From the NCBI GenBank assembly GCA_945878645.1, contig CAMCTW010000001.1:4778-68777 (forward strand): a stretch of 64,000 nucleotides of DNA, in the 5' to 3' direction. This DNA is from Bifidobacterium breve (GTDB taxonomy: Bacteria; Actinomycetota; Acidimicrobiia; Acidimicrobiales; Acidimicrobilacustridaceae). The position numbers and the translations under genes are program-made. The notes below the pieces were generated by a model. It ran no database searches and was not told the DNA's origin. It saw nothing but the letters and a program-made list of their open reading frames with translations. Shown here piece by piece: positions 1 to 64,000 of the stretch; positions within the stretch are counted from its first letter, which is position 1, and the number at the start of each line of letters is the position of its first letter.

Positions 1-1152
1 GAGGCCAGCCATCAACATCGCAGCGAAGCCGAGGTACGGATTGCTCGTTGAATCGGGGCAACGGAACTCAATGCGCTTCGACTTCGGGCTTTGCCCAGCA
101 AGCGGGATGCGAATCGAAGCAGAACGGTTGCGCTGGCTGTAAACGAGGTTCACCGGAGCTTCGTAACCCGGCACCAAACGCTTGAACGAGTTCGTGGTGG
201 GGTTGGTGAATGCGATGACTGCAGCGGCGTGATGCAGGATGCCGCCGATGTACCAGCGCGCGATGTCGGAAAGACCGCCGTACCCGGTCTCGCTGTAGAA
301 CAGCGGCTCACCGGAATTCCAGAGCGACATGTGACAATGCATTCCCGAACCGTTGTCCTGGAAGATCGGCTTCGGCATGAAGGTCAGGGACTTGCCAGCC
401 TGCCAAGCGACGTTCTTGAGGACGTACTTAAACGTCATGAGCTGATCGGCCATCGCCAACAGCGTGTTGAACCTGATGCCAATCTCGTTCTGACCGCCCG
501 AGGCGACCTCGTGGTGATGTAGTTCGACGGGGATGCCAACACCTTCGAGCGCCAGCGCCATGTCGCTACGCATGTCTTGGTAGTGATCCATCGGCGGAAC
601 CGGGAAGTACCCCTGCTTGGTGCGGGGCTTGTAGCCGAGGTTCGGGCCCTCGTCGGTGCCGGAGTTCCATTCACCTTCGACGGAGTCGACCATGTAGAAC
701 GAGCCATTGGGCTGCGTGTCGAAACGAACATCGTCGAACACGAAGAACTCGGCCTCGGGACCAAAGAATGCGGTGTCGGCAATGCCAGTGGTCTTGAGGT
801 AGGCCTCGGCCTTGGTTGCGACATAACGCGGATCGCGCGAGTAGCTCTCGTGCGTCACCGGGTCGGCCACGTAACAATGAATGACGGCGGTCTTGTGCTT
901 CATGAACGGATCCATGTACACGGTGTTGGGATCGGCGATAAGCACCATGTCTGATTCCTGGATCTGCTGGAATCCTCGGACTGAAGAGCCATCGAATCCA
1001 TGACCCTCGGTGAAATGACTCTCGCCCAAAACACTGGCAGGAATCGTCACGTGCTGCATGATGCCGGGCAGGTCCGAGAAGCGGAAATCAACGAATTCGC
1101 AGCCTTCGTCCTTCACCAGCTTCAGTACTTCTTCGGGAGTGCGTTCCTGCAC
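1..1152 (-). CDS. glnA: Glutamine synthetase type I (GlnA1); 3' end runs off the window
   Basis: Not in the ORF track; translated by hand from GTG at 1152 (GGAGGA SD upstream): [36 protein letters not shown]...[30 protein letters not shown], classic GSI motifs. Confidence 0.95.
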
Positions 1153-1265
1153 GGTTCCTCCTGTGGGGGTGCGGTCTGGTCGATTCCAGAGCGCTGATCG
1201 TTGGGGACACTACCCCCGGCGCCGCAGCGGTTCCGAAGGGTGACTTGATGAGCGTGTCAGCCGAT

Positions 1266-1305
1266 GTTTTCCCCACTGTTGCCCAATTGTGAACGGAACG
1301 TGAAC
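1266..1305 (-). promoter_or_regulatory. GlnR-box-like array of ~11-bp-spaced half sites between glnA1 and glnA2
   Basis: Minus strand reads TTCAC-n6-TTCAC-n6-GCAAC-n7-AAAAC, resembling the GTnAC-n6-GAAAC GlnR consensus; glnR lies 1.4 kb away. Confidence 0.6.
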
Positions 1306-1366
1306 TCGGCGGCAGCGCCCGGCAACGGCCTTGGGGCCAGAGGGCCCGACGTGGGACACTTGTTCC

Positions 1367-2701
1367 ATGGGAAGTCAGCAAGATTACGTGCTCAGGACCG
1401 TTGAAGAGCGTGGGGTTCGCCTCATCCGTCTGTGGTTCACCGATGTGCTCGGCCAGCTCAAGTCGGTGGCGATCTCGCCGGCCGAGCTTGAGAACGCCTT
1501 CGAAGAGGGTCTCCACTTCGATGGGTCGGTCATCGATGGTTTCAGCCGCGTCCAGGAATCTGACGTACTGGCCAAGCCGGACCCCAACACGTTCGAAATC
1601 CTTCCGTGGGGCAAGGGCTCAGAAATCTCTGGCCGCATGTTCTGCGACATTCTCAACCACGACGACACGCCATTTGAGGGCGATCCTCGTCAGGTACTGA
1701 AGCGCAACCTCGACAAGGCCCATGACCGCGGCTTCTCCTTCATGACTGCACCCGAAATGGAATTCTTTTATTTCGCCGAGGGTGACCCTTCGAAGCCGCT
1801 AGTGCCATTGGACTCCGGCTCATACTTCGATCTCACCACTGCCGATGTCGCCAGCGATCTGCGCACGCGCACATTGCTGGTTCTTGAAGCCATGGGTATT
1901 CCCGTCGAGTATTCGTTCCACGAAGATGCACCGAGCCAGCACGAAATCGATCTGCGTTACACCGATGCACTCACGATGGCCGACAACATCATGACGTTCC
2001 GTCTCATCGTCAAAGAGATCGCGATGGAACAAGGCGTGTTTGCATCATTCATGCCAAAGCCACTTGCCGGAGTGCAGGGTTCAGGCATGCATACGCATAT
2101 GTCGCTTTTCGAGGGCGATGAGAACGCGTTCCACGAGCCCGGCGATCCCGTTGGCTTGTCAAAGGTTGCACGCGGTTTCATTGCCGGCTTGTTGCACCAC
2201 GCACCAGAAATCACTGCGGTCACAAACCAACTCGTGAACTCCTACAAGCGACTTGTCTCTGGTTACGAAGCCCCCGTGTACATCACGTGGGCGCGAAACA
2301 ATCAGTCTGCGCTCGTGCGTGTTCCTGTCACCAAGCGCGGCAAGCAGTCATCGACCCGCATCGAATACCGCGCCCCCGATCCCGCATGTAACCCATACCT
2401 GGCCTACTCGGTCATGCTTGCTGCGGGACTCAAGGGCATCGAAGGTGGCTACGAACTACCGCCTGAGGCTGCCGCCAATGTGTTCGAGTTCACTCCCGAA
2501 CAACGCGCCGCTGAGGGCATCCGACCGCTCCCGCAATCGTTGTCGGAATCGCTTGATGTTATGGAAAATTCCGAACTCGTTGCTGAAGCACTCGGCGAAC
2601 ACATCTTTGAATGGTTCCTGCGCAATAAGCGCTCGGAATGGAGCGATTACAAGGCTCAGGTCACCCAGTTCGAACTCGATCGGTACCTGCCGGCTTGGTA
2701 A
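1367..2701 (+). CDS. glnA2: Glutamine synthetase-family protein (GlnA2-like)
   Basis: MGSQQDYVLRTVEERGVRLIRLWFTDVLGQLKS, FDGSVIDG, HEDAPSQHEI, FMPKP, GSGMHTH, RIEYRAPD; ATG 1367 lies 6 nt after GACACT (leaderless-like). Confidence 0.92.
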   Translation: MGSQQDYVLRTVEERGVRLIRLWFTDVLGQLKSVAISPAELENAFEEGLHFDGSVIDGFSRVQESDVLAKPDPNTFEILPWGKGSEISGRMFCDILNHDDTPFEGDPRQVLKRNLDKAHDRGFSFMTAPEMEFFYFAEGDPSKPLVPLDSGSYFDLTTADVASDLRTRTLLVLEAMGIPVEYSFHEDAPSQHEIDLRYTDALTMADNIMTFRLIVKEIAMEQGVFASFMPKPLAGVQGSGMHTHMSLFEGDENAFHEPGDPVGLSKVARGFIAGLLHHAPEITAVTNQLVNSYKRLVSGYEAPVYITWARNNQSALVRVPVTKRGKQSSTRIEYRAPDPACNPYLAYSVMLAAGLKGIEGGYELPPEAAANVFEFTPEQRAAEGIRPLPQSLSESLDVMENSELVAEALGEHIFEWFLRNKRSEWSDYKAQVTQFELDRYLPAW

Positions 2702-2706
2702 CGACG

Positions 2707-3387
2707 ATGGAACCAATCCTGATCTTTCCTGATCCTCCTCCGCCGGAACTGGCCCAGGCACTCGACTTGTCTGGTTATCCGTGGAAGGCAGCAAGTGACG
2801 AACTTGCTGCCTCGCGCATCGAACCGGAGGACGGTTGGGGAGGCGCGATTATCTGCGCCTATCTCGACCCAGAGCGCGCATTCCTTTTGTGCCGAGCACT
2901 GCGCAAGCGCGATGTGCCGCTCGAACCACTTTTGTTACTCGTCAACGGCACCCAACTCGGCGATCTTGAGTTGCGTGATGACTTATACGACGACTTCTGT
3001 CTTGCTCCGTTTCATCCACGTGAACTCGAAGCACGGCTCAAGCACTTGTACTGGAACACCGGCGCTGGCATGCGTCCAGAACTTGTTGAGTACGGCGAAC
3101 TTGTTCTTAATCTCGAGACCTATCAGGCAGCCATCGGTGGCGCACCGCTCGATCTCACATACATGGAATACGAACTTCTTAAGTTTCTTTCCTCCAACCC
3201 AGGCAAGGTCTTCACTCGTGAAACGTTGCTGAGTCGAGTGTGGGGTTACGAGTACTACGGCGGCGCGCGAACTGTCGACGTTCACATTCGGCGTTTGCGC
3301 GCCAAGCTCGGCGAACATCACGCCAACCTCATTCAAACCGTACGCAGTGTTGGTTATCGCTTTGGGCAATCGCGTTGGGGTTCGTGA
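2707..3387 (+). CDS. glnR: Orphan OmpR-family nitrogen regulator GlnR
   Basis: C-terminal LDLTYMEYELLKFL...VWGYEYYGGARTVDVHIRRLRAKLG is GlnR-like; directly follows glnA2; atypical receiver domain. Confidence 0.85.
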   Translation: MEPILIFPDPPPPELAQALDLSGYPWKAASDELAASRIEPEDGWGGAIICAYLDPERAFLLCRALRKRDVPLEPLLLLVNGTQLGDLELRDDLYDDFCLAPFHPRELEARLKHLYWNTGAGMRPELVEYGELVLNLETYQAAIGGAPLDLTYMEYELLKFLSSNPGKVFTRETLLSRVWGYEYYGGARTVDVHIRRLRAKLGEHHANLIQTVRSVGYRFGQSRWGS

Positions 3388-3426
3388 GTACGTTCACGCA
3401 CCGCATCAACAACTGAGATGAAAACG

Positions 3427-3456
3427 AAACACGCCGCCCCGAGGGGCGGCGTGTTT
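3427..3456. terminator. Bidirectional intrinsic terminator between glnR and cspA
   Basis: AAACACGCCGCCCC-GA-GGGGCGGCGTGTTT perfect inverted repeat between convergent genes. Confidence 0.8.
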
Positions 3457-3473
3457 ACGAAACTGATGTGGTC

Positions 3474-3674
3474 TCAGGCCGGACGAACGTCCTGTGCCTG
3501 ATCGCCCTTCGGGCCACTTGTGACCTCGAATTCAACAGCTTGACCTTCTTCGAGTGAGCGGTAACCCGAGCCGCTGATCGCGCTGTAATGCACGAATACG
3601 TCTGGGCCTCCTTCACGTGAAATGAAGCCGAAGCCTTTTTCTGCGTTGAACCACTTGACGGTACCGGCAGCCAT
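3474..3674 (-). CDS. cspA: Cold-shock protein
   Basis: [18 protein letters not shown]...DVFVHYSAI (RNP1/RNP2 motifs). Confidence 0.95.
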
Positions 3675-3827
3675 TCCGGAACCCCTTTCTGTCCTGCGGG
3701 GTCGGAACACCTTCCCAGCACCTTCTTAACGAATCGGCACGCTATCGCTCTAGGCCAGTCCGTGTCGACGAAAAGTTTCAGGGGCGCGAAAAGTTCGTCT
3801 CGAGCCAGAGAAAGCGGCGTCGTGCAG

Positions 3828-3995
3828 TCAGGATTCGGGGTAAGCGAGGACGTAGTCCTCGGTGCCGGCATAGGTGTGGTCGACCTCGTCGCCAACGGTC
3901 CAGCCCAGCACAGCCGCCACGATCGACATCGTCATGAGAAACCCCACAGGGATTGCGATCAGGAGCACGAGCACGATGATGACGGCACCAATCAT
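3828..3995 (-). CDS. Small membrane protein of unknown function (55 aa)
   Basis: MIGAVIIVLVLLIAIPVGFLMTMSIVAAVLGWTVG then an acidic tail; TAGGGT 7 nt upstream of the ATG. Confidence 0.65.
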   Translation of the reverse strand: MIGAVIIVLVLLIAIPVGFLMTMSIVAAVLGWTVGDEVDHTYAGTEDYVLAYPES

Positions 3996-4005
3996 GAGAC
4001 AAACC

Positions 4006-4362
4006 CTACTTCGCGACCGGCGAGTAAGCCCACGCTTCGATCTCAACAAGGGCCAGGCGAGGAAGCTCAGCCACGGCAAAGGCGCTTCGGGCGGGACGAT
4101 GATCGCCGAACCCGGCCATGTAGGCCTCGTTCATCAGGTCAAAGTCCCGCATGTGGCGAAGGAAGACAGTGGTCTTCACCACATCCGCAAGCGATGCGCC
4201 TTGCGCCGTCAAAAGTGCCTTCATGTTGAGAAGAGCTTGGGTTGTCTCTTCGACAACGCCGCCCACAACCATCTCGCCATTCACCAGGCCGAGTTGACCG
4301 GAAATCACAAGGAAGTCTCCGGCTCGAACAATGGGCGTGTAGGGACCAATCGGTGTACTCAT
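4006..4362 (-). CDS. RidA/YjgF family enamine deaminase
   Basis: PIGPYTP, ISGQLG, VVKTTVFL, MNEAY, RPARSA, LVEIEA. Confidence 0.92.
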   Translation of the reverse strand: MSTPIGPYTPIVRAGDFLVISGQLGLVNGEMVVGGVVEETTQALLNMKALLTAQGASLADVVKTTVFLRHMRDFDLMNEAYMAGFGDHRPARSAFAVAELPRLALVEIEAWAYSPVAK

Positions 4363-4366
4363 GAAC

Positions 4367-6010
4367 TCACTGTGTCACACGAGCATTGCTGAGAACACTG
4401 CGACCAGTCGGCCAGTCAGTTGGCCAACCTTGAGCCGACCACACCGCTGCCGCCGTGGCCGCGAAGACGGCATCGGACCCATTGACCGGCTCCGTATCTT
4501 CCTCGTGAAGCGTGACCTCGACATGCGGCATATCGGCAGAACGCAGCACACCGAATGAACGAATCGTCAGATCACTAATCATTCCGTCTTCATCAACCGA
4601 CAATCCTTCGCTGGTGACCCAGCCAAGCGCCATGTGCACTGCACCGATCGCGTACGAACGCAGAACGATGGAATCGAGTACTCGACCACATCGCAAATCA
4701 ACTCGCACGATGCCATCGGCACCCATCGAAACTGTGGCAACCGCCCCTTCGGCACTCGTCACCGTTGCGATGTGAGCATTGTTGTCGCCTGATTCACTCG
4801 CGTTCTTGGCGGCAAGCGCAGCAAGCAGGATCTGTGCTTCAACAACACCGGCTCCACGGATATCTACCGAGGTCGGTGGCCCAACAACGTCGACCTCTTC
4901 AACCATAAATTGCGGCGCAATGTTCGTAATCGCTTCGGCAATGCCTTCCGTGCGTGCGACACGAATTACACCTGAGCCATCGGCACGGACGCCCGCAGCA
5001 ATCGGTGGACGCTTGGGTCCGTCGCGCACAACGTCTTCTCGTGACAACACCACACGAATCGCTTGGCGATGTTCATAGGCAAGCTCACGAGCAACCTGTC
5101 CGACATCGGTGGTCAACTTTCCGCCAAATGCTCCGCCGTTGGCCAACGATGTGAACGGTTCCCCTCCGGGCTCACACCACGACGCGTCGGTTTCCAAATA
5201 GGCCGGTTCCACCCAACCGGTTCGCATCGTGAGTTCCCAGTCTCCTTCAGGAAGCTCAAGCGGCGGCTCTGGCGATGTGGTTCCGTGTCGCCCTTGCACC
5301 TTGCCCGCCAACGCACGAGCTTCGGTTAACGAACCGGCGACGACCCATCCGCCGGCTCCGTTGGGAACGGCGACTAACGCATCGAGCGGCGCCGTGTCTT
5401 CAGCGAAACCTCCACGCCCAAGCGCAACTTCGGCGGAAACCTGCTGCGCTGATCGGCCTTCGATCGTTGCCCGGCGCGATGCATCCTCGAAATTACGATC
5501 CTCGCGGCGTTCATGTTCCACAACCGAGGAACCGCTCACCACCATCGACCACGCTTCTCGGATTGTTTGCCACCCCGTGCATCGACACAGATGCGCTGCC
5601 AACGCCCGGTCGACTGCATCAAGATCATCAGCTGCTGTGTTTTTCGATCGTAAACCTTCAAGGCGACAAACGATGCCCGGCGTACAGAATCCGCACTGGC
5701 TGCCGCCGGTGGCCAGCAACGCGTCGGACCAACGTTCGCGATCTTCTTCCGCCAGTCCATCAACAGTCGTAATGACACGACCAGCAATACGACGAACTGG
5801 TGTTACGCATGAAACTCGTGGAGCGCCGTCGACCAAAACCGTGCAACAGCCGCATTGCCCCTGCGGATTACAACCCGCTTTGGGCGCACGAACTCCGAGT
5901 CGACCGCGCAATGCCGCCAACAACGACACGCCATTGTCGGGAACGCTCACTTCTTCGCCATCGACGAAGAACGTGATCTGAGGAATTTCGATTGAAGTTG
6001 GATCAGTCAT
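4367..6010 (-). CDS. 2x[2Fe-2S] domain fused to a strongly reduced xanthine/aldehyde-dehydrogenase-type molybdopterin domain
   Basis: GCNPQGQCGCC...VSC and QCGFCTPG...CRCTG Fe-S motifs; C-terminal half has EPAYLE, GGAFGGK, DIRGAG. Confidence 0.8.
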   Translation of the reverse strand: MTDPTSIEIPQITFFVDGEEVSVPDNGVSLLAALRGRLGVRAPKAGCNPQGQCGCCTVLVDGAPRVSCVTPVRRIAGRVITTVDGLAEEDRERWSDALLATGGSQCGFCTPGIVCRLEGLRSKNTAADDLDAVDRALAAHLCRCTGWQTIREAWSMVVSGSSVVEHERREDRNFEDASRRATIEGRSAQQVSAEVALGRGGFAEDTAPLDALVAVPNGAGGWVVAGSLTEARALAGKVQGRHGTTSPEPPLELPEGDWELTMRTGWVEPAYLETDASWCEPGGEPFTSLANGGAFGGKLTTDVGQVARELAYEHRQAIRVVLSREDVVRDGPKRPPIAAGVRADGSGVIRVARTEGIAEAITNIAPQFMVEEVDVVGPPTSVDIRGAGVVEAQILLAALAAKNASESGDNNAHIATVTSAEGAVATVSMGADGIVRVDLRCGRVLDSIVLRSYAIGAVHMALGWVTSEGLSVDEDGMISDLTIRSFGVLRSADMPHVEVTLHEEDTEPVNGSDAVFAATAAAVWSAQGWPTDWPTGRSVLSNARVTQ

Positions 6011-6054
6011 GACATCGCGATCGAATCATTGATCGAAAACCTAGGGGTTACGCG

Positions 6055-6082
6055 ACGACGACCGCCCGAAGGCGGTCGTCGT
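6055..6082 (-). terminator. Hairpin downstream of erpA
   Basis: ACGACGACCGCC-TTCG-GGCGGTCGTCGT on the minus strand (12-bp stem, cUUCGg loop); weak U-tail. Confidence 0.65.
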
Positions 6083-6101
6083 TCAGAAAGTGAAAGCAGA
6101 A

Positions 6102-6422
6102 TCAGCTGAACGAGTTACCGCAGCCACACGTCTTCTGGGCGTTGGGATTGTCGATCGCGAAACCTGCACCCTGGAGGCCATCCTTGTAATCAAGGGTGGC
6201 GCCGGTGAGCAGCTGAGCGCTTGAAGGATCGACCACAACGGGAACGCCGAACTCGGTGTTCACAACATCTTCGGAATCCTTCTCGGAATCGAAGAACATC
6301 TCGTAACTAAAGCCGCTGCAGCCACCAGGACGGACAGCGACGCGCAACATGAGGTCTTCCTGACCTTCTTGAGCAATGAGTTCCGCAACCTTGGTAGAAG
6401 CGGTTTCGGTGAGCGTGATCAC
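6102..6422 (-). CDS. erpA: A-type Fe-S carrier protein (ErpA/IscA/SufA family)
   Basis: ITLTETA, LRVAVRPGGCSGFSY, NPNAQKTCGCGNSF; GTG start with GGAGGT SD. Confidence 0.92.
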   Translation of the reverse strand: MITLTETASTKVAELIAQEGQEDLMLRVAVRPGGCSGFSYEMFFDSEKDSEDVVNTEFGVPVVVDPSSAQLLTGATLDYKDGLQGAGFAIDNPNAQKTCGCGNSFS

Positions 6423-6528
6423 TGTGGACCTCCGTGATAAAGCGGTGTTTGCAGAAAGGTTAGCGGAGCCGTGGCAAGTTCCCACGATGAGGAGGGCCAA
6501 CCGCTGTTTCCGCCGGTAGATTTCTGCT

Positions 6529-7701
6529 ATGGCCACCCTTCCCACGAGCGACGAGATCCTCACCGCGCTTCGTGGCGTTATCGATCCTGAGTTGGGCGCT
6601 GACATCGTGGAACTGGGCATGGCCCGGTCAGCAACGGTGTCCGAGGCCGGCGCAGCGGTGGTTGTTGTGGCTCTCACTACGGCCGGCTGCCCTCTGAAAG
6701 CGCAACTCAAGCGCGAGATTCTGACCCGCATCGAAGCTCTCCCGGGCATTACCTCGGCCACCATTGACTGGGCCGAGATGGATGCCGATCAGAAGGCGGC
6801 GGCCATGAACGTCGCCCGCAAGCACGCGCAATCTTCTGCCGGTCCCAACCGAGTGCCGCCAGGTGCCCGCGTGCTGGCCATCGCTTCGGGCAAAGGTGGC
6901 GTCGGCAAGTCGTCGGTGACCGCGAACATTGCCGCCGCACTCGCCGACCGGGGTTTCGCCGTTGGCGTCATTGATGCCGACATTTGGGGTTTCTCAATTC
7001 CGCGCATGCTCGGTATTGAAGGTCGCCTCGAGGCAACAACGGGGCCCAACGAAGAACGCACAATCATTCCGAAGTCGATTCCCATCGGCACCGGTCGTCT
7101 TGATGTCGTGTCCATGGGATTACTTGTTGACGATGAAACCGACGCGCTCATGTGGCGCGGACTCATTTTGAATCGTGCCGTGCAGCACTTCCTCGAAGAC
7201 GTTTCGTGGGCCAGCGATCTCGACTACATCGTCGTCGACCTTCCGCCCGGCACTGGCGACGTGCAAATGGGGTTGGCCCGCATGCTTCCGCAAGCGGAGA
7301 TGATCGTTGTCACCACTCCTGCGGTCGGCGCACAACGGGTTGCAACTCGTGCCGTCACCATGGCCCGCAAAAGCCATCTTCATGTTCTCGGCGTTATCGA
7401 AAATATGAGCGCATTCACCTGCGAGCACGGCCACACGCACGCCGTATTCGGTGAAGGGGGAGGCGCCAGGCTGGCTGCCGACGAGGGCCTTCCGCTCCTT
7501 GGTTGCATTCCTCTTGAACCCGCCGTTTCTCTAGGCGGCGATTCCGGTGCACCCATCGTGCTCAGCGAAGGCGAAGCGTCATCGGCCCTTCGGGCAATCA
7601 CTGAACTACTTGTGACTGAACTAGCTCCGCCGATTTCGATGAGCGGTTGTTCAGCTCGAATGCTCGACGCAGCCCTTGCCGCGCTCGATGCAACTAATTG
7701 A
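6529..7701 (+). CDS. mrp: Mrp/ApbC/NBP35 Fe-S scaffold ATPase with N-terminal DUF59-type domain
   Basis: VIDPELG...LTTAGCPL; SGKGGVGKS; DADIWG; DLPPGTGD; ENMS. Confidence 0.92.
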   Translation: MATLPTSDEILTALRGVIDPELGADIVELGMARSATVSEAGAAVVVVALTTAGCPLKAQLKREILTRIEALPGITSATIDWAEMDADQKAAAMNVARKHAQSSAGPNRVPPGARVLAIASGKGGVGKSSVTANIAAALADRGFAVGVIDADIWGFSIPRMLGIEGRLEATTGPNEERTIIPKSIPIGTGRLDVVSMGLLVDDETDALMWRGLILNRAVQHFLEDVSWASDLDYIVVDLPPGTGDVQMGLARMLPQAEMIVVTTPAVGAQRVATRAVTMARKSHLHVLGVIENMSAFTCEHGHTHAVFGEGGGARLAADEGLPLLGCIPLEPAVSLGGDSGAPIVLSEGEASSALRAITELLVTELAPPISMSGCSARMLDAALAALDATN

Positions 7702-7716
7702 TTCGCTAACCAGCAA

Positions 7717-8562
7717 TCAGCGCAGTGACGTGACCTGTGCGGTCATGTGCACGGTTTCAGCATCGGTTGACCACAACGCGAGTTCGAGAACCTCGTTCGC
7801 CACTCGATACGCAATCGTCAACGGCATCGCGCCAATAACCACGTCGTAATCAATTGCATTGCGAAATTCAACTTCCGCGCGCAATGAACCAGCCGTATCG
7901 AGGTCGATGAGTTCGCGGGCACGCACGCGCTCGAGCGTTTGTTCCACAACTTCCCATGACACTGCATTGTTGACGTGATTAAGAACATCAAGATCGGTGA
8001 CTCGCGGCCACCACGGCAGCGTGTGCACCCCGTCGTCGCCAGGAACCACGGGATCATGCACTTGGCGGGCGGTGACTTCGCGACCGCCCGAAGGTTCGGT
8101 GTAGGTCGCGACAAACCCAGCGGGCAAGGTCTTCGGACGACCGGACACGGGGTCGAGATGCACCCATAAGGTCACCGCTTCCACCGAACCGCCGTGCTCT
8201 CCGGTCATTGACACGCGGCGTTCCGCCCAGCGGCTGCCCATTCCCGAACAGAACGTGGCCAGCGAAACGTCTTCGCTATTTCGCATCGCTTTGCGTTGTT
8301 CGATCAATGTGCGCCGAACTACCCAGGCCCGGGTCTCGAGGCTGCCGAGGTCATCGGAATCGTCAGTGGCGACGTCTTGGAGATAGCGGGCCACCGCATC
8401 GAGGCGAAGACGGCCAGTGGCATCGACATCGCCCAACCGCACTCTTCGTTCGCGCCGAAAAATCCGGCCCGAAGTCGGTAGAGGCAGTACTCGGCTGGCC
8501 CCGTTTTCGCGCTCAGATCGCCGGGTTGAGCCCTGTCCCGCCGCCGAATCCGCGTTTCCCAT
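7717..8562 (-). CDS. Acyl-ACP thioesterase (double hot-dog fold)
   Basis: VRLGDVD...ARYLQDVA, WVVRRT, DLDVLNHVNN; start placed 8 nt after TAGCGT. Confidence 0.85.
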   Translation of the reverse strand: MGNADSAAGQGSTRRSERENGASRVLPLPTSGRIFRRERRVRLGDVDATGRLRLDAVARYLQDVATDDSDDLGSLETRAWVVRRTLIEQRKAMRNSEDVSLATFCSGMGSRWAERRVSMTGEHGGSVEAVTLWVHLDPVSGRPKTLPAGFVATYTEPSGGREVTARQVHDPVVPGDDGVHTLPWWPRVTDLDVLNHVNNAVSWEVVEQTLERVRARELIDLDTAGSLRAEVEFRNAIDYDVVIGAMPLTIAYRVANEVLELALWSTDAETVHMTAQVTSLR

Positions 8563-8610
8563 GACCAGCGACGCTAGCCCCCGATCCCTTGGCAGGAACG
8601 GGAATAGGCC

Positions 8611-8657
8611 AATTTCCATTAATTCAGTTGACGGGGCCACTACAGGCATGGTTCGGT
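8611..8657 (+). promoter_or_regulatory. Putative WhiB7-dependent promoter (AT tract, TTGACG -35, weak -10)
   Basis: AATTTCCATTAATT immediately 5' of TTGACG (8628-8633); TTCGGT 18 nt later, 7 nt before the uORF ATG. Confidence 0.5.
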
Positions 8658-8664
8658 GGAGTTC

Positions 8665-8829
8665 ATGTTCACGACCGCCTCCGCACCGCGTAATTCGGCC
8701 ATTCCGGCCACCCTCGCGCCTGTGGCATCGCGAGCCAACGTGACCATTTCCGCCACTTGGTATGCCACCGGGACCAACGCTTTTACGACCTTCGGTCATA
8801 AGCACCCGTCCCGGCGATCTCTGAGCTGA
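8665..8829 (+). CDS. whiB7 leader peptide (uORF, 54 aa)
   Basis: Below the ORF-track cutoff; MFTTASAPRNSAIPATLAPVASRANVTISATWYATGTNAFTTFGHKHPSRRSLS*, followed by a terminator and then whiB7. Confidence 0.65.
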   Translation: MFTTASAPRNSAIPATLAPVASRANVTISATWYATGTNAFTTFGHKHPSRRSLS

Positions 8830-8856
8830 CGCAGTAACCACTGCGTACATGCACTG

Positions 8857-8887
8857 AGGCCGCCGGGTTCCCCCGGCGGCCTTTCTT
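8857..8887 (+). terminator. Attenuator terminator in the whiB7 leader
   Basis: AGGCCGCCGGG-TTCC-CCCGGCGGCCT-TTCTT. Confidence 0.8.
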
Positions 8888-8989
8888 CATGTGCGGCCAC
8901 GCCCCATCCACCAACTTCCATCCACCTACGCCTGTCCCTCAACTCCCCACCCCAATGCACCACGGTGCACCCACGAAAGGAATGAACCG

Positions 8990-9334
8990 ATGCTCGCCGA
9001 GACGCTCGACGACATCTCACCGGCCGTCAGGGCCGACGCCGCATGCAACGACCTCAATGCAACGTTGACCGGCGTCTATTTCTCTGAAGAGCTCCAGGAC
9101 ATCGCCATCGCCAAGTCGATCTGTTCGACCTGTCCGGTGATCGTCGAGTGTCTCGAAGGGGCGATTGAGCGCCACGAGCCATGGGGCGTGTGGGGTGGAC
9201 AAATGTTCATCAACGGAAAGATCCTCGCCACCAAGCGTCGCCGCGGCCGCCCGCCGAAGCTCGCTCGAGTCGAGGATGAGCTGCCCGACATCCCCGTGCC
9301 GGTGCATCTTCAGTCCTGGTTGCGCTCCGCCTAG
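8990..9334 (+). CDS. whiB7: WhiB7/WblC Fe-S transcriptional activator
   Basis: C...CxxC...C, EPWGVWGG turn and C-terminal AT-hook RRGRPPK; GAAAGGA SD. Confidence 0.88.
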   Translation: MLAETLDDISPAVRADAACNDLNATLTGVYFSEELQDIAIAKSICSTCPVIVECLEGAIERHEPWGVWGGQMFINGKILATKRRRGRPPKLARVEDELPDIPVPVHLQSWLRSA

Positions 9335-9354
9335 CAACCACCTGCCCGCAGCCG

Positions 9355-9386
9355 GGTGGGATCGCCGCCCCCGAGCCGATCCCACC
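9355..9386 (+). terminator. Hairpin downstream of whiB7
   Basis: GGTGGGATCG...CGATCCCACC 10-bp stem; no U-tract. Confidence 0.4.
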
Positions 9387-9499
9387 TGCAGCCTCGGACA
9401 GTCGGACCTGTCACCAAAACGGCCCCTGGTCGAGAGGTGATTGGGAGTGGTGCGGGGCTCCAAGTACGGTCGGAACTGCATCTCGCAGTCGGATCTCAT

Positions 9500-10114
9500 A
9501 TGGAACCCGCACCGCTTCCTCCCCAACCCCGTTCGGCCATGCGCCGTTATCTCCCGCTCACCGTGGCGGGGCTGATCGTCGTGGGTTTCGCAATCGCCCT
9601 GATTCTGTCGTTCTCGGGCGGTTCGTCAACGACATCGTCGGATGTCACCAAGCTCGACCCCAACGCCACGCAACCACCTGAACTCGTCATCACCAACGAC
9701 GTGGCCGGCACCAGGTTGCCGAAACTCACCTACGTCGCCTTCGACGGCTCAACCAAAGAACTCGCACCGAACGGCAAACCGCTTCTGATCAATGTGTGGT
9801 CATCAACCTGTGTTCCATGCGTAACCGAAATGCCCGCACTGGAAAAAGTGTGGCAGGCCAACCGCAACGACGTCGACATTCTTGGTCTTGATTATCTGGA
9901 ACCCCCCGAACTCGGACAAGCGATGGCCGATCGAACCGGCGTGACCTATCCGCTTGGACGCGATGTCAATGGGTCGATTCTGCGCTCGCTTGGTGGAATC
10001 GGACTCCCCTACACCGTCCTCGTGGCGTCAAACGGAACTATTCTGGCCACGCACTCGGGTGCGCTCACCCAAGCTCAGTTCACCGAACTCGTGAAGACCG
10101 CCACCGGTAACTGA
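9500..10114 (+). CDS. Membrane-anchored TlpA/ResA-like thiol-disulfide oxidoreductase
   Basis: N-terminal TM; INVWSSTCVPCVTEMP (CxxC); GLPYT cis-Pro motif. Confidence 0.88.
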   Translation: MEPAPLPPQPRSAMRRYLPLTVAGLIVVGFAIALILSFSGGSSTTSSDVTKLDPNATQPPELVITNDVAGTRLPKLTYVAFDGSTKELAPNGKPLLINVWSSTCVPCVTEMPALEKVWQANRNDVDILGLDYLEPPELGQAMADRTGVTYPLGRDVNGSILRSLGGIGLPYTVLVASNGTILATHSGALTQAQFTELVKTATGN

Positions 10115-10115
10115 C

Positions 10116-10976
10116 ATGAACTCGGCGATCGTTTACGCGTTTGGTGTTGGCATGGTCGCCACGTTTAATCCGTGCGGCTTCGCCATGTTGCCGGCGTATC
10201 TGTCGTATTTCTTAGGACTCGAGAACGCGAGAGACACAGAGGGCCGAGCCGACGCAACCGTTCTGCGTGCACTCGCCGTGGGCGCAGCAATGACGGCTGG
10301 CTTTGTTGTGGTGTTCGGTGTTCTCGGACTCGTTCTTGATCCGATTCTTTCTTCCATCAACGACAAGTTGCCCTGGCTCACCATTGTGTTGGGAGTTGTT
10401 CTGGTAATCCTCGGCATTCGTTTGCTGATGGGTCGCGAAATCACCGTGAGTTTGCCGAAGATTTCGAAAGGCCCCGAAGGTCGCGAACTTGGATCAGTCT
10501 TCGTGTTCGGTATTTCCTATGCCCTCGTTTCACTGAGCTGCACGTTGTCGTTGTTCATCGCGGCGATCTCAACGGTTATTGATCAGCAGAACTTTTTTGT
10601 TGGTCTCGGCGCATTTATTGCCTACGCGCTCGGCATGGGACTTGTGCTGATCGTGCTCACACTCGCGATCGCACTCGCTCGCCAAGGAATCGTGAAGAAG
10701 ATGCGCGGCGTGCTCCCGTATATCAATCGCATCTCTGGCGTATTGCTCGTTCTTGCTGGTCTGTATGTCGCCTATTACGGCTGGTACGAACTACGCGTTC
10801 TGAGCGGCAACACGTCAGGCGGCGGAATCGCCGGCTGGATGTTCAACATCAACGGCCACATCACGCAATGGATCAACGACGTTGGCCCGACTCGTATCGG
10901 ACTCATCCTCGGCCTCGTGATTGCGCTGGTCGTGTTCATCGCGTTGCTCAGCAAAGCCCGGGCCGACGACAAGTAG
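10116..10976 (+). CDS. ccdA: CcdA/DsbD-type cytochrome c biogenesis protein
   Basis: FNPCGFAMLPAY and SLSCTL; multi-TM; adjacent to the TlpA gene. Confidence 0.88.
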   Translation: MNSAIVYAFGVGMVATFNPCGFAMLPAYLSYFLGLENARDTEGRADATVLRALAVGAAMTAGFVVVFGVLGLVLDPILSSINDKLPWLTIVLGVVLVILGIRLLMGREITVSLPKISKGPEGRELGSVFVFGISYALVSLSCTLSLFIAAISTVIDQQNFFVGLGAFIAYALGMGLVLIVLTLAIALARQGIVKKMRGVLPYINRISGVLLVLAGLYVAYYGWYELRVLSGNTSGGGIAGWMFNINGHITQWINDVGPTRIGLILGLVIALVVFIALLSKARADDK

Positions 10977-10985
10977 CCTCGGCGC

Positions 10986-11918
10986 ATGGAACTTCGCATC
11001 TTTGTTGAACCCCAGCAGGGCGCTTCGTATCGTCAACAACTCGCGGTTGCGCAACTTGCCGAACAACTCGGGTTCGACGGCTTCTTCCGCTCCGATCATT
11101 ACTTGCGCATGGGCGCTGGCGATCCGATGCCCGGCCCTACCGATTCTTGGGTCACGCTCGGTGCAATCGCACGAGAGACCAGCGCCATTCGACTTGGCAC
11201 GCTCGTCGCTTCGGCAACGTTCCGTTTGCCCGGCCAGCTTGCAGTAGCCGTTGCGCAGATCGATGACATGAGCGACGGACGCATCGAACTTGGTCTGGGT
11301 GCTGGTTGGTTCGATGCCGAGCACACCGCGTATGGCATTCCGTTCCCCACACTTGGTCAACGCTTCGACATTCTTGAAGAGCAGCTCGAAATCATTACCG
11401 GTATGTGGAATACACCGCTCGATTCGCAGTATTCGTTCGAAGGGCAACATCACACCATCGTGGGTTCCCCTGCGATCCCCAAGCCCGTTCAGGCTGGTGG
11501 CCCGCCGATCATCATGGGTGGCTACGGCCCCAAGCGCACACCTGCCCTAGCCGCGAAATACGCCAGCGAATTCAACCTTCCGTTCCCTCCAGTCGAGATC
11601 TATCGAGCGTCTTGCGACATCGTGCGCGCCGCATGTGAAGCACGCGGTCGCGATCCGGAATCGATGATCTATTCGGTTGCACAGGTGTTGTGTGTCGGCG
11701 CCAACGATGCAGAAATCGCGCGCCGTGCACAGAACATCGGCCGTGAGGTTGACGAACTTCTTCAGAACGGTGCTGCCGGTTCACCTGCGCAGGTGCTCGA
11801 CAAGATCGCGTCATTCGCTGAAGCCGGTGCCACGCGCTTATACCTACAGATTCTCGACATGGATGATCTCGACCACATTCATCTATTGGCCGAAGAAGTG
11901 ATGAAGGTGCTGCCCTAA
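10986..11918 (+). CDS. LLM-class, probably F420-dependent oxidoreductase
   Basis: RIFVEPQQGA, FFRSDHY, IRLGTLV, GRIELGLGAGW. Confidence 0.88.
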   Translation: MELRIFVEPQQGASYRQQLAVAQLAEQLGFDGFFRSDHYLRMGAGDPMPGPTDSWVTLGAIARETSAIRLGTLVASATFRLPGQLAVAVAQIDDMSDGRIELGLGAGWFDAEHTAYGIPFPTLGQRFDILEEQLEIITGMWNTPLDSQYSFEGQHHTIVGSPAIPKPVQAGGPPIIMGGYGPKRTPALAAKYASEFNLPFPPVEIYRASCDIVRAACEARGRDPESMIYSVAQVLCVGANDAEIARRAQNIGREVDELLQNGAAGSPAQVLDKIASFAEAGATRLYLQILDMDDLDHIHLLAEEVMKVLP

Positions 11919-11929
11919 CAGATACGCAC

Positions 11930-12583
11930 TTAGGGGTTGAGTCGTTCCACGCGCCAACCAGTTTTCTGTGACGCGTCGGCGGTGTAGCGGAATCGATCAT
12001 GCAATCGTGACTGTCGACCTTGCCAGAACTCAATCTCGCTCGGCAGCACACGGAATCCACCCCAATGGGGCGGACGAGGAACATCCATACCCTCAAACCG
12101 CGCGTCGGTTTCCGCCCAGCGCGATTCAAGAACAGATCGGTCGGCCATCACTTCACTTTGCTGTGAGGCCCACGCGCCAATCTGACTACCGCGTGGTCGG
12201 GTACTGAAGTACTCATCACTTTCCGCCTCGGTCACTTTCTCAACAGTGCCGACAACTCGAACTTGGCGAGAAAGAATGTTCCAAGGGAAACAGATTGACG
12301 CCTGCGGGTGATCAGTGAGTTCACGACCTTTTTGGCTCGTGTAATTCGTGAAGAACACAAAGCCGTGATCCATACCTTTCAACAGCACATGTCGAGACGA
12401 CGGCATTCCGTCAGCACCGACACTTGAAAGCACCATGGCGTGAGGCTCATGGGTATCCACACTCTTGGCGAACTCGAACCATGCATCGAACTGAGCGAAT
12501 GGGTCGTCAAGCAGCTCGGCGCGACGCAAGCCCTTTTCCTGGAGTTCCGCACGTAAGACATCGAGTTCCGGGGCTGCGCTCAT
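11930..12583 (-). CDS. pdxH: Pyridoxamine 5'-phosphate oxidase
   Basis: RHVLLK, FFTNYTSQKG, IEFWQGRQSRLHDR. Confidence 0.95.
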   Translation of the reverse strand: MSAAPELDVLRAELQEKGLRRAELLDDPFAQFDAWFEFAKSVDTHEPHAMVLSSVGADGMPSSRHVLLKGMDHGFVFFTNYTSQKGRELTDHPQASICFPWNILSRQVRVVGTVEKVTEAESDEYFSTRPRGSQIGAWASQQSEVMADRSVLESRWAETDARFEGMDVPRPPHWGGFRVLPSEIEFWQGRQSRLHDRFRYTADASQKTGWRVERLNP

Positions 12584-12629
12584 TGGTCCAGTTCACTCCA
12601 GGTTTCTTGCCCACACCAAGCCCAAGTCA

Positions 12630-12998
12630 TCAAACGCGCCCAAGAACAATGCCGGCGTAGGCAGCGAGGCCGCCACCAAGCACCATCATCGCCGTCCACT
12701 CCACCAACATTCGGTGGTTGCGATCATTCACGAGACCGGCGAGTTCGGCAGAAAACGTCGAGAACGTGGTGAATGCTCCGCAGAACCCGGCAGCAACCCC
12801 GAGGCGGAGGTTCTCATCAATCATTTGCGTTGCGGAAACTCCGACAACGATTCCGAGAACAAACGAACCAAGAAGGTTCGCCACAAGAATGCCGATCGAC
12901 GGACCCTTAGGGAACCAACGCCGCAGCCCGATATCCACTGCGTGGCGGCTCATCGCCCCAAGAGCGCCAGCGAGGCCAACGACAATCCAAGCGGTCAT
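12630..12998 (-). CDS. crcB: Fluoride channel FluC, copy 2
   Basis: GALGAMSR, ANLLGS, GFCGAFTTFSTF. Confidence 0.92.
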   Translation of the reverse strand: MTAWIVVGLAGALGAMSRHAVDIGLRRWFPKGPSIGILVANLLGSFVLGIVVGVSATQMIDENLRLGVAAGFCGAFTTFSTFSAELAGLVNDRNHRMLVEWTAMMVLGGGLAAYAGIVLGRV

Positions 12999-13396
12999 GT
13001 TGCGGCCTCTAGGTGAATCGCTCGACGCGTAACTCGCATCGATGCCAACGCAACGAAGACTCCACCGACAACGGAGGCAATGACATACACGAACGCGGTC
13101 AGAGGTTTCGATTGCCTCAACAACTCTGCGCTCTCAATAGTGAATGTTGAGAACGTCGTGAACGCGCCGAGAATGCCGGTGCCGAGAAACGAATGACTGA
13201 GCAGTCGTGGCGGTTGTCGATCAAGAAACAGCACCAACACAACGCCAATGAGCGCAGAACCAACAAGATTGACAGCGAGCGTTGTCGTGGGAAATGTTCC
13301 CGGCGCAACAGGAAACCACACCGACAATCGCCAGCGCATCCACGAACCAAGTACGCCACCGACCGCAATCACAGCGAATCGACGGAGGAGAATCAC
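12995..13396 (-). CDS. crcB: Fluoride channel FluC, copy 1
   Basis: GGVLGSWMR, FPTTTLAVNLVGS, GILGAFTTFSTF; 4-nt overlap with copy 2. Confidence 0.92.
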   Translation of the reverse strand: MILLRRFAVIAVGGVLGSWMRWRLSVWFPVAPGTFPTTTLAVNLVGSALIGVVLVLFLDRQPPRLLSHSFLGTGILGAFTTFSTFTIESAELLRQSKPLTAFVYVIASVVGGVFVALASMRVTRRAIHLEAAT

Positions 13397-13403
13397 CTAC
13401 GAA

Positions 13404-14696
13404 TCAGCCGATTGAGGTTGCGCCGCGCATGTACGGCAGCAGAATCTCAGGAATACGCACGGTGCCATCGGGCTGGCGATGTGTTTCCATAACCGCGGCC
13501 CAAACACGCGGCACGGCAAGCGCAGAACCATTCAACGTGTGGGCGACCTCGTTGCCCTTCGCGCCCTCGACCTTGTAACGAATGTTGGCGCGACGAGCCT
13601 GGTAGTCGGTAAACCATGACACCGAAGAAACTTCGAGCCACTGATCGACGCCGGGTGCGTACACCTCGATATCGAATGTGCGCGCCGAAGAGTTTCCGAT
13701 ATCGCCGGTGCACAGATCGAGCACTCGGTACGTGAGCCCCAGCGCACCAATGAGTCCTTCCGCGCGAGCCAGAAGTTCTTCGTGAAGTGCAGGTGCTTGT
13801 TCCGGTGTGGAATACGCGAGGATTTCGACCTTGTCGAACTCATGAACGCGCAACAACCCACGGGTGTCACGTCCGGCCGAACCGGCTTCACGACGGAAGC
13901 ATGCGGTTTGTGCCATAAGGCGCATCGGGAGATCGGCACCGAGCAGAATTTCATCGCGAGCTAACGACGTAAGCGGAACTTCAGCGGTGGGGATGGCCCA
14001 TAGATCGTCGCGTTCAAGGTGATATGCATCGTCGATGAACTTGGGAAGATGACCAGTGCTGATCATTGTTTCGGTCAGCACAACAGTTGGCGGGCGAACC
14101 TCTTCGAACGCATCGGCATTGCGATCAAGCGCGACCTGACACAAAGCTCGAGACAACGTGGCGCCCTGGCCGCGGAACATCGTGAACATCGCGCCGGACA
14201 TCTTCACGGCGCGTTCCAAATCGAGAATGCCAAGTTCGGTGCCGATGTCCCAGTGCGGAACGCGCTGGTGTTCGGCCCACGCAGCCGGATCATCGCCAAC
14301 ACCAACGCGTTTCACCTCGACGTTGTCGGCCTCGCTTGCACCATCGGGACAATCGGGCGACGGAAGATTCGGGATGTGCAAAAGGAGGTCGCGGATCTGG
14401 CCGGCGACCTCGTCGGCGGCGGCGGCAACTTCACGTTCGCGATCGCCAAGTTCACGACTCTGTTCCTGTAACGCTTCGGCCCCAGAGGTATCGCCATCGC
14501 GACGCAGCTGGCCCACCTCTTTGGACAGACCATTGACTTTTGCCCGCAGATCATCGCGCTCAGCAGAGATCTGACGGCTCTTCTCGTCGAGTTCAGCGAC
14601 CTGAGCGAGGTCGCGCAATGCCCCTTCGTCGCCACGGCGGGCCAGCGAGGCACGCACGGCATCGTAGTCAGAACGGATTCGGCGAACGTCGATCAC
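13404..14696 (-). CDS. serS: Serine--tRNA ligase
   Basis: IPTAEVPL, FRREAGSAGRDTRGLLRVHEFDKVE, EVSSVS, HTLNGSALA; GTG start VIDVRRIR. Confidence 0.96.
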   Translation of the reverse strand: MIDVRRIRSDYDAVRASLARRGDEGALRDLAQVAELDEKSRQISAERDDLRAKVNGLSKEVGQLRRDGDTSGAEALQEQSRELGDREREVAAAADEVAGQIRDLLLHIPNLPSPDCPDGASEADNVEVKRVGVGDDPAAWAEHQRVPHWDIGTELGILDLERAVKMSGAMFTMFRGQGATLSRALCQVALDRNADAFEEVRPPTVVLTETMISTGHLPKFIDDAYHLERDDLWAIPTAEVPLTSLARDEILLGADLPMRLMAQTACFRREAGSAGRDTRGLLRVHEFDKVEILAYSTPEQAPALHEELLARAEGLIGALGLTYRVLDLCTGDIGNSSARTFDIEVYAPGVDQWLEVSSVSWFTDYQARRANIRYKVEGAKGNEVAHTLNGSALAVPRVWAAVMETHRQPDGTVRIPEILLPYMRGATSIG

Positions 14697-14735
14697 GGTT
14701 CTGAACCGTAGTCGTCGGCCCGGTAGCGTCAGATC

Positions 14736-15707
14736 GTGGTTTCTCCTGAGTCCCCGCCTGCGATCGAGGTCAACAACCTCACCATTCGCTATGGCGATCG
14801 AATCGCCGTCAACAGCCTGTCGTTTGCCGCCATGCCCGGGCAGATCACTGCTCTGCTCGGCCCCAACGGAGCGGGAAAGACCTCCACGGTCGAGACCCTC
14901 GAGGGTTACCGCCGACCCACCGCCGGTTCGGTACGAGTTCTTGGCCTCGATCCCGTCGCCGATCACCGCCAACTCGTGGCCCGCATCGGCGTAATGCTGC
15001 AGTCTGGCGGAGTGGCCACCGGCATGCGTCCGGGCGAAGCGTTGCGCCTATTCGCGTCGTACTACGACGACCCCATCAACCCCGATGAACTGCTTGAACT
15101 TGTGGGTTTGGCCGATCACCGATCCTCGACCTGGCGCTCAATGTCGGGTGGCGAACAACAACGGCTTTCTCTCGCTCTGGCTCTGGTTGGCCGACCCAAT
15201 GTCGCGTTCCTCGATGAACCGACTGCCGGCATCGACCCCGCCGGCCGACAACTCATCCGCCGCGTCATCGCCGATCTTCGTGATCGCGGTGTGGCCGTGC
15301 TGCTCACCACCCACGATCTTGAAGAAGCCGAGAAACTCGCAGATCATGTCGTGATCATCGATCACGGTGTTGTGCTCGCTGACGGAACCCCCACCGAACT
15401 CATGCGTGCTTCACAAGGTGACGAGGTTCGCTTCGGCGCACCATCGGGGCTCGATGTTTCGTCGCTCGGCGAGCGAATAGGCGCTGTCGTCACCGAAGCA
15501 TCGCCGGGCGAATACGTCGTCGCTTCTGCCGCTACTCCTTCGATGGTTGCGGCGATCACGGCATGGTTGGCTGAAATGGATCTTCCGCTCGCCGATCTGC
15601 GCGCCGGTCGCCAGCGCCTCGAAGACGTGTTCTTACGACTCACTGCCGATGCAGACGCAAAAGCGCCAGAACCCACACCTTCTCGTCGCCGGAGATCCCG
15701 TCGGTGA
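14736..15707 (+). CDS. ABC transporter ATP-binding protein (ABC-2/DrrA-like)
   Basis: GPNGAGKT, MSGGEQQR, FLDEPT, LTTH. Confidence 0.93.
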   Translation: MVSPESPPAIEVNNLTIRYGDRIAVNSLSFAAMPGQITALLGPNGAGKTSTVETLEGYRRPTAGSVRVLGLDPVADHRQLVARIGVMLQSGGVATGMRPGEALRLFASYYDDPINPDELLELVGLADHRSSTWRSMSGGEQQRLSLALALVGRPNVAFLDEPTAGIDPAGRQLIRRVIADLRDRGVAVLLTTHDLEEAEKLADHVVIIDHGVVLADGTPTELMRASQGDEVRFGAPSGLDVSSLGERIGAVVTEASPGEYVVASAATPSMVAAITAWLAEMDLPLADLRAGRQRLEDVFLRLTADADAKAPEPTPSRRRRSRR

Positions 15708-16432
15708 AAGCGCTACTTGCACAGACGCGTTCTGAATTGATGCTCAGCCTTCGCAACGGCGAACAGTTGCTCGTCAATGTTGCGATTCCGCTTTTACTGC
15801 TCGTGTTCTTCTCAGCAGTCAAAGTGCTGCCGATCCCTACCGGCGTCGACAAGCGGGTTGACTTTCTTGCGCCCGGCATCATCGCTTTGGCCGTCATGTC
15901 CAACGCAATGGTCGCGCTCGCCATTGGTACCGGGTTCGAACGTCATTACAAAGTGCTCAAGCGACTCGGCGCCACACCACTCGGCCGCGGTCGTTGGGTA
16001 CTCGCCAAAATCGGCATGGTGAAAATTCTTCTCATCGTGCAGATCGCACTCATCGTTGTTGCCGCGTTCGCCCTCGGTTGGAATCCCGGCGGTACTCCAT
16101 GGCTGGCAATTCCTGCTGTCGTGCTCGGCGCATTCGCGTTCGGTGGCATTGGCTTGCTGATGGCAGGCACGTTGCGCGGAACCGTCACACTGGCGTTGGC
16201 CAACGGCCTTTACCTACTGCTGCTTCTGCTCGGTGGAATGATCATTCCGTTCAGCGAAATGCCGGGTTTCCTGGGCACCATCGGCAAGGTGCTGCCCTCG
16301 GGGGCACTCAGTCAAGTGCTGCAGTCTTGCCTGCGCAGCGGTGCTGCTTCTGCCGGCTCGGCCTGGGTCGTTCTTGCCGTGTGGGCTGTCCTTGCGCCGC
16401 TCGCAGCGATCAAATTCTTCCGCTGGGAATAG
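15704..16432 (+). CDS. ABC-2 type permease
   Basis: LRNGEQLL, FERHYKVLKRLGATPL; six TM; 4-nt overlap with the ATPase. Confidence 0.9.
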   Translation: MKALLAQTRSELMLSLRNGEQLLVNVAIPLLLLVFFSAVKVLPIPTGVDKRVDFLAPGIIALAVMSNAMVALAIGTGFERHYKVLKRLGATPLGRGRWVLAKIGMVKILLIVQIALIVVAAFALGWNPGGTPWLAIPAVVLGAFAFGGIGLLMAGTLRGTVTLALANGLYLLLLLLGGMIIPFSEMPGFLGTIGKVLPSGALSQVLQSCLRSGAASAGSAWVVLAVWAVLAPLAAIKFFRWE

Positions 16433-17332
16433 CTACGACGGTGACGCGGTGCGCGGTGCGTCGACCGATGAACTATCAAGGCCTCCACGCTCGCCTGCTT
16501 CCCATTCAAGAATCTCACGTTCGGTGAGATAGAGGCCCTCTTGATCGGCATTGTGGTGACGTGCCGCCCACCGAAAGAACAGCACACCGATAATTCCCCA
16601 GAGGTATGCCGCTTCAATCACTTTCATAATGAGGCCAGCAACCTCTTGATCGCTCTTCGCCGAGATCCCCCACAATCGAATGGGTTGGTCGTACGCGTCG
16701 TACACCACCGAATGAGAGAGCCACAGCCACGCCGCCGGAAGCGTGGGAAGAATTGATTGGGCAAACAGGTACACCATCTGACCTGGTATCGAGAGCCGCA
16801 GTTCAGGCCAAGGCCCGCAAACCGGCAACCACATGATGAGAGCAGTGACCACGAAAAGAATGTGTGCGGTGAAATGGAATGGCCCGTTCGATGTCGAGGT
16901 ATTCACGAACTGCGGCATATGACTGAGCATGTTGAACGAGTTGAACAACGCGAACGCCAAAATCGGAGTTGCGAGTACTCGAATAACTCGCCATAACCGC
17001 CCACCCGACGCCACGAAGAGTTCGGCCAACCACCTCGGACACGAGAGAAGAAAGAGTGGCGGGACAATCATCGTCAGCACAAGGTGCTGAAACATGTGCC
17101 CTGAATAAAGTCGTTGTTCGGCGATGTCATGAAGCGGCCACACCGACACCGCCGTCATAAAGGCAACAGCCAACCAAAAAGAAATGGCCTGACGTCTCGA
17201 CACCACCTGAGTGCCCGGCTCGACAACTTTCGGACCAATCACTTTCGCAACAAAGAGACCGCCCGCAACTACAGCAAGTACCAACCCCCAGACTTCCCAA
17301 TGGGCTGCGAAGGAGGGCATCGCTGAGAACAT
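16433..17332 (-). CDS. ctaG: Cytochrome c oxidase assembly protein (caa3 CtaG type)
   Basis: HMFQHLVL, HFTAHILF, DQEVAGLIMK; last gene of the oxidase operon. Confidence 0.85.
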   Translation of the reverse strand: MFSAMPSFAAHWEVWGLVLAVVAGGLFVAKVIGPKVVEPGTQVVSRRQAISFWLAVAFMTAVSVWPLHDIAEQRLYSGHMFQHLVLTMIVPPLFLLSCPRWLAELFVASGGRLWRVIRVLATPILAFALFNSFNMLSHMPQFVNTSTSNGPFHFTAHILFVVTALIMWLPVCGPWPELRLSIPGQMVYLFAQSILPTLPAAWLWLSHSVVYDAYDQPIRLWGISAKSDQEVAGLIMKVIEAAYLWGIIGVLFFRWAARHHNADQEGLYLTEREILEWEAGERGGLDSSSVDAPRTASPS

Positions 17333-17398
17333 GATCTCAGTCTTGTGCGTGAGAGTGCGCGTGACCAGTCAGGGCCATCGCTCGTTCTGGCGGTGCTA

Positions 17399-17740
17399 CT
17401 AGAACCAAAAACGGAAGGTCGTCAACATCGCGAGGTACACAAGCATCGCAAGAACCAAGCCCGAATAAAAGATGCGAGTCAGGATCGGCTTGTCGAACTT
17501 CAGATGCATGAAGATGTACAGAATCGTGAAGAACTTCACGGCCATCAGGATCATGAGCACCGGGATCAGGAGTTCATCGGCCCAAATCGGAAAATCCGGC
17601 GCGGCATACGTGAAGACTTCGATGATGGTGAGAACCGCAAGGAAGATCGCGGTCAGGACATAGACCTTGTCGCGCGAATAGTCCTTGACTGCACCATCGA
17701 GGGCAGTGGTGGGGACGTTGTCATGTGAGGTGATGGTCAT
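17399..17740 (-). CDS. Cytochrome c oxidase subunit IV
   Basis: Three TM; LAVLTIIEV, KFFTILYIFMHLKFD. Confidence 0.85.
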   Translation of the reverse strand: MTITSHDNVPTTALDGAVKDYSRDKVYVLTAIFLAVLTIIEVFTYAAPDFPIWADELLIPVLMILMAVKFFTILYIFMHLKFDKPILTRIFYSGLVLAMLVYLAMLTTFRFWF

Positions 17741-17754
17741 GTGATGGTCCTCGA

Positions 17755-18390
17755 TCAGGTTGGGATGAGGTACACGACGGCGAAGATGACGACCCAAACG
17801 ACATCAACGAAGTGCCAGTACAGGCCGACGATTTCGACGGTCTCAGCCTTGTGTTCCGGAATCTTGCCCCGCAGCGATAAAAGCACGACCGAGACGAGCA
17901 TGATGATGCCGACCGTGACGTGGATGCCGTGGAAGCCAGTGAGTGTGTAGAACGCTGAACTGAATCGGCTGGTGGTAAACCCGAGACCTTCGCGAACGAA
18001 CACAGTGAACTCGTAGATCTGACCAGCCATGAATGTTGCACCGAGAACAGCAGTTGCGCCGAGCCAAACGCGCATGCGCTGATGCTCTCCACGCTCGATG
18101 GCCGAAACAGCCAACACCATGGTGAGTGACGACATGAGAAGAACGAACGACGAGGTCGACGTAAACGGAATATCGAAAATCTCTTGCGCGGTCGGACCTT
18201 CAAGCGGACGCCTGTAGAGCAGATAGGTGGTGATCAAGCCGCCGAACAGCAAGCACTCCGAAGCCAGGAACAACCACATGCCCAATTTGGTATTGGAGAT
18301 TCCGGTGTTGGTATCGGCATCGATGTGCGCGTGCGCCTGTTGCGCGTCGGCCGCGGCCAGCGTCGGGCGGGAGGTCAGCGACTCAGCCAA
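17755..18390 (-). CDS. ctaE: Cytochrome c oxidase subunit III
   Basis: WLFLASECLLF, TGFHGIHV, YWHFVDVVW. Confidence 0.95.
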   Translation of the reverse strand: MAESLTSRPTLAAADAQQAHAHIDADTNTGISNTKLGMWLFLASECLLFGGLITTYLLYRRPLEGPTAQEIFDIPFTSTSSFVLLMSSLTMVLAVSAIERGEHQRMRVWLGATAVLGATFMAGQIYEFTVFVREGLGFTTSRFSSAFYTLTGFHGIHVTVGIIMLVSVVLLSLRGKIPEHKAETVEIVGLYWHFVDVVWVVIFAVVYLIPT

Positions 18391-20398
18391 CGGTCTCGAC
18401 CTCTTTCACTCCGTCTGCGGAGTCGGAAACTGCGGCGTCGCCACCACCGGAGGCATGCGCCTCGGGGCCATGATCGTCGTGAGCCTTGTCGGGATCGTCC
18501 GGTGGTTCCATAATCCAGCCGTAAAGAGCAGCCACAACAACGATGCCGCCGATAAGCGCGAGCCAAAGGCTGAAGATGAGTCCGTAGGCCACGATCGGAA
18601 GGCCGAAGGCCAAAACGATCGGCCAATAGGACGGTGATGGAAGGTGAACTCCCTTGCCATCGTTGCGCTGCTGTGCGACCTCAGCCGTCGAGGCGATGCG
18701 CACGAGCTTGCCGTCCTTGGTTTCGCCATACTTGCGATACCAGAAGTCATCGACACGGGTAACTGTTGGGATTGGATCGAAGTTGTAGGCCGGCGTCGGA
18801 GACGGGACCATCCATTCGATTGTGCGGCTATCCCACGGGTCGGGACCGACCGGCGGAAGATTCTTGGCCTTCGACTTGCTATAGAAAATGTTGAAGATAA
18901 ACAGGGCGATACTGCTGGCAAGTGTGAACGCACCAATAGTGGCGACCTTGTTCCAGAATTCGAACCCGTAGCCGGCGTCATAGGTGTAAATACGGCGGCT
19001 CATGCCCTGAAGTCCGAGGACGTGCATCGGGGCGAAGGTGAGGTTGAAGCCAAGAAGCATCAGCCAGAAGTTGGCTTTACCGATGCTCTCATTGAGCATG
19101 TAGCCAAACGCCTTCGGCCAATAGAAGTAGAAGCCGCCCATGAATCCGAAGAATGCTCCACCAAAGAGCACGTAATGGAAATGGGCGACGATGAAGTAGG
19201 TATCGGTCTGCTGCGTGTCCATCGGGGAAACCGAGTGCATCACACCGGAGAGGCCACCGATGGTGAACATCGTGACAAGACCGATCGAGAACAGCATCGG
19301 CGCAGAAAAGTTCAACTTGCCGCCCCACATCGTGGCGGTCCAGTTCAAGATCTTCACGCCCGTTGGCACCGCGATGAACATCGTGGTGAGCGAGAACGCG
19401 GTCACCGAGATCGGCCCGATGCCGGACACGAACATGTGGTGGGCCCATACGCCCCAACCCATAAAGCCAATAGCGATACCGGAGAACACGATGAATGGGT
19501 AACCGAAGATCGGCTTGCGAGCGAAGGTCGGAAGGATCTCCGAAACCAGGCCAAATGCCGGGAGGATCATGAGGTACACCTCGGGGTGTCCGAAGATCCA
19601 GAACAAGTGCTCCCACAAAAGTGGGTTGGCACCCTTCGCAACGTTGAAGAAGTTTGCGCCGAACAAACGGTCAAGCATGAGCAGGACCTGCGCCGACGTA
19701 AGAACCGGGATCGCAAAGAGCAGCAAGAACTGCGAGACGAGTGCCATCCAGGTAAAGATCGGCATTCGCATAAGTGTCATGCCCGGAGCTCGCATGTTGA
19801 GCACCGTGACTATGAGGTTCACTGCACCGGTAAGCGAGGCGATACCGGTGATAATGAGACCAAGGTTCCAGAAATCAACACCATGGGTTGGCGAGAAGAC
19901 CACGCCGCTGTTTGGTGCGTACATGAACCAACCGCCGTCGGCACCACCACCCAGCAACCAACTTGAGTTGAGGAAAACGCCACCGGCCAAAAACGCCCAG
20001 AAACTGAATGCGTTGATTCGGGGAAACGCGACGTCGCGCGCGCCGATCTGCAACGGAATCAGATAGTTCGCAAACGCTGCACCAATAGGCATGACGACGA
20101 GGAAAACCATCGTCGTTCCGTGCATTGTGTAGACCTGGTTGTAGAGATTGGCACTGAGCAGTGATCCTCTGGGGGCCCACAACTGCATACGAATCAGTAG
20201 CGCCTCAGCGCCACCAATGATGAAGAAGAAAATTGCCGCGGCGCCGTACATAATGCCGATTTTTTTGTGATCGACAGTGGTGAACCATGAGCGCGGCCCG
20301 GTCTCGGCCGACGGACGCGTGAACACACCGGTGGGCGTGTAACCGTCGTTGGAATCACCCGAAGGAAGGGCGAGGGGGCGGTCTTCAGTTAGTGCCAT
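18383..20398 (-). CDS. ctaD: Cytochrome c oxidase subunit I (A1 type, C-terminal two-TM extension)
   Basis: TMHG, GARDVAFPR, WIFGHPEVY, WAHH, HFHY all intact. Confidence 0.97.
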   Translation of the reverse strand: MALTEDRPLALPSGDSNDGYTPTGVFTRPSAETGPRSWFTTVDHKKIGIMYGAAAIFFFIIGGAEALLIRMQLWAPRGSLLSANLYNQVYTMHGTTMVFLVVMPIGAAFANYLIPLQIGARDVAFPRINAFSFWAFLAGGVFLNSSWLLGGGADGGWFMYAPNSGVVFSPTHGVDFWNLGLIITGIASLTGAVNLIVTVLNMRAPGMTLMRMPIFTWMALVSQFLLLFAIPVLTSAQVLLMLDRLFGANFFNVAKGANPLLWEHLFWIFGHPEVYLMILPAFGLVSEILPTFARKPIFGYPFIVFSGIAIGFMGWGVWAHHMFVSGIGPISVTAFSLTTMFIAVPTGVKILNWTATMWGGKLNFSAPMLFSIGLVTMFTIGGLSGVMHSVSPMDTQQTDTYFIVAHFHYVLFGGAFFGFMGGFYFYWPKAFGYMLNESIGKANFWLMLLGFNLTFAPMHVLGLQGMSRRIYTYDAGYGFEFWNKVATIGAFTLASSIALFIFNIFYSKSKAKNLPPVGPDPWDSRTIEWMVPSPTPAYNFDPIPTVTRVDDFWYRKYGETKDGKLVRIASTAEVAQQRNDGKGVHLPSPSYWPIVLAFGLPIVAYGLIFSLWLALIGGIVVVAALYGWIMEPPDDPDKAHDDHGPEAHASGGGDAAVSDSADGVKEVETVG

Positions 20399-20440
20399 GA
20401 CCAACTCCAAAGAATGCGGTGCGGATATTCATCACAAAAC

Positions 20441-21661
20441 TCAGTTCAGCGTCTCGAGGAATGCGACCAGTTGGTCGATCTGCTCTTCAGTGAGGTTCAG
20501 ATTTGGCATGCCGCGTCCGCCCTGCGGATACATCGGCTTGAGTGCTGGTGCGTTGCGCAACCAAGCTTCCAGCGTCACACGGTTGACGGTTGCAGTATCG
20601 ACCTTGCCGCCCGTGAGTGCAGCGCCCGGATCGCCGGCAGCGGCAACATCGCTCATCAGTAATGGCGATCCGTCGGAACTCACCGGTTCATAGAGATTGA
20701 AGATTGATCCAACGAATGTTCCGCGGGTCATGAGATGCGTGAGATTCGGCGCTACGCCCGAGACAAGCGGAGGCGGCGTTTCCTTCATCTTGGCGTCATT
20801 AATTCCATTGATGACGTGGCACTGCGCGCAGAGTGACAGCCAGACTTTTTTGCCTTCAGCGGCAACGGGATCGGTGGGGTCCGCTGCGTGATCCTTCAGC
20901 TGATTCCGCACCCAACCGTCGTAGTCGCTGGTTGAAACAGCGCGCACAAGCATGCGCATATTGGCGTGAGAAAGGCCGCAGAACTCGGTGCACTGACCGC
21001 GGAAGACTCCGGGTTCATCTGCTTGCAGTTTGAGCGGGTTACGCAGTCCGGGAACAGCATCTCGCTTGCCGTTCAGGCCAGGAATCCAAAACGAGTGGAT
21101 GACATCGTTTGATGTGGTCGTGACCTGTATCGGCCGACCTGCAGGAACGACCATCTCGGTTGAGGTGGTGATGTCTTCGGGACCATCGAAATTGCCATCG
21201 TTATTGACGTCGTACTTGTACTGCCACCACCACTGCTGACCGGCGACCTGAACCTGGATGGAGTTGGGTTCCTCACGATTGAGATTAATGATCGTCAACA
21301 CCGTGCCGACAGCGATGCCAGCGAGGATGAGTGCGGGAAGAATCGTCCAACCAATTTCGAGAGTGGTCTTGCCGTGAATCTGCGACGGGAACTCGTCGGG
21401 ATCTGAGTCCTTACGCTCGCGGAATTTCCACGTGATGAAGACAATGGCGCCGATGACAAGAACAAAAACAATTCCCGCAATTGATGTCACGGGGATAACG
21501 AGCCGCTGAATGCTTTCCGCCGAAGGGCCTTCGGGAGCAAGAGAAGAAAGCGGCTTGCCGCTGTTTTGAAACGAGTTCACGATGAGTGCGGCAAAAAGCA
21601 CCACCACGACCGTGAACGAGATTACCGCAAGGATGCGGACAATTTTTGGAAGGCGCTGCAT
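20441..21661 (-). CDS. ctaC: Cytochrome c oxidase subunit II with fused cytochrome c (caa3 type)
   Basis: LEIGWT, DVIHSF, CTEFCGLSHANM (CuA), CAQCH heme c motif and distal GMPN. Confidence 0.95.
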   Translation of the reverse strand: MQRLPKIVRILAVISFTVVVVLFAALIVNSFQNSGKPLSSLAPEGPSAESIQRLVIPVTSIAGIVFVLVIGAIVFITWKFRERKDSDPDEFPSQIHGKTTLEIGWTILPALILAGIAVGTVLTIINLNREEPNSIQVQVAGQQWWWQYKYDVNNDGNFDGPEDITTSTEMVVPAGRPIQVTTTSNDVIHSFWIPGLNGKRDAVPGLRNPLKLQADEPGVFRGQCTEFCGLSHANMRMLVRAVSTSDYDGWVRNQLKDHAADPTDPVAAEGKKVWLSLCAQCHVINGINDAKMKETPPPLVSGVAPNLTHLMTRGTFVGSIFNLYEPVSSDGSPLLMSDVAAAGDPGAALTGGKVDTATVNRVTLEAWLRNAPALKPMYPQGGRGMPNLNLTEEQIDQLVAFLETLN

Positions 21662-21846
21662 TTACTCTCCTCGAGAGGCGGGGATGAACCCACTCCGGGG
21701 CGAACGAACCGACGACTCAAGGCCGCGGCCACTAGGACTGCTGCAGTACTGATCGGTGTGAACAAAGTGTTCACCAGTCTGAGCCAAACGCGCCAACCGA
21801 GCGGAGGATTCCGCTCTGATCAGCATCGATCGAAAAGAAGGCATGC

Positions 21847-22707
21847 TCACGCCGGGTTCCCGCCCCGGATCACAACGGGTGCCCCGGGGGCCACACCAAT
21901 GGCGCCTTCGGTGGTGTGAGCCGCTGGATCGTGATGTTCGATGTCGCGCTCTCCGATGACCGCGCCGGCAATGCCCGCAGCGACGATGGCGATAGCACCA
22001 AGAACCACGACCGCCGTCGTGACCCACTTGCCGGAAGAAGGCTTGAGCGCCAGAAGCACAGCGACAAGGAAGAAAAACAGCGCGACCAAGCCGAAGACCC
22101 AAACCGAACCGACCTTCGAGACCGAAAGAAGAACACGCGACAGGCCAATGGCGACCAAGCCGATAAGCAGGAGCGAAATGACCGGAACCCGGAACGGGTC
22201 AATGAAGCGGTGGTAGATCTCGGCGTTGGTGTGATCGTCGCCCGTGGCGCGCTCAGCCCATGTCCGCAGTGTCCAGGTGAAGGCCACGACCAACAACGTC
22301 GCAACTGCGGCGTACATCAGGCCGCCACTTTCGGTCGCAGCACCGATGAGAAGAAGAATAAATGCCAGAGCACCAAGGGCAGGCAGATAATTCACGCCCA
22401 CTGGAGCACGGGTCAGGGGCACTGATTCGGTATGCACGACCTGAGCTTCTGCCTCAGGATCAGCATCGCGAAACGCAATAAGCAGGCCCGCCAATGTGGC
22501 AGCGGCAACGGCCAGTCCCACGAAGATGGTGTAAGCGAAGTGATTTCCGATGCCACCCTTCCAGCCGAGGGTGAGCGGGCCCATCACGCGGTTTATCGGC
22601 GACTGGGTCTCGCTGGTGAATCCGCTAACGAACGCGGCGATCAGCGAGAAGGTCGCCAGACCGGCGAAAAACCGAAACGCTGTTGTGAACATCCGCGAGG
22701 AGAGCAT
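21847..22707 (-). CDS. Multi-pass membrane protein of unknown function
   Basis: About 7-8 hydrophobic segments; 6 nt downstream of the subunit III paralog. Confidence 0.8.
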   Translation of the reverse strand: MLSSRMFTTAFRFFAGLATFSLIAAFVSGFTSETQSPINRVMGPLTLGWKGGIGNHFAYTIFVGLAVAAATLAGLLIAFRDADPEAEAQVVHTESVPLTRAPVGVNYLPALGALAFILLLIGAATESGGLMYAAVATLLVVAFTWTLRTWAERATGDDHTNAEIYHRFIDPFRVPVISLLLIGLVAIGLSRVLLSVSKVGSVWVFGLVALFFFLVAVLLALKPSSGKWVTTAVVVLGAIAIVAAGIAGAVIGERDIEHHDPAAHTTEGAIGVAPGAPVVIRGGNPA

Positions 22708-22713
22708 GGCGGC

Positions 22714-23304
22714 CTACTTGGTGACGTAGATGGAGATCCAGATCAGGGCATAGACGGCAACCATCGCGTACCAAAAAACAGCGGCGGCGGTAATGCCATC
22801 GTGTTGGCGAGCAGTGAACTGCCCGCCGAGGGCCCGAAGGCCCATGAGGGCGACAAAAATCATCGCCAGCACCAGCATCACAATGTGTGCGCCGGTGATT
22901 GTGTAAATCAACACTCCCTGAATCCCTGAAGCGATATCGAGCTCCATGAGATACCAGAGATAGGTCGTCATGACGATCGTGGCGATACCCAACATGAGGG
23001 TGAGGCCCATCGCCAAGTAAGAGTTCACTCGATCGTTCTTGGCGATCGCAGCAACGGCCCACTGCATCGTGAAGACCGACATGATGAGCGTGATGAACAT
23101 CGTGTTGGGCTGCTGCAAGGGAATGGTGGCGCCCTCGGGCAACCACGCCGTACCCGAACCAACGACATCAACGCGTGCCGCAAGGTAGATACCGATCAGG
23201 CCGATGAAGACCGTGAACGATGCTGCTGCAGCAAACGCCGCGCCGACGACCAGCACGCGGGGGCGCTGAACTGCAGGAGCGGGGGGAAGGACGTGGGCGG
23301 TCAT
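22714..23304 (-). CDS. Degenerate heme-copper oxidase subunit III paralog
   Basis: Aligns by eye to CtaE (YTITGAH, FWY) but lacks the SE, HGxH and WHFVD conserved residues. Confidence 0.8.
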   Translation of the reverse strand: MTAHVLPPAPAVQRPRVLVVGAAFAAAASFTVFIGLIGIYLAARVDVVGSGTAWLPEGATIPLQQPNTMFITLIMSVFTMQWAVAAIAKNDRVNSYLAMGLTLMLGIATIVMTTYLWYLMELDIASGIQGVLIYTITGAHIVMLVLAMIFVALMGLRALGGQFTARQHDGITAAAVFWYAMVAVYALIWISIYVTK

Positions 23305-23306
23305 GC

Positions 23307-24869
23307 TCAGACCTCCTCATCGAGCAACGGCTCGGGCGAACGGACAATTGCGAGGTCACCGAAATTACCGGTGGGCGGTGGAGAGGGACAGGCCCATTCG
23401 AGGGTCTGGCCCGTGCCCCATGCATCGGCGGCGGCTTCGGGGGCACCTTTACGAGCGCCGCTAAGAAGACCGAGAAGGGCAAGTGCTCCGCCCAAGGCGA
23501 GCAACGCGCACCCGATCGACGAAACGATTACGAGAGAATCATGAGCGCCTTCGAGGCCGGTGAAGCGATTCGAGAAGCCCAGCACACAAAGCGAAAGTCC
23601 GCCAAGGGCTCCGCCCCCGAGCAGGACGAGAACGTTGAGCTTGCCTAAACCGTCGGCCGAATGACCACCGGTCATTTTCGGACCCCAATAACCAATACCC
23701 GCAGCAGCAGCAGCGAGCGCAGCAGCAATGGCGAGAACGTATTGGCCGGCGGCAAAGAAACCAGAGACACGAAGTTCAAGCGGGGTGATCGCAAGCAATG
23801 CTCCAGCAAGCACGGCCAACAAGGTCAAGAGCAGCGACACGACAGCGAGGCCGAGCGGGCTCTTCAGGGAAGGCTTGCCGTCTTTGAAGGCTTTGGCAAC
23901 GCCGCCGAAAAACAACAGGGTAGGAAGCAGCATGAGAAGCCCCATGGCCTGCCATACGAGATCGTCCGAGGCCGAGGGGTAGATGGCGGGCTGCGCCCAA
24001 GCGCCAACACTAAGAACCCCGAAGGCGCCAATGGCGAGCAGAAGAATGTTGCGCTGACCGAGGCGGGCGCCGGTCAGGGTGGCAATCACATCGGCGACGA
24101 TACCGAGGCCAGGAATCAAGAAAGCGTAGATCTGTGGCTCGTAAGCGATCCACAACACCTGATCGAACTGAATGGCGCCAGCACCGAAGGTCGTGCCTCC
24201 GTTGTAGCGGTGGTCGACCCAAATCAGCAGCAAGTTGGCGAGCAACACCGGCAACGTGAGCAACCAGATCGCTCCGCCGACGAGCATCGAGAACGAGAAC
24301 ATCGGGACTCGGTCGAGCGTCATGCCCGGCGTACGAAGTGTGACCGCGGTTGTGAGCACACAAACGGTGCCGAGAAGCAACGCAACGATCAGACCGCCGA
24401 GGGCCATGAGCGTGAGGCTGACGGACTTTTCGCGCGAACCGCCGAAGCCACCGTCGATGAACGACGCAACAATAAAGACGCCCGACGAAAGCAACCATGT
24501 CCACATCGCGGCAGCAGCTGCACGTGGGAACGCAACCGTGCTTGCACCGACCTGCAACGGAACGATGTACGTGCCAAGGCCAAGGAACAGCGGCACAATC
24601 ACCAATAAAATAAGGCCCAAATTCGAGGTTTGGCCCAGTTGCATTGCTGTCGAACCGCTAAGGAAGGAATTGGATCCGACCTCGTGTCCGAGAGAAAGCG
24701 CTGCGGCAACCCAACCAGCGATTCCGAAGACCAACGCGGCCAACACGTAGAACGTGCCAACGGCTTTGTGGTCACCGGTTCCGAAGATGGTGAGAGGGCT
24801 GGGTACGACGGAAGGGGCGACCGCACTTGCGTCGGTACCGGTTTCCGGTCGGGTATCGGTTAGAGCCAT
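23307..24869 (-). CDS. Heme-copper oxidase subunit I paralog lacking the metal-ligand histidines
   Basis: DHKAVG, PLQVGA..VAFPR, LRTPGMTL.RVPMF, YWGPKMTG, TLEW..PSPPP..NF scaffold motifs are retained; the His ligands are absent. Confidence 0.85.
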   Translation of the reverse strand: MALTDTRPETGTDASAVAPSVVPSPLTIFGTGDHKAVGTFYVLAALVFGIAGWVAAALSLGHEVGSNSFLSGSTAMQLGQTSNLGLILLVIVPLFLGLGTYIVPLQVGASTVAFPRAAAAAMWTWLLSSGVFIVASFIDGGFGGSREKSVSLTLMALGGLIVALLLGTVCVLTTAVTLRTPGMTLDRVPMFSFSMLVGGAIWLLTLPVLLANLLLIWVDHRYNGGTTFGAGAIQFDQVLWIAYEPQIYAFLIPGLGIVADVIATLTGARLGQRNILLLAIGAFGVLSVGAWAQPAIYPSASDDLVWQAMGLLMLLPTLLFFGGVAKAFKDGKPSLKSPLGLAVVSLLLTLLAVLAGALLAITPLELRVSGFFAAGQYVLAIAAALAAAAAGIGYWGPKMTGGHSADGLGKLNVLVLLGGGALGGLSLCVLGFSNRFTGLEGAHDSLVIVSSIGCALLALGGALALLGLLSGARKGAPEAAADAWGTGQTLEWACPSPPPTGNFGDLAIVRSPEPLLDEEV

Positions 24870-25049
24870 GTTCTGTAAGGACCTCGTACGAGCGTGCACA
24901 CTCGGGCCGGCACGGGCCGGTCTCGACCGAAGGGGGGACCCTCCGGATCAAGGGCGGGACGGTTCTTACCCTACACACGCCCCGATGCCCCATTGAAAAC
25001 CATCGGTCGGATTCTTCCAAACCGAGATGGAACCGGCCGAGGCCAGAAC

Positions 25050-25946
25050 TCAGAGACCCGACCGAACCAGTTGGTCGAGGGCCATTCCGGCGAACAGCAA
25101 CGTCACCCAAGTGATGGAAAAGGTGAACAGGCGCATGGCTCGTGCTGTGGTCGGATCGCGCAGTAATTGCACGGACAAAAAGGTGAAAAACCCGCCCAGC
25201 CCCGCGGCAAGGACCCCATAGATCCATCCCATATCGCCCACGGGGATGAAGGCAATCGTGAGGGCCCAGACGATGAGGGTATAGATGAGGATCCGAATGG
25301 CTGTTTCGTGACGAGAAACCACTGACGGGAGCATCGGAACATTGGCCGCCGTGTAGTCCTCTTCGTAGCGAATGGCCAGAGCCCAGAAATGGGGCGGGGT
25401 CCAGAAGAAAATGATGGCGAAAAGCAGCACGGGAGCCCAGGCCAGCGAATTGGTCACTGCTGACCAGCCGATAAGCACCGGAGCAGCGCCTGCGGCGCCG
25501 CCGATCACAATGTTGCTGCTCGAGGTGCGCTTCAACCACAGCGTGTAGATGAAGACATAGAACAGGCAGGCAGCCACGGCCAGCACGGCACTGAGCAGGT
25601 TCACAAAGGCCCAGAGCCACATAAAGGCCACGACTTCGAGCCCAATAGCGAAAATCAAGGCGTTTCGGGGCTTGAGAAGCCCAGTCACCAATGGCCGGTT
25701 GCGGGTCCGCCGCATGAGGGCATCGATATCTCGGTCGACATACATGTTGATGGCGTTGGCGCCACCGGCCGCGGCGGTGCCGCCGAGGACAGTCGCCACC
25801 ATCAGCCACCACGAAGGGAGACCCTGCTCGGCCACGATCATCGTGGGCACGGTCGTGATGAGCAGAAGCTCGATAATGCGAGGTTTTGTGAGGGCTACAT
25901 ACCCGCGCAATCGCGCAGCGAGGGGTGGTTGCGCGACCGATTCCAT
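25050..25946 (-). CDS. ctaB: Protoheme IX farnesyltransferase (heme O synthase)
   Basis: LTKPRII, DRDIDALMRRTRNRP, YTLWLKR, FWTPPHFWAL. Confidence 0.95.
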   Translation of the reverse strand: MESVAQPPLAARLRGYVALTKPRIIELLLITTVPTMIVAEQGLPSWWLMVATVLGGTAAAGGANAINMYVDRDIDALMRRTRNRPLVTGLLKPRNALIFAIGLEVVAFMWLWAFVNLLSAVLAVAACLFYVFIYTLWLKRTSSSNIVIGGAAGAAPVLIGWSAVTNSLAWAPVLLFAIIFFWTPPHFWALAIRYEEDYTAANVPMLPSVVSRHETAIRILIYTLIVWALTIAFIPVGDMGWIYGVLAAGLGGFFTFLSVQLLRDPTTARAMRLFTFSITWVTLLFAGMALDQLVRSGL

Positions 25947-26070
25947 CGGGCCTGATGCTAGGGGTCTAGGTCCAGAACCGGACAATCGGGACGGCAGCCA
26001 ACCCCGGCTCCACACAGCGCTGGGCCAGTGGGGTTGGGGAAGCCGGAGTCCACTCCCGTACCATCGACCC

Positions 26071-26985
26071 GTGCGATTGCCTCGACTCTCCCCTCGGGCC
26101 TATCGGCGCATCACCCTCGTGGCCCTGCTTGCGCAGGTGTTCATCACCGTCAGCGGCGCCGCCGTCCGCCTGACCGGGTCGGGACTCGGATGCTCCGATT
26201 GGCCAACGTGTGAAGACAACCGCATCGTCGCGCCCTTCGAGTATCACGCCATGATCGAGTTCGTGAACCGCACGGTCACCGGTTTGGTGTCGGTTGCGGT
26301 CATCCTCGCGGTGCTTGGTTCCTTACTTCGCAACCCTCGGCGCCGAGACCTCACATGGCTATCGCTTGGACTTGTCGGAGGTGTGATCGCTCAGATTGTT
26401 CTCGGTGGACTCACGGTGTTGTTCGAACTGCAACCGCCGTTCGTCATCGCGCACTTCGTGGTGTCGATGGTCTTGATTTGGAACGCGTTCGTTCTTCACG
26501 AACGTTCGAAGTACGCGCAATCTCCGGCGCTACCTGTTGTTCCTCGAAACGTCCGCATCCTCGGTCGCCTTCTTGTCGTTGTATCTGCCATCACGATCTT
26601 CACTGGAACAATTGTTACCGGCACTGGTCCACATGGCGGTGACGAAAACGCGAAGCGTCTTTTGTTCGACATCACCACTGTTGTGCGCATTCATAGCGGC
26701 GCTGTGTGGCTCTTCCTTACACTCACGATCATCACGCTTTTTGTTCTGCATCGAACCGGCGCTCCACGTGGAGTTGACCGACGCGCGAAGTATCTCGTCG
26801 GCGCAATCGTCTTACAGGGAGCGATCGGCTACATCCAGTACTTCAACGGAGTACCGCCAGGCCTTGTAATCATTCACGTATTCGGCAGTGTCGTCGTATG
26901 GATCGCTGCACTGGCATTTGATCTCTCGCTCATCGCGCGACCCCTTGAGATCGAGCCAACTGACAAGTTCGCCTCGACGTCATGA
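26071..26985 (+). CDS. ctaA: Heme A synthase
   Basis: [31 protein letters not shown]; GTG 6 nt after TACCAT. Confidence 0.92.
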
Positions 26986-27287
26986 GATCACCAACAGCAG
27001 CAGATGTTGCGCCAGTAGAAATCGACGAGCCATCAATCGATACAAATCTTGCGATTGATCGTCCTTGGATCGTGTTGGTCTGGAACGACCCGATCAATCT
27101 GATGTCGTACGTGACCTATGTACTTCAAAAAGTGTTCGGCTACAGCAACGAGAAAGCGGAATCACTCATGCTTGACGTGCATGAGAAAGGCCGTGCCGTT
27201 GTTTCAAACGGTTCGAAGGAAAAAGCAGAACTCGATGTCTTCCGTCTGCATGAACATGGCCTCTGGGCCACGATGCAACAGGACTGA
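26982..27287 (+). CDS. clpS: Clp protease adaptor ClpS
   Basis: [30 protein letters not shown]. Confidence 0.95.
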
Positions 27288-27288
27288 C

Positions 27289-27777
27289 ATGGCCTTCGGA
27301 TTCAAACGCACGATCCAAAGCAAAGGCCCGGATCGATTCATCATCAATCTGCGTGAAGACTTGCGTGAAGTCATCGCCGCAGTGTGCGACGACGTACTTG
27401 CGGCACTCGACGACGAAAACTCACCCGGGCGCGACCCCATGCTTCGTCGTGTCTTCCCTGTCGCCCATGCATCTGATGAATCAGTGAACGAGGCCTACCG
27501 CGATCTGGTCCATAGCGATCTCCTCCGCACCCGACGCGAAGCTCTTGAGCGAGTCTCGGCGACCGCCCGAGACACCGAACTTGATCGCGCCACACTTGAG
27601 ACCTGGATGATTGGACTCAACACGGTCCGGCTCGTGCTCGGGACCAGACTTGATGTCAGCGAAGACGGCTTCCCTCAACTTGAGCCTGACGACCCCGAAC
27701 TTCCGGCATGGGCCCTCTATGAATTCCTCGGGGTTCTGGTGGGAACGGTCGTCGATGCACTGGCCCGAACGGTCTGA
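27289..27777 (+). CDS. DUF2017-family protein
   Basis: DPMLRRVFPVA, WMIGLNTVRLVLGTRL, YEFL; follows clpS, as is usual in actinobacteria. Confidence 0.8.
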   Translation: MAFGFKRTIQSKGPDRFIINLREDLREVIAAVCDDVLAALDDENSPGRDPMLRRVFPVAHASDESVNEAYRDLVHSDLLRTRREALERVSATARDTELDRATLETWMIGLNTVRLVLGTRLDVSEDGFPQLEPDDPELPAWALYEFLGVLVGTVVDALARTV

Positions 27778-27863
27778 GACCAGCGTCTAACCCGCGTCGA
27801 TGGCTGGCATTGGGGACCGACGGAATGGTGCTGCTATGGTCTTTAGGCCCTAGCGGCGCAAGA

Positions 27864-27936
27864 GCCCCCATCGTCCAGCGGCCTAGGACGCCTGCCTTTC
27901 ACGCAGGTAACACGGGTTCGAATCCCGTTGGGGGTA
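27864..27936 (+). tRNA. tRNA-Glu (TTC)
   Basis: GCCCCCA...TGGGGGT acceptor stem; CCTGC-CTTTCAC-GCAGG anticodon arm; GGTTCGAATCC. Confidence 0.96.
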
Positions 27937-27949
27937 CGCAGCAGTTTCT

Positions 27950-28027
27950 GGTCCCGTGGTGCAGTTTGGAGTGCACGCCGGCCTGTCAAGCCGGAGGTCG
28001 CGGGTTCAAATCCCGTCGGGACCGCCA
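27950..28027 (+). tRNA. tRNA-Asp (GTC), CCA encoded
   Basis: GGTCCCG...CGGGACC-G-CCA; CCGGC-CTGTCAA-GCCGG; GGTTCAAATCC. Confidence 0.96.
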
Positions 28028-28077
28028 ACTGTCGTACCGGTTCGCCGGGGCGTCAGGGACGGAGACATGGTCTCCAC

Positions 28078-28150
28078 GGTCGGGTAGCTCAGTTGGCAGA
28101 GCGGCCGCCTGAAAAGCGGTAGGTCACCGGATCGACGCCGGTCCCGACCA
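28078..28150 (+). tRNA. tRNA-Phe (GAA)
   Basis: GGTCGGG...CCCGACC-A; GCCGC-CTGAAAA-GCGGT; T-loop ATCGACG. Confidence 0.94.
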
Positions 28151-28155
28151 CAGTG

Positions 28156-28186
28156 AAAAGGCCCGGGCTCTGCGCCCGGGCCTTTT
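28156..28186. terminator. Bidirectional intrinsic terminator after the tRNA operon
   Basis: AAAAGGCCCGGGC-TCTGC-GCCCGGGCCTTTT. Confidence 0.88.
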
Positions 28187-28221
28187 ACGTTTTTCGAATC
28201 AAGTTGTCGCCAACCATCGAG

Positions 28222-29142
28222 TCACTGAGCGAAAGCGTCCTTGAGTGCTGCTGCCACCTGATCTTGAGCTTCCGAGGCGACGTTCAGGCCGGCATCCATC
28301 GAGAAGAACCCATGGAACATGCCCGCGTATTCCATGTGATCAACGTCAACACCTGCCTCGACGAGTTTCGCAGCGTAGGCATTTCCTTGGTCCCGCAGCG
28401 GATCGAACCCAGCGGTGACTACCACTGCAGGAGGCGCACCAGCGAGGTCAGAAAAAATCGGCGAATACCGAGGATCGCTGAGATCTTCAACCGTGACCGT
28501 GTAGTGCTCGTGGAACCAGTCCATGGCATTGCGGGAGAGCAGATAGCCCTCGGCATTTTCTGTCATTGATGGGCGATCGCAAGTGCCATCGGTGACGGGG
28601 TAAATCAGTGCCTGCTGAATGATTTCGACGTGTTCGTGATCACGAGAGATGTTGGCAACAACAGCGGCGAGGTTTCCACCCGCGCTATCACCCGCAACCG
28701 CCAGTCGCGATGTATCGACGTTCAGTTCATCGCCATGCGTAGCCACCCATTCCGTGGCCGCCCACGCGTCATCGATTGCTGCAGGAAACTTGGCTTCGGG
28801 GGCAAGGCGGTAATCGATGGCCACAACAACGCAGTCAGCCTTCGCCGCAATCACACGGCAGCAATGGTCGTGAGATTCGAGATCGCCAACGACCCAACCG
28901 CCACCGTGGAAGAAAACCGTGACCGGCAATCCGGCATCGGTGCTTGGACGATAAATGCGCACCGGAATCTCACCGGCGGGACCAGGAATGGTGCGATCGG
29001 TGATGCTCGCCAGTTCGATAGGACTCGGCATGGCAGTGAGGCCCATGCCTTCACGAAGTTCTTCAGGGGTCTTCCCTTCAAACGTGAAGCCGCTCTCGGC
29101 CATGAAATCGAGAATGACCTTTGCCTGCGGATCAAGTGCCAC
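28222..29142 (-). CDS. HSL-family esterase (alpha/beta hydrolase)
   Basis: HGGGW, YRLAPE, GDSAGG, FDPLRD, HGF. Confidence 0.93.
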   Translation of the reverse strand: MALDPQAKVILDFMAESGFTFEGKTPEELREGMGLTAMPSPIELASITDRTIPGPAGEIPVRIYRPSTDAGLPVTVFFHGGGWVVGDLESHDHCCRVIAAKADCVVVAIDYRLAPEAKFPAAIDDAWAATEWVATHGDELNVDTSRLAVAGDSAGGNLAAVVANISRDHEHVEIIQQALIYPVTDGTCDRPSMTENAEGYLLSRNAMDWFHEHYTVTVEDLSDPRYSPIFSDLAGAPPAVVVTAGFDPLRDQGNAYAAKLVEAGVDVDHMEYAGMFHGFFSMDAGLNVASEAQDQVAAALKDAFAQ

Positions 29143-29227
29143 GGGAGTTCCCCCTTGAGAAGTTGTGGGGACTAACTGTGGCACAGCCAACCACCGGTCG
29201 TCCTGCAAAACCAACGGAGATCGTGGT

Positions 29228-29953
29228 TTAGAGACCAAGAGCGCTGGGTACCTCGGCATGATCATCGATGACGACATCGCCTTCGGGGCCATGTTCGGGA
29301 TCGTCATCGGTCACGCCTCGGTAACGCAGCGCCAACATGCCCATTGCTTTGGCCCCAGCAATATCAGTTCGGCGAAGGTCGCCGATATGCGCGGCTCGCG
29401 ATGGATCGATGCCGCCCAAGCCAGCAAGTGCATGTTCAAAAATGGCGGCGTGCGGTTTATACACGCCGACCTCATCAGAAAACGACCAATGGTCAAACAT
29501 CGCCAAGACTCCGTGGCCTTCGAGGTAGTCACGCAACACCGGTGACGGAGTGAGCCCGACATCGCACACAATCCCGATGCGTAACCCCGCCTGTTTCAGA
29601 ACACTCAAAGTCGAAACGAGGTTGTCTGTGAGGTCGAGCTGCATGGTGCGCGGTGCAGACAGGTAGGCATCGATGATTCGAATACGGACCTGTTCATCGT
29701 TCGTGTGTCCGAGAACCTCGAGCACTGTTTCCGCGGCATGTTCACCGGTGAACTGCTCGCCCAGTCCCCACGACGCGTCGAACCTACGAAATGCTTCGTC
29801 GAATGCAGCATTGATCTCGTCATGTTCCGCGGTAAGTCCGTGGCTAACAAGCACCTCGGCAATGGCAAGGCGACGCTGCACTCGAGTCGCGGCGGTATCA
29901 GCTCGAACGAGCGTGTCCCAGAAATCAAAAGTGATCGCGTCGAACCGCGACAC
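29228..29953 (-). CDS. HAD-family hydrolase
   Basis: TFDFWDTLV, VYKPHAAIF, HIGDLRRTDI. Confidence 0.9.
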   Translation of the reverse strand: MSRFDAITFDFWDTLVRADTAATRVQRRLAIAEVLVSHGLTAEHDEINAAFDEAFRRFDASWGLGEQFTGEHAAETVLEVLGHTNDEQVRIRIIDAYLSAPRTMQLDLTDNLVSTLSVLKQAGLRIGIVCDVGLTPSPVLRDYLEGHGVLAMFDHWSFSDEVGVYKPHAAIFEHALAGLGGIDPSRAAHIGDLRRTDIAGAKAMGMLALRYRGVTDDDPEHGPEGDVVIDDHAEVPSALGL

Positions 29954-29958
29954 GGTGT

Positions 29959-31365
29959 TCAGCGCTTTCGAATGACGCCGTCGCGAATTGCGGCTTCGGC
30001 CGCAGCAGCGGCAACCAGCGGAGCAATTCGCTTATCGAACACTGACGGAATGACGTGATCTGGGGCGAGGTCCTCGGCGCTAACTGCATTCGCAATTGCA
30101 TAAGCAGCAGCAACCTTCATGTTTTCGGTGATCTGCGTCGCACCGCAATCAAGCGCGCCACGGAAAATACCGGGGAACGCAAGAACGTTATTGATCTGGT
30201 TCGGGAAATCGCTTCGGCCCGTTGCCATAACTGCAACACAACCTTCGGCTTCTTCCGGACGAATCTCGGGATCGGGGTTCGCCATGGCAAACACGATCGG
30301 ATCCTTCGCCATGGTCAGGACGTCCTGGCGATTGATGAGGTTCGGACCACTCACACCGATGAACACATCGGAGCCCGGCATGATGTCGGCCAGCGAACCT
30401 TTGCGGCCTTCAGGGTTGGTGTTTTCCGCAAACCACTGCTTGGCCACATTGAGATTGCCGCGACCGTTGTAGACCGCGCCTTCACGGTCGACACCAATGA
30501 TGTTACGAACGCCGGCATTCATAAGGATTTTGGAAATCGCAACACCCGCAGCACCAACGCCGGCGATGACAACGGTGAGATCTTCCATCTTCTTATTGAC
30601 GATCTTGAGCGAATTCATAAGCGCAGCGAGCGTGACAACCGCGGTGCCGTGCTGATCATCGTGGAACACGGGGATATCGAGCAGTTCCTTGAGGCGATCT
30701 TCCACCACGAAACATGCCGGAGCGGCAATGTCTTCAAGATTGATGCCGCCAAATGATGGAGCGATGTTCACGACGGTGCGAATAATCTCTTCAGGATCTT
30801 TGGTGTTGAGGCAGATGGGGAAACCATCGACTCCAGCGAATTCCTTAAACAGCAGCGCTTTACCTTCCATGACGGGCATTGCGCCGAGCGGGCCAATATC
30901 ACCAAGACCAAGAACAGCTGTTCCATCGCTAACAATGGCAACCGTGTTCTTACGAATGGTGAGATCGTGCGAAAGCAACGGGTCCTTTTCGATCGCGGTG
31001 CAAATTCGCGCAACGCCTGGCGTGTACGCCATCGAGAGGTCGTCACGATCGTTGACGGGGATGCGGCTGATGACGTGCACTTTGCCGCCAGCGTGCAATG
31101 CAAAGGTGCGGTCTTCCCACTCCAGAAGTTCGATATCGGAAAGGGCTCGAACCGCATCAAGTACTTGCTGTTGATGCGCTTCGCTTGAGCAGTTGACGAC
31201 AACGTCTTCGTCAAGCGATTCCTTCTTGGCTTCGAATCCTTCGAGCGACCAAATATTTCCGCCTACCGAACCAATGGCGGTAGCGAGATGGCCCAGTGCC
31301 CCGGGTTCATTGCCGAGTCGGACGCGGAGACGGATGCTAAATGCGGCGGTAGTTGAGTCAGCCAT
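29959..31365 (-). CDS. NAD(P)-dependent malic enzyme with N-terminal ACT domain
   Basis: AYTPGVA, DGTAVLGLGDIG, PVMEGKA, FHDDQHGTA, GAAG, NQINN. Confidence 0.95.
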   Translation of the reverse strand: MADSTTAAFSIRLRVRLGNEPGALGHLATAIGSVGGNIWSLEGFEAKKESLDEDVVVNCSSEAHQQQVLDAVRALSDIELLEWEDRTFALHAGGKVHVISRIPVNDRDDLSMAYTPGVARICTAIEKDPLLSHDLTIRKNTVAIVSDGTAVLGLGDIGPLGAMPVMEGKALLFKEFAGVDGFPICLNTKDPEEIIRTVVNIAPSFGGINLEDIAAPACFVVEDRLKELLDIPVFHDDQHGTAVVTLAALMNSLKIVNKKMEDLTVVIAGVGAAGVAISKILMNAGVRNIIGVDREGAVYNGRGNLNVAKQWFAENTNPEGRKGSLADIMPGSDVFIGVSGPNLINRQDVLTMAKDPIVFAMANPDPEIRPEEAEGCVAVMATGRSDFPNQINNVLAFPGIFRGALDCGATQITENMKVAAAYAIANAVSAEDLAPDHVIPSVFDKRIAPLVAAAAAEAAIRDGVIRKR

Positions 31366-31431
31366 AGGGCCGAGACGCTACCCGTCAGGCCATGGACTCT
31401 CCCAAGTCGGCTTCTGCCAGCCCGTATTGGC

Positions 31432-31992
31432 TCAAGCGCCTTCATAGGGGAAGCCGAGTTCCGGAGCAGTCACAAGCGCCCGGAACTGCAGACCTTCGGC
31501 CTCGGCCATCGCCTGGCAGGTGCCGCCTCGATCAACCACGACCAGCACCATGACCGGTTCGGCCCCAAGTTCACGAGCGACATGTACTGCTTCCATTGGC
31601 GACGTACCTCGGGTGACGGTGTCGTCGGTGATGACGCATTTGTCGCCCGGTTCGAGTGGCCCCGCGAGTCGACCAGCAACTCCGTGATCTTTCGCCTCTT
31701 TGCGAATCGTGAAGGATCGGAGCAAGCGGCCTCGGGTCGCAGCAACGGCGGCGATGCCGTAGGCAACCGGATCAGCGCCCACCGTGAGTCCACCGATCGC
31801 CGTGACATCTGCGGGAATCAGATCGAGTGCAAGATCGGCCAAAAGCAACAATCCGTCGGGGCGACAGGCAGTCTGCTTTGAGTCGATGAACCACGAACTC
31901 TTCTTGCCCGACTTCAGCGTGAAATCACCCGTTCGCACCGAATAGCGGAGAAGGTGATCGATTAGTTGCTGCTTGGCCGTCGCGTCACTCAC
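31432..31992 (-). CDS. pyrE: Orotate phosphoribosyltransferase
   Basis: GDFTLKSGKKS.WFID, IRKEAKDHG, ITDDTVTRGTS PRPP loop. Confidence 0.92.
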   Translation of the reverse strand: MSDATAKQQLIDHLLRYSVRTGDFTLKSGKKSSWFIDSKQTACRPDGLLLLADLALDLIPADVTAIGGLTVGADPVAYGIAAVAATRGRLLRSFTIRKEAKDHGVAGRLAGPLEPGDKCVITDDTVTRGTSPMEAVHVARELGAEPVMVLVVVDRGGTCQAMAEAEGLQFRALVTAPELGFPYEGA

Positions 31993-32043
31993 GACTATGA
32001 ACCTACCGGCCAACCGCCAACCACGGGAGGAGTCTCGGTTGCG

Positions 32044-33093
32044 TCAGACAATCCGGACAGTGCCGTCGCCTTCGACGATATGTCCGATCACCGTGGCTCG
32101 ATGCCCCGAAGCACGAGCGGTATCGAGTGCCTTAAACGAGTCTGACTCTGAGACGACAACGATCATGCCGACACCCATGTTGAACACGCGTGACATTTCA
32201 TCGTCGGCCACAGAACCGAGGCGCTGGATTTCACCGAAGATGGGCGGTACTTCCCATGATCCGCGCGTAACTTCCGCGGCGGTTCCGCGTGGGAGCACTC
32301 GATTGAGATTGCCGGGAATTCCGCCACCAGTGATGTGCGCCACGCCACGGACATCAACCGCTTTTTGAAGCGCAGCGATCGCCGGCGAGAAAATCACCGA
32401 GGGAGCAAGCAGTTCATCGGCCAGTGAGTGATGTGCCCCTTTATAGGCCGGACCATCAAGCGGAAGTTGTGCTCGTTCGAGCAGAACGCGACGAGCCAGC
32501 GAGAAACCGTTGGACCGTAAGTTCTGCGAAGGCAGTCCGATCAGAACATCGCCGGGCGTAATCGTGGCCCCGGTAATGAGCGCGTCGCGGTCGGCGATTC
32601 CGACGGCAAAGCCGACGAGATCAAATTCGCCGGCTTCCATTGCGCCGGGATGTTCCGCCATTTCGCCACCAACAAGTGCGCAACCGGCCTGGCGGCAACC
32701 ATCGGCCACGCCCTCGACCAATTGATCGATGTGATCAGGATCGAGACGACCGACGGCGATGTAGTCGAGAAAGAACAACGGTTCGGCGCCTTGACACACA
32801 AGGTCGTCGACACACATCGCAACGAGGTCGACACCGATCGTGGTGAAGCGACCGGTGGCCTGCGCAACGAGTGCTTTTGTGCCAACGCCATCGGTTGATG
32901 AAACAAGCACTGGCTTCTTGTAACGAGCAAGGTCAAGAGCAAAGAGCCCACCGAAGCCGCCAATGTCACCAATAACTTCGGGACGAAACGTCGAACGAAC
33001 ATGAGACTTAATGCGATCGACTGCTTCTTCGCCAGCATCAATACTCACGCCCGCTCCGGCGTAAGTTTCACCCTTCGTCACGTCGTCAGTCAT
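32044..33093 (-). CDS. purM: AIR synthetase
   Basis: YAGAGV, DGVGTK, GGEMAEHPG, AHITGGG, FNMGVG. Confidence 0.96.
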   Translation of the reverse strand: MTDDVTKGETYAGAGVSIDAGEEAVDRIKSHVRSTFRPEVIGDIGGFGGLFALDLARYKKPVLVSSTDGVGTKALVAQATGRFTTIGVDLVAMCVDDLVCQGAEPLFFLDYIAVGRLDPDHIDQLVEGVADGCRQAGCALVGGEMAEHPGAMEAGEFDLVGFAVGIADRDALITGATITPGDVLIGLPSQNLRSNGFSLARRVLLERAQLPLDGPAYKGAHHSLADELLAPSVIFSPAIAALQKAVDVRGVAHITGGGIPGNLNRVLPRGTAAEVTRGSWEVPPIFGEIQRLGSVADDEMSRVFNMGVGMIVVVSESDSFKALDTARASGHRATVIGHIVEGDGTVRIV

Positions 33094-34651
33094 TGGTCTC
33101 TTCCGGCGCAGTAAATAAGAGCGCTTCTTGGGCGGGAAGCGTCGAAGCAACTGAGAGGGTTTCGGCGACACTCCCGACTTCACTCTTGTCGGGTGTTGAA
33201 GCGGAGGGCATTTCAAGAATGTGCTTGCCGAGTTCTACCGGAATCGCGACGGGATAGTTACCCGTCAAACATGCATCGCAGAAACCCGCACCAACTGCGC
33301 CGGTGGCAGTGAGCAATCGATCAAGAGTGAGATACGACAGCGAATCGACGTTGAGATATTCGCGAATTTCATCGACGCTCATATTCGCCGCGAGAAGTTC
33401 GCCCCGAGTGCCGGTATCCATGCCGTAAAAACAAGGCCACTTGTAGGGCGGCGATGAAACGCGCATATGCACTTCGGCCGCACCGGCTTCGCGCAACATC
33501 GAGACCATCGCTCGTGTTGTCGTGCCTCTAACGATCGAATCATCGACAACAACAAGACGACGACCGGCAATGTTGTCGCGCAAGGGATTGAGTTTCATAC
33601 GCACGCCAAGGGCGCGCATTTCCTGATTCGGTGCGATAAATGTGCGACCGATATAGCGATTCTTTACGAGACCCTGACCAAACGGAATGCCGGAGCTTCG
33701 TGCATACCCTTCAGCCGCCGGGATACCCGATTCGGGAACACCCATCACAAGGTCGGCTTCAACCGGTGCTTGCTCAGCGAGTTTCTCGCCCATGCGCACT
33801 CGCGCTTGGTGAACACTTTGCCCATAGAGGCGAGTATCGGGTCGTGCGAAGTACACGAATTCGAACAAGCACAGTTTCGGATCGATTGCCGATGGTTCAA
33901 ACACGCGCACAGCGCGATATCCAGTGGCGTCAATGATGATCATCTCGCCGGGTTCGAGTTCACGAACTAGATGCGCACCAACGACATCGAGCGCGGGGCT
34001 TTCTGATGCGAGCACCCATCCGTTATCGAGTTTTCCGAGACACAGCGGGCGGAAACCATTGGGATCTCGGACGCCTATGACGTGTCCTTCGTCCATGGCC
34101 ACCACGGAGAATGCACCTTTAAGCTGAGGAAGGATGGCCAACATCGCCCGTTCGAGCGCACGATGATCGGCACTTTCATCGGGGTTCTTCGCAAGTTCTG
34201 ATGCGAGCAATTCCGCCATGACATCGCTGTCGGAACTCACGGTGCCGGGAAGCATTCCCAACTGATCGGCGAGTTCAGCCGTGTTGACCAGGTTGCCGTT
34301 GTGCGCAATCGCAACGGTGTGCGCACCAACGTTGCGATACACCGGCTGAGCGTTATGCCAAACACTTGAACCGGTCGTGGAATAACGCGTATGCCCGATG
34401 GCGAGGTGGCCAGTAAGAGCAGCGAGCGTTCGATCGTCGAACGCGTTGGACACCAACCCGGTGTCTTTGACGACCGTAACGGTTGAGCCATCGCTTACTG
34501 CCATGCCCGCAGCTTCTTGGCCGCGATGTTGTAGCGCGTACAAACCTAAATACGTGAGGTGTGACACCGCTTGTTCAGGTGCATACACACCGAAGACGCC
34601 ACATGCTTCTTTCGGTGTGTCGTCATCTGGATCCACGCACTCAGTTTGCAC
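33086..34651 (-). CDS. purF: Amidophosphoribosyltransferase
   Basis: EACGVFG, QHRGQE, GHTRYST, VVVDDSIVRGTT. Confidence 0.97.
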   Translation of the reverse strand: MQTECVDPDDDTPKEACGVFGVYAPEQAVSHLTYLGLYALQHRGQEAAGMAVSDGSTVTVVKDTGLVSNAFDDRTLAALTGHLAIGHTRYSTTGSSVWHNAQPVYRNVGAHTVAIAHNGNLVNTAELADQLGMLPGTVSSDSDVMAELLASELAKNPDESADHRALERAMLAILPQLKGAFSVVAMDEGHVIGVRDPNGFRPLCLGKLDNGWVLASESPALDVVGAHLVRELEPGEMIIIDATGYRAVRVFEPSAIDPKLCLFEFVYFARPDTRLYGQSVHQARVRMGEKLAEQAPVEADLVMGVPESGIPAAEGYARSSGIPFGQGLVKNRYIGRTFIAPNQEMRALGVRMKLNPLRDNIAGRRLVVVDDSIVRGTTTRAMVSMLREAGAAEVHMRVSSPPYKWPCFYGMDTGTRGELLAANMSVDEIREYLNVDSLSYLTLDRLLTATGAVGAGFCDACLTGNYPVAIPVELGKHILEMPSASTPDKSEVGSVAETLSVASTLPAQEALLFTAPEETND

Positions 34652-34654
34652 GAT

Positions 34655-36892
34655 TTAGTCCTGCGCCGTTCCGGCACCGAGCGCCGCAGGAATTTGGTTG
34701 GTCCATGCATCAATGACATCTGACAGGGGAAGGTCCACAAGTCCCTTGATCGAGAATCGATCCCCACCAGCAACACCAATGCGAGAAACCGGAACTCCGG
34801 CTTCGGCACAGAGATTCTCAACGATGCTCATTGATTCGGGTTCAACACAGACAACAACTCGTGATGGACCTTCGGCAAAAAGTTCAGCGGCATTAGCCAC
34901 TCGAGCTGCGGACACACCGATCCCTGACTTAGCCGCCATTTCTGCAAGGGCTACACCAATTCCGCCACCCGATACATCGTGAACTCCGGCAACGATGCCA
35001 CCAATGACGAGTTTGCGAACCACTTCTGCAACCTTCAGATGATGGGCATGGTCAAGAGATGGGAGCGTTCCACCGCGATGGCCACGAGCGCGAGCCCAAC
35101 GCGAACCCGACACCTCTGGCTGCGTCACTCCAATAAGCATCAAACGCCCCTGATCAACCAACGCCACACCAGGTGGCCGGCGATCAAGTGCATCGATGAC
35201 GCCCAGCATTCCGACAACCGGGGTCGGATCAATATCGGTGCCCTGAGATTCGTTGTACAGACTCACGTTGCCGCCGATAACCGGCGAGTTGAATGCCACG
35301 CAGGCTTCCGACATGCCATCGATGGCTTCAGACAACTGCCACATGACCTCGGGGTGTTCGGGGTTCCCAAAGTTCAAACAGTTCACAACGGCCAGCGGAC
35401 GAGCACCAACGCACGCAAGGTTCAGTAACGACTCGGCAACTGTGAGTGCAGTGCCCTGACGAGGATCCACTGCGCACCAACGGTGGTTACCGTCGGTAGT
35501 GAGCGCAATGCCGCGGCCGGTGTCAACGCCGGTAGTCGGATGCTTGAGGCGGAGCACTGCCGCGTCGCCGCCCGGACCTTCAACGGTGTTGAGGAACAAC
35601 TGGTGGTCGTACTGCGAGAACACCCAGCGCGCGTCGGCCAAGAGTTCGAGCAATTCCGCGCCGGGATCGACCGACATGGGCGCCGGTTCCGATCCCATCG
35701 TGCGAGTCTCGGCATTAAATGCGGATGGTTGCGCGATCGGACGGTTGTAGAGCGGTGCGTCTTCGTGCAGCGATGCGGCGGGGATATCGCACAACACTTC
35801 GCCGTCGAAGCCATCCATGATGCGGAGCCGACCACCGTCGGGGTGCCCCGTCGCGGGACCGTCGGTGACATGACCAATCACTGAAGAACGAACTTCCCAA
35901 CGAGCGCAGATCGAAAGAACTTGATCGAGGTCGGCGGGCTCGACGATGGCGAGCATGCGCTCTTGGCTTTCCGAGGTCATCACCTCGAACGGTTCCATCC
36001 CTGCTTCGCGACGAGGAATGGCAGTGACATCGACGTCCATGCCCATGCCACCGCGACTCGCGGTTTCGCTGGTTGCACACGCAAGGCCCGCGCCACCGAG
36101 ATCTTGAATGCCAACCACGAGACCAGCGTCGAGAAGTTCGAGACACGCTTCGATGAGGCGCTTTTCTTCGTAAGGATCGCCAACCTGCACCGAGGGGCGC
36201 TTTTCAGCATCGGTTTCTTCATCGGAGAAACCCGCAGAGGCGAGAACACTCACACCACCAATGCCGTCACGGCCGGTGCTTGAACCGAGCAACACAGCAA
36301 GGTTGCCAACACCAGTGGCCTGACCGAGCACGAGCCGTTCTGTGGGCAGCACGCCAAGACACAACACATTGACGAGTGGATTGCCTATATAGGTGGCATC
36401 GAAAACCGTTTCGCCGCCCACGGTGGGCACACCTACTGAATTGCCATAACCCGAGACGCCGCTGATGACGCCTTCCGCGATCCATCGACTACGAGGATCG
36501 TCAAGTGGGCCAAAGCGCAATGGGTCCATGAGCGCGATCGGACGCGCGCCCATCGTGAAGATGTCTCGCAGAATGCCGCCGACACCGGTAGCTGCGCCTT
36601 GATAGGGCTCAATGGCGGAGGGGTGATTATGCGATTCGATACGAATCGCTGCAGCAATACCATCGCCGACATCGACCACGCCAGCGTTTTCGCCAGGACC
36701 GACGAGGACCCACGGGGCTTCGGTAGGAAGTCGCTTGAGATGAACGCGAGAAGACTTGTACGAGCAGTGCTCGGACCACATCACCGCGAACATCGCCAAC
36801 TCAAGGTGGTTGGGATCGCGGTGGAGGATCTTGCGGATGTCTTCGTATTCGGAGTCAGTCAGTCCGAGGGCACGGTGAATCGCGTCATCCAT
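34655..36892 (-). CDS. purL: FGAM synthase subunit PurL
   Basis: [39 protein letters not shown]. Confidence 0.97.
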
Positions 36893-36984
36893 TGGGTGCA
36901 GGCTAGTGCGCCGGAACACCACAATTCGCCGGGTTTCGACGTGACCGTTGTCGGTTTCGCGGTGGTGTGATGGACTCAACGCTT

Positions 36985-37437
36985 ATGAGCGACCAGACCT
37001 CTGAACCTTCTGGGGAGAAGCCGCGTATCGGACTTCCTCCCGGCACGATGACGCAGAGCCACAAAGACGCGCTCAAAGAAGGTCGCGAGCGCGGACAGAT
37101 CGTGCGTCACTACCTACAGGCCATTGAATCAGCGAAGCCCAGACGAGGTCGACCAATCACGCCTGAGGGTCTGCGCAAGGGCATCGAGAAGATCGATGCC
37201 GATCTCGCAACCGAGAAGGACCCGCTCCGCAAGTTGGATCTGGTGCAGTCAAAGATCAAGAAACAAAAAGACCTCGAGGAACTCGAATCGCCCATCGACA
37301 TGGTTGCCCTTGAAATTGAATTCGTGCGAGTTGCTAAGGACTACAACGATTCCAAGGAACTCAGTCCTGAAGCCTGGCTCGAGCTAGGTGTTCCACGCGA
37401 GGTCTTACGCCGCGCGGGAATTCTTGAACATCGTTAA
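36985..37437 (+). CDS. Hypothetical highly charged helical protein with AT-hook-like motif
   Basis: Fills the purL-purQ gap on the opposite strand; KPRRGRP, coiled-coil-like middle, AWLELGVPREVLRRAGI tail. Confidence 0.8.
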   Translation: MSDQTSEPSGEKPRIGLPPGTMTQSHKDALKEGRERGQIVRHYLQAIESAKPRRGRPITPEGLRKGIEKIDADLATEKDPLRKLDLVQSKIKKQKDLEELESPIDMVALEIEFVRVAKDYNDSKELSPEAWLELGVPREVLRRAGILEHR

Positions 37438-37442
37438 TTCGT

Positions 37443-38102
37443 TCAGACAGACAACAACGAACGAAGCAGCGGTAACCCGTCTGTGCTTCCGAGAAGTTCG
37501 CTGGTCGAACGTTCAGGATGCGGCATGAGGCCAACAACGTTGCGACCTTCATTACACACGCCAGCGATGTTGTCGACTGAGCCGTTGGGGTTCACGACGT
37601 AACGCAACACGATGCGGTCTTCATCGCGAAGTTGCGCAAGCGTTTCTGCATCGCAGGTGTAATTGCCTTCGAAGTGATTGATCGGAATGCTCAGAACGGC
37701 GCCTTTGTCGGCGGCACGAGTGAGCACCGAATTTGTGGTCTCGACGCGCAACTGTGCAGGTGCGCAAACAAACTTCAGACCAGCGTTCTTTTGCAGTGCA
37801 CCGGGAAGAAGCCCGGCTTCGGTAAGCACCTGAAAACCATTACAAATACCGACCACTGGGCCGCCAGCAGCAGCGAACTCAGCAACTGCAGACATCACTG
37901 GTGAGAAACGCGCAATGGCGCCGGGACGCAGATAATCACCATGTGCGAAGCCACCGGGAACGATGACGGCATCAACACCATTCACTGTTGCATCGCCGTG
38001 CCAAAGAAGTTCAGGCTCGCCACCAACGAGACGCATGGCCTCGAGCATGTCTTGCTCACAGTTTGAACCGGGGAAGACCACAACCCCGACGCGTAAACTC
38101 AC
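37443..38102 (-). CDS. purQ: FGAM synthase glutaminase subunit
   Basis: FPGSNC, PGGFAHGDYLR, GICNGFQ, MPHPER. Confidence 0.97.
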   Translation of the reverse strand: MSLRVGVVVFPGSNCEQDMLEAMRLVGGEPELLWHGDATVNGVDAVIVPGGFAHGDYLRPGAIARFSPVMSAVAEFAAAGGPVVGICNGFQVLTEAGLLPGALQKNAGLKFVCAPAQLRVETTNSVLTRAADKGAVLSIPINHFEGNYTCDAETLAQLRDEDRIVLRYVVNPNGSVDNIAGVCNEGRNVVGLMPHPERSTSELLGSTDGLPLLRSLLSV

Positions 38103-38362
38103 GATGCAACGCCCGCGGGTTCGAGTTCAACAATTGCGTCTTCGATGACGGGATTGGTGAGGAACCGACTACAGAGATCTTCCGCTTCAGCACGAGCCGA
38201 AGCTTCATCGGCGGCATCAATTTCGAAACGAATGCTCTTACCGACGCGCACGCCGCTGACACCAGAAAAACCCAGAGTGGGCATAGCTCGTTCGATAGTG
38301 GAACCTTGGGGATCAGCAATCCCAGGTCGAAGACGCACTTCGACGTGCACCGAGAAGATCAT
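38099..38362 (-). CDS. purS: FGAM synthase subunit PurS
   Basis: DPQG, VRVGK, LTNPVIED. Confidence 0.95.
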   Translation of the reverse strand: MIFSVHVEVRLRPGIADPQGSTIERAMPTLGFSGVSGVRVGKSIRFEIDAADEASARAEAEDLCSRFLTNPVIEDAIVELEPAGVAS

Positions 38363-38420
38363 GCGACCATGCTCGCACATCGACGCGCGCTTGCGGAGCA
38401 GATCTGCATGCGGTCGATCG

Positions 38421-39296
38421 TCACCCGCGCCATTCAGCGAATGAACGACCAGTGATGCGCTCATAGGCATCGATGTACCGAGCGCTCGTGGTGTCGACGA
38501 CCTCGGCGGGCAACGCAGGTGCCGGAGGTTGCTTGTTCCAATCGAGCCCATCGAGATAGTCGCGCACCGGTTGCTTATCAAACGAAGGTGGCGTGCTGCC
38601 CGGCTTCCAACTTTCGGCCGCCCAGAACCGCGAAGAGTCCGGGGTCAGAACCTCGTCACACAGCACGAGTTCGCCATCGATGAGGCCCAATTCGAACTTG
38701 GTATCGGCCATGAGAATGCCCCGGGCTGCGGCCCATTCGGCGCCCTTCGTATAGAGCTGGAGTGATACCGACCGAGCTCGTTCAGCGAGATCGGGGCCAA
38801 TCAGCGCAACCGCCGCCTCGAAGGAGATGTTCTCGTCGTGGCCTTCGGCCGCCTTGGTCGAAGGAGTGAAAACCGGCTCGGGCAATTGGGCCGATTCGAG
38901 CAGCCCAGCGGGGAGTTCCTGGCCATGCATCGTGCCATCGGCCTTGTATTCCTTCCAAGCCGAACCGGTGAGATAGCCCCGAACGATGCATTCGATAGGC
39001 AGCATTTCGGCCTTACGGCACAACATGATGCGGCCCTGCCAGTCGTCACGCTGAGCCGGGGCAGGGCAGTCGTCGAGCGAGGTCGAGAGGAGATGGCTGC
39101 CCACCACACCCTGAAACTTCTCGAACCAGAAGGCCGACATGGCCGTGAGCACGCGGCCCTTGTCAGGAATGGGTTCGGCCATCACAACGTCGAACGCGCT
39201 CAGACGGTCGGAAGTGACCATGAGCAATCGGTTATCGCCCGCGTCGTAAATATCGCGAACTTTTCCTGAATAAATGTGGGGAAGTGCGTCGGTCAT
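38421..39296 (-). CDS. purC: SAICAR synthetase
   Basis: SGKVRDIY, SDRLSAFD, DTKFELG, DEVLTPDSSRFW, FDKQPVRD. Confidence 0.97.
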   Translation of the reverse strand: MTDALPHIYSGKVRDIYDAGDNRLLMVTSDRLSAFDVVMAEPIPDKGRVLTAMSAFWFEKFQGVVGSHLLSTSLDDCPAPAQRDDWQGRIMLCRKAEMLPIECIVRGYLTGSAWKEYKADGTMHGQELPAGLLESAQLPEPVFTPSTKAAEGHDENISFEAAVALIGPDLAERARSVSLQLYTKGAEWAAARGILMADTKFELGLIDGELVLCDEVLTPDSSRFWAAESWKPGSTPPSFDKQPVRDYLDGLDWNKQPPAPALPAEVVDTTSARYIDAYERITGRSFAEWRG

Positions 39297-39335
39297 GGCG
39301 GGTCTCCTGGAAGCGGCCGGCGGCAGGTCCTCAGA

Positions 39336-40766
39336 TCAGAGGATGTCTCCCGGACGATACCCAGCCGCAGCCGGATCTGCCGACACAAGGGCAGAAATTG
39401 TGGTCACAAATGAGGAGATCTGTTCGGGAGCACGACCAACAAAGTCGATTGGATTTGAAAGGACACCGGCAAGTTCATCGGGAGCAAGACCAAGGCGCGG
39501 ATCGGCAGCAAGGCGCTCGATGAGGTCATTGCCTTCGGCCCCGTCTTCGCGAAGTCGCAGCGCGGCTGCGACCGCATGTTCCTTGATGGCCTCGTGCGCT
39601 TGTTCACGGCCCACGCCGTTACGCACCGCAGCAACAAGAACTTTCGTGGTCGCAAGGAAGGGAAGGTACCGATCGAGTTCACGCTCGATAACTGCGGGAT
39701 AGAAACCAAAATCATCGAGCACAGTCAAGAACGTTTCGAACAAACCGTCGATGGCGAGGAATGCGTCGGGCAATGCAACACGGCGCACAACCGAACAACT
39801 GACATCGCCTTCGTTCCATTGATCGCCGGCAAGTGAAGCAACCATTGTGAGATGGCCGCGCAGAATGGCCAGTAAACCGCCGATGCGCTCGCAACTACGA
39901 CTGTTCATCTTGTGCGGCATGGCCGAAGATCCGACCTGACCAGGACGGAATCCTTCAGTGGCAAGTTCTTGACCGGCCATGAGCCGAATCGTGAGCGCAA
40001 GATCGGCAGGACCAGCAGCGGCCTGCACGAGCGCCGACACCACATCGAGATCAAGCGAGCGCGGATACACCTGACCAACGTTGGTGAGCCATGCATCGAA
40101 GCCAAGGTGCGCAGCCACACGAGATTCAAGTTGTTCGAGACGCGCGCCGTCGCCATCGAACAGATCAAGCATGTCTTGCTGCGTGCCAACCGGACCCTTG
40201 ATACCTCGCATCGGATAACGCGCAAGGAGATCGTCGACTCGGTACAGCGCTTGCAACAGCTCTTCACCAGCATTGGCAAAGCGCTTGCCGAGCGTGGTGG
40301 CTTGCGCGGGAACATTGTGCGAGCGGCCCGCCATAACAACCGTTGCTGATTCCGCGGCGCGTTCGGCCAAACGAGCCAGCGCCGCGAGCATGCGGCCGCG
40401 AATGACAACCAGTGAACGACGCAACTGCAGTTGCTCGACGTTCTCGGTGAGATCGCGCGAGGTCATGCCCTTGTGGATCTGCTCATGACCCGCCAATGCA
40501 CAGAACTCGTCGATACGAGCTTTCACATCGTGACGAGTAACGCGCTCACGAGCATCGATGGAATCGAGATCGACCTGATCGATAACCCGGCGATAGGCAT
40601 CGATGGCATCATCGGGAACGGCAACACCGAGATCACGCTGAGCTTCAAGAACGGCAAGCCAGAGTTCCCGTTCGAGAACAATTTTCTGTTCAGGCGACCA
40701 CAGTCGGACCATCTCAGCGCTCGCATAACGAGCAGCAAGAACATTGGGCACTGACGTGGACGCCAT
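39336..40766 (-). CDS. purB: Adenylosuccinate lyase
   Basis: RHDVKA, HKGMTSRD, GSSAMPHKMN. Confidence 0.96.
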   Translation of the reverse strand: MASTSVPNVLAARYASAEMVRLWSPEQKIVLERELWLAVLEAQRDLGVAVPDDAIDAYRRVIDQVDLDSIDARERVTRHDVKARIDEFCALAGHEQIHKGMTSRDLTENVEQLQLRRSLVVIRGRMLAALARLAERAAESATVVMAGRSHNVPAQATTLGKRFANAGEELLQALYRVDDLLARYPMRGIKGPVGTQQDMLDLFDGDGARLEQLESRVAAHLGFDAWLTNVGQVYPRSLDLDVVSALVQAAAGPADLALTIRLMAGQELATEGFRPGQVGSSAMPHKMNSRSCERIGGLLAILRGHLTMVASLAGDQWNEGDVSCSVVRRVALPDAFLAIDGLFETFLTVLDDFGFYPAVIERELDRYLPFLATTKVLVAAVRNGVGREQAHEAIKEHAVAAALRLREDGAEGNDLIERLAADPRLGLAPDELAGVLSNPIDFVGRAPEQISSFVTTISALVSADPAAAGYRPGDIL

Positions 40767-40844
40767 TCGGTCTCCTCGATGGCCCGAAGCGGGCACCTCA
40801 TAAGGATACGACGACACCGAGGTGATCTCGGTGCGATTTACAAA

Positions 40845-41294
40845 TCAGGGATTGGCGCGGCGAGCTCGGTCTTCAAGCAACTTGGCCTGGAGTCCTGTAT
40901 CGGTAATCGCCAACATTTCGACCACAAGAAGCGCCGCATTCACTGAACCATCGATAGCCACAGTGGCTACGGGAATACCCCGAGGCATCTGAACCGTCGA
41001 ATACAGCGCATCGACACCGTTAATGGCACCACCAGAAAGCGGAACGCCGACCACCGGAAGCGTGGTGTGAGCAGCAACAACGCCAGCGAGATGGGCGGCC
41101 ATGCCTGCGCCACAAATGAATGCGATATAGCCATTTTCACGAGCAGAAGTAGCGAGCGCTGTCACTTCAGCAGGGTTGCGATGGGCCGAGAGCACTCGCA
41201 CATCGGCCTCGATACCGAACGCTTCAAGCGTGTCGGCCGCGCCTTGCATCTTGTCGCGATCGTTGGGCGAACCCATAAGAATGGCAACCTTCAT
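40845..41294 (-). CDS. purE: N5-CAIR mutase / AIR carboxylase
   Basis: [34 protein letters not shown]. Confidence 0.96.
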
Positions 41295-42532
41295 CGGGAT
41301 CCTCCATTGGTAGTGGCCGCAGCGGCCGAAGCTATGTCGTTGCGATGTTGCAGACCGGGCCAAGAAATCTTGCCGACTGCTTCATACGCAGTCTGCCGGG
41401 CTTTAGCAATAGTGGCACCCTGGCCTGTCACCGTGAGTACTCGGCCGCCTGCAGTAACGAGTTGGCCCTGCTCATTTGCATCGACACCAGCGCAGAACAC
41501 GGTTGCACCGGCAACCGATTGCGCGTCGTCGAGACCGTTGATGACGTCTCCGCGGCGCACATCGCGCGGGTAGCCCTCGGCGGCACAAACAACTGTGACA
41601 GCTGCGCCGTCGTCGAATGTTGGCGCCGCGCCGAGTTGACCAGCTGCGGCCGAGGCGAGGAGCTCGCCGAGATCGCTTGTGAGCCGAGGAAGAACGACCT
41701 GCGTTTCCGGATCACCGAAGCGAACGTTGTATTCGAGCATCTTCGGACCTGTGGGCGTAAGCATGAGACCGGCATAGAGAACCCCGCGGTAATCGATACC
41801 GATAGAGCGCAGATAGGCCAACGTCGACAACACGCCGTCGTTCATTACGGCATCGATCACGGACTGATCGGCAACAGGAACCGGCGAGTACGCGCCCATG
41901 CCGCCGGTGTTGGGGCCAGCATCACCATCGCCAACACGTTTGAAATCCTGTGCGGGCGAAAGCGCAACCGCGTTCGTTCCATCACAAATAGCCAGAACAG
42001 AAACTTCTGGGCCTGTGAGGCCTTCTTCAATGACCAGCGTGCGACCGGCATCACCGAATGCATCACCCGAGAGATAGTCCCGCACCGCGTCACGAGCCTC
42101 TTCAAGAGATGTTGTGACAACAACACCCTTGCCCGCAGCAAGACCGTCGGTCTTTACGACATACAAACCGTCGAGCGTGTCGAGAAACGCGAATGCCGGC
42201 TCGGCTTCGGTGAACGTGCCGTGTCGCGCGGTCGGAACACCGGCGGCAACCAACACGTCTTTCATCCACGCCTTTGAACCTTCAAGTCGAGCCCCGTCAG
42301 CTCCGGGGCCAAACACCAACTTGCCTGCCGCGCGCAGTTCATCGGCCAAACCAGCAACCAGCGGGGCTTCGGGACCAATCACATAGAGATCGGCGTCGAT
42401 CTCCATTGCGGGCGTGGACACGGAACCGGGAATGCCGGGGTTACCTGGAGTGACAACAACTTCATGATGACGTCGCAGCACCGTCGCGAGCGCATGCTCG
42501 CGTCCACCGGAACCAACGACACAAACGTTCAT
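41291..42532 (-). CDS. purD: Phosphoribosylamine--glycine ligase
   Basis: [42 protein letters not shown]. Confidence 0.97.
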
Positions 42533-43812
42533 CAGCCGTTGAAGTTCAGGTACTGATCGCGTCCCGGACCAACGCCTACAAGGCCGATTGGTACGCCGAT
42601 CTGCTCTTGCAAGAACGTCACGTAATCAAGCGCCTCTTTCGGCAATCCTTCACGCGTTGTCACGGCTGAAATATCAGTCTTCCAACCGGGGAACTCGGCA
42701 TAGACCGGCGTGACTTCATGCAACACCGACTGGTGATACGGAAGATGCGTGAACGTTTCGCCATTGAGTTCATAGGCAATACAAACTTTGACGGAGTCGA
42801 ATGTGTCGAACACATCAAGTTTTGTGAGCGCAATTTCCGACAACGAATTGAGACGGACCGCGTGACGCAACATCACGACGTCGCACCAACCCGTGCGACG
42901 ACGCCGGCCAGTATTTGTTCCGTACTCGTGACCAATCTCAATCAGCGCGTCACCAATTTCGTCGGTGAGTTCGGTGGGAAATGGACCTGAACCAACCCGT
43001 GTTGTGTACGCCTTAGCAATACCAACAACGCGATCGATATAACGGGGACCGATGCCCGCTCCGGTGCATGCGCCGCCAGCAACAGGATTCGAAGACGTCA
43101 CAAATGGGTACGTGCCGTGATCAAGATCGAGGAACGTGGCCTGCGCGCCCTCAAGCAGAACGTTCTCGCCCGCTTCAAGTGATTCGTGGATGAGATTCAC
43201 CGAATCGGTGATCATTGGCGCAAGACGCGGTGCGCAAATATTGAGGTATTCGTCAGCGATGGCATCACCATCAAGCGGCAGCTGATTAAAGACCTTGGCG
43301 AAGATCGCGTTCTTTTCCTTCAGCGCGACTTCGAGCTTTTGGCGGAAGATTTTTGGATCGAGAAGATCCTGAACACGCAGACCGACTCGCGCCGCCTTGT
43401 CGGCATAGGCCGGACCGATACCGCGCTTGGTGGTACCGACTTTGTTCTTGCCAAGACGACGCTCGGTGAGCTTGTCGAGTTCCTGGTGGTACGGGAGGAT
43501 CAAATGCGCGTTGCCGCTGATCTTGAGCTTTGACGTATCGACGCCCTTACCTTCAAGCATGTCGAGTTCGGCGATGAGCACGCGAGGGTCGACCACAACG
43601 CCATTACCGATAACCGGCGTGATGTGCGGATAGAGGATGCCGCTCGGCACGAGTTGGAGTTTGAACGACTCACCATCGACCACGAGGGTGTGGCCCGCGT
43701 TATGTCCACCTTGATAGCGGACGACGAGATGTTGATCACGGGCGAACAGGTCGGTGAACTTGCCCTTCCCCTCGTCACCCCACTGGGTTCCGACGACGAC
43801 GGTTGCTGGCAC
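42532..43812 (-). CDS. purA: Adenylosuccinate synthetase
   Basis: [32 protein letters not shown]. Confidence 0.97.
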
Positions 43813-43942
43813 GGTGAACTCCTCAAGGGCACTGCATGGGGACCGGTAAACACTACCCGTTCACCTTTCCTCTCTCCCCACTCAATTCCGATCTGTCCCA
43901 AAGGATCCGAGCGATCGAACCTCGCTGTCTAGGCTCATCACG

Positions 43943-44911
43943 ATGATGACCGCCGCCCCCCGCCCCACCGGCGCTAACCGGGTCATGCCCTACATCCGCA
44001 TTATGCGGGTCGACCACTGGTTCAAGAACGTCTTCGTGCTTCCGGGCATCGTCGTGGCGATGAGTTCCCAGAGCAGCATCGAATGGTCGAGCCTGCTCCG
44101 GAACTTCATCATCGGGATGGCGGCTGTTTGTCTCGTTGCATCAAGTAATTACGTGATTAACGAAGTTCTTGATGCACCATTCGACCTTCACCACCCAATC
44201 AAGAAGAACCGACCGGTGCCTTCGGGATTGGTCAACCTCAAGATCGCCTACGTCGAGTGGATTGCCTTGATGGTCATCGGGCTCGGCCTCGGCGCGCTCG
44301 TCAGCGCTCCGCTCGTTCTTTCCCTCGCCGGACTTTGGATCGCGGGATGCGTGTACAACATCCCACCCGTGCGCACGAAGGACGTTCCCTATCTCGATGT
44401 CCTAACCGAGTCGATCAACAATCCGTTGCGAATGCTTATGGGTTGGTACATCGTTCCGAGCAGCCCCACGGCACCGGCATCGCTGCTTATCTCTTATTGG
44501 ATGATCGGCTGCTTCTTCATGGGGCTCAAACGATTCGCTGAATATCGTGATATGGCCGATCAACGCGACGAGCAGATTCGCTATCGGAAATCGTTCGCTG
44601 TCTACAACGAACAGCGCCTGCTTGTTTCGATCATGTTTTATGCAGCTTCAGGAATGCTTTTCTTCGGTGCATTCGTGCAGCGCTATCGCATTGAACTCAT
44701 TCTTTCTTTCCCATTAGTGGCGCTCATCATGGCCATCTATTTCAAACTCGCGTTTCAATCATCGAGTCCAGTGGAACATCCGGAGAAGCTGTACAAAGAA
44801 CGCGGGCTCATGGGGGCAGTCATCAGTTGCTCGGCGTTGATGATCGTGTTGCTCTTCGTGAACATCCCTGCGCTCATGGATATGTTCCCGATGTCGGCCT
44901 GGAACCGTTAA
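43943..44911 (+). CDS. UbiA-family polyprenyl-phosphate phosphoribosyltransferase-like protein
   Basis: RVDHWFKNVFV, NYVINEVLD..FD..HPIKKNRP, KDVPYLDV, GLKRFAE, PEKL. Confidence 0.85.
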   Translation: MMTAAPRPTGANRVMPYIRIMRVDHWFKNVFVLPGIVVAMSSQSSIEWSSLLRNFIIGMAAVCLVASSNYVINEVLDAPFDLHHPIKKNRPVPSGLVNLKIAYVEWIALMVIGLGLGALVSAPLVLSLAGLWIAGCVYNIPPVRTKDVPYLDVLTESINNPLRMLMGWYIVPSSPTAPASLLISYWMIGCFFMGLKRFAEYRDMADQRDEQIRYRKSFAVYNEQRLLVSIMFYAASGMLFFGAFVQRYRIELILSFPLVALIMAIYFKLAFQSSSPVEHPEKLYKERGLMGAVISCSALMIVLLFVNIPALMDMFPMSAWNR

Positions 44912-46882
44912 CTACTGACGAGCCTGCAGTTTCTCGCACAATGAAGCAGGAACCTCGGTCTCGGTCCAGTTCGGATTCACAACAGATCCAGAGCTGTTGC
45001 TGACCGGAGCACCAACCACGCTCGTTCCATTCACCACAACACGACCGTCGTGGCCGAAGTCGGTGTACGGATCAAAGACGATGTCAATGGTTGACGGACC
45101 GTTGTTGGCCATCTTCACCGGCGCAGACTCTTCAACGGTTCCATTTCCATAGTCCCAGCGGAACACCACGAGGTCCTCGGTCCGAGACGCGCGCACCGCC
45201 CATTCAGGGTTCGAAAGAATCGTCTGTTCGCCAGCGCCAATAGATCCACTGAGTCGATAGGCGAATGACCCGCCGAAGCGGCGTTCGAGCGGACTCCAGC
45301 CGTAACCATCAGTTCGATACACCGCATCGCAATGGCCCATGACCACGATCGTTCCCGGTGCAACACCGGAAGGAAATTGCCCGTCCTCCCTGACAATCAC
45401 CGATGGCCCAGTTCCGCCGAGGAATAGGTCATTGATCGAGTACTGCAACTCGACGAAGGAACGTGCGCCGGATTCACTCGGGAGAATCGAGAACGCCCGT
45501 GTTGAAATCGCAAGGCCTAGTTGATTCCAGAAACCGAAGGCGAACAGCAGGATCATGGCCACAACAACGGTTCGACGAATCCATTGGCGCCATGTCTTTG
45601 CAGTTCGAGCAACGATCCAAACTCCCGGCGCGGCAAGCACAACAAATACCGGAACCAGGTCAGCCAAATAACGATGGGCGAGATAGCCGAACGTAAGTGT
45701 GCTCGTTGTCGCCACGATCGAGGCCAAAGCAATCACCGACCACTGACGAATTTTATCGCGAACAATCGTCCACCACGCTCCAACAAGACCAAACACGAAA
45801 AGCAACGGTGCACTCGTGAGGATGGAGCCGGTCTGATCGATTGCGTCGAAGCGGGCGTTTCCGATGACCGTGGCCTTGGCGGGCCAAGTCACAAACGGAA
45901 AGAACTCATCCCACTGAAAAGCGAAGGGAGAGAAATACCGAGCAACGTTCGTAGGAACAAACTTGAGCCCGAAGAGACTTCCGTTGTTGCTTGCGAGTGC
46001 GACTTGGCGAACAGTATTGGATTTCGAAAACACCTGAACCGGCAACGGAACGTCTGAAACAGAACGAAAGCGCAACCAGTTGACGAGCGCGAATCCGAGA
46101 AACGGAATCACAGCAGCCACAAGCACAACCAACGAACGTTTCCATTGACCCTTCCAAGCGATTCCCAGTCCGAACAATCCCAGCGCCAACGCCGGGCCCG
46201 CACCCGCTGATGGTCGGCAAGAGAGCGCAAATGTCGCAAGCGCCACTGCTTCGATGAGATGTCGGCGCGTCGGTACTCGCCACCAGCGAATGACGAGATC
46301 AAGTCCCGCAAGACCTGCAGCTGCTCCCCACAATTCCGCCTCGTGATACACGAGCGCTCGCGATGAGAAGTACAGCAGCGGGGTTCCGAGCGTGGCGACG
46401 ACAGCGAACGCGCCGAACCACCAGGCTGCGCCTTCGTGTGCGTTCGCCACCAATGACTTTGCCCGCTTGAGTAATCGTGCTGCAGCAAGTCCAAGCACGC
46501 TGAGTGCGATCAATTCACTCAGCAGCGAAAGTCGTCTGTCGAAGACATTGGAAATTCCAGAGAATGGCAACCGCATGATCGCCGGACCAATGCCGAAGTA
46601 GATCTGTGTCTTGCCATCGATTTCGAAACCTTCGATGCCGGCAACGTTCGCGGGAACATCGAGATGACCATGCACGAGCGCACGGGCCTGAACGTCATAG
46701 AAGTCCGTGGTGTACGGACCTTTGTCGAACAGATGCCACGGCTGAAGACATGTTGCAATCAGCCAGAAGACAACAACGGCCACAAGCGTGCCACCGCGGG
46801 CCCACTTACGTTCGTTCTTTGTCAATCGTCCGGCGTCATCGCTCTCGACGACGTTCTCGAACTTTGCGACCGGTGCCACCAC
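44912..46882 (-). CDS. Polytopic membrane protein, GT-C glycosyltransferase-like
   Basis: More than 10 TM; DFYDVQARAL after TM1, YFGIGPA, YHEAELWG, RYLADL; soluble C-terminal domain; start uncertain. Confidence 0.7.
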   Translation of the reverse strand: MVAPVAKFENVVESDDAGRLTKNERKWARGGTLVAVVVFWLIATCLQPWHLFDKGPYTTDFYDVQARALVHGHLDVPANVAGIEGFEIDGKTQIYFGIGPAIMRLPFSGISNVFDRRLSLLSELIALSVLGLAAARLLKRAKSLVANAHEGAAWWFGAFAVVATLGTPLLYFSSRALVYHEAELWGAAAGLAGLDLVIRWWRVPTRRHLIEAVALATFALSCRPSAGAGPALALGLFGLGIAWKGQWKRSLVVLVAAVIPFLGFALVNWLRFRSVSDVPLPVQVFSKSNTVRQVALASNNGSLFGLKFVPTNVARYFSPFAFQWDEFFPFVTWPAKATVIGNARFDAIDQTGSILTSAPLLFVFGLVGAWWTIVRDKIRQWSVIALASIVATTSTLTFGYLAHRYLADLVPVFVVLAAPGVWIVARTAKTWRQWIRRTVVVAMILLFAFGFWNQLGLAISTRAFSILPSESGARSFVELQYSINDLFLGGTGPSVIVREDGQFPSGVAPGTIVVMGHCDAVYRTDGYGWSPLERRFGGSFAYRLSGSIGAGEQTILSNPEWAVRASRTEDLVVFRWDYGNGTVEESAPVKMANNGPSTIDIVFDPYTDFGHDGRVVVNGTSVVGAPVSNSSGSVVNPNWTETEVPASLCEKLQARQ

Positions 46883-46892
46883 CTCGAAGACG

Positions 46893-47309
46893 TTACTGCT
46901 GAGAAAGGCGGCGAAGGACCTCGGCGGCATTCCCAAACGGAGCCACCGACTGTCGAAGCGGAACCAAATCGCGCCGGTAGGAGCGATGTGTTTCTTCGAT
47001 AGCCACTGACATCTCCACCCGAGACTGAATGAGCGCCGACTCAAGCGCCGCGATATGCGCTTCAAGTGCAAGCACTTTCTTCACACCAGCGAGATTCAAT
47101 CCTTCGTCGGTGAGATCTTGAATACGACGAAGGTGATCAATGTCAGCCTGGCTGTAGCGCCGTGAACCACCAGTGGTTCGCGCTGGTTCGAGCAATCCTT
47201 TGCGCTCGTAGATGCGCAGTGTTTGTGGATGCACGCCTGCGAGTTCGGCGGCTACCGAGATGATGTAGACCGCACGCATTTGAGCATTGGAATCGGACAT
47301 CGGACTCAT
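46893..47309 (-). CDS. hspR: Heat-shock repressor HspR (MerR family)
   Basis: YIISVAAELAGVHPQTLRIYERKGL..PARTTGGSRRYS; follows dnaJ. Confidence 0.95.
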   Translation of the reverse strand: MSPMSDSNAQMRAVYIISVAAELAGVHPQTLRIYERKGLLEPARTTGGSRRYSQADIDHLRRIQDLTDEGLNLAGVKKVLALEAHIAALESALIQSRVEMSVAIEETHRSYRRDLVPLRQSVAPFGNAAEVLRRLSQQ

Positions 47310-47311
47310 GT

Positions 47312-48448
47312 TCAGACCCCCAAGTAGTCGCGAGGAGCAGCAGGGAACGCAGCGGCCATGGCCTCGAGCGCGTCACGCTGTTCATCATTGAGTTTGGTTG
47401 GGACATCGACCTGCACCGTGACGAGTAAGTCGCCAGTGACTTTCTTTGTTACAACACCACGGCCCTTCACACGAAAGACCTTGCCCGTTGGCGAACCCGC
47501 AGGAATCTTGAGCGTGACGGGCTTGCCGTCGAGTGTCGGCACCGTGAGCTTCGTGCCGAGTGTTGCTTCGGCGAATGTCACCGGAACGTTGATGGTGAGG
47601 TTCTTTCCGTCACGGCCAAAGATTTCGTCGCGATCGACGTGGACGATCACATAGAGATCACCAATCTCGCCGCCATTGCGACCAGCCCCGCCGCGGCCTT
47701 TCAACTTGATCCGCTGACCATCGTCGACACCAGCAGGAATACGCACCTTCACTTCGCGTGCGCGTCGTTCGACACCAGACCCGCGACAGGTTCCACACGG
47801 GGATGTAATAACCGAACCCGCGCCACCGCAGACCGGACATGGTGAAGAGAACGAGAACATTCCTTGGTTGTCGTCAGCCACACCGCGTCCGCGACAGTGC
47901 TGACACGTCGTCGGAGCGGTACCCGGTTTAGCGCCAGAACCTTTACAGGTCTCGCACGGAAGATCACTGCTCAAATGCAGCGCTGTCTCGCTTCCGGCGA
48001 AGGCGTCGCGAAAAGACAAGTGAATTTCAGCTTCAAGATCGGCGCCACGTTGCGGAGCGCGGCCGCGAGTCTGTCGACCGCGTCGACCGCCGCCTCCCCC
48101 GCCAAACATGCCGCCAAGCAGATCGCTGAAATCGGCGCCTTCATAACCACCAGCGCCGGGATTGAAGCCGGCGCCACCGCGGCCACCGCCAAATCCCATT
48201 CCACCCATCGGACCTTGGCGACGAACCTGGTCGTACTCGGTGCGTTTGGTTTCATCGCCGACTACGTCGTAGGCCGCAGAGATTTCCTTGAACTTGTCTT
48301 CTGCTGAAGCGTTACCGGGGTTGGCATCGGGATGAAATTCCCGAGCCAACTTCCGGTACGCGCGCGTGATGTCCTTCGGTTCTGCCGTTTCCGACACACC
48401 GAGGACTTCGTAGTAGTTCTTGTCGAACCACTCGCGCTGCGGAGCCAC
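47312..48448 (-). CDS. dnaJ: Chaperone DnaJ
   Basis: HPD J-domain, G/F region, four CxxCxGxG repeats. Confidence 0.97.
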   Translation of the reverse strand: MAPQREWFDKNYYEVLGVSETAEPKDITRAYRKLAREFHPDANPGNASAEDKFKEISAAYDVVGDETKRTEYDQVRRQGPMGGMGFGGGRGGAGFNPGAGGYEGADFSDLLGGMFGGGGGGRRGRQTRGRAPQRGADLEAEIHLSFRDAFAGSETALHLSSDLPCETCKGSGAKPGTAPTTCQHCRGRGVADDNQGMFSFSSPCPVCGGAGSVITSPCGTCRGSGVERRAREVKVRIPAGVDDGQRIKLKGRGGAGRNGGEIGDLYVIVHVDRDEIFGRDGKNLTINVPVTFAEATLGTKLTVPTLDGKPVTLKIPAGSPTGKVFRVKGRGVVTKKVTGDLLVTVQVDVPTKLNDEQRDALEAMAAAFPAAPRDYLGV

Positions 48449-48451
48449 TTA

Positions 48452-48985
48452 CTATCCCTTGACCTTCACCATCGCCGGGCGTAACACCCGGGTTTTCCAT
48501 TGATACCCAGTACGGAGGGTCTCGATAACGATCGGTTCGCCACCGTCACCTTCTTCGTGCAGCACTGCATCGTGCAGATTCGGATCGAACGGTTCGTCAA
48601 CTGGCGTCAGTCGAACCAACCCTTCGCTTTCTAAAAGATCGGAAAGCATCTTGGCGATTGGTTCAACATCGGCAGAACCGTGTCCGATTGCTGCTTCACA
48701 CGCGTCGAGAACGACAAGCAGTTTCTCGGCCAGGTTTTCGTTGGCTCGTTCACGAAGTTCTATTTGCTCGCGTGCAACGCGCTTGCGGTAGTTGTCGAAT
48801 TCGGCTTTGACTCGAAGCATCGTGTCGCGAAAGTCGTCGCGTTCGGCCACGACTGCAGCAACATCGATCTCGTCGAAAACATCAGCGTCTTCAAAACCAA
48901 GTTCGCCACCGACTTCGGCTTCGGGTATTTCCTCGTCAGTCGGAGAGGTCTCCGGGGAGACCTCTCCGTCACCTGACACGGTCAC
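48452..48985 (-). CDS. grpE: Nucleotide exchange factor GrpE
   Basis: [20 protein letters not shown]...VLRPAMVKV. Confidence 0.96.
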
Positions 48986-50814
48986 TTGCCTTCGTCATCG
49001 ACGATCTCGGCGTCAACAACTTCATCGTCGTTGGGTGCCGAGCTCGTTGCGGATCCACCAGCAGCTGACTCTTCGGCCGCAGCCTGTTCGTACAGTTTCT
49101 GAGTGAAGTCCTGGCTTGCCGTCATGAGTGATTCGGTTGCGACCTTGATGGCCTCGCCATCGGTGCCCGCAAGCGCGGTCTTGAGGTCGGCAAGCTTCGA
49201 TTCCACTGATGCCTTTTCGTCTTCCGAAATCTTGTCGCCTTGGTCCTTCAGCAACTTCTCGGTTTGGTAGACGAGCGTGTCGGCACTGTTACGAGTATCG
49301 GCTTCTTCGCGACGCTTTGTGTCTTCTGCAGCGTGCGCTTCGGCATCCTTGACCATCTGATTGATCTGATCCTTGCTGAGCGAGGACTGACCGGTGATGG
49401 TCATCGACTGTTCCTTGTTCGTCGCACGATCCTTGGCCGACACATGCACGATGCCGTTTGCGTCGATGTCGAAGGTGACCTCGATCTGCGGCACGCCGCG
49501 AGGTGCGGGCGGAAGGTCGACGAGTTGGAACTTGCCGAGTGACTTGTTGAACTGCGCCATTTCGCGCTCGCCTTGCAGCACGTTGATCTCGACCGACGGC
49601 TGATTGTCCTCAGCGGTGGTGAAGACCTCGGTACGACGAGTCGGGATCGTGGTGTTGCGCTCGATGAGTTTCGTCATAACCGAACCCTTGGTTTCAATAC
49701 CAAGCGAAAGCGGCGTCACGTCGAGAAGGAGAACATCCTTCACTTCGCCCTTAAGCACGCCGGCCTGGACCGCCGCGCCAATAGCAACAACCTCATCGGG
49801 ATTCACGCCCTTATGCGGATCGTTGCCCGTCATTTCTTTGACGAGGTCGACAACGGCTGGCATACGAGTGGATCCACCAACAAGCACAACGTGATCGACA
49901 TCGCCCTTCGTAAGGCCAGCGTCGACAATGGCTTGCTCGAACGGAATACGACAACGCTCAAGAAGATCAGCGGTGAGTTCCTGGAACTTCGCACGAGTGA
50001 GTTGCTCGTCGAGATGGAGCGGGCCATCAGCAGTTGCAGTAATGAACGGCAGATTGATCTGCGTTTGCTGCACCTGCGAAAGCTCGATCTTTGCCTTCTC
50101 GGCCGATTCCTTCAGACGCTGGATCGCCATGTTGTCCTTCAACAAGTCGAGGCCGTGAGCGCTCTTGAATCCGTCGGCAAGCCAATTGATGATTCGCTCG
50201 TCCCAATCGTCGCCACCAAGGCTGGTGTCACCGTGGGTTGACTTCACTTCAAAGACGCCGTCGCCGATTTCAAGAACCGAAACATCGAACGTGCCGCCAC
50301 CGAGGTCGAACACGAGGATTGTCTGGTCGACAGTTTCTTTGTCGAGCCCGTAGGCCAGTGCGGCTGCCGTCGGCTCGTTAATGATGCGCAGCACCTCGAG
50401 GCCGGCGATCTGTCCGGCTTCCTTGGTTGCAGTGCGCTGAGCGTCGTCGAAGTAGGCGGGCACGGTGATGACGGCCTGGGTAACGGTCTCACCGAGGTAG
50501 GCCTCGGCATCGCGTTTCAACTTCATGAGCGTGCGGGCGGAGATTTCTTGGGAGGTATAAGCCTTGCCATCGATGTCGATGGTCCAGTTGGTGCCCATAT
50601 GACGCTTGACCGAACGAATGGTGCGGTCGGGGTTGGTGATGGATTGACGCTTGGCCACTTCGCCGACGAGGACCTCGCCGTTCTTTGCGAATGCGACCAC
50701 TGACGGCGTAGTGCGGCTGCCTTCTGCGTTGGGAATGACCACCGGTTCGCCCGCCTCGAGAACCGAGACGACGGAATTGGTGGTGCCGAGGTCGATACCG
50801 ACGGCCTTTGGCAT
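48982..50814 (-). CDS. dnaK: Chaperone DnaK
   Basis: [31 protein letters not shown]. Confidence 0.98.
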
Positions 50815-50880
50815 GGTGTTACTCCTTGTTTCTGTGTAGCTGCTGGATTTTGGGGGAATGCTTCTCGACTGTCGAGCGGG

Positions 50881-50927
50881 GCTGAGTCGCCGTCGCTAAG
50901 AAAGTTGAGCGTGACCATAACAACTTT
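50881..50927. promoter_or_regulatory. Two tandem degenerate HAIR (HspR operator) sites upstream of dnaK
   Basis: AAAGTTGAGC-n7-TAACAACTTT (50901-50927) and GCTGAGT-n7-GCTAAG (50881-50900) versus consensus CTTGAGT-N7-ACTCAAG. Confidence 0.65.
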
Positions 50928-51044
50928 GCCCAGGGCCGTTCCATTCCCAGATTCCAGAGATTTTTCGGATTTCTCAGAAATTCCTCGTCACCGCCTCCCT
51001 CCAAACCGGGCCAAGCCACGATCCCGTTGGGGCAGACTGGAACT

Positions 51045-51803
51045 ATGACTTCCACCCTCGTCCTTCTGCGCCACGGTCAGAGCACCTGGAACCTCGAAAA
51101 CCTCTTCACTGGCTGGTACGACGCTGATCTCACCGATCAGGGCCGGGCCGAGGCCAGTGCCGCTGGACCCGCCATGGCCGCGGCCGGTGTCGCCCCCACC
51201 GTTCTCCATACCTCGATGCAGACCCGCGCCATTCGCACCGCCAACCTCGCCCTCGATGCCATGGACCGCCTATGGGTCCCGGTTCGGCGGTCATGGCGCC
51301 TCAACGAACGCCACTACGGCGCGCTACAAGGCATGGACAAGAAGGAGACCACCGAGAAATACGGCAAGGACCAGGTCTTCGAATGGCGTCGTTCCTATGA
51401 CATTCCGCCGCCCAAGCTCGAACTCGATGATCCCCGTCACCCTCGGTTCGACGAGCGTTATGCCTCACTTCCCGCCGATGTCCTTCCCGCCTCGGAGTGT
51501 TTGGCCGATGTCGTCGAGCGCATGCTGCCCTACTGGTACGACGACATCGTTCCCGATCTTGACGCTGGTCATACCGTGCTCGTCGTTGCTCACGGCAACA
51601 GTCTTCGAGCCCTCATCAAGCATCTCGATGCCATTAGCGATGCCGATATTGCCGATATGAACCTGCCCACCGGCGTCCCCATTCGGTTTGAACTCGACGA
51701 CGCAATGGTGCCAACGAAGCGACTGGCATTGACCCATCGCTATCTCGGCGATGCCGAAGCAGCCAAAGCCGCTGCTGAAGCCGTCGCTCGTCAGGCCGGC
51801 TGA
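51045..51803 (+). CDS. gpmA: 2,3-BPG-dependent phosphoglycerate mutase
   Basis: [30 protein letters not shown]. Confidence 0.96.
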
Positions 51804-52309
51804 ACCATCTGCAGTTCGCCGGCTTCAAGCAAGTAGCCGCGTGATCGAACCGTACGAATAGCAAGCCCTAGTGGCGCTATCCGGCGACGCAATCGAAGCA
51901 TGTGCACATCAAGCGCATTGCGTCCCGGCGCGCCCGTGGGCCAACCCGTTCGAGACAAATTGTCGCGACTGACAACCGCGCCAAACCGATCAAGCAATGC
52001 CGACATCAGCCGAGCTTCAAGTGGAGGTAACGACACCCAGCCCGCCCCGACCCGGAGCACTCCATCGGGATCGAGCTCCGGGGCTTCAGAGTTATGGACC
52101 ATCGATCGAGTGGCCAGAGCCCGGCACCGGACATCGATGTCGTCCTGACTGGCAGGCAAGCGAATCCAGTCCTCGAGACAATCTGCTGCTTCCGGGGCAG
52201 GCATGTCTGCATCAACCAGCAACAGTCGCAACGCTCCCCTGGCCACAAGGGCAAGGCGACGGTCTTCCTCTAACGGCCAACGAAGCAGAGCGACATCCAC
52301 GGAAGTCAC
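51791..52309 (-). CDS. OmpR/PhoB-type winged-helix protein with a vestigial receiver domain
   Basis: LPPLEARLM...VVSRDNL...[14 protein letters not shown]...[11 protein letters not shown]; short N-terminus; start uncertain. Confidence 0.8.
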
Positions 52310-52405
52310 CGTAGGGAGCTCCTGTTTCTCAAGTGTTTCGTCGTGATGAAGGATCGGTGGCCGATTCGCCAAGCACGAGGGCCGGGTTCTCCCTATGCTT
52401 CGCCC

Positions 52406-52813
52406 ATGGCACGCGACGCATGGCTCGATCATCTGGCTCAGGTCCCTCTCTTCGCAGAGTGCGACAAGCGCCAGCTTCAACAAGTGGCAGCAGCGGCAGT
52501 CGAGATTTCGATTGAATCAGGAAAGGTCTTGGTGCGCGAAGGCGAGCCGGGCCATGAATGCTTCGTGATCGTTACCGGTACCGCAACCGTCAGCCGAGAT
52601 GGCGCAACGGTGGCCACCCTCGGCTCTGGCGCTGTGGTGGGCGAATTGGCCCCCCTCACTGGCGGAGTTCGCACCGCAACAGTGACCGCCGACTCCGCAA
52701 TGGAGGTCCTCGTGATCGCCCAGCGTGAGTTCAATGGCCTCATTGAAGAAGTTCCCGGCTTTGCCGTGCAGTTGCTGCGCAACCTCGCAGCCCGCATGAC
52801 CGACGAGTCCTGA
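52406..52813 (+). CDS. Stand-alone cyclic-nucleotide-binding domain protein
   Basis: VPLF, LVREGEPG, VGELA.....RTATV phosphate-binding cassette; no HTH. Confidence 0.9.
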   Translation: MARDAWLDHLAQVPLFAECDKRQLQQVAAAAVEISIESGKVLVREGEPGHECFVIVTGTATVSRDGATVATLGSGAVVGELAPLTGGVRTATVTADSAMEVLVIAQREFNGLIEEVPGFAVQLLRNLAARMTDES

Positions 52814-52887
52814 ACCCTTCTCACCACGCTTTCCCCACCGGCTGGTGAGGTTTCGCGCCCATAGGCGCGAGTAGGTTGACGTTCGTT

Positions 52888-55077
52888 ATGGAACGTAAAC
52901 GGATCAAAGGCCCACATCTGGTTCTCGTCATCGGTCTCGCCTTCGCGATCGTGACCGCCCTTTCGGGGATCGCATCAGCGGTGTTCCAGCAACACGACGA
53001 TTCACCAGTCACACGCGAGGTCTTCGGAGGCATCCCGCCTTCGCTCAAGATCGCGTTCTACGTCATGGTGTCGATCCTGCTCGTCTACGGAGCAGTGCTC
53101 TTCGGTCAGCGCGTCAAGAACTGGACCCGCGGTAAGCCTGACGACCGTCGCACAACGAAAAAGAACGTCAAGCGTCGCCTCGGCGATTTCCGCGCCGGCG
53201 TCTACATGCAGACCCTGTTGCGCGATCCCGCCGCTGGCATCATGCATTCGCTCATCTACTTCTCGTTCCTCGTTCTGCTTGCCGTCACCACAATCCTCGA
53301 GATCAATCACCAAATTCCTGAGTCGTGGAAATTCCTCAACGGCAACGTCTACATGGCGTACTCGTTCATCGGTGATCTTGCGGGACTTTGTCTCTTCGTT
53401 GGCGTGATGTGGGCGATCATTCGCCGCTACATCCAGCGCCCGTATCGCATCCGCATTAAGACCAAGCCGGAGCACGCCATCATCCTCGGCGTCTTCCTCG
53501 CCATCACGATTACCGGCTTCGGAACCGAAGCATGGCGCATTGCCGAAGCCGGAATGCCCTCATTCGAGAAGTGGTCGTTTGTTAGTTGGCCCATCGCCAA
53601 TCTCATCAAAAACAACTCAAACCTTGCTGGCGGACATCAGGTTTGGTGGATCCTCCATGTCCTTTCGTTCTTCGCTTTCCTTGTCATCCTTCCGATCACG
53701 ATGCTTCGCCACATGTTCACTTCACCGCTGAACATGTACTTGAAAGATCGTGAGCGTCCCAAGGGTGCAATGAAGCCGATGCCGAATCTCATGGAAACCG
53801 AACTCGAATCGTTCGGTGCCTCCACGATCGAAGACTTCACCTGGAAGCAATTGCTTGATCTCGATGCGTGCACCATGTGTGGTCGTTGCACATCAGTGTG
53901 TCCTGCGCATGCAACGGGCAAGTCACTTGACCCTCGCGAAATCGTTCTCAAGGCCGGCGAAATCATGGCCGCTACGGGAACGCCGCAGGTTTCGCCGCCA
54001 CTCGGTGTCGTTGCCGAAATCACCGTCTCTGCCAATTCCCTTTTCGAACGGGTCACGCCCGAAGAGGTATGGGCGTGTACGTCGTGCAAGGCCTGCGACG
54101 AAATCTGCCCGGTCAATATTGAGATTCTCGACAAGATCCTCGACATGCGTCGTTATCTGTCGCTCATGGAATCAAACTTCCCCACCGAACTCGGCAACGC
54201 GTACCGCTCGATGGAGAACACCGGTAACCCGTGGGGCATGAGCCAGGCCGACCGCGGCGATTGGGCCGAAAAGTTCGAAGGCATTGAAATTCTTGATGGT
54301 TCCAGCCCGCTTGAAGCCGAGTACCTCTACTGGGTCGGCTGTGCTGGTTCGTTCGATGACAAGAACAAGAAGGTCACCCAAGCCATGGCGCAGCTTCTGC
54401 AGCGCTCGGGTATTTCCTTCTCGATTCTTGGCCCCTCGGAAATGTGTACGGGCGATCCCGCTCGGCGCTCGGGCAACGAATACATCTTCCAAATGCTCGC
54501 AACGCAAAACATCGAGACGCTGAACGGCATGGGCGTGAAGAAGATCATCACGCAGTGCCCGCATTGCTTCAACACGCTTGCCAACGAGTACCCACAAATG
54601 GGTGGCAACTATGAAGTCGTGCATCACAGCCAGTTCCTTGAGTTCCTGATCGACAGCGGCAAACTCGATTTGTCGAATGCCAAACTTGAAGAGCGCGTGG
54701 TGTACCACGACTCGTGTTACCTCGGTCGTCACAACGACGTGTACATGGCACCGCGAAACGTCATCGGTTCACTCGGTGGTATTGAAATCGTTGAGGCCAG
54801 TCGCAACGGCACCCAAGGAATGTGCTGCGGTGCTGGTGGCGGGCGCATGTGGATGGAAGAAAGCACCGGCAAGCAGATCAACATCGAACGTTCGCAAGAA
54901 CTGCTGCGCACCGGTGCAACAAAGATCGCAGTTGCATGCCCGTTCTGCTACATCATGATCGACGATGGCGTGAAAGCACAGGGCGTCGAAGAAGACCAAG
55001 TGAAGGTCGCTGACATTTCGATGCACATCCTCGATGCACTCGAACGCTCCGAGGCTGAAGCAGAAGCTACGAAGTAA
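52888..55077 (+). CDS. Membrane Fe-S oxidoreductase (FadF / heterodisulfide-reductase-like)
   Basis: N-terminal TM domain with His residues, CTMCGRCTSVCP, CTSCKACDEICP, two CCG domains (YWVGC, YHDSCY, CCGAGGG, CPFC). Confidence 0.9.
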   Translation: MERKRIKGPHLVLVIGLAFAIVTALSGIASAVFQQHDDSPVTREVFGGIPPSLKIAFYVMVSILLVYGAVLFGQRVKNWTRGKPDDRRTTKKNVKRRLGDFRAGVYMQTLLRDPAAGIMHSLIYFSFLVLLAVTTILEINHQIPESWKFLNGNVYMAYSFIGDLAGLCLFVGVMWAIIRRYIQRPYRIRIKTKPEHAIILGVFLAITITGFGTEAWRIAEAGMPSFEKWSFVSWPIANLIKNNSNLAGGHQVWWILHVLSFFAFLVILPITMLRHMFTSPLNMYLKDRERPKGAMKPMPNLMETELESFGASTIEDFTWKQLLDLDACTMCGRCTSVCPAHATGKSLDPREIVLKAGEIMAATGTPQVSPPLGVVAEITVSANSLFERVTPEEVWACTSCKACDEICPVNIEILDKILDMRRYLSLMESNFPTELGNAYRSMENTGNPWGMSQADRGDWAEKFEGIEILDGSSPLEAEYLYWVGCAGSFDDKNKKVTQAMAQLLQRSGISFSILGPSEMCTGDPARRSGNEYIFQMLATQNIETLNGMGVKKIITQCPHCFNTLANEYPQMGGNYEVVHHSQFLEFLIDSGKLDLSNAKLEERVVYHDSCYLGRHNDVYMAPRNVIGSLGGIEIVEASRNGTQGMCCGAGGGRMWMEESTGKQINIERSQELLRTGATKIAVACPFCYIMIDDGVKAQGVEEDQVKVADISMHILDALERSEAEAEATK

Positions 55078-55641
55078 TCAGCGGAAGTTTTCCCAGTAGC
55101 GACTGGGGCGGGGACCAATTTGGCCCTGATACTTCGAGCCGACAGCAGACGATCCGTACGGGTTGTCCGCTGGCGTCGTCATGCGGATGAAGGAGATCTG
55201 CCCGATCTTCATTCCCGGATAGAGCGTGATCGGAAGACTGGCCACGTTCGAAAGTTCAAGCGTGAGCTGACCATCCCAACCGGCGTCAACGAAGCCAGCG
55301 GTGGAGTGAATCAGCAGACCGAGTCGACCAAGCGATGACTTACCTTCGAGTCGGGCAACAAGATCGGCGGGAAGCCCAACGCGCTCGCTGGTTGACCCAA
55401 GCACGAATTCGCCTGGGTGCAGCATGAAGGTGTCATCGGGGCCGATCTCGACAAGTTCGGTCAGATCCTCGAGGTTCTGCTTCACGTCAATGTGGCCCAT
55501 CGTGTGATTCCGGAACACCCGGAAGAAACGATCGATATGGAGATCGACCGATGAGGGCTGGACACAGCTGGGGTCGTACGGCTCGATAACAATACGGCCG
55601 GCTTCGACCTCTTCACGGATAGTGCGGTCAGAGAGGATCAC
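55078..55641 (-). CDS. dcd: dCTP deaminase
   Basis: [34 protein letters not shown]. Confidence 0.96.
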
Positions 55642-55663
55642 GGCTGCGCAGGTTAGTCGTGGA

Positions 55664-57277
55664 TTACTCGGTCAGGAGATCTGCGACGTGCTCGCTGACG
55701 AATTCCTCTTCCTGCTCAGCAACGTCATCAATTCGAGGTCGGGCAGGGAGGAAGAACAGCACCATCACCACACCGATCGCAGTCGCAGCAGCAGCGGTGA
55801 TCACACCCCAATGCACGGCACTGACAAAGGCGGAATTGGCCTCGGTATTCACCGTGGCTGCTTGTTCAGAAAGGCCCATTTCCTGCAATCTTGGAACGAG
55901 ACCGTTCTTGATGGCTCCAACGCTGTTTTGCGCAGATTCGATGGCGGCTTGGGGAAGTGGAAGTCCGAGCCCAGAGAGGAAATCTCCTATCCGATTGCCA
56001 TAGGTCGTGGCCAACACCGAGCCAATGACGGCGACACCCAAAGCACCACCGACCTGACGAGTGGTGTCGTTCACTGCCGATCCGACGCCGGCTTTGAAAA
56101 TTGGCAGCGATCCCATGACCGACTCGGTTGCCGGGGCCATGGTCAGACCCATCCCGGCTGACATCAACATGAGACGCCAAAAAATATTCGAGTACGGCGT
56201 ATCAACTTGAAGCCCAACCATGCTCAACAATCCGATCGTGACCAGACCAAGTCCACAAGCAACGGTGATCTTGGACCCAAGGCGTTGAACGACTTTCGAA
56301 CTGAGAGGTGCGACCACCATCATCACCATTGCGAATGGAATCATTCGCACCCCAGTTTGAAGTGGCGAGTACCCAAGAACGAACTGGAAGTACTGCGTCA
56401 ACAAGAACAACGATCCAAACATCGAGAAGAACACGAGTGTGATCGCGCCGGCCGCGGCAGTGAAGCGTGCCTTCTTAAAGAACGTCACATCGAGCATCGG
56501 ATGATCGCTCTTTGCTTCCCAAATCCCGAACGCTACGAGCAGCGCGATCCCCACGCCGCCATAGCCAAGTGTCTTTGATGAGGTCCAGCCATTGTGAGGC
56601 GCCTCGATAATGGCAAAGAGCAGCAGAGCCAGACCAACGATCGAAAGAAGTGCACCGATTGGGTCGAGGCGATGAGCAGACGGATCTTTCGATGTGGGGA
56701 TGAGAAAGACGCCCGCAATAAGGCCGATCACAACGATCGGGATGTTTACTAAGAAAACCGAACCCCAATAGAAGTGTTCAACAAGAAATCCACCAGCTAG
56801 GGGACCAAGCGCGCCCCCGAGCCCAGCGGTTCCGGCCCAGAAGCCAATTGCTTTTGACCGTTCTTCGGGTGGGAACACATTGGTGATAATCGACAACGTG
56901 GCCGGCATGATGAGCGCGCCACCAATACCCATGAACGCTCGCGTTGAAATTAATTGGCCCGAAGTAGCAGCCATCGCTGACGCGATCGAACCGATACCAA
57001 AGAGAATGAAGCCAATCTGCATTGCTCCGCGTCGACCGAACTTGTCACCAAGCGCGCCCGCAGTAAGCAACAAACCCGCAAAGACCAAGGTGTAGGAATC
57101 AACAATCCACTGAAGGTCGCTTGCCGTCGCGTTCAAGTCATTCTGAATGGTCGGAAGAGCCACATTCAGAATGGAGTTGTCCAGCACAATCACGAGCAGG
57201 CCAAAGCACAGCACCGCGAGAATCGCCCATCGCCGGTCGTAGGACTTCGCTTGAACCCTTTGAGCGAGCGTCGACAT
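55664..57277 (-). CDS. DHA2-family 14-TM MFS efflux transporter
   Basis: [37 protein letters not shown]. Confidence 0.93.
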
Positions 57278-57349
57278 GGCACGACCTTCCGTCGGGAGAC
57301 GGAGCGAAGGGTACCGGTCAAGTTGTCGAGATCAGCGAATAACTGAAGT

Positions 57350-57808
57350 TCAGACTTTCTTTGGTCCCTGAACGGGCATGCCTGGCATGTCCTTCATGTA
57401 TGAACTTTCCTCGACGCGCTTTGAGATTCGCCAGCCATCGGCAGTGCGCACCATTTCATCGACGTACCAAAGGCCACAGGTAAAGACAACGAGTTCTTCG
57501 CCCATCGGCATCACCATCGGGTTATGACAGATGGTCTTGACCTTGGCGGCGTCACCGTTGAGTTCGATGCGACTGGTCGAGATCATGTGCTGGAACGAGG
57601 CGAACATCGGCATTGCCTCTTTGAGATATGCGATCGTTTCGGTGGGATTGCCAACACTGCCACCGAAGACCGAGTAATCGATGATCGCATCAGCCGTGAA
57701 GACATTGGCAAGGTCGTCGAAGTCACGGTGATCGACGGCATAGCAATAACGGACGAGCAGGTCCTGAATCTCCATACGGTCGGAAATCTCTTCAATGCTC
57801 ATGGTCAT
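57350..57808 (-). CDS. NTF2/SnoaL-like protein
   Basis: DRMEIQDLLVRYCYAVD, VFTADA..DY, QHMI, YVDEMVRTADGWRI. Confidence 0.88.
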   Translation of the reverse strand: MTMSIEEISDRMEIQDLLVRYCYAVDHRDFDDLANVFTADAIIDYSVFGGSVGNPTETIAYLKEAMPMFASFQHMISTSRIELNGDAAKVKTICHNPMVMPMGEELVVFTCGLWYVDEMVRTADGWRISKRVEESSYMKDMPGMPVQGPKKV

Positions 57809-57841
57809 AGTGGGGCCCCCTTGATGAACGTGTTGTGGACT

Positions 57842-58639
57842 TTAGGACGTTTCTTCAGGCACCCACACAAATTCGGGTGTCCGGCGTTCGGCAAAGGCGG
57901 CGACGCCCTCGGGCATGTCTGGGTTGTTGGCGAGAACCGGTGCCCAGCGCTCGATCATTGCCGCCGATATCGCACCATCCGCTGCGACCTCGTTGACCAT
58001 TTCCTTCGAAATCATTTGCGTGAGCAGCGAACGCTCATTCGCTAGCAATGAGGTGAACGCTCCAAGGCGTTCGATCGCAACCTCTGGTTCAGCGACTTCG
58101 TCAACCAGTCCGATGCGAAGCGCGCGGTCAGCATCAATCAATTCCGCAGAGAACAACAAGTGCTTTGCGGCCGATGGACCAACCAATCGAACGGCGCGTT
58201 CGAGGGCATAAGTCGGATATGCGATGCCAAGACGCGCCGGCGTAATCCCAAATTTCGCGGAGGTGTCAGCAAAGCGAAGATCGCACGCGCCCGCGATCTG
58301 CACGCCGCCGCCCACACACGAACCGGTGATGAACGCGATGGTTGGCCGCGGGAACGCAGCGAGGGTTTCTTCCGCTTCTCGGTTTTGTGATTGGTAGTCC
58401 GAACTCATTCCACCGCTGAATCCGCCGATGTCGGCACCAGCGCAGAAATGTCCGCCGACTCCGCGCACTACCAACACTCGAACCGAATGATCACGAGCAA
58501 GTTCATGGCAGGACTCGGCCAACGCTGTCCACATTTCGTGTGACATCGCATTGCGCTTCTCGGCACGATTCAGCCAGATCGTGGCAACCGATTCGGCCTT
58601 CGTCACAACAATCGGGTCTGTTCCTAATGAGTCAGTCAT
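57842..58639 (-). CDS. Enoyl-CoA hydratase/isomerase family protein
   Basis: NRAEKRNAM, FCAGADI, CVGGG, ACDLRFA, EGVAAFAERR. Confidence 0.92.
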   Translation of the reverse strand: MTDSLGTDPIVVTKAESVATIWLNRAEKRNAMSHEMWTALAESCHELARDHSVRVLVVRGVGGHFCAGADIGGFSGGMSSDYQSQNREAEETLAAFPRPTIAFITGSCVGGGVQIAGACDLRFADTSAKFGITPARLGIAYPTYALERAVRLVGPSAAKHLLFSAELIDADRALRIGLVDEVAEPEVAIERLGAFTSLLANERSLLTQMISKEMVNEVAADGAISAAMIERWAPVLANNPDMPEGVAAFAERRTPEFVWVPEETS

Positions 58640-59826
58640 TGAAGTCCTGCTTCTTTGAGAATTTGATCGCGGTGTTCGTCGAGTCGCGGCGGTCGAAATC
58701 GCACACCAGTGTGATCGCGACTCATCTTGATTGGTTGACCAGCGAGGTGCACTGGACGTGAGCCATCAGGTTGTTCGACTTCCACGACCATGTCGCGACC
58801 GGCAAAGTGGGGATCGGCGAAAACGTCAGCCATCGTGTTCACCGGACCAACGGGAACATCGCCTCCAAGCAATGCAACGATTTCTGCTGTGGTCTTGGTG
58901 CGCGACCATGCAGTGACTTCATCGTTGAGCGCAACACGATTCGCAACTCGCGTATGAAACTCAGCGAAGCGTTCATCAGTTGCGAGATCGGGTCGACCCA
59001 TGCGATCGCACAGTGTGCGAAAGAGCGCTTCTTGGCCGGCGGCAATTCCGCAGTGACCATCGAGCGTTGGGTAGACATCAAATGGCGCAATGATCGGATG
59101 ACCGTTTCCCGACGGCCGGGGAACCTCGCCGGTGTAGTCGTACTGGTACACCGCGCCTTCGCAAAGGCTGAGCACCGCATCGACCATCGCTACGTCAACG
59201 AACTGCCCTCTGCCGGAACGAAGCGCGGACACGAGCGCAGCGAGCACCCCCACCGTGGCCAACGCGCCGGAATAAATATCTCCGATACTCGGACCAGCCT
59301 TCATGACGGTTCCGTCAGCCGCTCCTGTCACCGAAATCAGCCCGCCCATTGCCTGGGCAACGATGTCGAAGGCGGGCCAGTCGACATACGGGCTCTTTCC
59401 GGTTCGTGGATCACCGAAGCCTCGAATGGCGGTGTACACAAGTCGATCGTTCACCGCCGCCAACGTCTCGTACCCGAGACCAAGACGATCCATGACTCCC
59501 GCACGCGAGTTCTCAACCAGCGCATCGGCCGTGCGCACTAACGCGAGGAAGATCTCACAGTCGTCAAGATCTTTGAGATCAAGGGCAATCGATCGCTTCC
59601 CACGATTGATTGATGCGAAATAACCGCCGTAGGCGCGCTCGCTATCTTCCGCGGTGAACGGCCCGGCGTTTCTTGTCATGTCCCCGGTCGGCGGTTCGAT
59701 CTTGATGACGTCAGCGCCAAGATCGGCCAGCATCATCGTGCAATAGGGACCAGAGAGCGCCTGGGTCACATCAAGAATGCGAAGACCGGCAAGCGGGCCA
59801 GGGCTATTGAGTTCGGTCATTTCCAC
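58636..59826 (-). CDS. CaiB/BaiF family III CoA-transferase
   Basis: GPYCTMMLADLGADVIKIE, NRGKRSI, ENSRAG, AFD..AQAMGG, GD. Confidence 0.94.
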   Translation of the reverse strand: MEMTELNSPGPLAGLRILDVTQALSGPYCTMMLADLGADVIKIEPPTGDMTRNAGPFTAEDSERAYGGYFASINRGKRSIALDLKDLDDCEIFLALVRTADALVENSRAGVMDRLGLGYETLAAVNDRLVYTAIRGFGDPRTGKSPYVDWPAFDIVAQAMGGLISVTGAADGTVMKAGPSIGDIYSGALATVGVLAALVSALRSGRGQFVDVAMVDAVLSLCEGAVYQYDYTGEVPRPSGNGHPIIAPFDVYPTLDGHCGIAAGQEALFRTLCDRMGRPDLATDERFAEFHTRVANRVALNDEVTAWSRTKTTAEIVALLGGDVPVGPVNTMADVFADPHFAGRDMVVEVEQPDGSRPVHLAGQPIKMSRDHTGVRFRPPRLDEHRDQILKEAGLQ

Positions 59827-59924
59827 ATCCCCTCATGGGTGGGATGAATCTAGGACACTCATCGCCCGCTAGGTCGTGGTGAAACCCGCTGGCTAGAGTC
59901 ACCACGCTCCTGTTCACAGGACAC

Positions 59925-59995
59925 GCGGGTGTAGTTCAGAGGCAGAACATCAGCTTCCCAAGCTGAGAACGCGGGTTCGATTCCCGTCACCCGCT
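59925..59995 (+). tRNA. tRNA-Gly (CCC)
   Basis: GCGGGTG...CACCCGC-T; TCAGC-TTCCCAA-GCTGA; GGTTCGATTCC. Confidence 0.95.
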
Positions 59996-60032
59996 CTCAC
60001 CCTCTCCCAGCACAACTAGCAGGGAGAATGAA

Positions 60033-60950
60033 ATGGAACAGACGTTCCGCCAAGGAGCAGATTCCCCTGGCAACTGGGATCTTGTTCGTGACTATTTGGA
60101 TTGGTGCGCCGACGTGCGCCACCGTTCGCTCACAACGGTCAAGACTTACGCCGACTGTCTCGGTGCCTGGCTAAAGCACATCGGAACTTCAGACATCCGC
60201 ACGATTAGCCGATCTGAAATGGAATCATTTGTGACTCGTGTCCGAGTTCGCCGAGGTCATGGGCTCATCGGCAAACCCGCCACACAACGCAAAGACGTGG
60301 CTGCATTAAGGGCCTTCTACAAATGGCTCGAAGAAGAAGCTGAGGTTCACGTATCGCCAGCACGCGCGCTCCACGGGCCTGTCGTGCACAACGTGAATCC
60401 AAAACCAATTCCAGACAATGACTGGGCCGAACTGTGGGACTCAGAAATGAGTCCGCAGTTACGCTCAGCACTCGGACTTGGCTTCTTCTGTGGACTTAGA
60501 CGACAAGAAATCTTCTCTCTCACATCAGCACAAATAACTGTTTCCAAGGTCAGTGACATGACTAGAAAAGGCGGCGGCAAACACACGCTCCCGTGGCGCG
60601 AGATGTACGAGATTCTCGTCGAATGGAATCCTGCACTCGATCACCAAGGACGATTCCCTGAGGCCCTCAGGGTCGCCTCTAGGGCGTCTCAAGGGCTACT
60701 GCTTGCACCATGGCCCACTGATCCTCAAACACTTAATAAGCGAATGCTGAAGTTGTGTCAGTCAATCAATTCAAAGTCATACACACCGCATCAGTTACGC
60801 CACAGCGCTGCCACGAACTTGCTACGAGCAGGTGTTCCCTTGCACATGGTGTCGGCGCTGCTGAACCACAGCAGCCCAACGATCACTATGCGCTACGTAA
60901 AAGCGACGGGCGACGAACTCGCAGAATGGAGACGACAGCGGGGACTGTGA
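60033..60950 (+). CDS. Tyrosine recombinase/integrase
   Basis: SAM-like N-terminus (TVKTY), GLRRQE, RKGG, PHQLRHSAAT, LLNHSS, TMRY. Confidence 0.93.
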   Translation: MEQTFRQGADSPGNWDLVRDYLDWCADVRHRSLTTVKTYADCLGAWLKHIGTSDIRTISRSEMESFVTRVRVRRGHGLIGKPATQRKDVAALRAFYKWLEEEAEVHVSPARALHGPVVHNVNPKPIPDNDWAELWDSEMSPQLRSALGLGFFCGLRRQEIFSLTSAQITVSKVSDMTRKGGGKHTLPWREMYEILVEWNPALDHQGRFPEALRVASRASQGLLLAPWPTDPQTLNKRMLKLCQSINSKSYTPHQLRHSAATNLLRAGVPLHMVSALLNHSSPTITMRYVKATGDELAEWRRQRGL

Positions 60951-61015
60951 ACCAACTAAGTTTCATAAAAGGCGTGTAAGTAACTCATGGTTGAAATTCC
61001 AAGGCGGGAGCCCAA

Positions 61016-61348
61016 TTGAGCAATCACTATCGATCCACCGATGACTGGCGTGGGATCCATTACACGACCTATCTGCTTCTTCGAGTTTTGGAACTGATCT
61101 TCTGGACTCTGGGAGCAATCGGCATTGTGGCTGCAATCGTCGCTGCGATGCAGACCGAGAAATTATCTGGCTCTTTGTACAAGACGTCACACCCACACCT
61201 CGAGTGGGGTATTTCAGCAGCGATTACAACATTGATTGTCACGCTCATTCTTGTCATCGGCACGCGATTGCTCGCAGCGTTTACTCTTCGCCGATCAATC
61301 GAAGGATTCGAAGAGCTGTTTGAAGCCGAGGACGACAGTGTCGACTAG
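61016..61348 (+). CDS. Two-TM hypothetical membrane protein
   Basis: TTG start after GGGAG; two hydrophobic helices and an acidic tail. Confidence 0.65.
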   Translation: MSNHYRSTDDWRGIHYTTYLLLRVLELIFWTLGAIGIVAAIVAAMQTEKLSGSLYKTSHPHLEWGISAAITTLIVTLILVIGTRLLAAFTLRRSIEGFEELFEAEDDSVD

Positions 61349-61925
61349 CGATCAAACATTCGTCTACTGCACCTCCTGCGGAACTCAGATCTCAGAGAGT
61401 TGGAAGTTCTGCCGCAAATGCGGAAACAGCGCTGCAACGCTCCCTCCAACCCCGATTTATAAATCGACGACTGTTCCGACACCAAAGACCACCCCCACAA
61501 GCACATCAAAGTCCACCAGTACTTCGGGAAAAATTGACCGCCGCATCGCTTTCCAATGTTCACTTCGATGGGCAATCGTCAGCGGACTAGCTGTCTGGCT
61601 TGTCTGGGGTCTCTTCACACCGATCAAAGCGACAGTTCAATCCCGCATAGGGACAAGCTTTTCGACTTCAAAGATCGTCACAAAAGAAGTCAATTGCTCC
61701 AATGTTTTTGGAATGGCTACAAATTCCTCCGAGTGGCGCGCAGTGACGGTCACCGAATCTGAAGAATGCGCAAGATTGGCGAAGTTGACCTTTTTCCTGG
61801 ATGGTGGACTTATTGGGCTCATTTGGGGAGCCGTAGAACTCGGGATCCTCTATCTAATTAATCGGAATCGAATCGTGAAAACGAAATCACTTTGGCGTCC
61901 CTACATCAATGAATCGTTCTTCTAG
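61338..61925 (+). CDS. Zinc-ribbon membrane protein
   Basis: YCTSCG...KFCRKCG, T/P/S-rich linker, two TM flanking a loop with two Cys; GTG start overlapping the upstream stop region. Confidence 0.75.
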   Translation: MSTSDQTFVYCTSCGTQISESWKFCRKCGNSAATLPPTPIYKSTTVPTPKTTPTSTSKSTSTSGKIDRRIAFQCSLRWAIVSGLAVWLVWGLFTPIKATVQSRIGTSFSTSKIVTKEVNCSNVFGMATNSSEWRAVTVTESEECARLAKLTFFLDGGLIGLIWGAVELGILYLINRNRIVKTKSLWRPYINESFF

Positions 61926-62143
61926 TTACTTGCCGAATGCCCGCGTAACGGGCAGGTGCGTCAGAAAACCTCACGCATTGTCCCTCGTTCATTTAAAAAT
62001 AAGTGGAACCGCCCACCCCCGCCTATCCCCCCATGAGGGGGAGTGATTAGGCGGACAATGACCAACGGAAACGACACAACGCTAATTTGTAGACGACGTG
62101 GAAGGGAACAGAACCAACGTTCTGTTCCAATCATGCGCGCTAA

Positions 62144-63064
62144 TCACGCTGTGTTTGGACGGTGGTATTCAAAACCGTTTGGTACTTGCACAATCAAGGT
62201 GATCCCGATTGCGTCAAGAAGCGAAATCAAGTCGTCGGAAGGAGGAAATGGCACCAAGACTGCGGGTGAGTATTCGTGTCCGTGCTGTGAAAGTAGATGT
62301 TGGTAGTCCAACACCTGTCCGATAGCTGTTCGCACATAGCCGCGTGCCCCAGAGACTTTTGCTTCGATAACAAGGCGCTCGGTTTCATCAATTAAGTCAG
62401 GTTCGAGAATTACTGAGGACCCTGGAATAGGGATCTGAATCCTGCGAACAAGATTGCCCTTACCGCGCAGCCAAACACCGAAATCAGCTTGAAGTCGGTG
62501 TTCCTCTCGAACCGATCGACCACCCGCAGAGGCAGATCGCTCAAACCCATCGCTTGAAGGAGGAGTCCATTCGTCAACCGAAACTGCTCGATGCGAGTGT
62601 GTTGAATCTGCATTGTCATCGACACTTTCGAGCGGGATAAAGGTAAAGACCACAACATCTCGGTCATCGCCGTTCACATCAGGCGCGCGGTCCCAGCGGT
62701 ATGGCGTATCGGCGAGGATCACACAACCCAGGTATCGATGCAGCGCAGAATCAGGCGCTGTTTCACTGAAAAGGTGGATTGGTTTTCCACTCTTGTTCGC
62801 TTCGAGTAGGGACTTGTTATTGCCTTTCTCGATCGATTGGTTTCCTGTCGTTCCCTGACCCGTATAGGAGAAAGTCCCATCAGGGTTCCAACCCTCCCAC
62901 TTATCGAGCCCGTACCGCTCTCCACCGCTACTGGTGAAAACAAGGAATTCGCTTCCGTTCCGACACGAAGTGATCCCACCTTGGCGACTGCCCTTTACCG
63001 TGTCACAAACGTCCTTTCTCGAAACTTCATCACCGAGCATTGGGGGCCATGGGATTGTGGACAT
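62144..63064 (-). CDS. SRA-like domain + PD-(D/E)XK nuclease (putative modification-dependent restriction endonuclease)
   Basis: QGGI...Y...GW..DGTFSYTGQG..GNQ...N..L......PIHLF N-terminus; PDL......IEAK...AIGQVLDY C-terminus. Confidence 0.72.
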   Translation of the reverse strand: MSTIPWPPMLGDEVSRKDVCDTVKGSRQGGITSCRNGSEFLVFTSSGGERYGLDKWEGWNPDGTFSYTGQGTTGNQSIEKGNNKSLLEANKSGKPIHLFSETAPDSALHRYLGCVILADTPYRWDRAPDVNGDDRDVVVFTFIPLESVDDNADSTHSHRAVSVDEWTPPSSDGFERSASAGGRSVREEHRLQADFGVWLRGKGNLVRRIQIPIPGSSVILEPDLIDETERLVIEAKVSGARGYVRTAIGQVLDYQHLLSQHGHEYSPAVLVPFPPSDDLISLLDAIGITLIVQVPNGFEYHRPNTA

Positions 63065-63156
63065 GAGATCAAAATTCCTTTATTTCCGCATTAGCGGCCA
63101 GCGAGTCAAAATCGGGATTTGGAAGGACCGTGACAAAAAGAACCGAGGTTTTGGCC

Positions 63157-64000
63157 CTATTGACGCTTGCTTCCCGATGTGGCGGTCTCGGTGAGCATCT
63201 CCATGAACTCACGTTCATCGATGATTTCTATTGCATGACCACTAGCCATCAGTTCGGCGGCCTTAGCGGCTTTCCCAGTGTGGAAGGACGACGGGTCGTC
63301 GCCTGAGAATCCATCTCCGATCACGAGCATCGATACTTTCTTACTGATTCCTGATTTCACAACCGCGCCGAGCGACGCTGCTGCGTCGTAGGCATCCTGT
63401 CGGGGCATCATCAATGCTCCAGTGAAAACGATGCTTTGGCCAAATAGTGGATGATCTGGATCCGCTTCAGCTGAAGCAGCGGAGATGACTGGCTTTCCCC
63501 AGTTCCCTTCCCCGTTCGATTCTCTCTTGCAGCCAAACCAGTAATCGTTGCTAAGTCGTCCGAGACTCACACCACAAGCAGCTGCTAATCCATCAAGCGT
63601 TGCGACCTGACTTCGTTTGCCTAATTCCAAAACGATCTGCGCTGACGCCAGGGCGTCACTGGCAGCGTCGTGATGATTGGCGAAATCAATCCCTAATTCA
63701 TCGCATACGTATGGCAATCGATAACTCAACATCGAAAGCATGCGTCGGGAAAACACCAGCGAGCAGCCGTAGGTCAGAGTCGGCCAAGCTAAATCCGCAG
63801 CGTCACAGGCTTCTCGTATAGCCCTGATATCGAACGAAGCATTGTGGGCAACAACTGGTCGGTCACCAATGGCTTCAATCACCGCACCCATGAGTTCTGA
63901 AAATGGGGGTGCGTCAACTACGTCATCTGGTTTGATCCCGTGCAGGTGAACGTTGAAGCTTTCGAAGTAGTCGAAAGGTGAGGGAGGTCGTGTCAGTAGT
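63157..64000 (-). CDS. DnaQ-like DEDDh exonuclease + BRCT domain protein; 5' end beyond the window
   Basis: Frame is open to the window edge (FNVHLHGIKPDDVVDAP); VAHNASFD, HHDAASDA; BRCT-like IVFTGAL...GISKKVSMLVIG...IIDEREF. Confidence 0.88.
   Translation of the reverse strand, partial: LLTRPPSPFDYFESFNVHLHGIKPDDVVDAPPFSELMGAVIEAIGDRPVVAHNASFDIRAIREACDAADLAWPTLTYGCSLVFSRRMLSMLSYRLPYVCDELGIDFANHHDAASDALASAQIVLELGKRSQVATLDGLAAACGVSLGRLSNDYWFGCKRESNGEGNWGKPVISAASAEADPDHPLFGQSIVFTGALMMPRQDAYDAAASLGAVVKSGISKKVSMLVIGDGFSGDDPSSFHTGKAAKAAELMASGHAIEIIDEREFMEMLTETATSGSKRQ

Follow-up and report, generated by a model that had tools for sequence, protein, structure and literature searches.

The caa3 oxidase operon in the 64,000-nucleotide stretch of DNA analysed here (the window) carries, between ctaB and ctaC, three consecutive genes, psD, psE and psF (21847-24869, Table 1), which on the evidence of their sequences are a real, selected and cofactor-free copy of the membrane core of complex IV. 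Since the same operon is complete for a working caa3 enzyme, two membrane cores are encoded side by side, one working and one without a subunit II. The subunit I of haem-copper oxidases is usually taken to be always catalytic, and the psD family breaks that assumption. We put at about even the chances that the trio serves as a structural adaptor which connects the working caa3 oxidase with a complex III of the b6 type. The first-pass annotation of this DNA had pointed to psD as a single paralogous reading frame; the gene is as described there, but the unit comprises three genes, and its two partners had been missed.

Table 1. Location of the dead trio, the surrounding caa3 operon and the related genes discussed in the text
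Feature	Location	Strand	Description
psD	23307..24869	-	A-family subunit I paralogue of 520 aa without ligands; 12 membrane helices predicted
psE	22714..23304	-	5-helix subunit III (CtaE) paralogue, 196 aa; Pfam COX3, E 3.8e-13
psF	21847..22707	-	286 aa, 7 predicted helices; CtaF-like N-half and 3-helix C-half
ctaB	25050..25943	-	UbiA-family haem O synthase by position; Pfam UbiA; 180 nt upstream of psD
ctaA	ORF 25672..26985	+	haem A synthase; Pfam COX15-CtaA; divergent; true start probably inside ORF
ctaC	20441..21661	-	subunit II of caa3 type: CuA domain plus fused cytochrome c
ctaD	18383..20398	-	intact subunit I, all ligands; TIGR02891 over cut-off; two extra C-terminal helices
ctaE	17755..18390	-	subunit III of the working enzyme
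COX4_pro	ORF 17399..17797	-	prokaryotic subunit IV
ctaG	16433..17332	-	Caa3_CtaG assembly factor
split b6-type complex III operon	G000:C128:780-4916 (L043, L048)		4Fe-4S ferredoxin gene upstream; APWY Qo motif
cupredoxin-ending subunit II	L113:8641-9843; L115:8827-9900; L116:2464-3510		active aa3-type oxidases; a type-1 cupredoxin stands in place of the cytochrome c of caa3
CcoN-cupredoxin fusion	L091:6593-8722 (G050)	-	ligand-less CcoN-like subunit I, 3-helix anchor and type-1 cupredoxin

A subunit I without haem or copper ligands

The psD reading frame runs through 520 codons without an internal stop, and its product matches Pfam COX1 with 119 bits against a cut-off of 34.8. It shares 27% identity with the intact CtaD encoded 2.9 kb downstream, the only other COX1 match in the genome, which is 83% complete. 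In multiple alignments all six His ligands of CtaD are replaced in psD, namely those of CuB (H271>E244, H320>Q293, H321>P294), the low-spin haem pair (H93>S82, H408>V378) and the high-spin haem ligand (H406>Q376), and the acids of the D channel (D122>T111, E273>Q246) and the Lys of the K channel (K349>F320) on which A-family O2 reductases are recognized have gone as well. The helix VI Tyr is retained (Y275 of CtaD, Y248 of psD), its cross-link His partner being lost. The enzyme would also have no subunit II of its own: the operon holds a single ctaC, outer loop 3-4 of psD is shortened to 12 residues from 26 in active enzymes, and the Arg pair R468/R469 is lost. The Mg-site His and Asp have gone too. 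As all 74 active subunits I aligned together with psD retain the six His, the loss is no alignment artefact. The absence of the six His and the D-channel acids from an intact COX1 paralogue that keeps the Tyr, all claimed beforehand by eye, is thus borne out by the reading frame, Pfam and the alignments alike; the individual losses read off at that stage also stand, but the register in helix X was one residue off, there being no His either way.

No His, Met or Cys of psD falls in any ligand column of the alignment, and the only such residues conserved throughout the family, H34 and M183, are loop residues common to CtaD. Because every haem and copper ligand is lost, psD is, as judged from its sequence, unable to act as an oxidase. 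An enzyme active with substitute ligands in the manner of NO reductases might be suspected from E244 and Y248 in helix VI, but the former is Glu in just 9 of the 22 genus sequences, no haem His is present, and gNOR is described, in the accessible part of its report, as the first family replacing even one active-site His (10.1101/2021.10.15.464467). Together with decay to a pseudogene (see below), this reading is already largely refuted, and we give it scarcely any weight. The haem-copper fold itself is kept: the AlphaFold2 model of psD has 12 helices (pLDDT 87.8, pTM 0.90) and superimposes on CtaD with a TM score of 0.85, and the best rows in a Foldseek search are the CtaD proteins of Corynebacterium and Mycobacterium (TM 0.84-0.85); Thermus caa3 follows closely.

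The partner genes and the operon

psE starts 2 nt past the psD stop, and psF 6 nt past psE. The N-terminal half of psF is homologous to CtaF (subunit IV) by alignment of profiles (hhalign probability 98.6, E 6.9e-16), while Pfam PF12270 matches psF only weakly (3 of 10 proteins, E 0.014-0.27). Its C-terminal half is a three-helix module which elsewhere bears a type-1 cupredoxin, a domain absent from psF of the window, and which is encoded alone in caa3 operons outside the order, in other classes too, with the type-1 motif in 26 of 26. The psF profile also matches the two extra C-terminal helices of the working CtaD. The structure model of psF has seven helices; Foldseek returned nothing for it at E<=0.001, its top three rows being non-significant matches (E 0.12-0.14) to chains of 139-143 residues from actinobacterial III2IV2 supercomplexes. 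Complex prediction for the psF C-half with CtaD, the CtaC helices and CtaE scored 0.06, which is uninformative either way. Stand-alone three-helix proteins with two tandem cupredoxin domains were seen in the caa3 operons of L123, L125 and L126.

The position of ctaB is conserved across loci, and the CuA and CxxCH columns of ctaC are invariant in the alignment. A scan for promoters and terminators gave signals at chance level. As to other terminal oxidases, the genome carries a cytochrome bd subunit I gene (G000:C75:130-1428, with a second short match at C108:6630-6785), and cytochrome bd was found in two of five genomes tested. Elsewhere in the window, a minus-strand ORF at 4367-6010 appears to join a 2Fe-2S domain to a shortened molybdopterin-binding region, and the segment 59925-63891 holds a tRNA-Gly, after which come an integrase-like ORF (60033-60950) and two nuclease-like ORFs, which seem to resemble a restriction-type nuclease and an exonuclease/BRCT protein; it may be the edge of an island.

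Distribution, selection and expression

psD is present in 23 of the 24 genomes of the genus, never with an internal stop and once as a partial copy at a contig edge; in the remaining genome, ctaD lies at the start of a contig. The gene order of the trio recurs in 13 of the 16 genomes read from other families (of the rest, one has too short a contig and two have another oxidase type) and in 40 further loci as far as their contigs extend. Outside the genus, where the distribution rests on psF as the marker of the trio, full-length psF was found in 49 of the 61 genomes of the order and in none of the 139 genomes of other orders among 200 genomes of the class, and a tally over 300 genomes of the phylum, including four unpublished ones without a full psF match (G235, G279, G346 and G317), returned full-length matches from the same order only. 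A few genes at the oxidase loci are split over two frames, possibly by sequencing errors (psF of L025; ctaD of L026, L027, L098 and L117; ctaC of L026).

Among 22 genus sequences the median dN/dS (Nei-Gojobori) is 0.16 for psD, 0.17 for psE and 0.16 for psF, as compared with 0.10 for ctaC, 0.07 for ctaD and 0.06 for ctaE; for psD, 178 of 231 pairs had dS of 0.05-1.5, the pairs are not independent, and the maximum among them is 0.72. The psD ratio is about twice that of ctaD, which would suit a gene in decay, but the frames are unbroken in all 22 sequences and the ratio is far from 1, so that psD does not behave as a pseudogene. The proposal that it is a selected, cofactor-free pseudo-enzyme has therefore held up, given its intactness across the genus and the kept fold. 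Contigs from the four river and freshwater RNA runs analysed, of 24 listed, cover parts of psD and psE, those of three runs bridging the boundary between the two genes. This cover is consistent with expression but is no proof of it, because DNA carry-over is possible; a neighbouring 20-kb stretch is patchily covered too (20, 16, 18 and 27 of 30 bins), and hence provides no silent control.

Conserved surfaces of psD

When conservation in psD is expressed relative to 49 active enzymes, helices 3-5 and cytoplasmic loop 2-3 stand at 0.88-0.90 (0.88-1.08 with the C-tail), helices 6 and 8-11 are relaxed at 0.56-0.63, and low values are found in outer loops 1-2, 5-6, 7-8, 9-10 and 11-12 (0.47-0.67) and in cytoplasmic loop 6-7 (0.44). 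In solved oxidase structures helices 3-5 carry subunit III, whereas helices 8-9 and the outer loops carry subunit II. With the former kept and the latter relaxed, psD seems to be built for psE and psF rather than for CtaC, and an earlier suggestion of an assembly placeholder, taken as one for subunit II, is weakened, the subunit II face being the least conserved part of the protein.

The same pattern bears on several other roles. The trio could be an assembly factor of caa3 that transiently holds a subunit, a lipid or a cofactor-delivery protein (CtaA, CtaB or CtaG) and is absent from the mature chain. Such a role would suit the setting of the trio (ctaB and ctaC on its two sides, ctaG further along the operon), the thioredoxin-like (apparently TlpA/ResA-like) gene found between psF and ctaC in three loci (L032:8537-9232, L034:5228-5836 and L036:9723-10448), the type-1 copper domain of some psF proteins, which could deliver copper, and the deep members of the psD family, which could hold haem A. 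We nevertheless regard it as unlikely, since the subunit II face and the outer loops are the least conserved regions, psD of the window has no haem ligand, and other orders have the same caa3 operon without the trio. Replacement of Surf1 by the trio was considered and rejected, Surf1 being found in all five genomes tested, which also counts against an assembly role in general.

That the emptied haem pockets bind lipid, quinone or gas, so that the trio senses or buffers it, might be read from a preference for Gln where three of the His once stood (58, 87 and 46 of 128 homologues) and from the Tyr, retained in 58 of 128, but the former ligand positions vary widely and the helices around the pockets, 6 and 8-11, are the most relaxed; this is improbable. 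Repurposing of psD as a proton or ion channel, one of the roles put forward at the outset, has in its favour that the oxidase fold has three pores in known enzymes. It is very improbable nonetheless, because the D-channel Asp and the K-channel Lys are missing from all 55 operon-linked psD proteins and the Glu is retained in only five; the conserved polar residues lie mostly in cytoplasmic loops, and a conserved polar track is absent. A scaffold would appear to be the best of the three roles proposed earlier for psD.

Graded loss of ligands and a copper-bearing branch

The ligands have not been lost to the same extent throughout the family: of the six His, 35 of 54 relatives of psD keep none, nine keep one, six keep two and four keep three. 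Purifying selection among the homologs was foreseen correctly by the first-pass annotation, but uniform loss was not found, as the low-spin haem pair persists in a deep branch. At most one CuB His is left in each of the 55 operon-linked psD proteins, whereas the low-spin pair is retained in eight of the 54 relatives, four of which also have the high-spin His. Of 150 matches in the library 21 were left out by length and one as an active enzyme with three CuB His; among the remaining 128 homologues, 76 are without any of the six His, and both low-spin His occur together in 18 against 6.8 expected.

The C-terminus of psF varies as well. A type-1 cupredoxin (His, Cys, His, Met) is present in 5 of 54 genomes, a long ligand-free domain in 23 and a short tail, as in the window, in 26. 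The low-spin haem pair is found in all five psD proteins paired with a copper-bearing psF and in 3 of the 49 others, and four of the five copper-bearing genomes have kept the high-spin His together with an Arg at the first CuB His. In the psE tree these five genomes fall on a single branch (90/62) and so count as about one event; in quick trees they have short paths to the active enzymes. In psD of L029, L031, L032 and L066 Arg takes the place of the first CuB His, and His that of the second Arg of the propionate-binding pair. The psF tails of family f7 (L035, L064, L067 and L070-L088) have a C-terminal domain of about 150 residues without type-1 copper ligands; most of them contain Cys residues, and that of L035 has no Pfam match.

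Because the deep branch keeps the low-spin haem His and the type-1 copper domain, these sequences suggest that a redox relay turned into a scaffold by stepwise loss, the order of which we infer as follows. An aa3-type core would have lost CuB first; the CuB-less core would then have held the type-1 copper domain and the low-spin haem as an electron relay; and most lineages, including that of the window, would finally have lost the relay cofactors and kept the scaffold. A state with haem ligands and without CuB is otherwise that of an assembly intermediate, according to the portion available of PMC9145763, and the haem-retaining branch would be a natural form of it.

Origin of the trio

In the trees psD and psE fall outside the caa3 clades, each as a single well-supported group, although the subunit I trees were made by a quick method and the psD rows in them are long-branched and of odd composition. 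Tandem duplication of the neighbouring ctaD was considered as the source and rejected, as a grouping of psD with ctaD of the same order fails the AU test (p=0.004); groupings of psD with all caa3 CtaD (p=0.21) and of psE with caa3 CtaE (p=0.275) are tolerated. The N-terminal similarity between psD and CtaD that had been noticed at first is real, but it is no sign of local duplication, since the active aa3-type CtaD of relatives starts similarly. The best NCBIfam scores are to cyt_aa3_Actin for psD, by a margin of 4 bits, and to aa3_CtaE_Actin for psE, its sole match (E 5.9e-10), both far below the cut-off. The comparison favours an aa3-type CtaD/E/F core as the probable source of the trio, because the 12-helix D, the separate CtaF and the D-E-F order are as in active operons (L113-L117, L119 and L120). 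The cupredoxin of the subunit II proteins of L113, L115 and L116 is the top BLAST match of four of the five copper-bearing psF tails; a sister relation of the active C-D-E-F oxidases to psD has no support either way in the trees.

The link to complex III and a second dead subunit I

The genome encodes a split b6-type complex of ferredoxin, b6, subunit IV, Rieske protein and cytochrome c, and its Qo motif has been reported for Ilumatobacter (PMC4122944, in part), as has a split cytochrome b for Ilumatobacter coccineus. Within the order, split b6-type cytochrome b is found in all 49 genomes with full psF and in none of the 12 without psF, five of which were read and have an actinobacterial aa3 oxidase in place of caa3. 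This co-occurrence follows the splits between lineages, and since complex III and caa3 go together it does not tell which of the two is the partner of the trio. It has been described for the III2-IV complex of M. smegmatis that the main contacts are made through CtaE and CtaF (PMC8361435), and 10.1101/2021.06.16.448340 agrees on the division between CtaE and CtaF, as far as the available text of both goes. In G048 an active C-D-E-F oxidase adjoins the b6c genes.

A second, unrelated dead subunit I exists in other orders. The CcoN-cupredoxin fusion of L091, whose three-helix cupredoxin module is the one known from psF, lies directly upstream of ctaC, with a b6 gene about 5 kb away, and such fusions are common to nine clusters (P0275-P0283). 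Of 16 CcoN-like rows aligned, the 13 non-canonical ones (five of them fusions) are without the CcoN His motifs. Searched with an alignment of this group, 62 of the 139 genomes of other orders give a match and none of the 61 of this order does, many of the matches being within about 3 kb of the b6 gene; the genome counts are family matches, and ligand loss was read in the aligned rows only. Stand-alone CcoN-like proteins without the His ligands also occur (P0291, P0295, P0284-P0288 and P0293), among which P0291 and P0295 appear to make up a group of their own.

In the arrangement that we favour, the adaptor, psD, psE and psF would assemble into a trimer that copies the membrane core of the oxidase but is redox-silent, as is suggested by their homology and by the conservation of psD helices 3-5, on which subunit III sits in solved structures. 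Docking to complex III would be through psE and the CtaF-like part of psF, because CtaE and CtaF make that contact in the mycobacterial supercomplex, and the three-helix half of psF would tie the trio to caa3, because this module is encoded alone in the caa3 operons of other orders. Several points count against the adaptor: the trio is located in the caa3 operon and not in that of b6c, the working caa3 has a subunit III of its own, the mycobacterial contact is with full-length QcrB and not with a split b6, and an adaptor is not generally needed, as many genomes of other orders hold b6c and caa3 without a dead subunit I. Indeed, 18 of 19 other-order loci (L089-L107) have none at the caa3 locus, and none of the 36 genomes of families f31, f35, f38 and f43 has a CcoN-like match. 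The trio might instead partner caa3 only, as a IV/IV* pseudo-dimer or as a regulator of the working enzyme (stabilising or titrating it), without any role at complex III. Its co-location with the caa3 genes and the occurrence of the psF C-half family in caa3 operons across several classes would fit, but the retention of the CtaE/CtaF pair, the known docking face for complex III, and the dead CcoN beside the b6c genes would be left unexplained, and we think this quite unlikely.

With the adaptor as the preferred reading, a broader proposal, to which we give somewhat less than even chances, is that the Acidimicrobiia twice retired a terminal oxidase (aa3 CtaD/E/F here, cbb3 CcoN elsewhere) to a scaffold between b6-type complex III and caa3, the A-family version grading from a CuB-free relay of haem and type-1 copper to a cofactor-free trimer, and the product being a III-IV supercomplex with a dead complex IV in it. 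If the adaptor is true, complex IV has a structural role that stands apart from electron transfer and from proton pumping, which is relevant to the debate on the purpose of supercomplexes. In databases the homologues of psD and of the CcoN-like proteins are named as oxidases, several of them as cbb3-type, so that oxidase counts and inferences of oxygen affinity may be wrong for freshwater and other environmental bacteria.

Comparison with known systems

We found no published description of the trio in a literature search to which subscription journals, bioRxiv supplements and the supplementary tables of surveys did not belong, and it is not described in the parts available of PMC8361435, PMC9145763, PMC8239418, PMC4122944, 10.1101/2020.03.01.968255, 10.1101/2021.06.16.448340 and 10.1101/2021.10.15.464467. 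The closest known system is the actinobacterial aa3 core CtaD/CtaE/CtaF of the bcc-aa3 supercomplex (PDB 7qhm, 7q21, 6hwh and 8hcr), with which the trio shares a 12-helix subunit I, a separate 5-helix CtaE and CtaF. The trio differs from it in lacking haem and copper ligands, proton channels and a subunit II of its own, in the fusion of its CtaF to a three-helix module, in its location in a caa3 operon and in the split b6-type complex III of the genome. The Acidimicrobiia, like other deep Actinomycetota, also have active C-D-E-F aa3 oxidases, with the D-E-F order near ctaB and ctaG as in the trio; these keep their ligand motifs and a subunit II. The NO reductase and NO dismutase families share with psD the fold and altered active-site residues, but their haems and most of their His are still in place, according to the accessible part of 10.1101/2021.10.15.464467, whereas psD of the window has lost all six. 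In archaeal supercomplexes of cytochrome b/Rieske and oxidase modules, a membrane-anchored blue copper protein mediates the transfer between modules (PMC4122944, in part), which is similar to the role that a copper-bearing psF may have had, but no dead oxidase core is described there in that part, and psF of the window has lost the copper domain. Non-catalytic paralogues kept for structure have a precedent. ActF of alternative complex III is such a core membrane subunit, but it is one subunit of unrelated fold inside one enzyme, whereas the trio is a three-subunit copy of an oxidase core.
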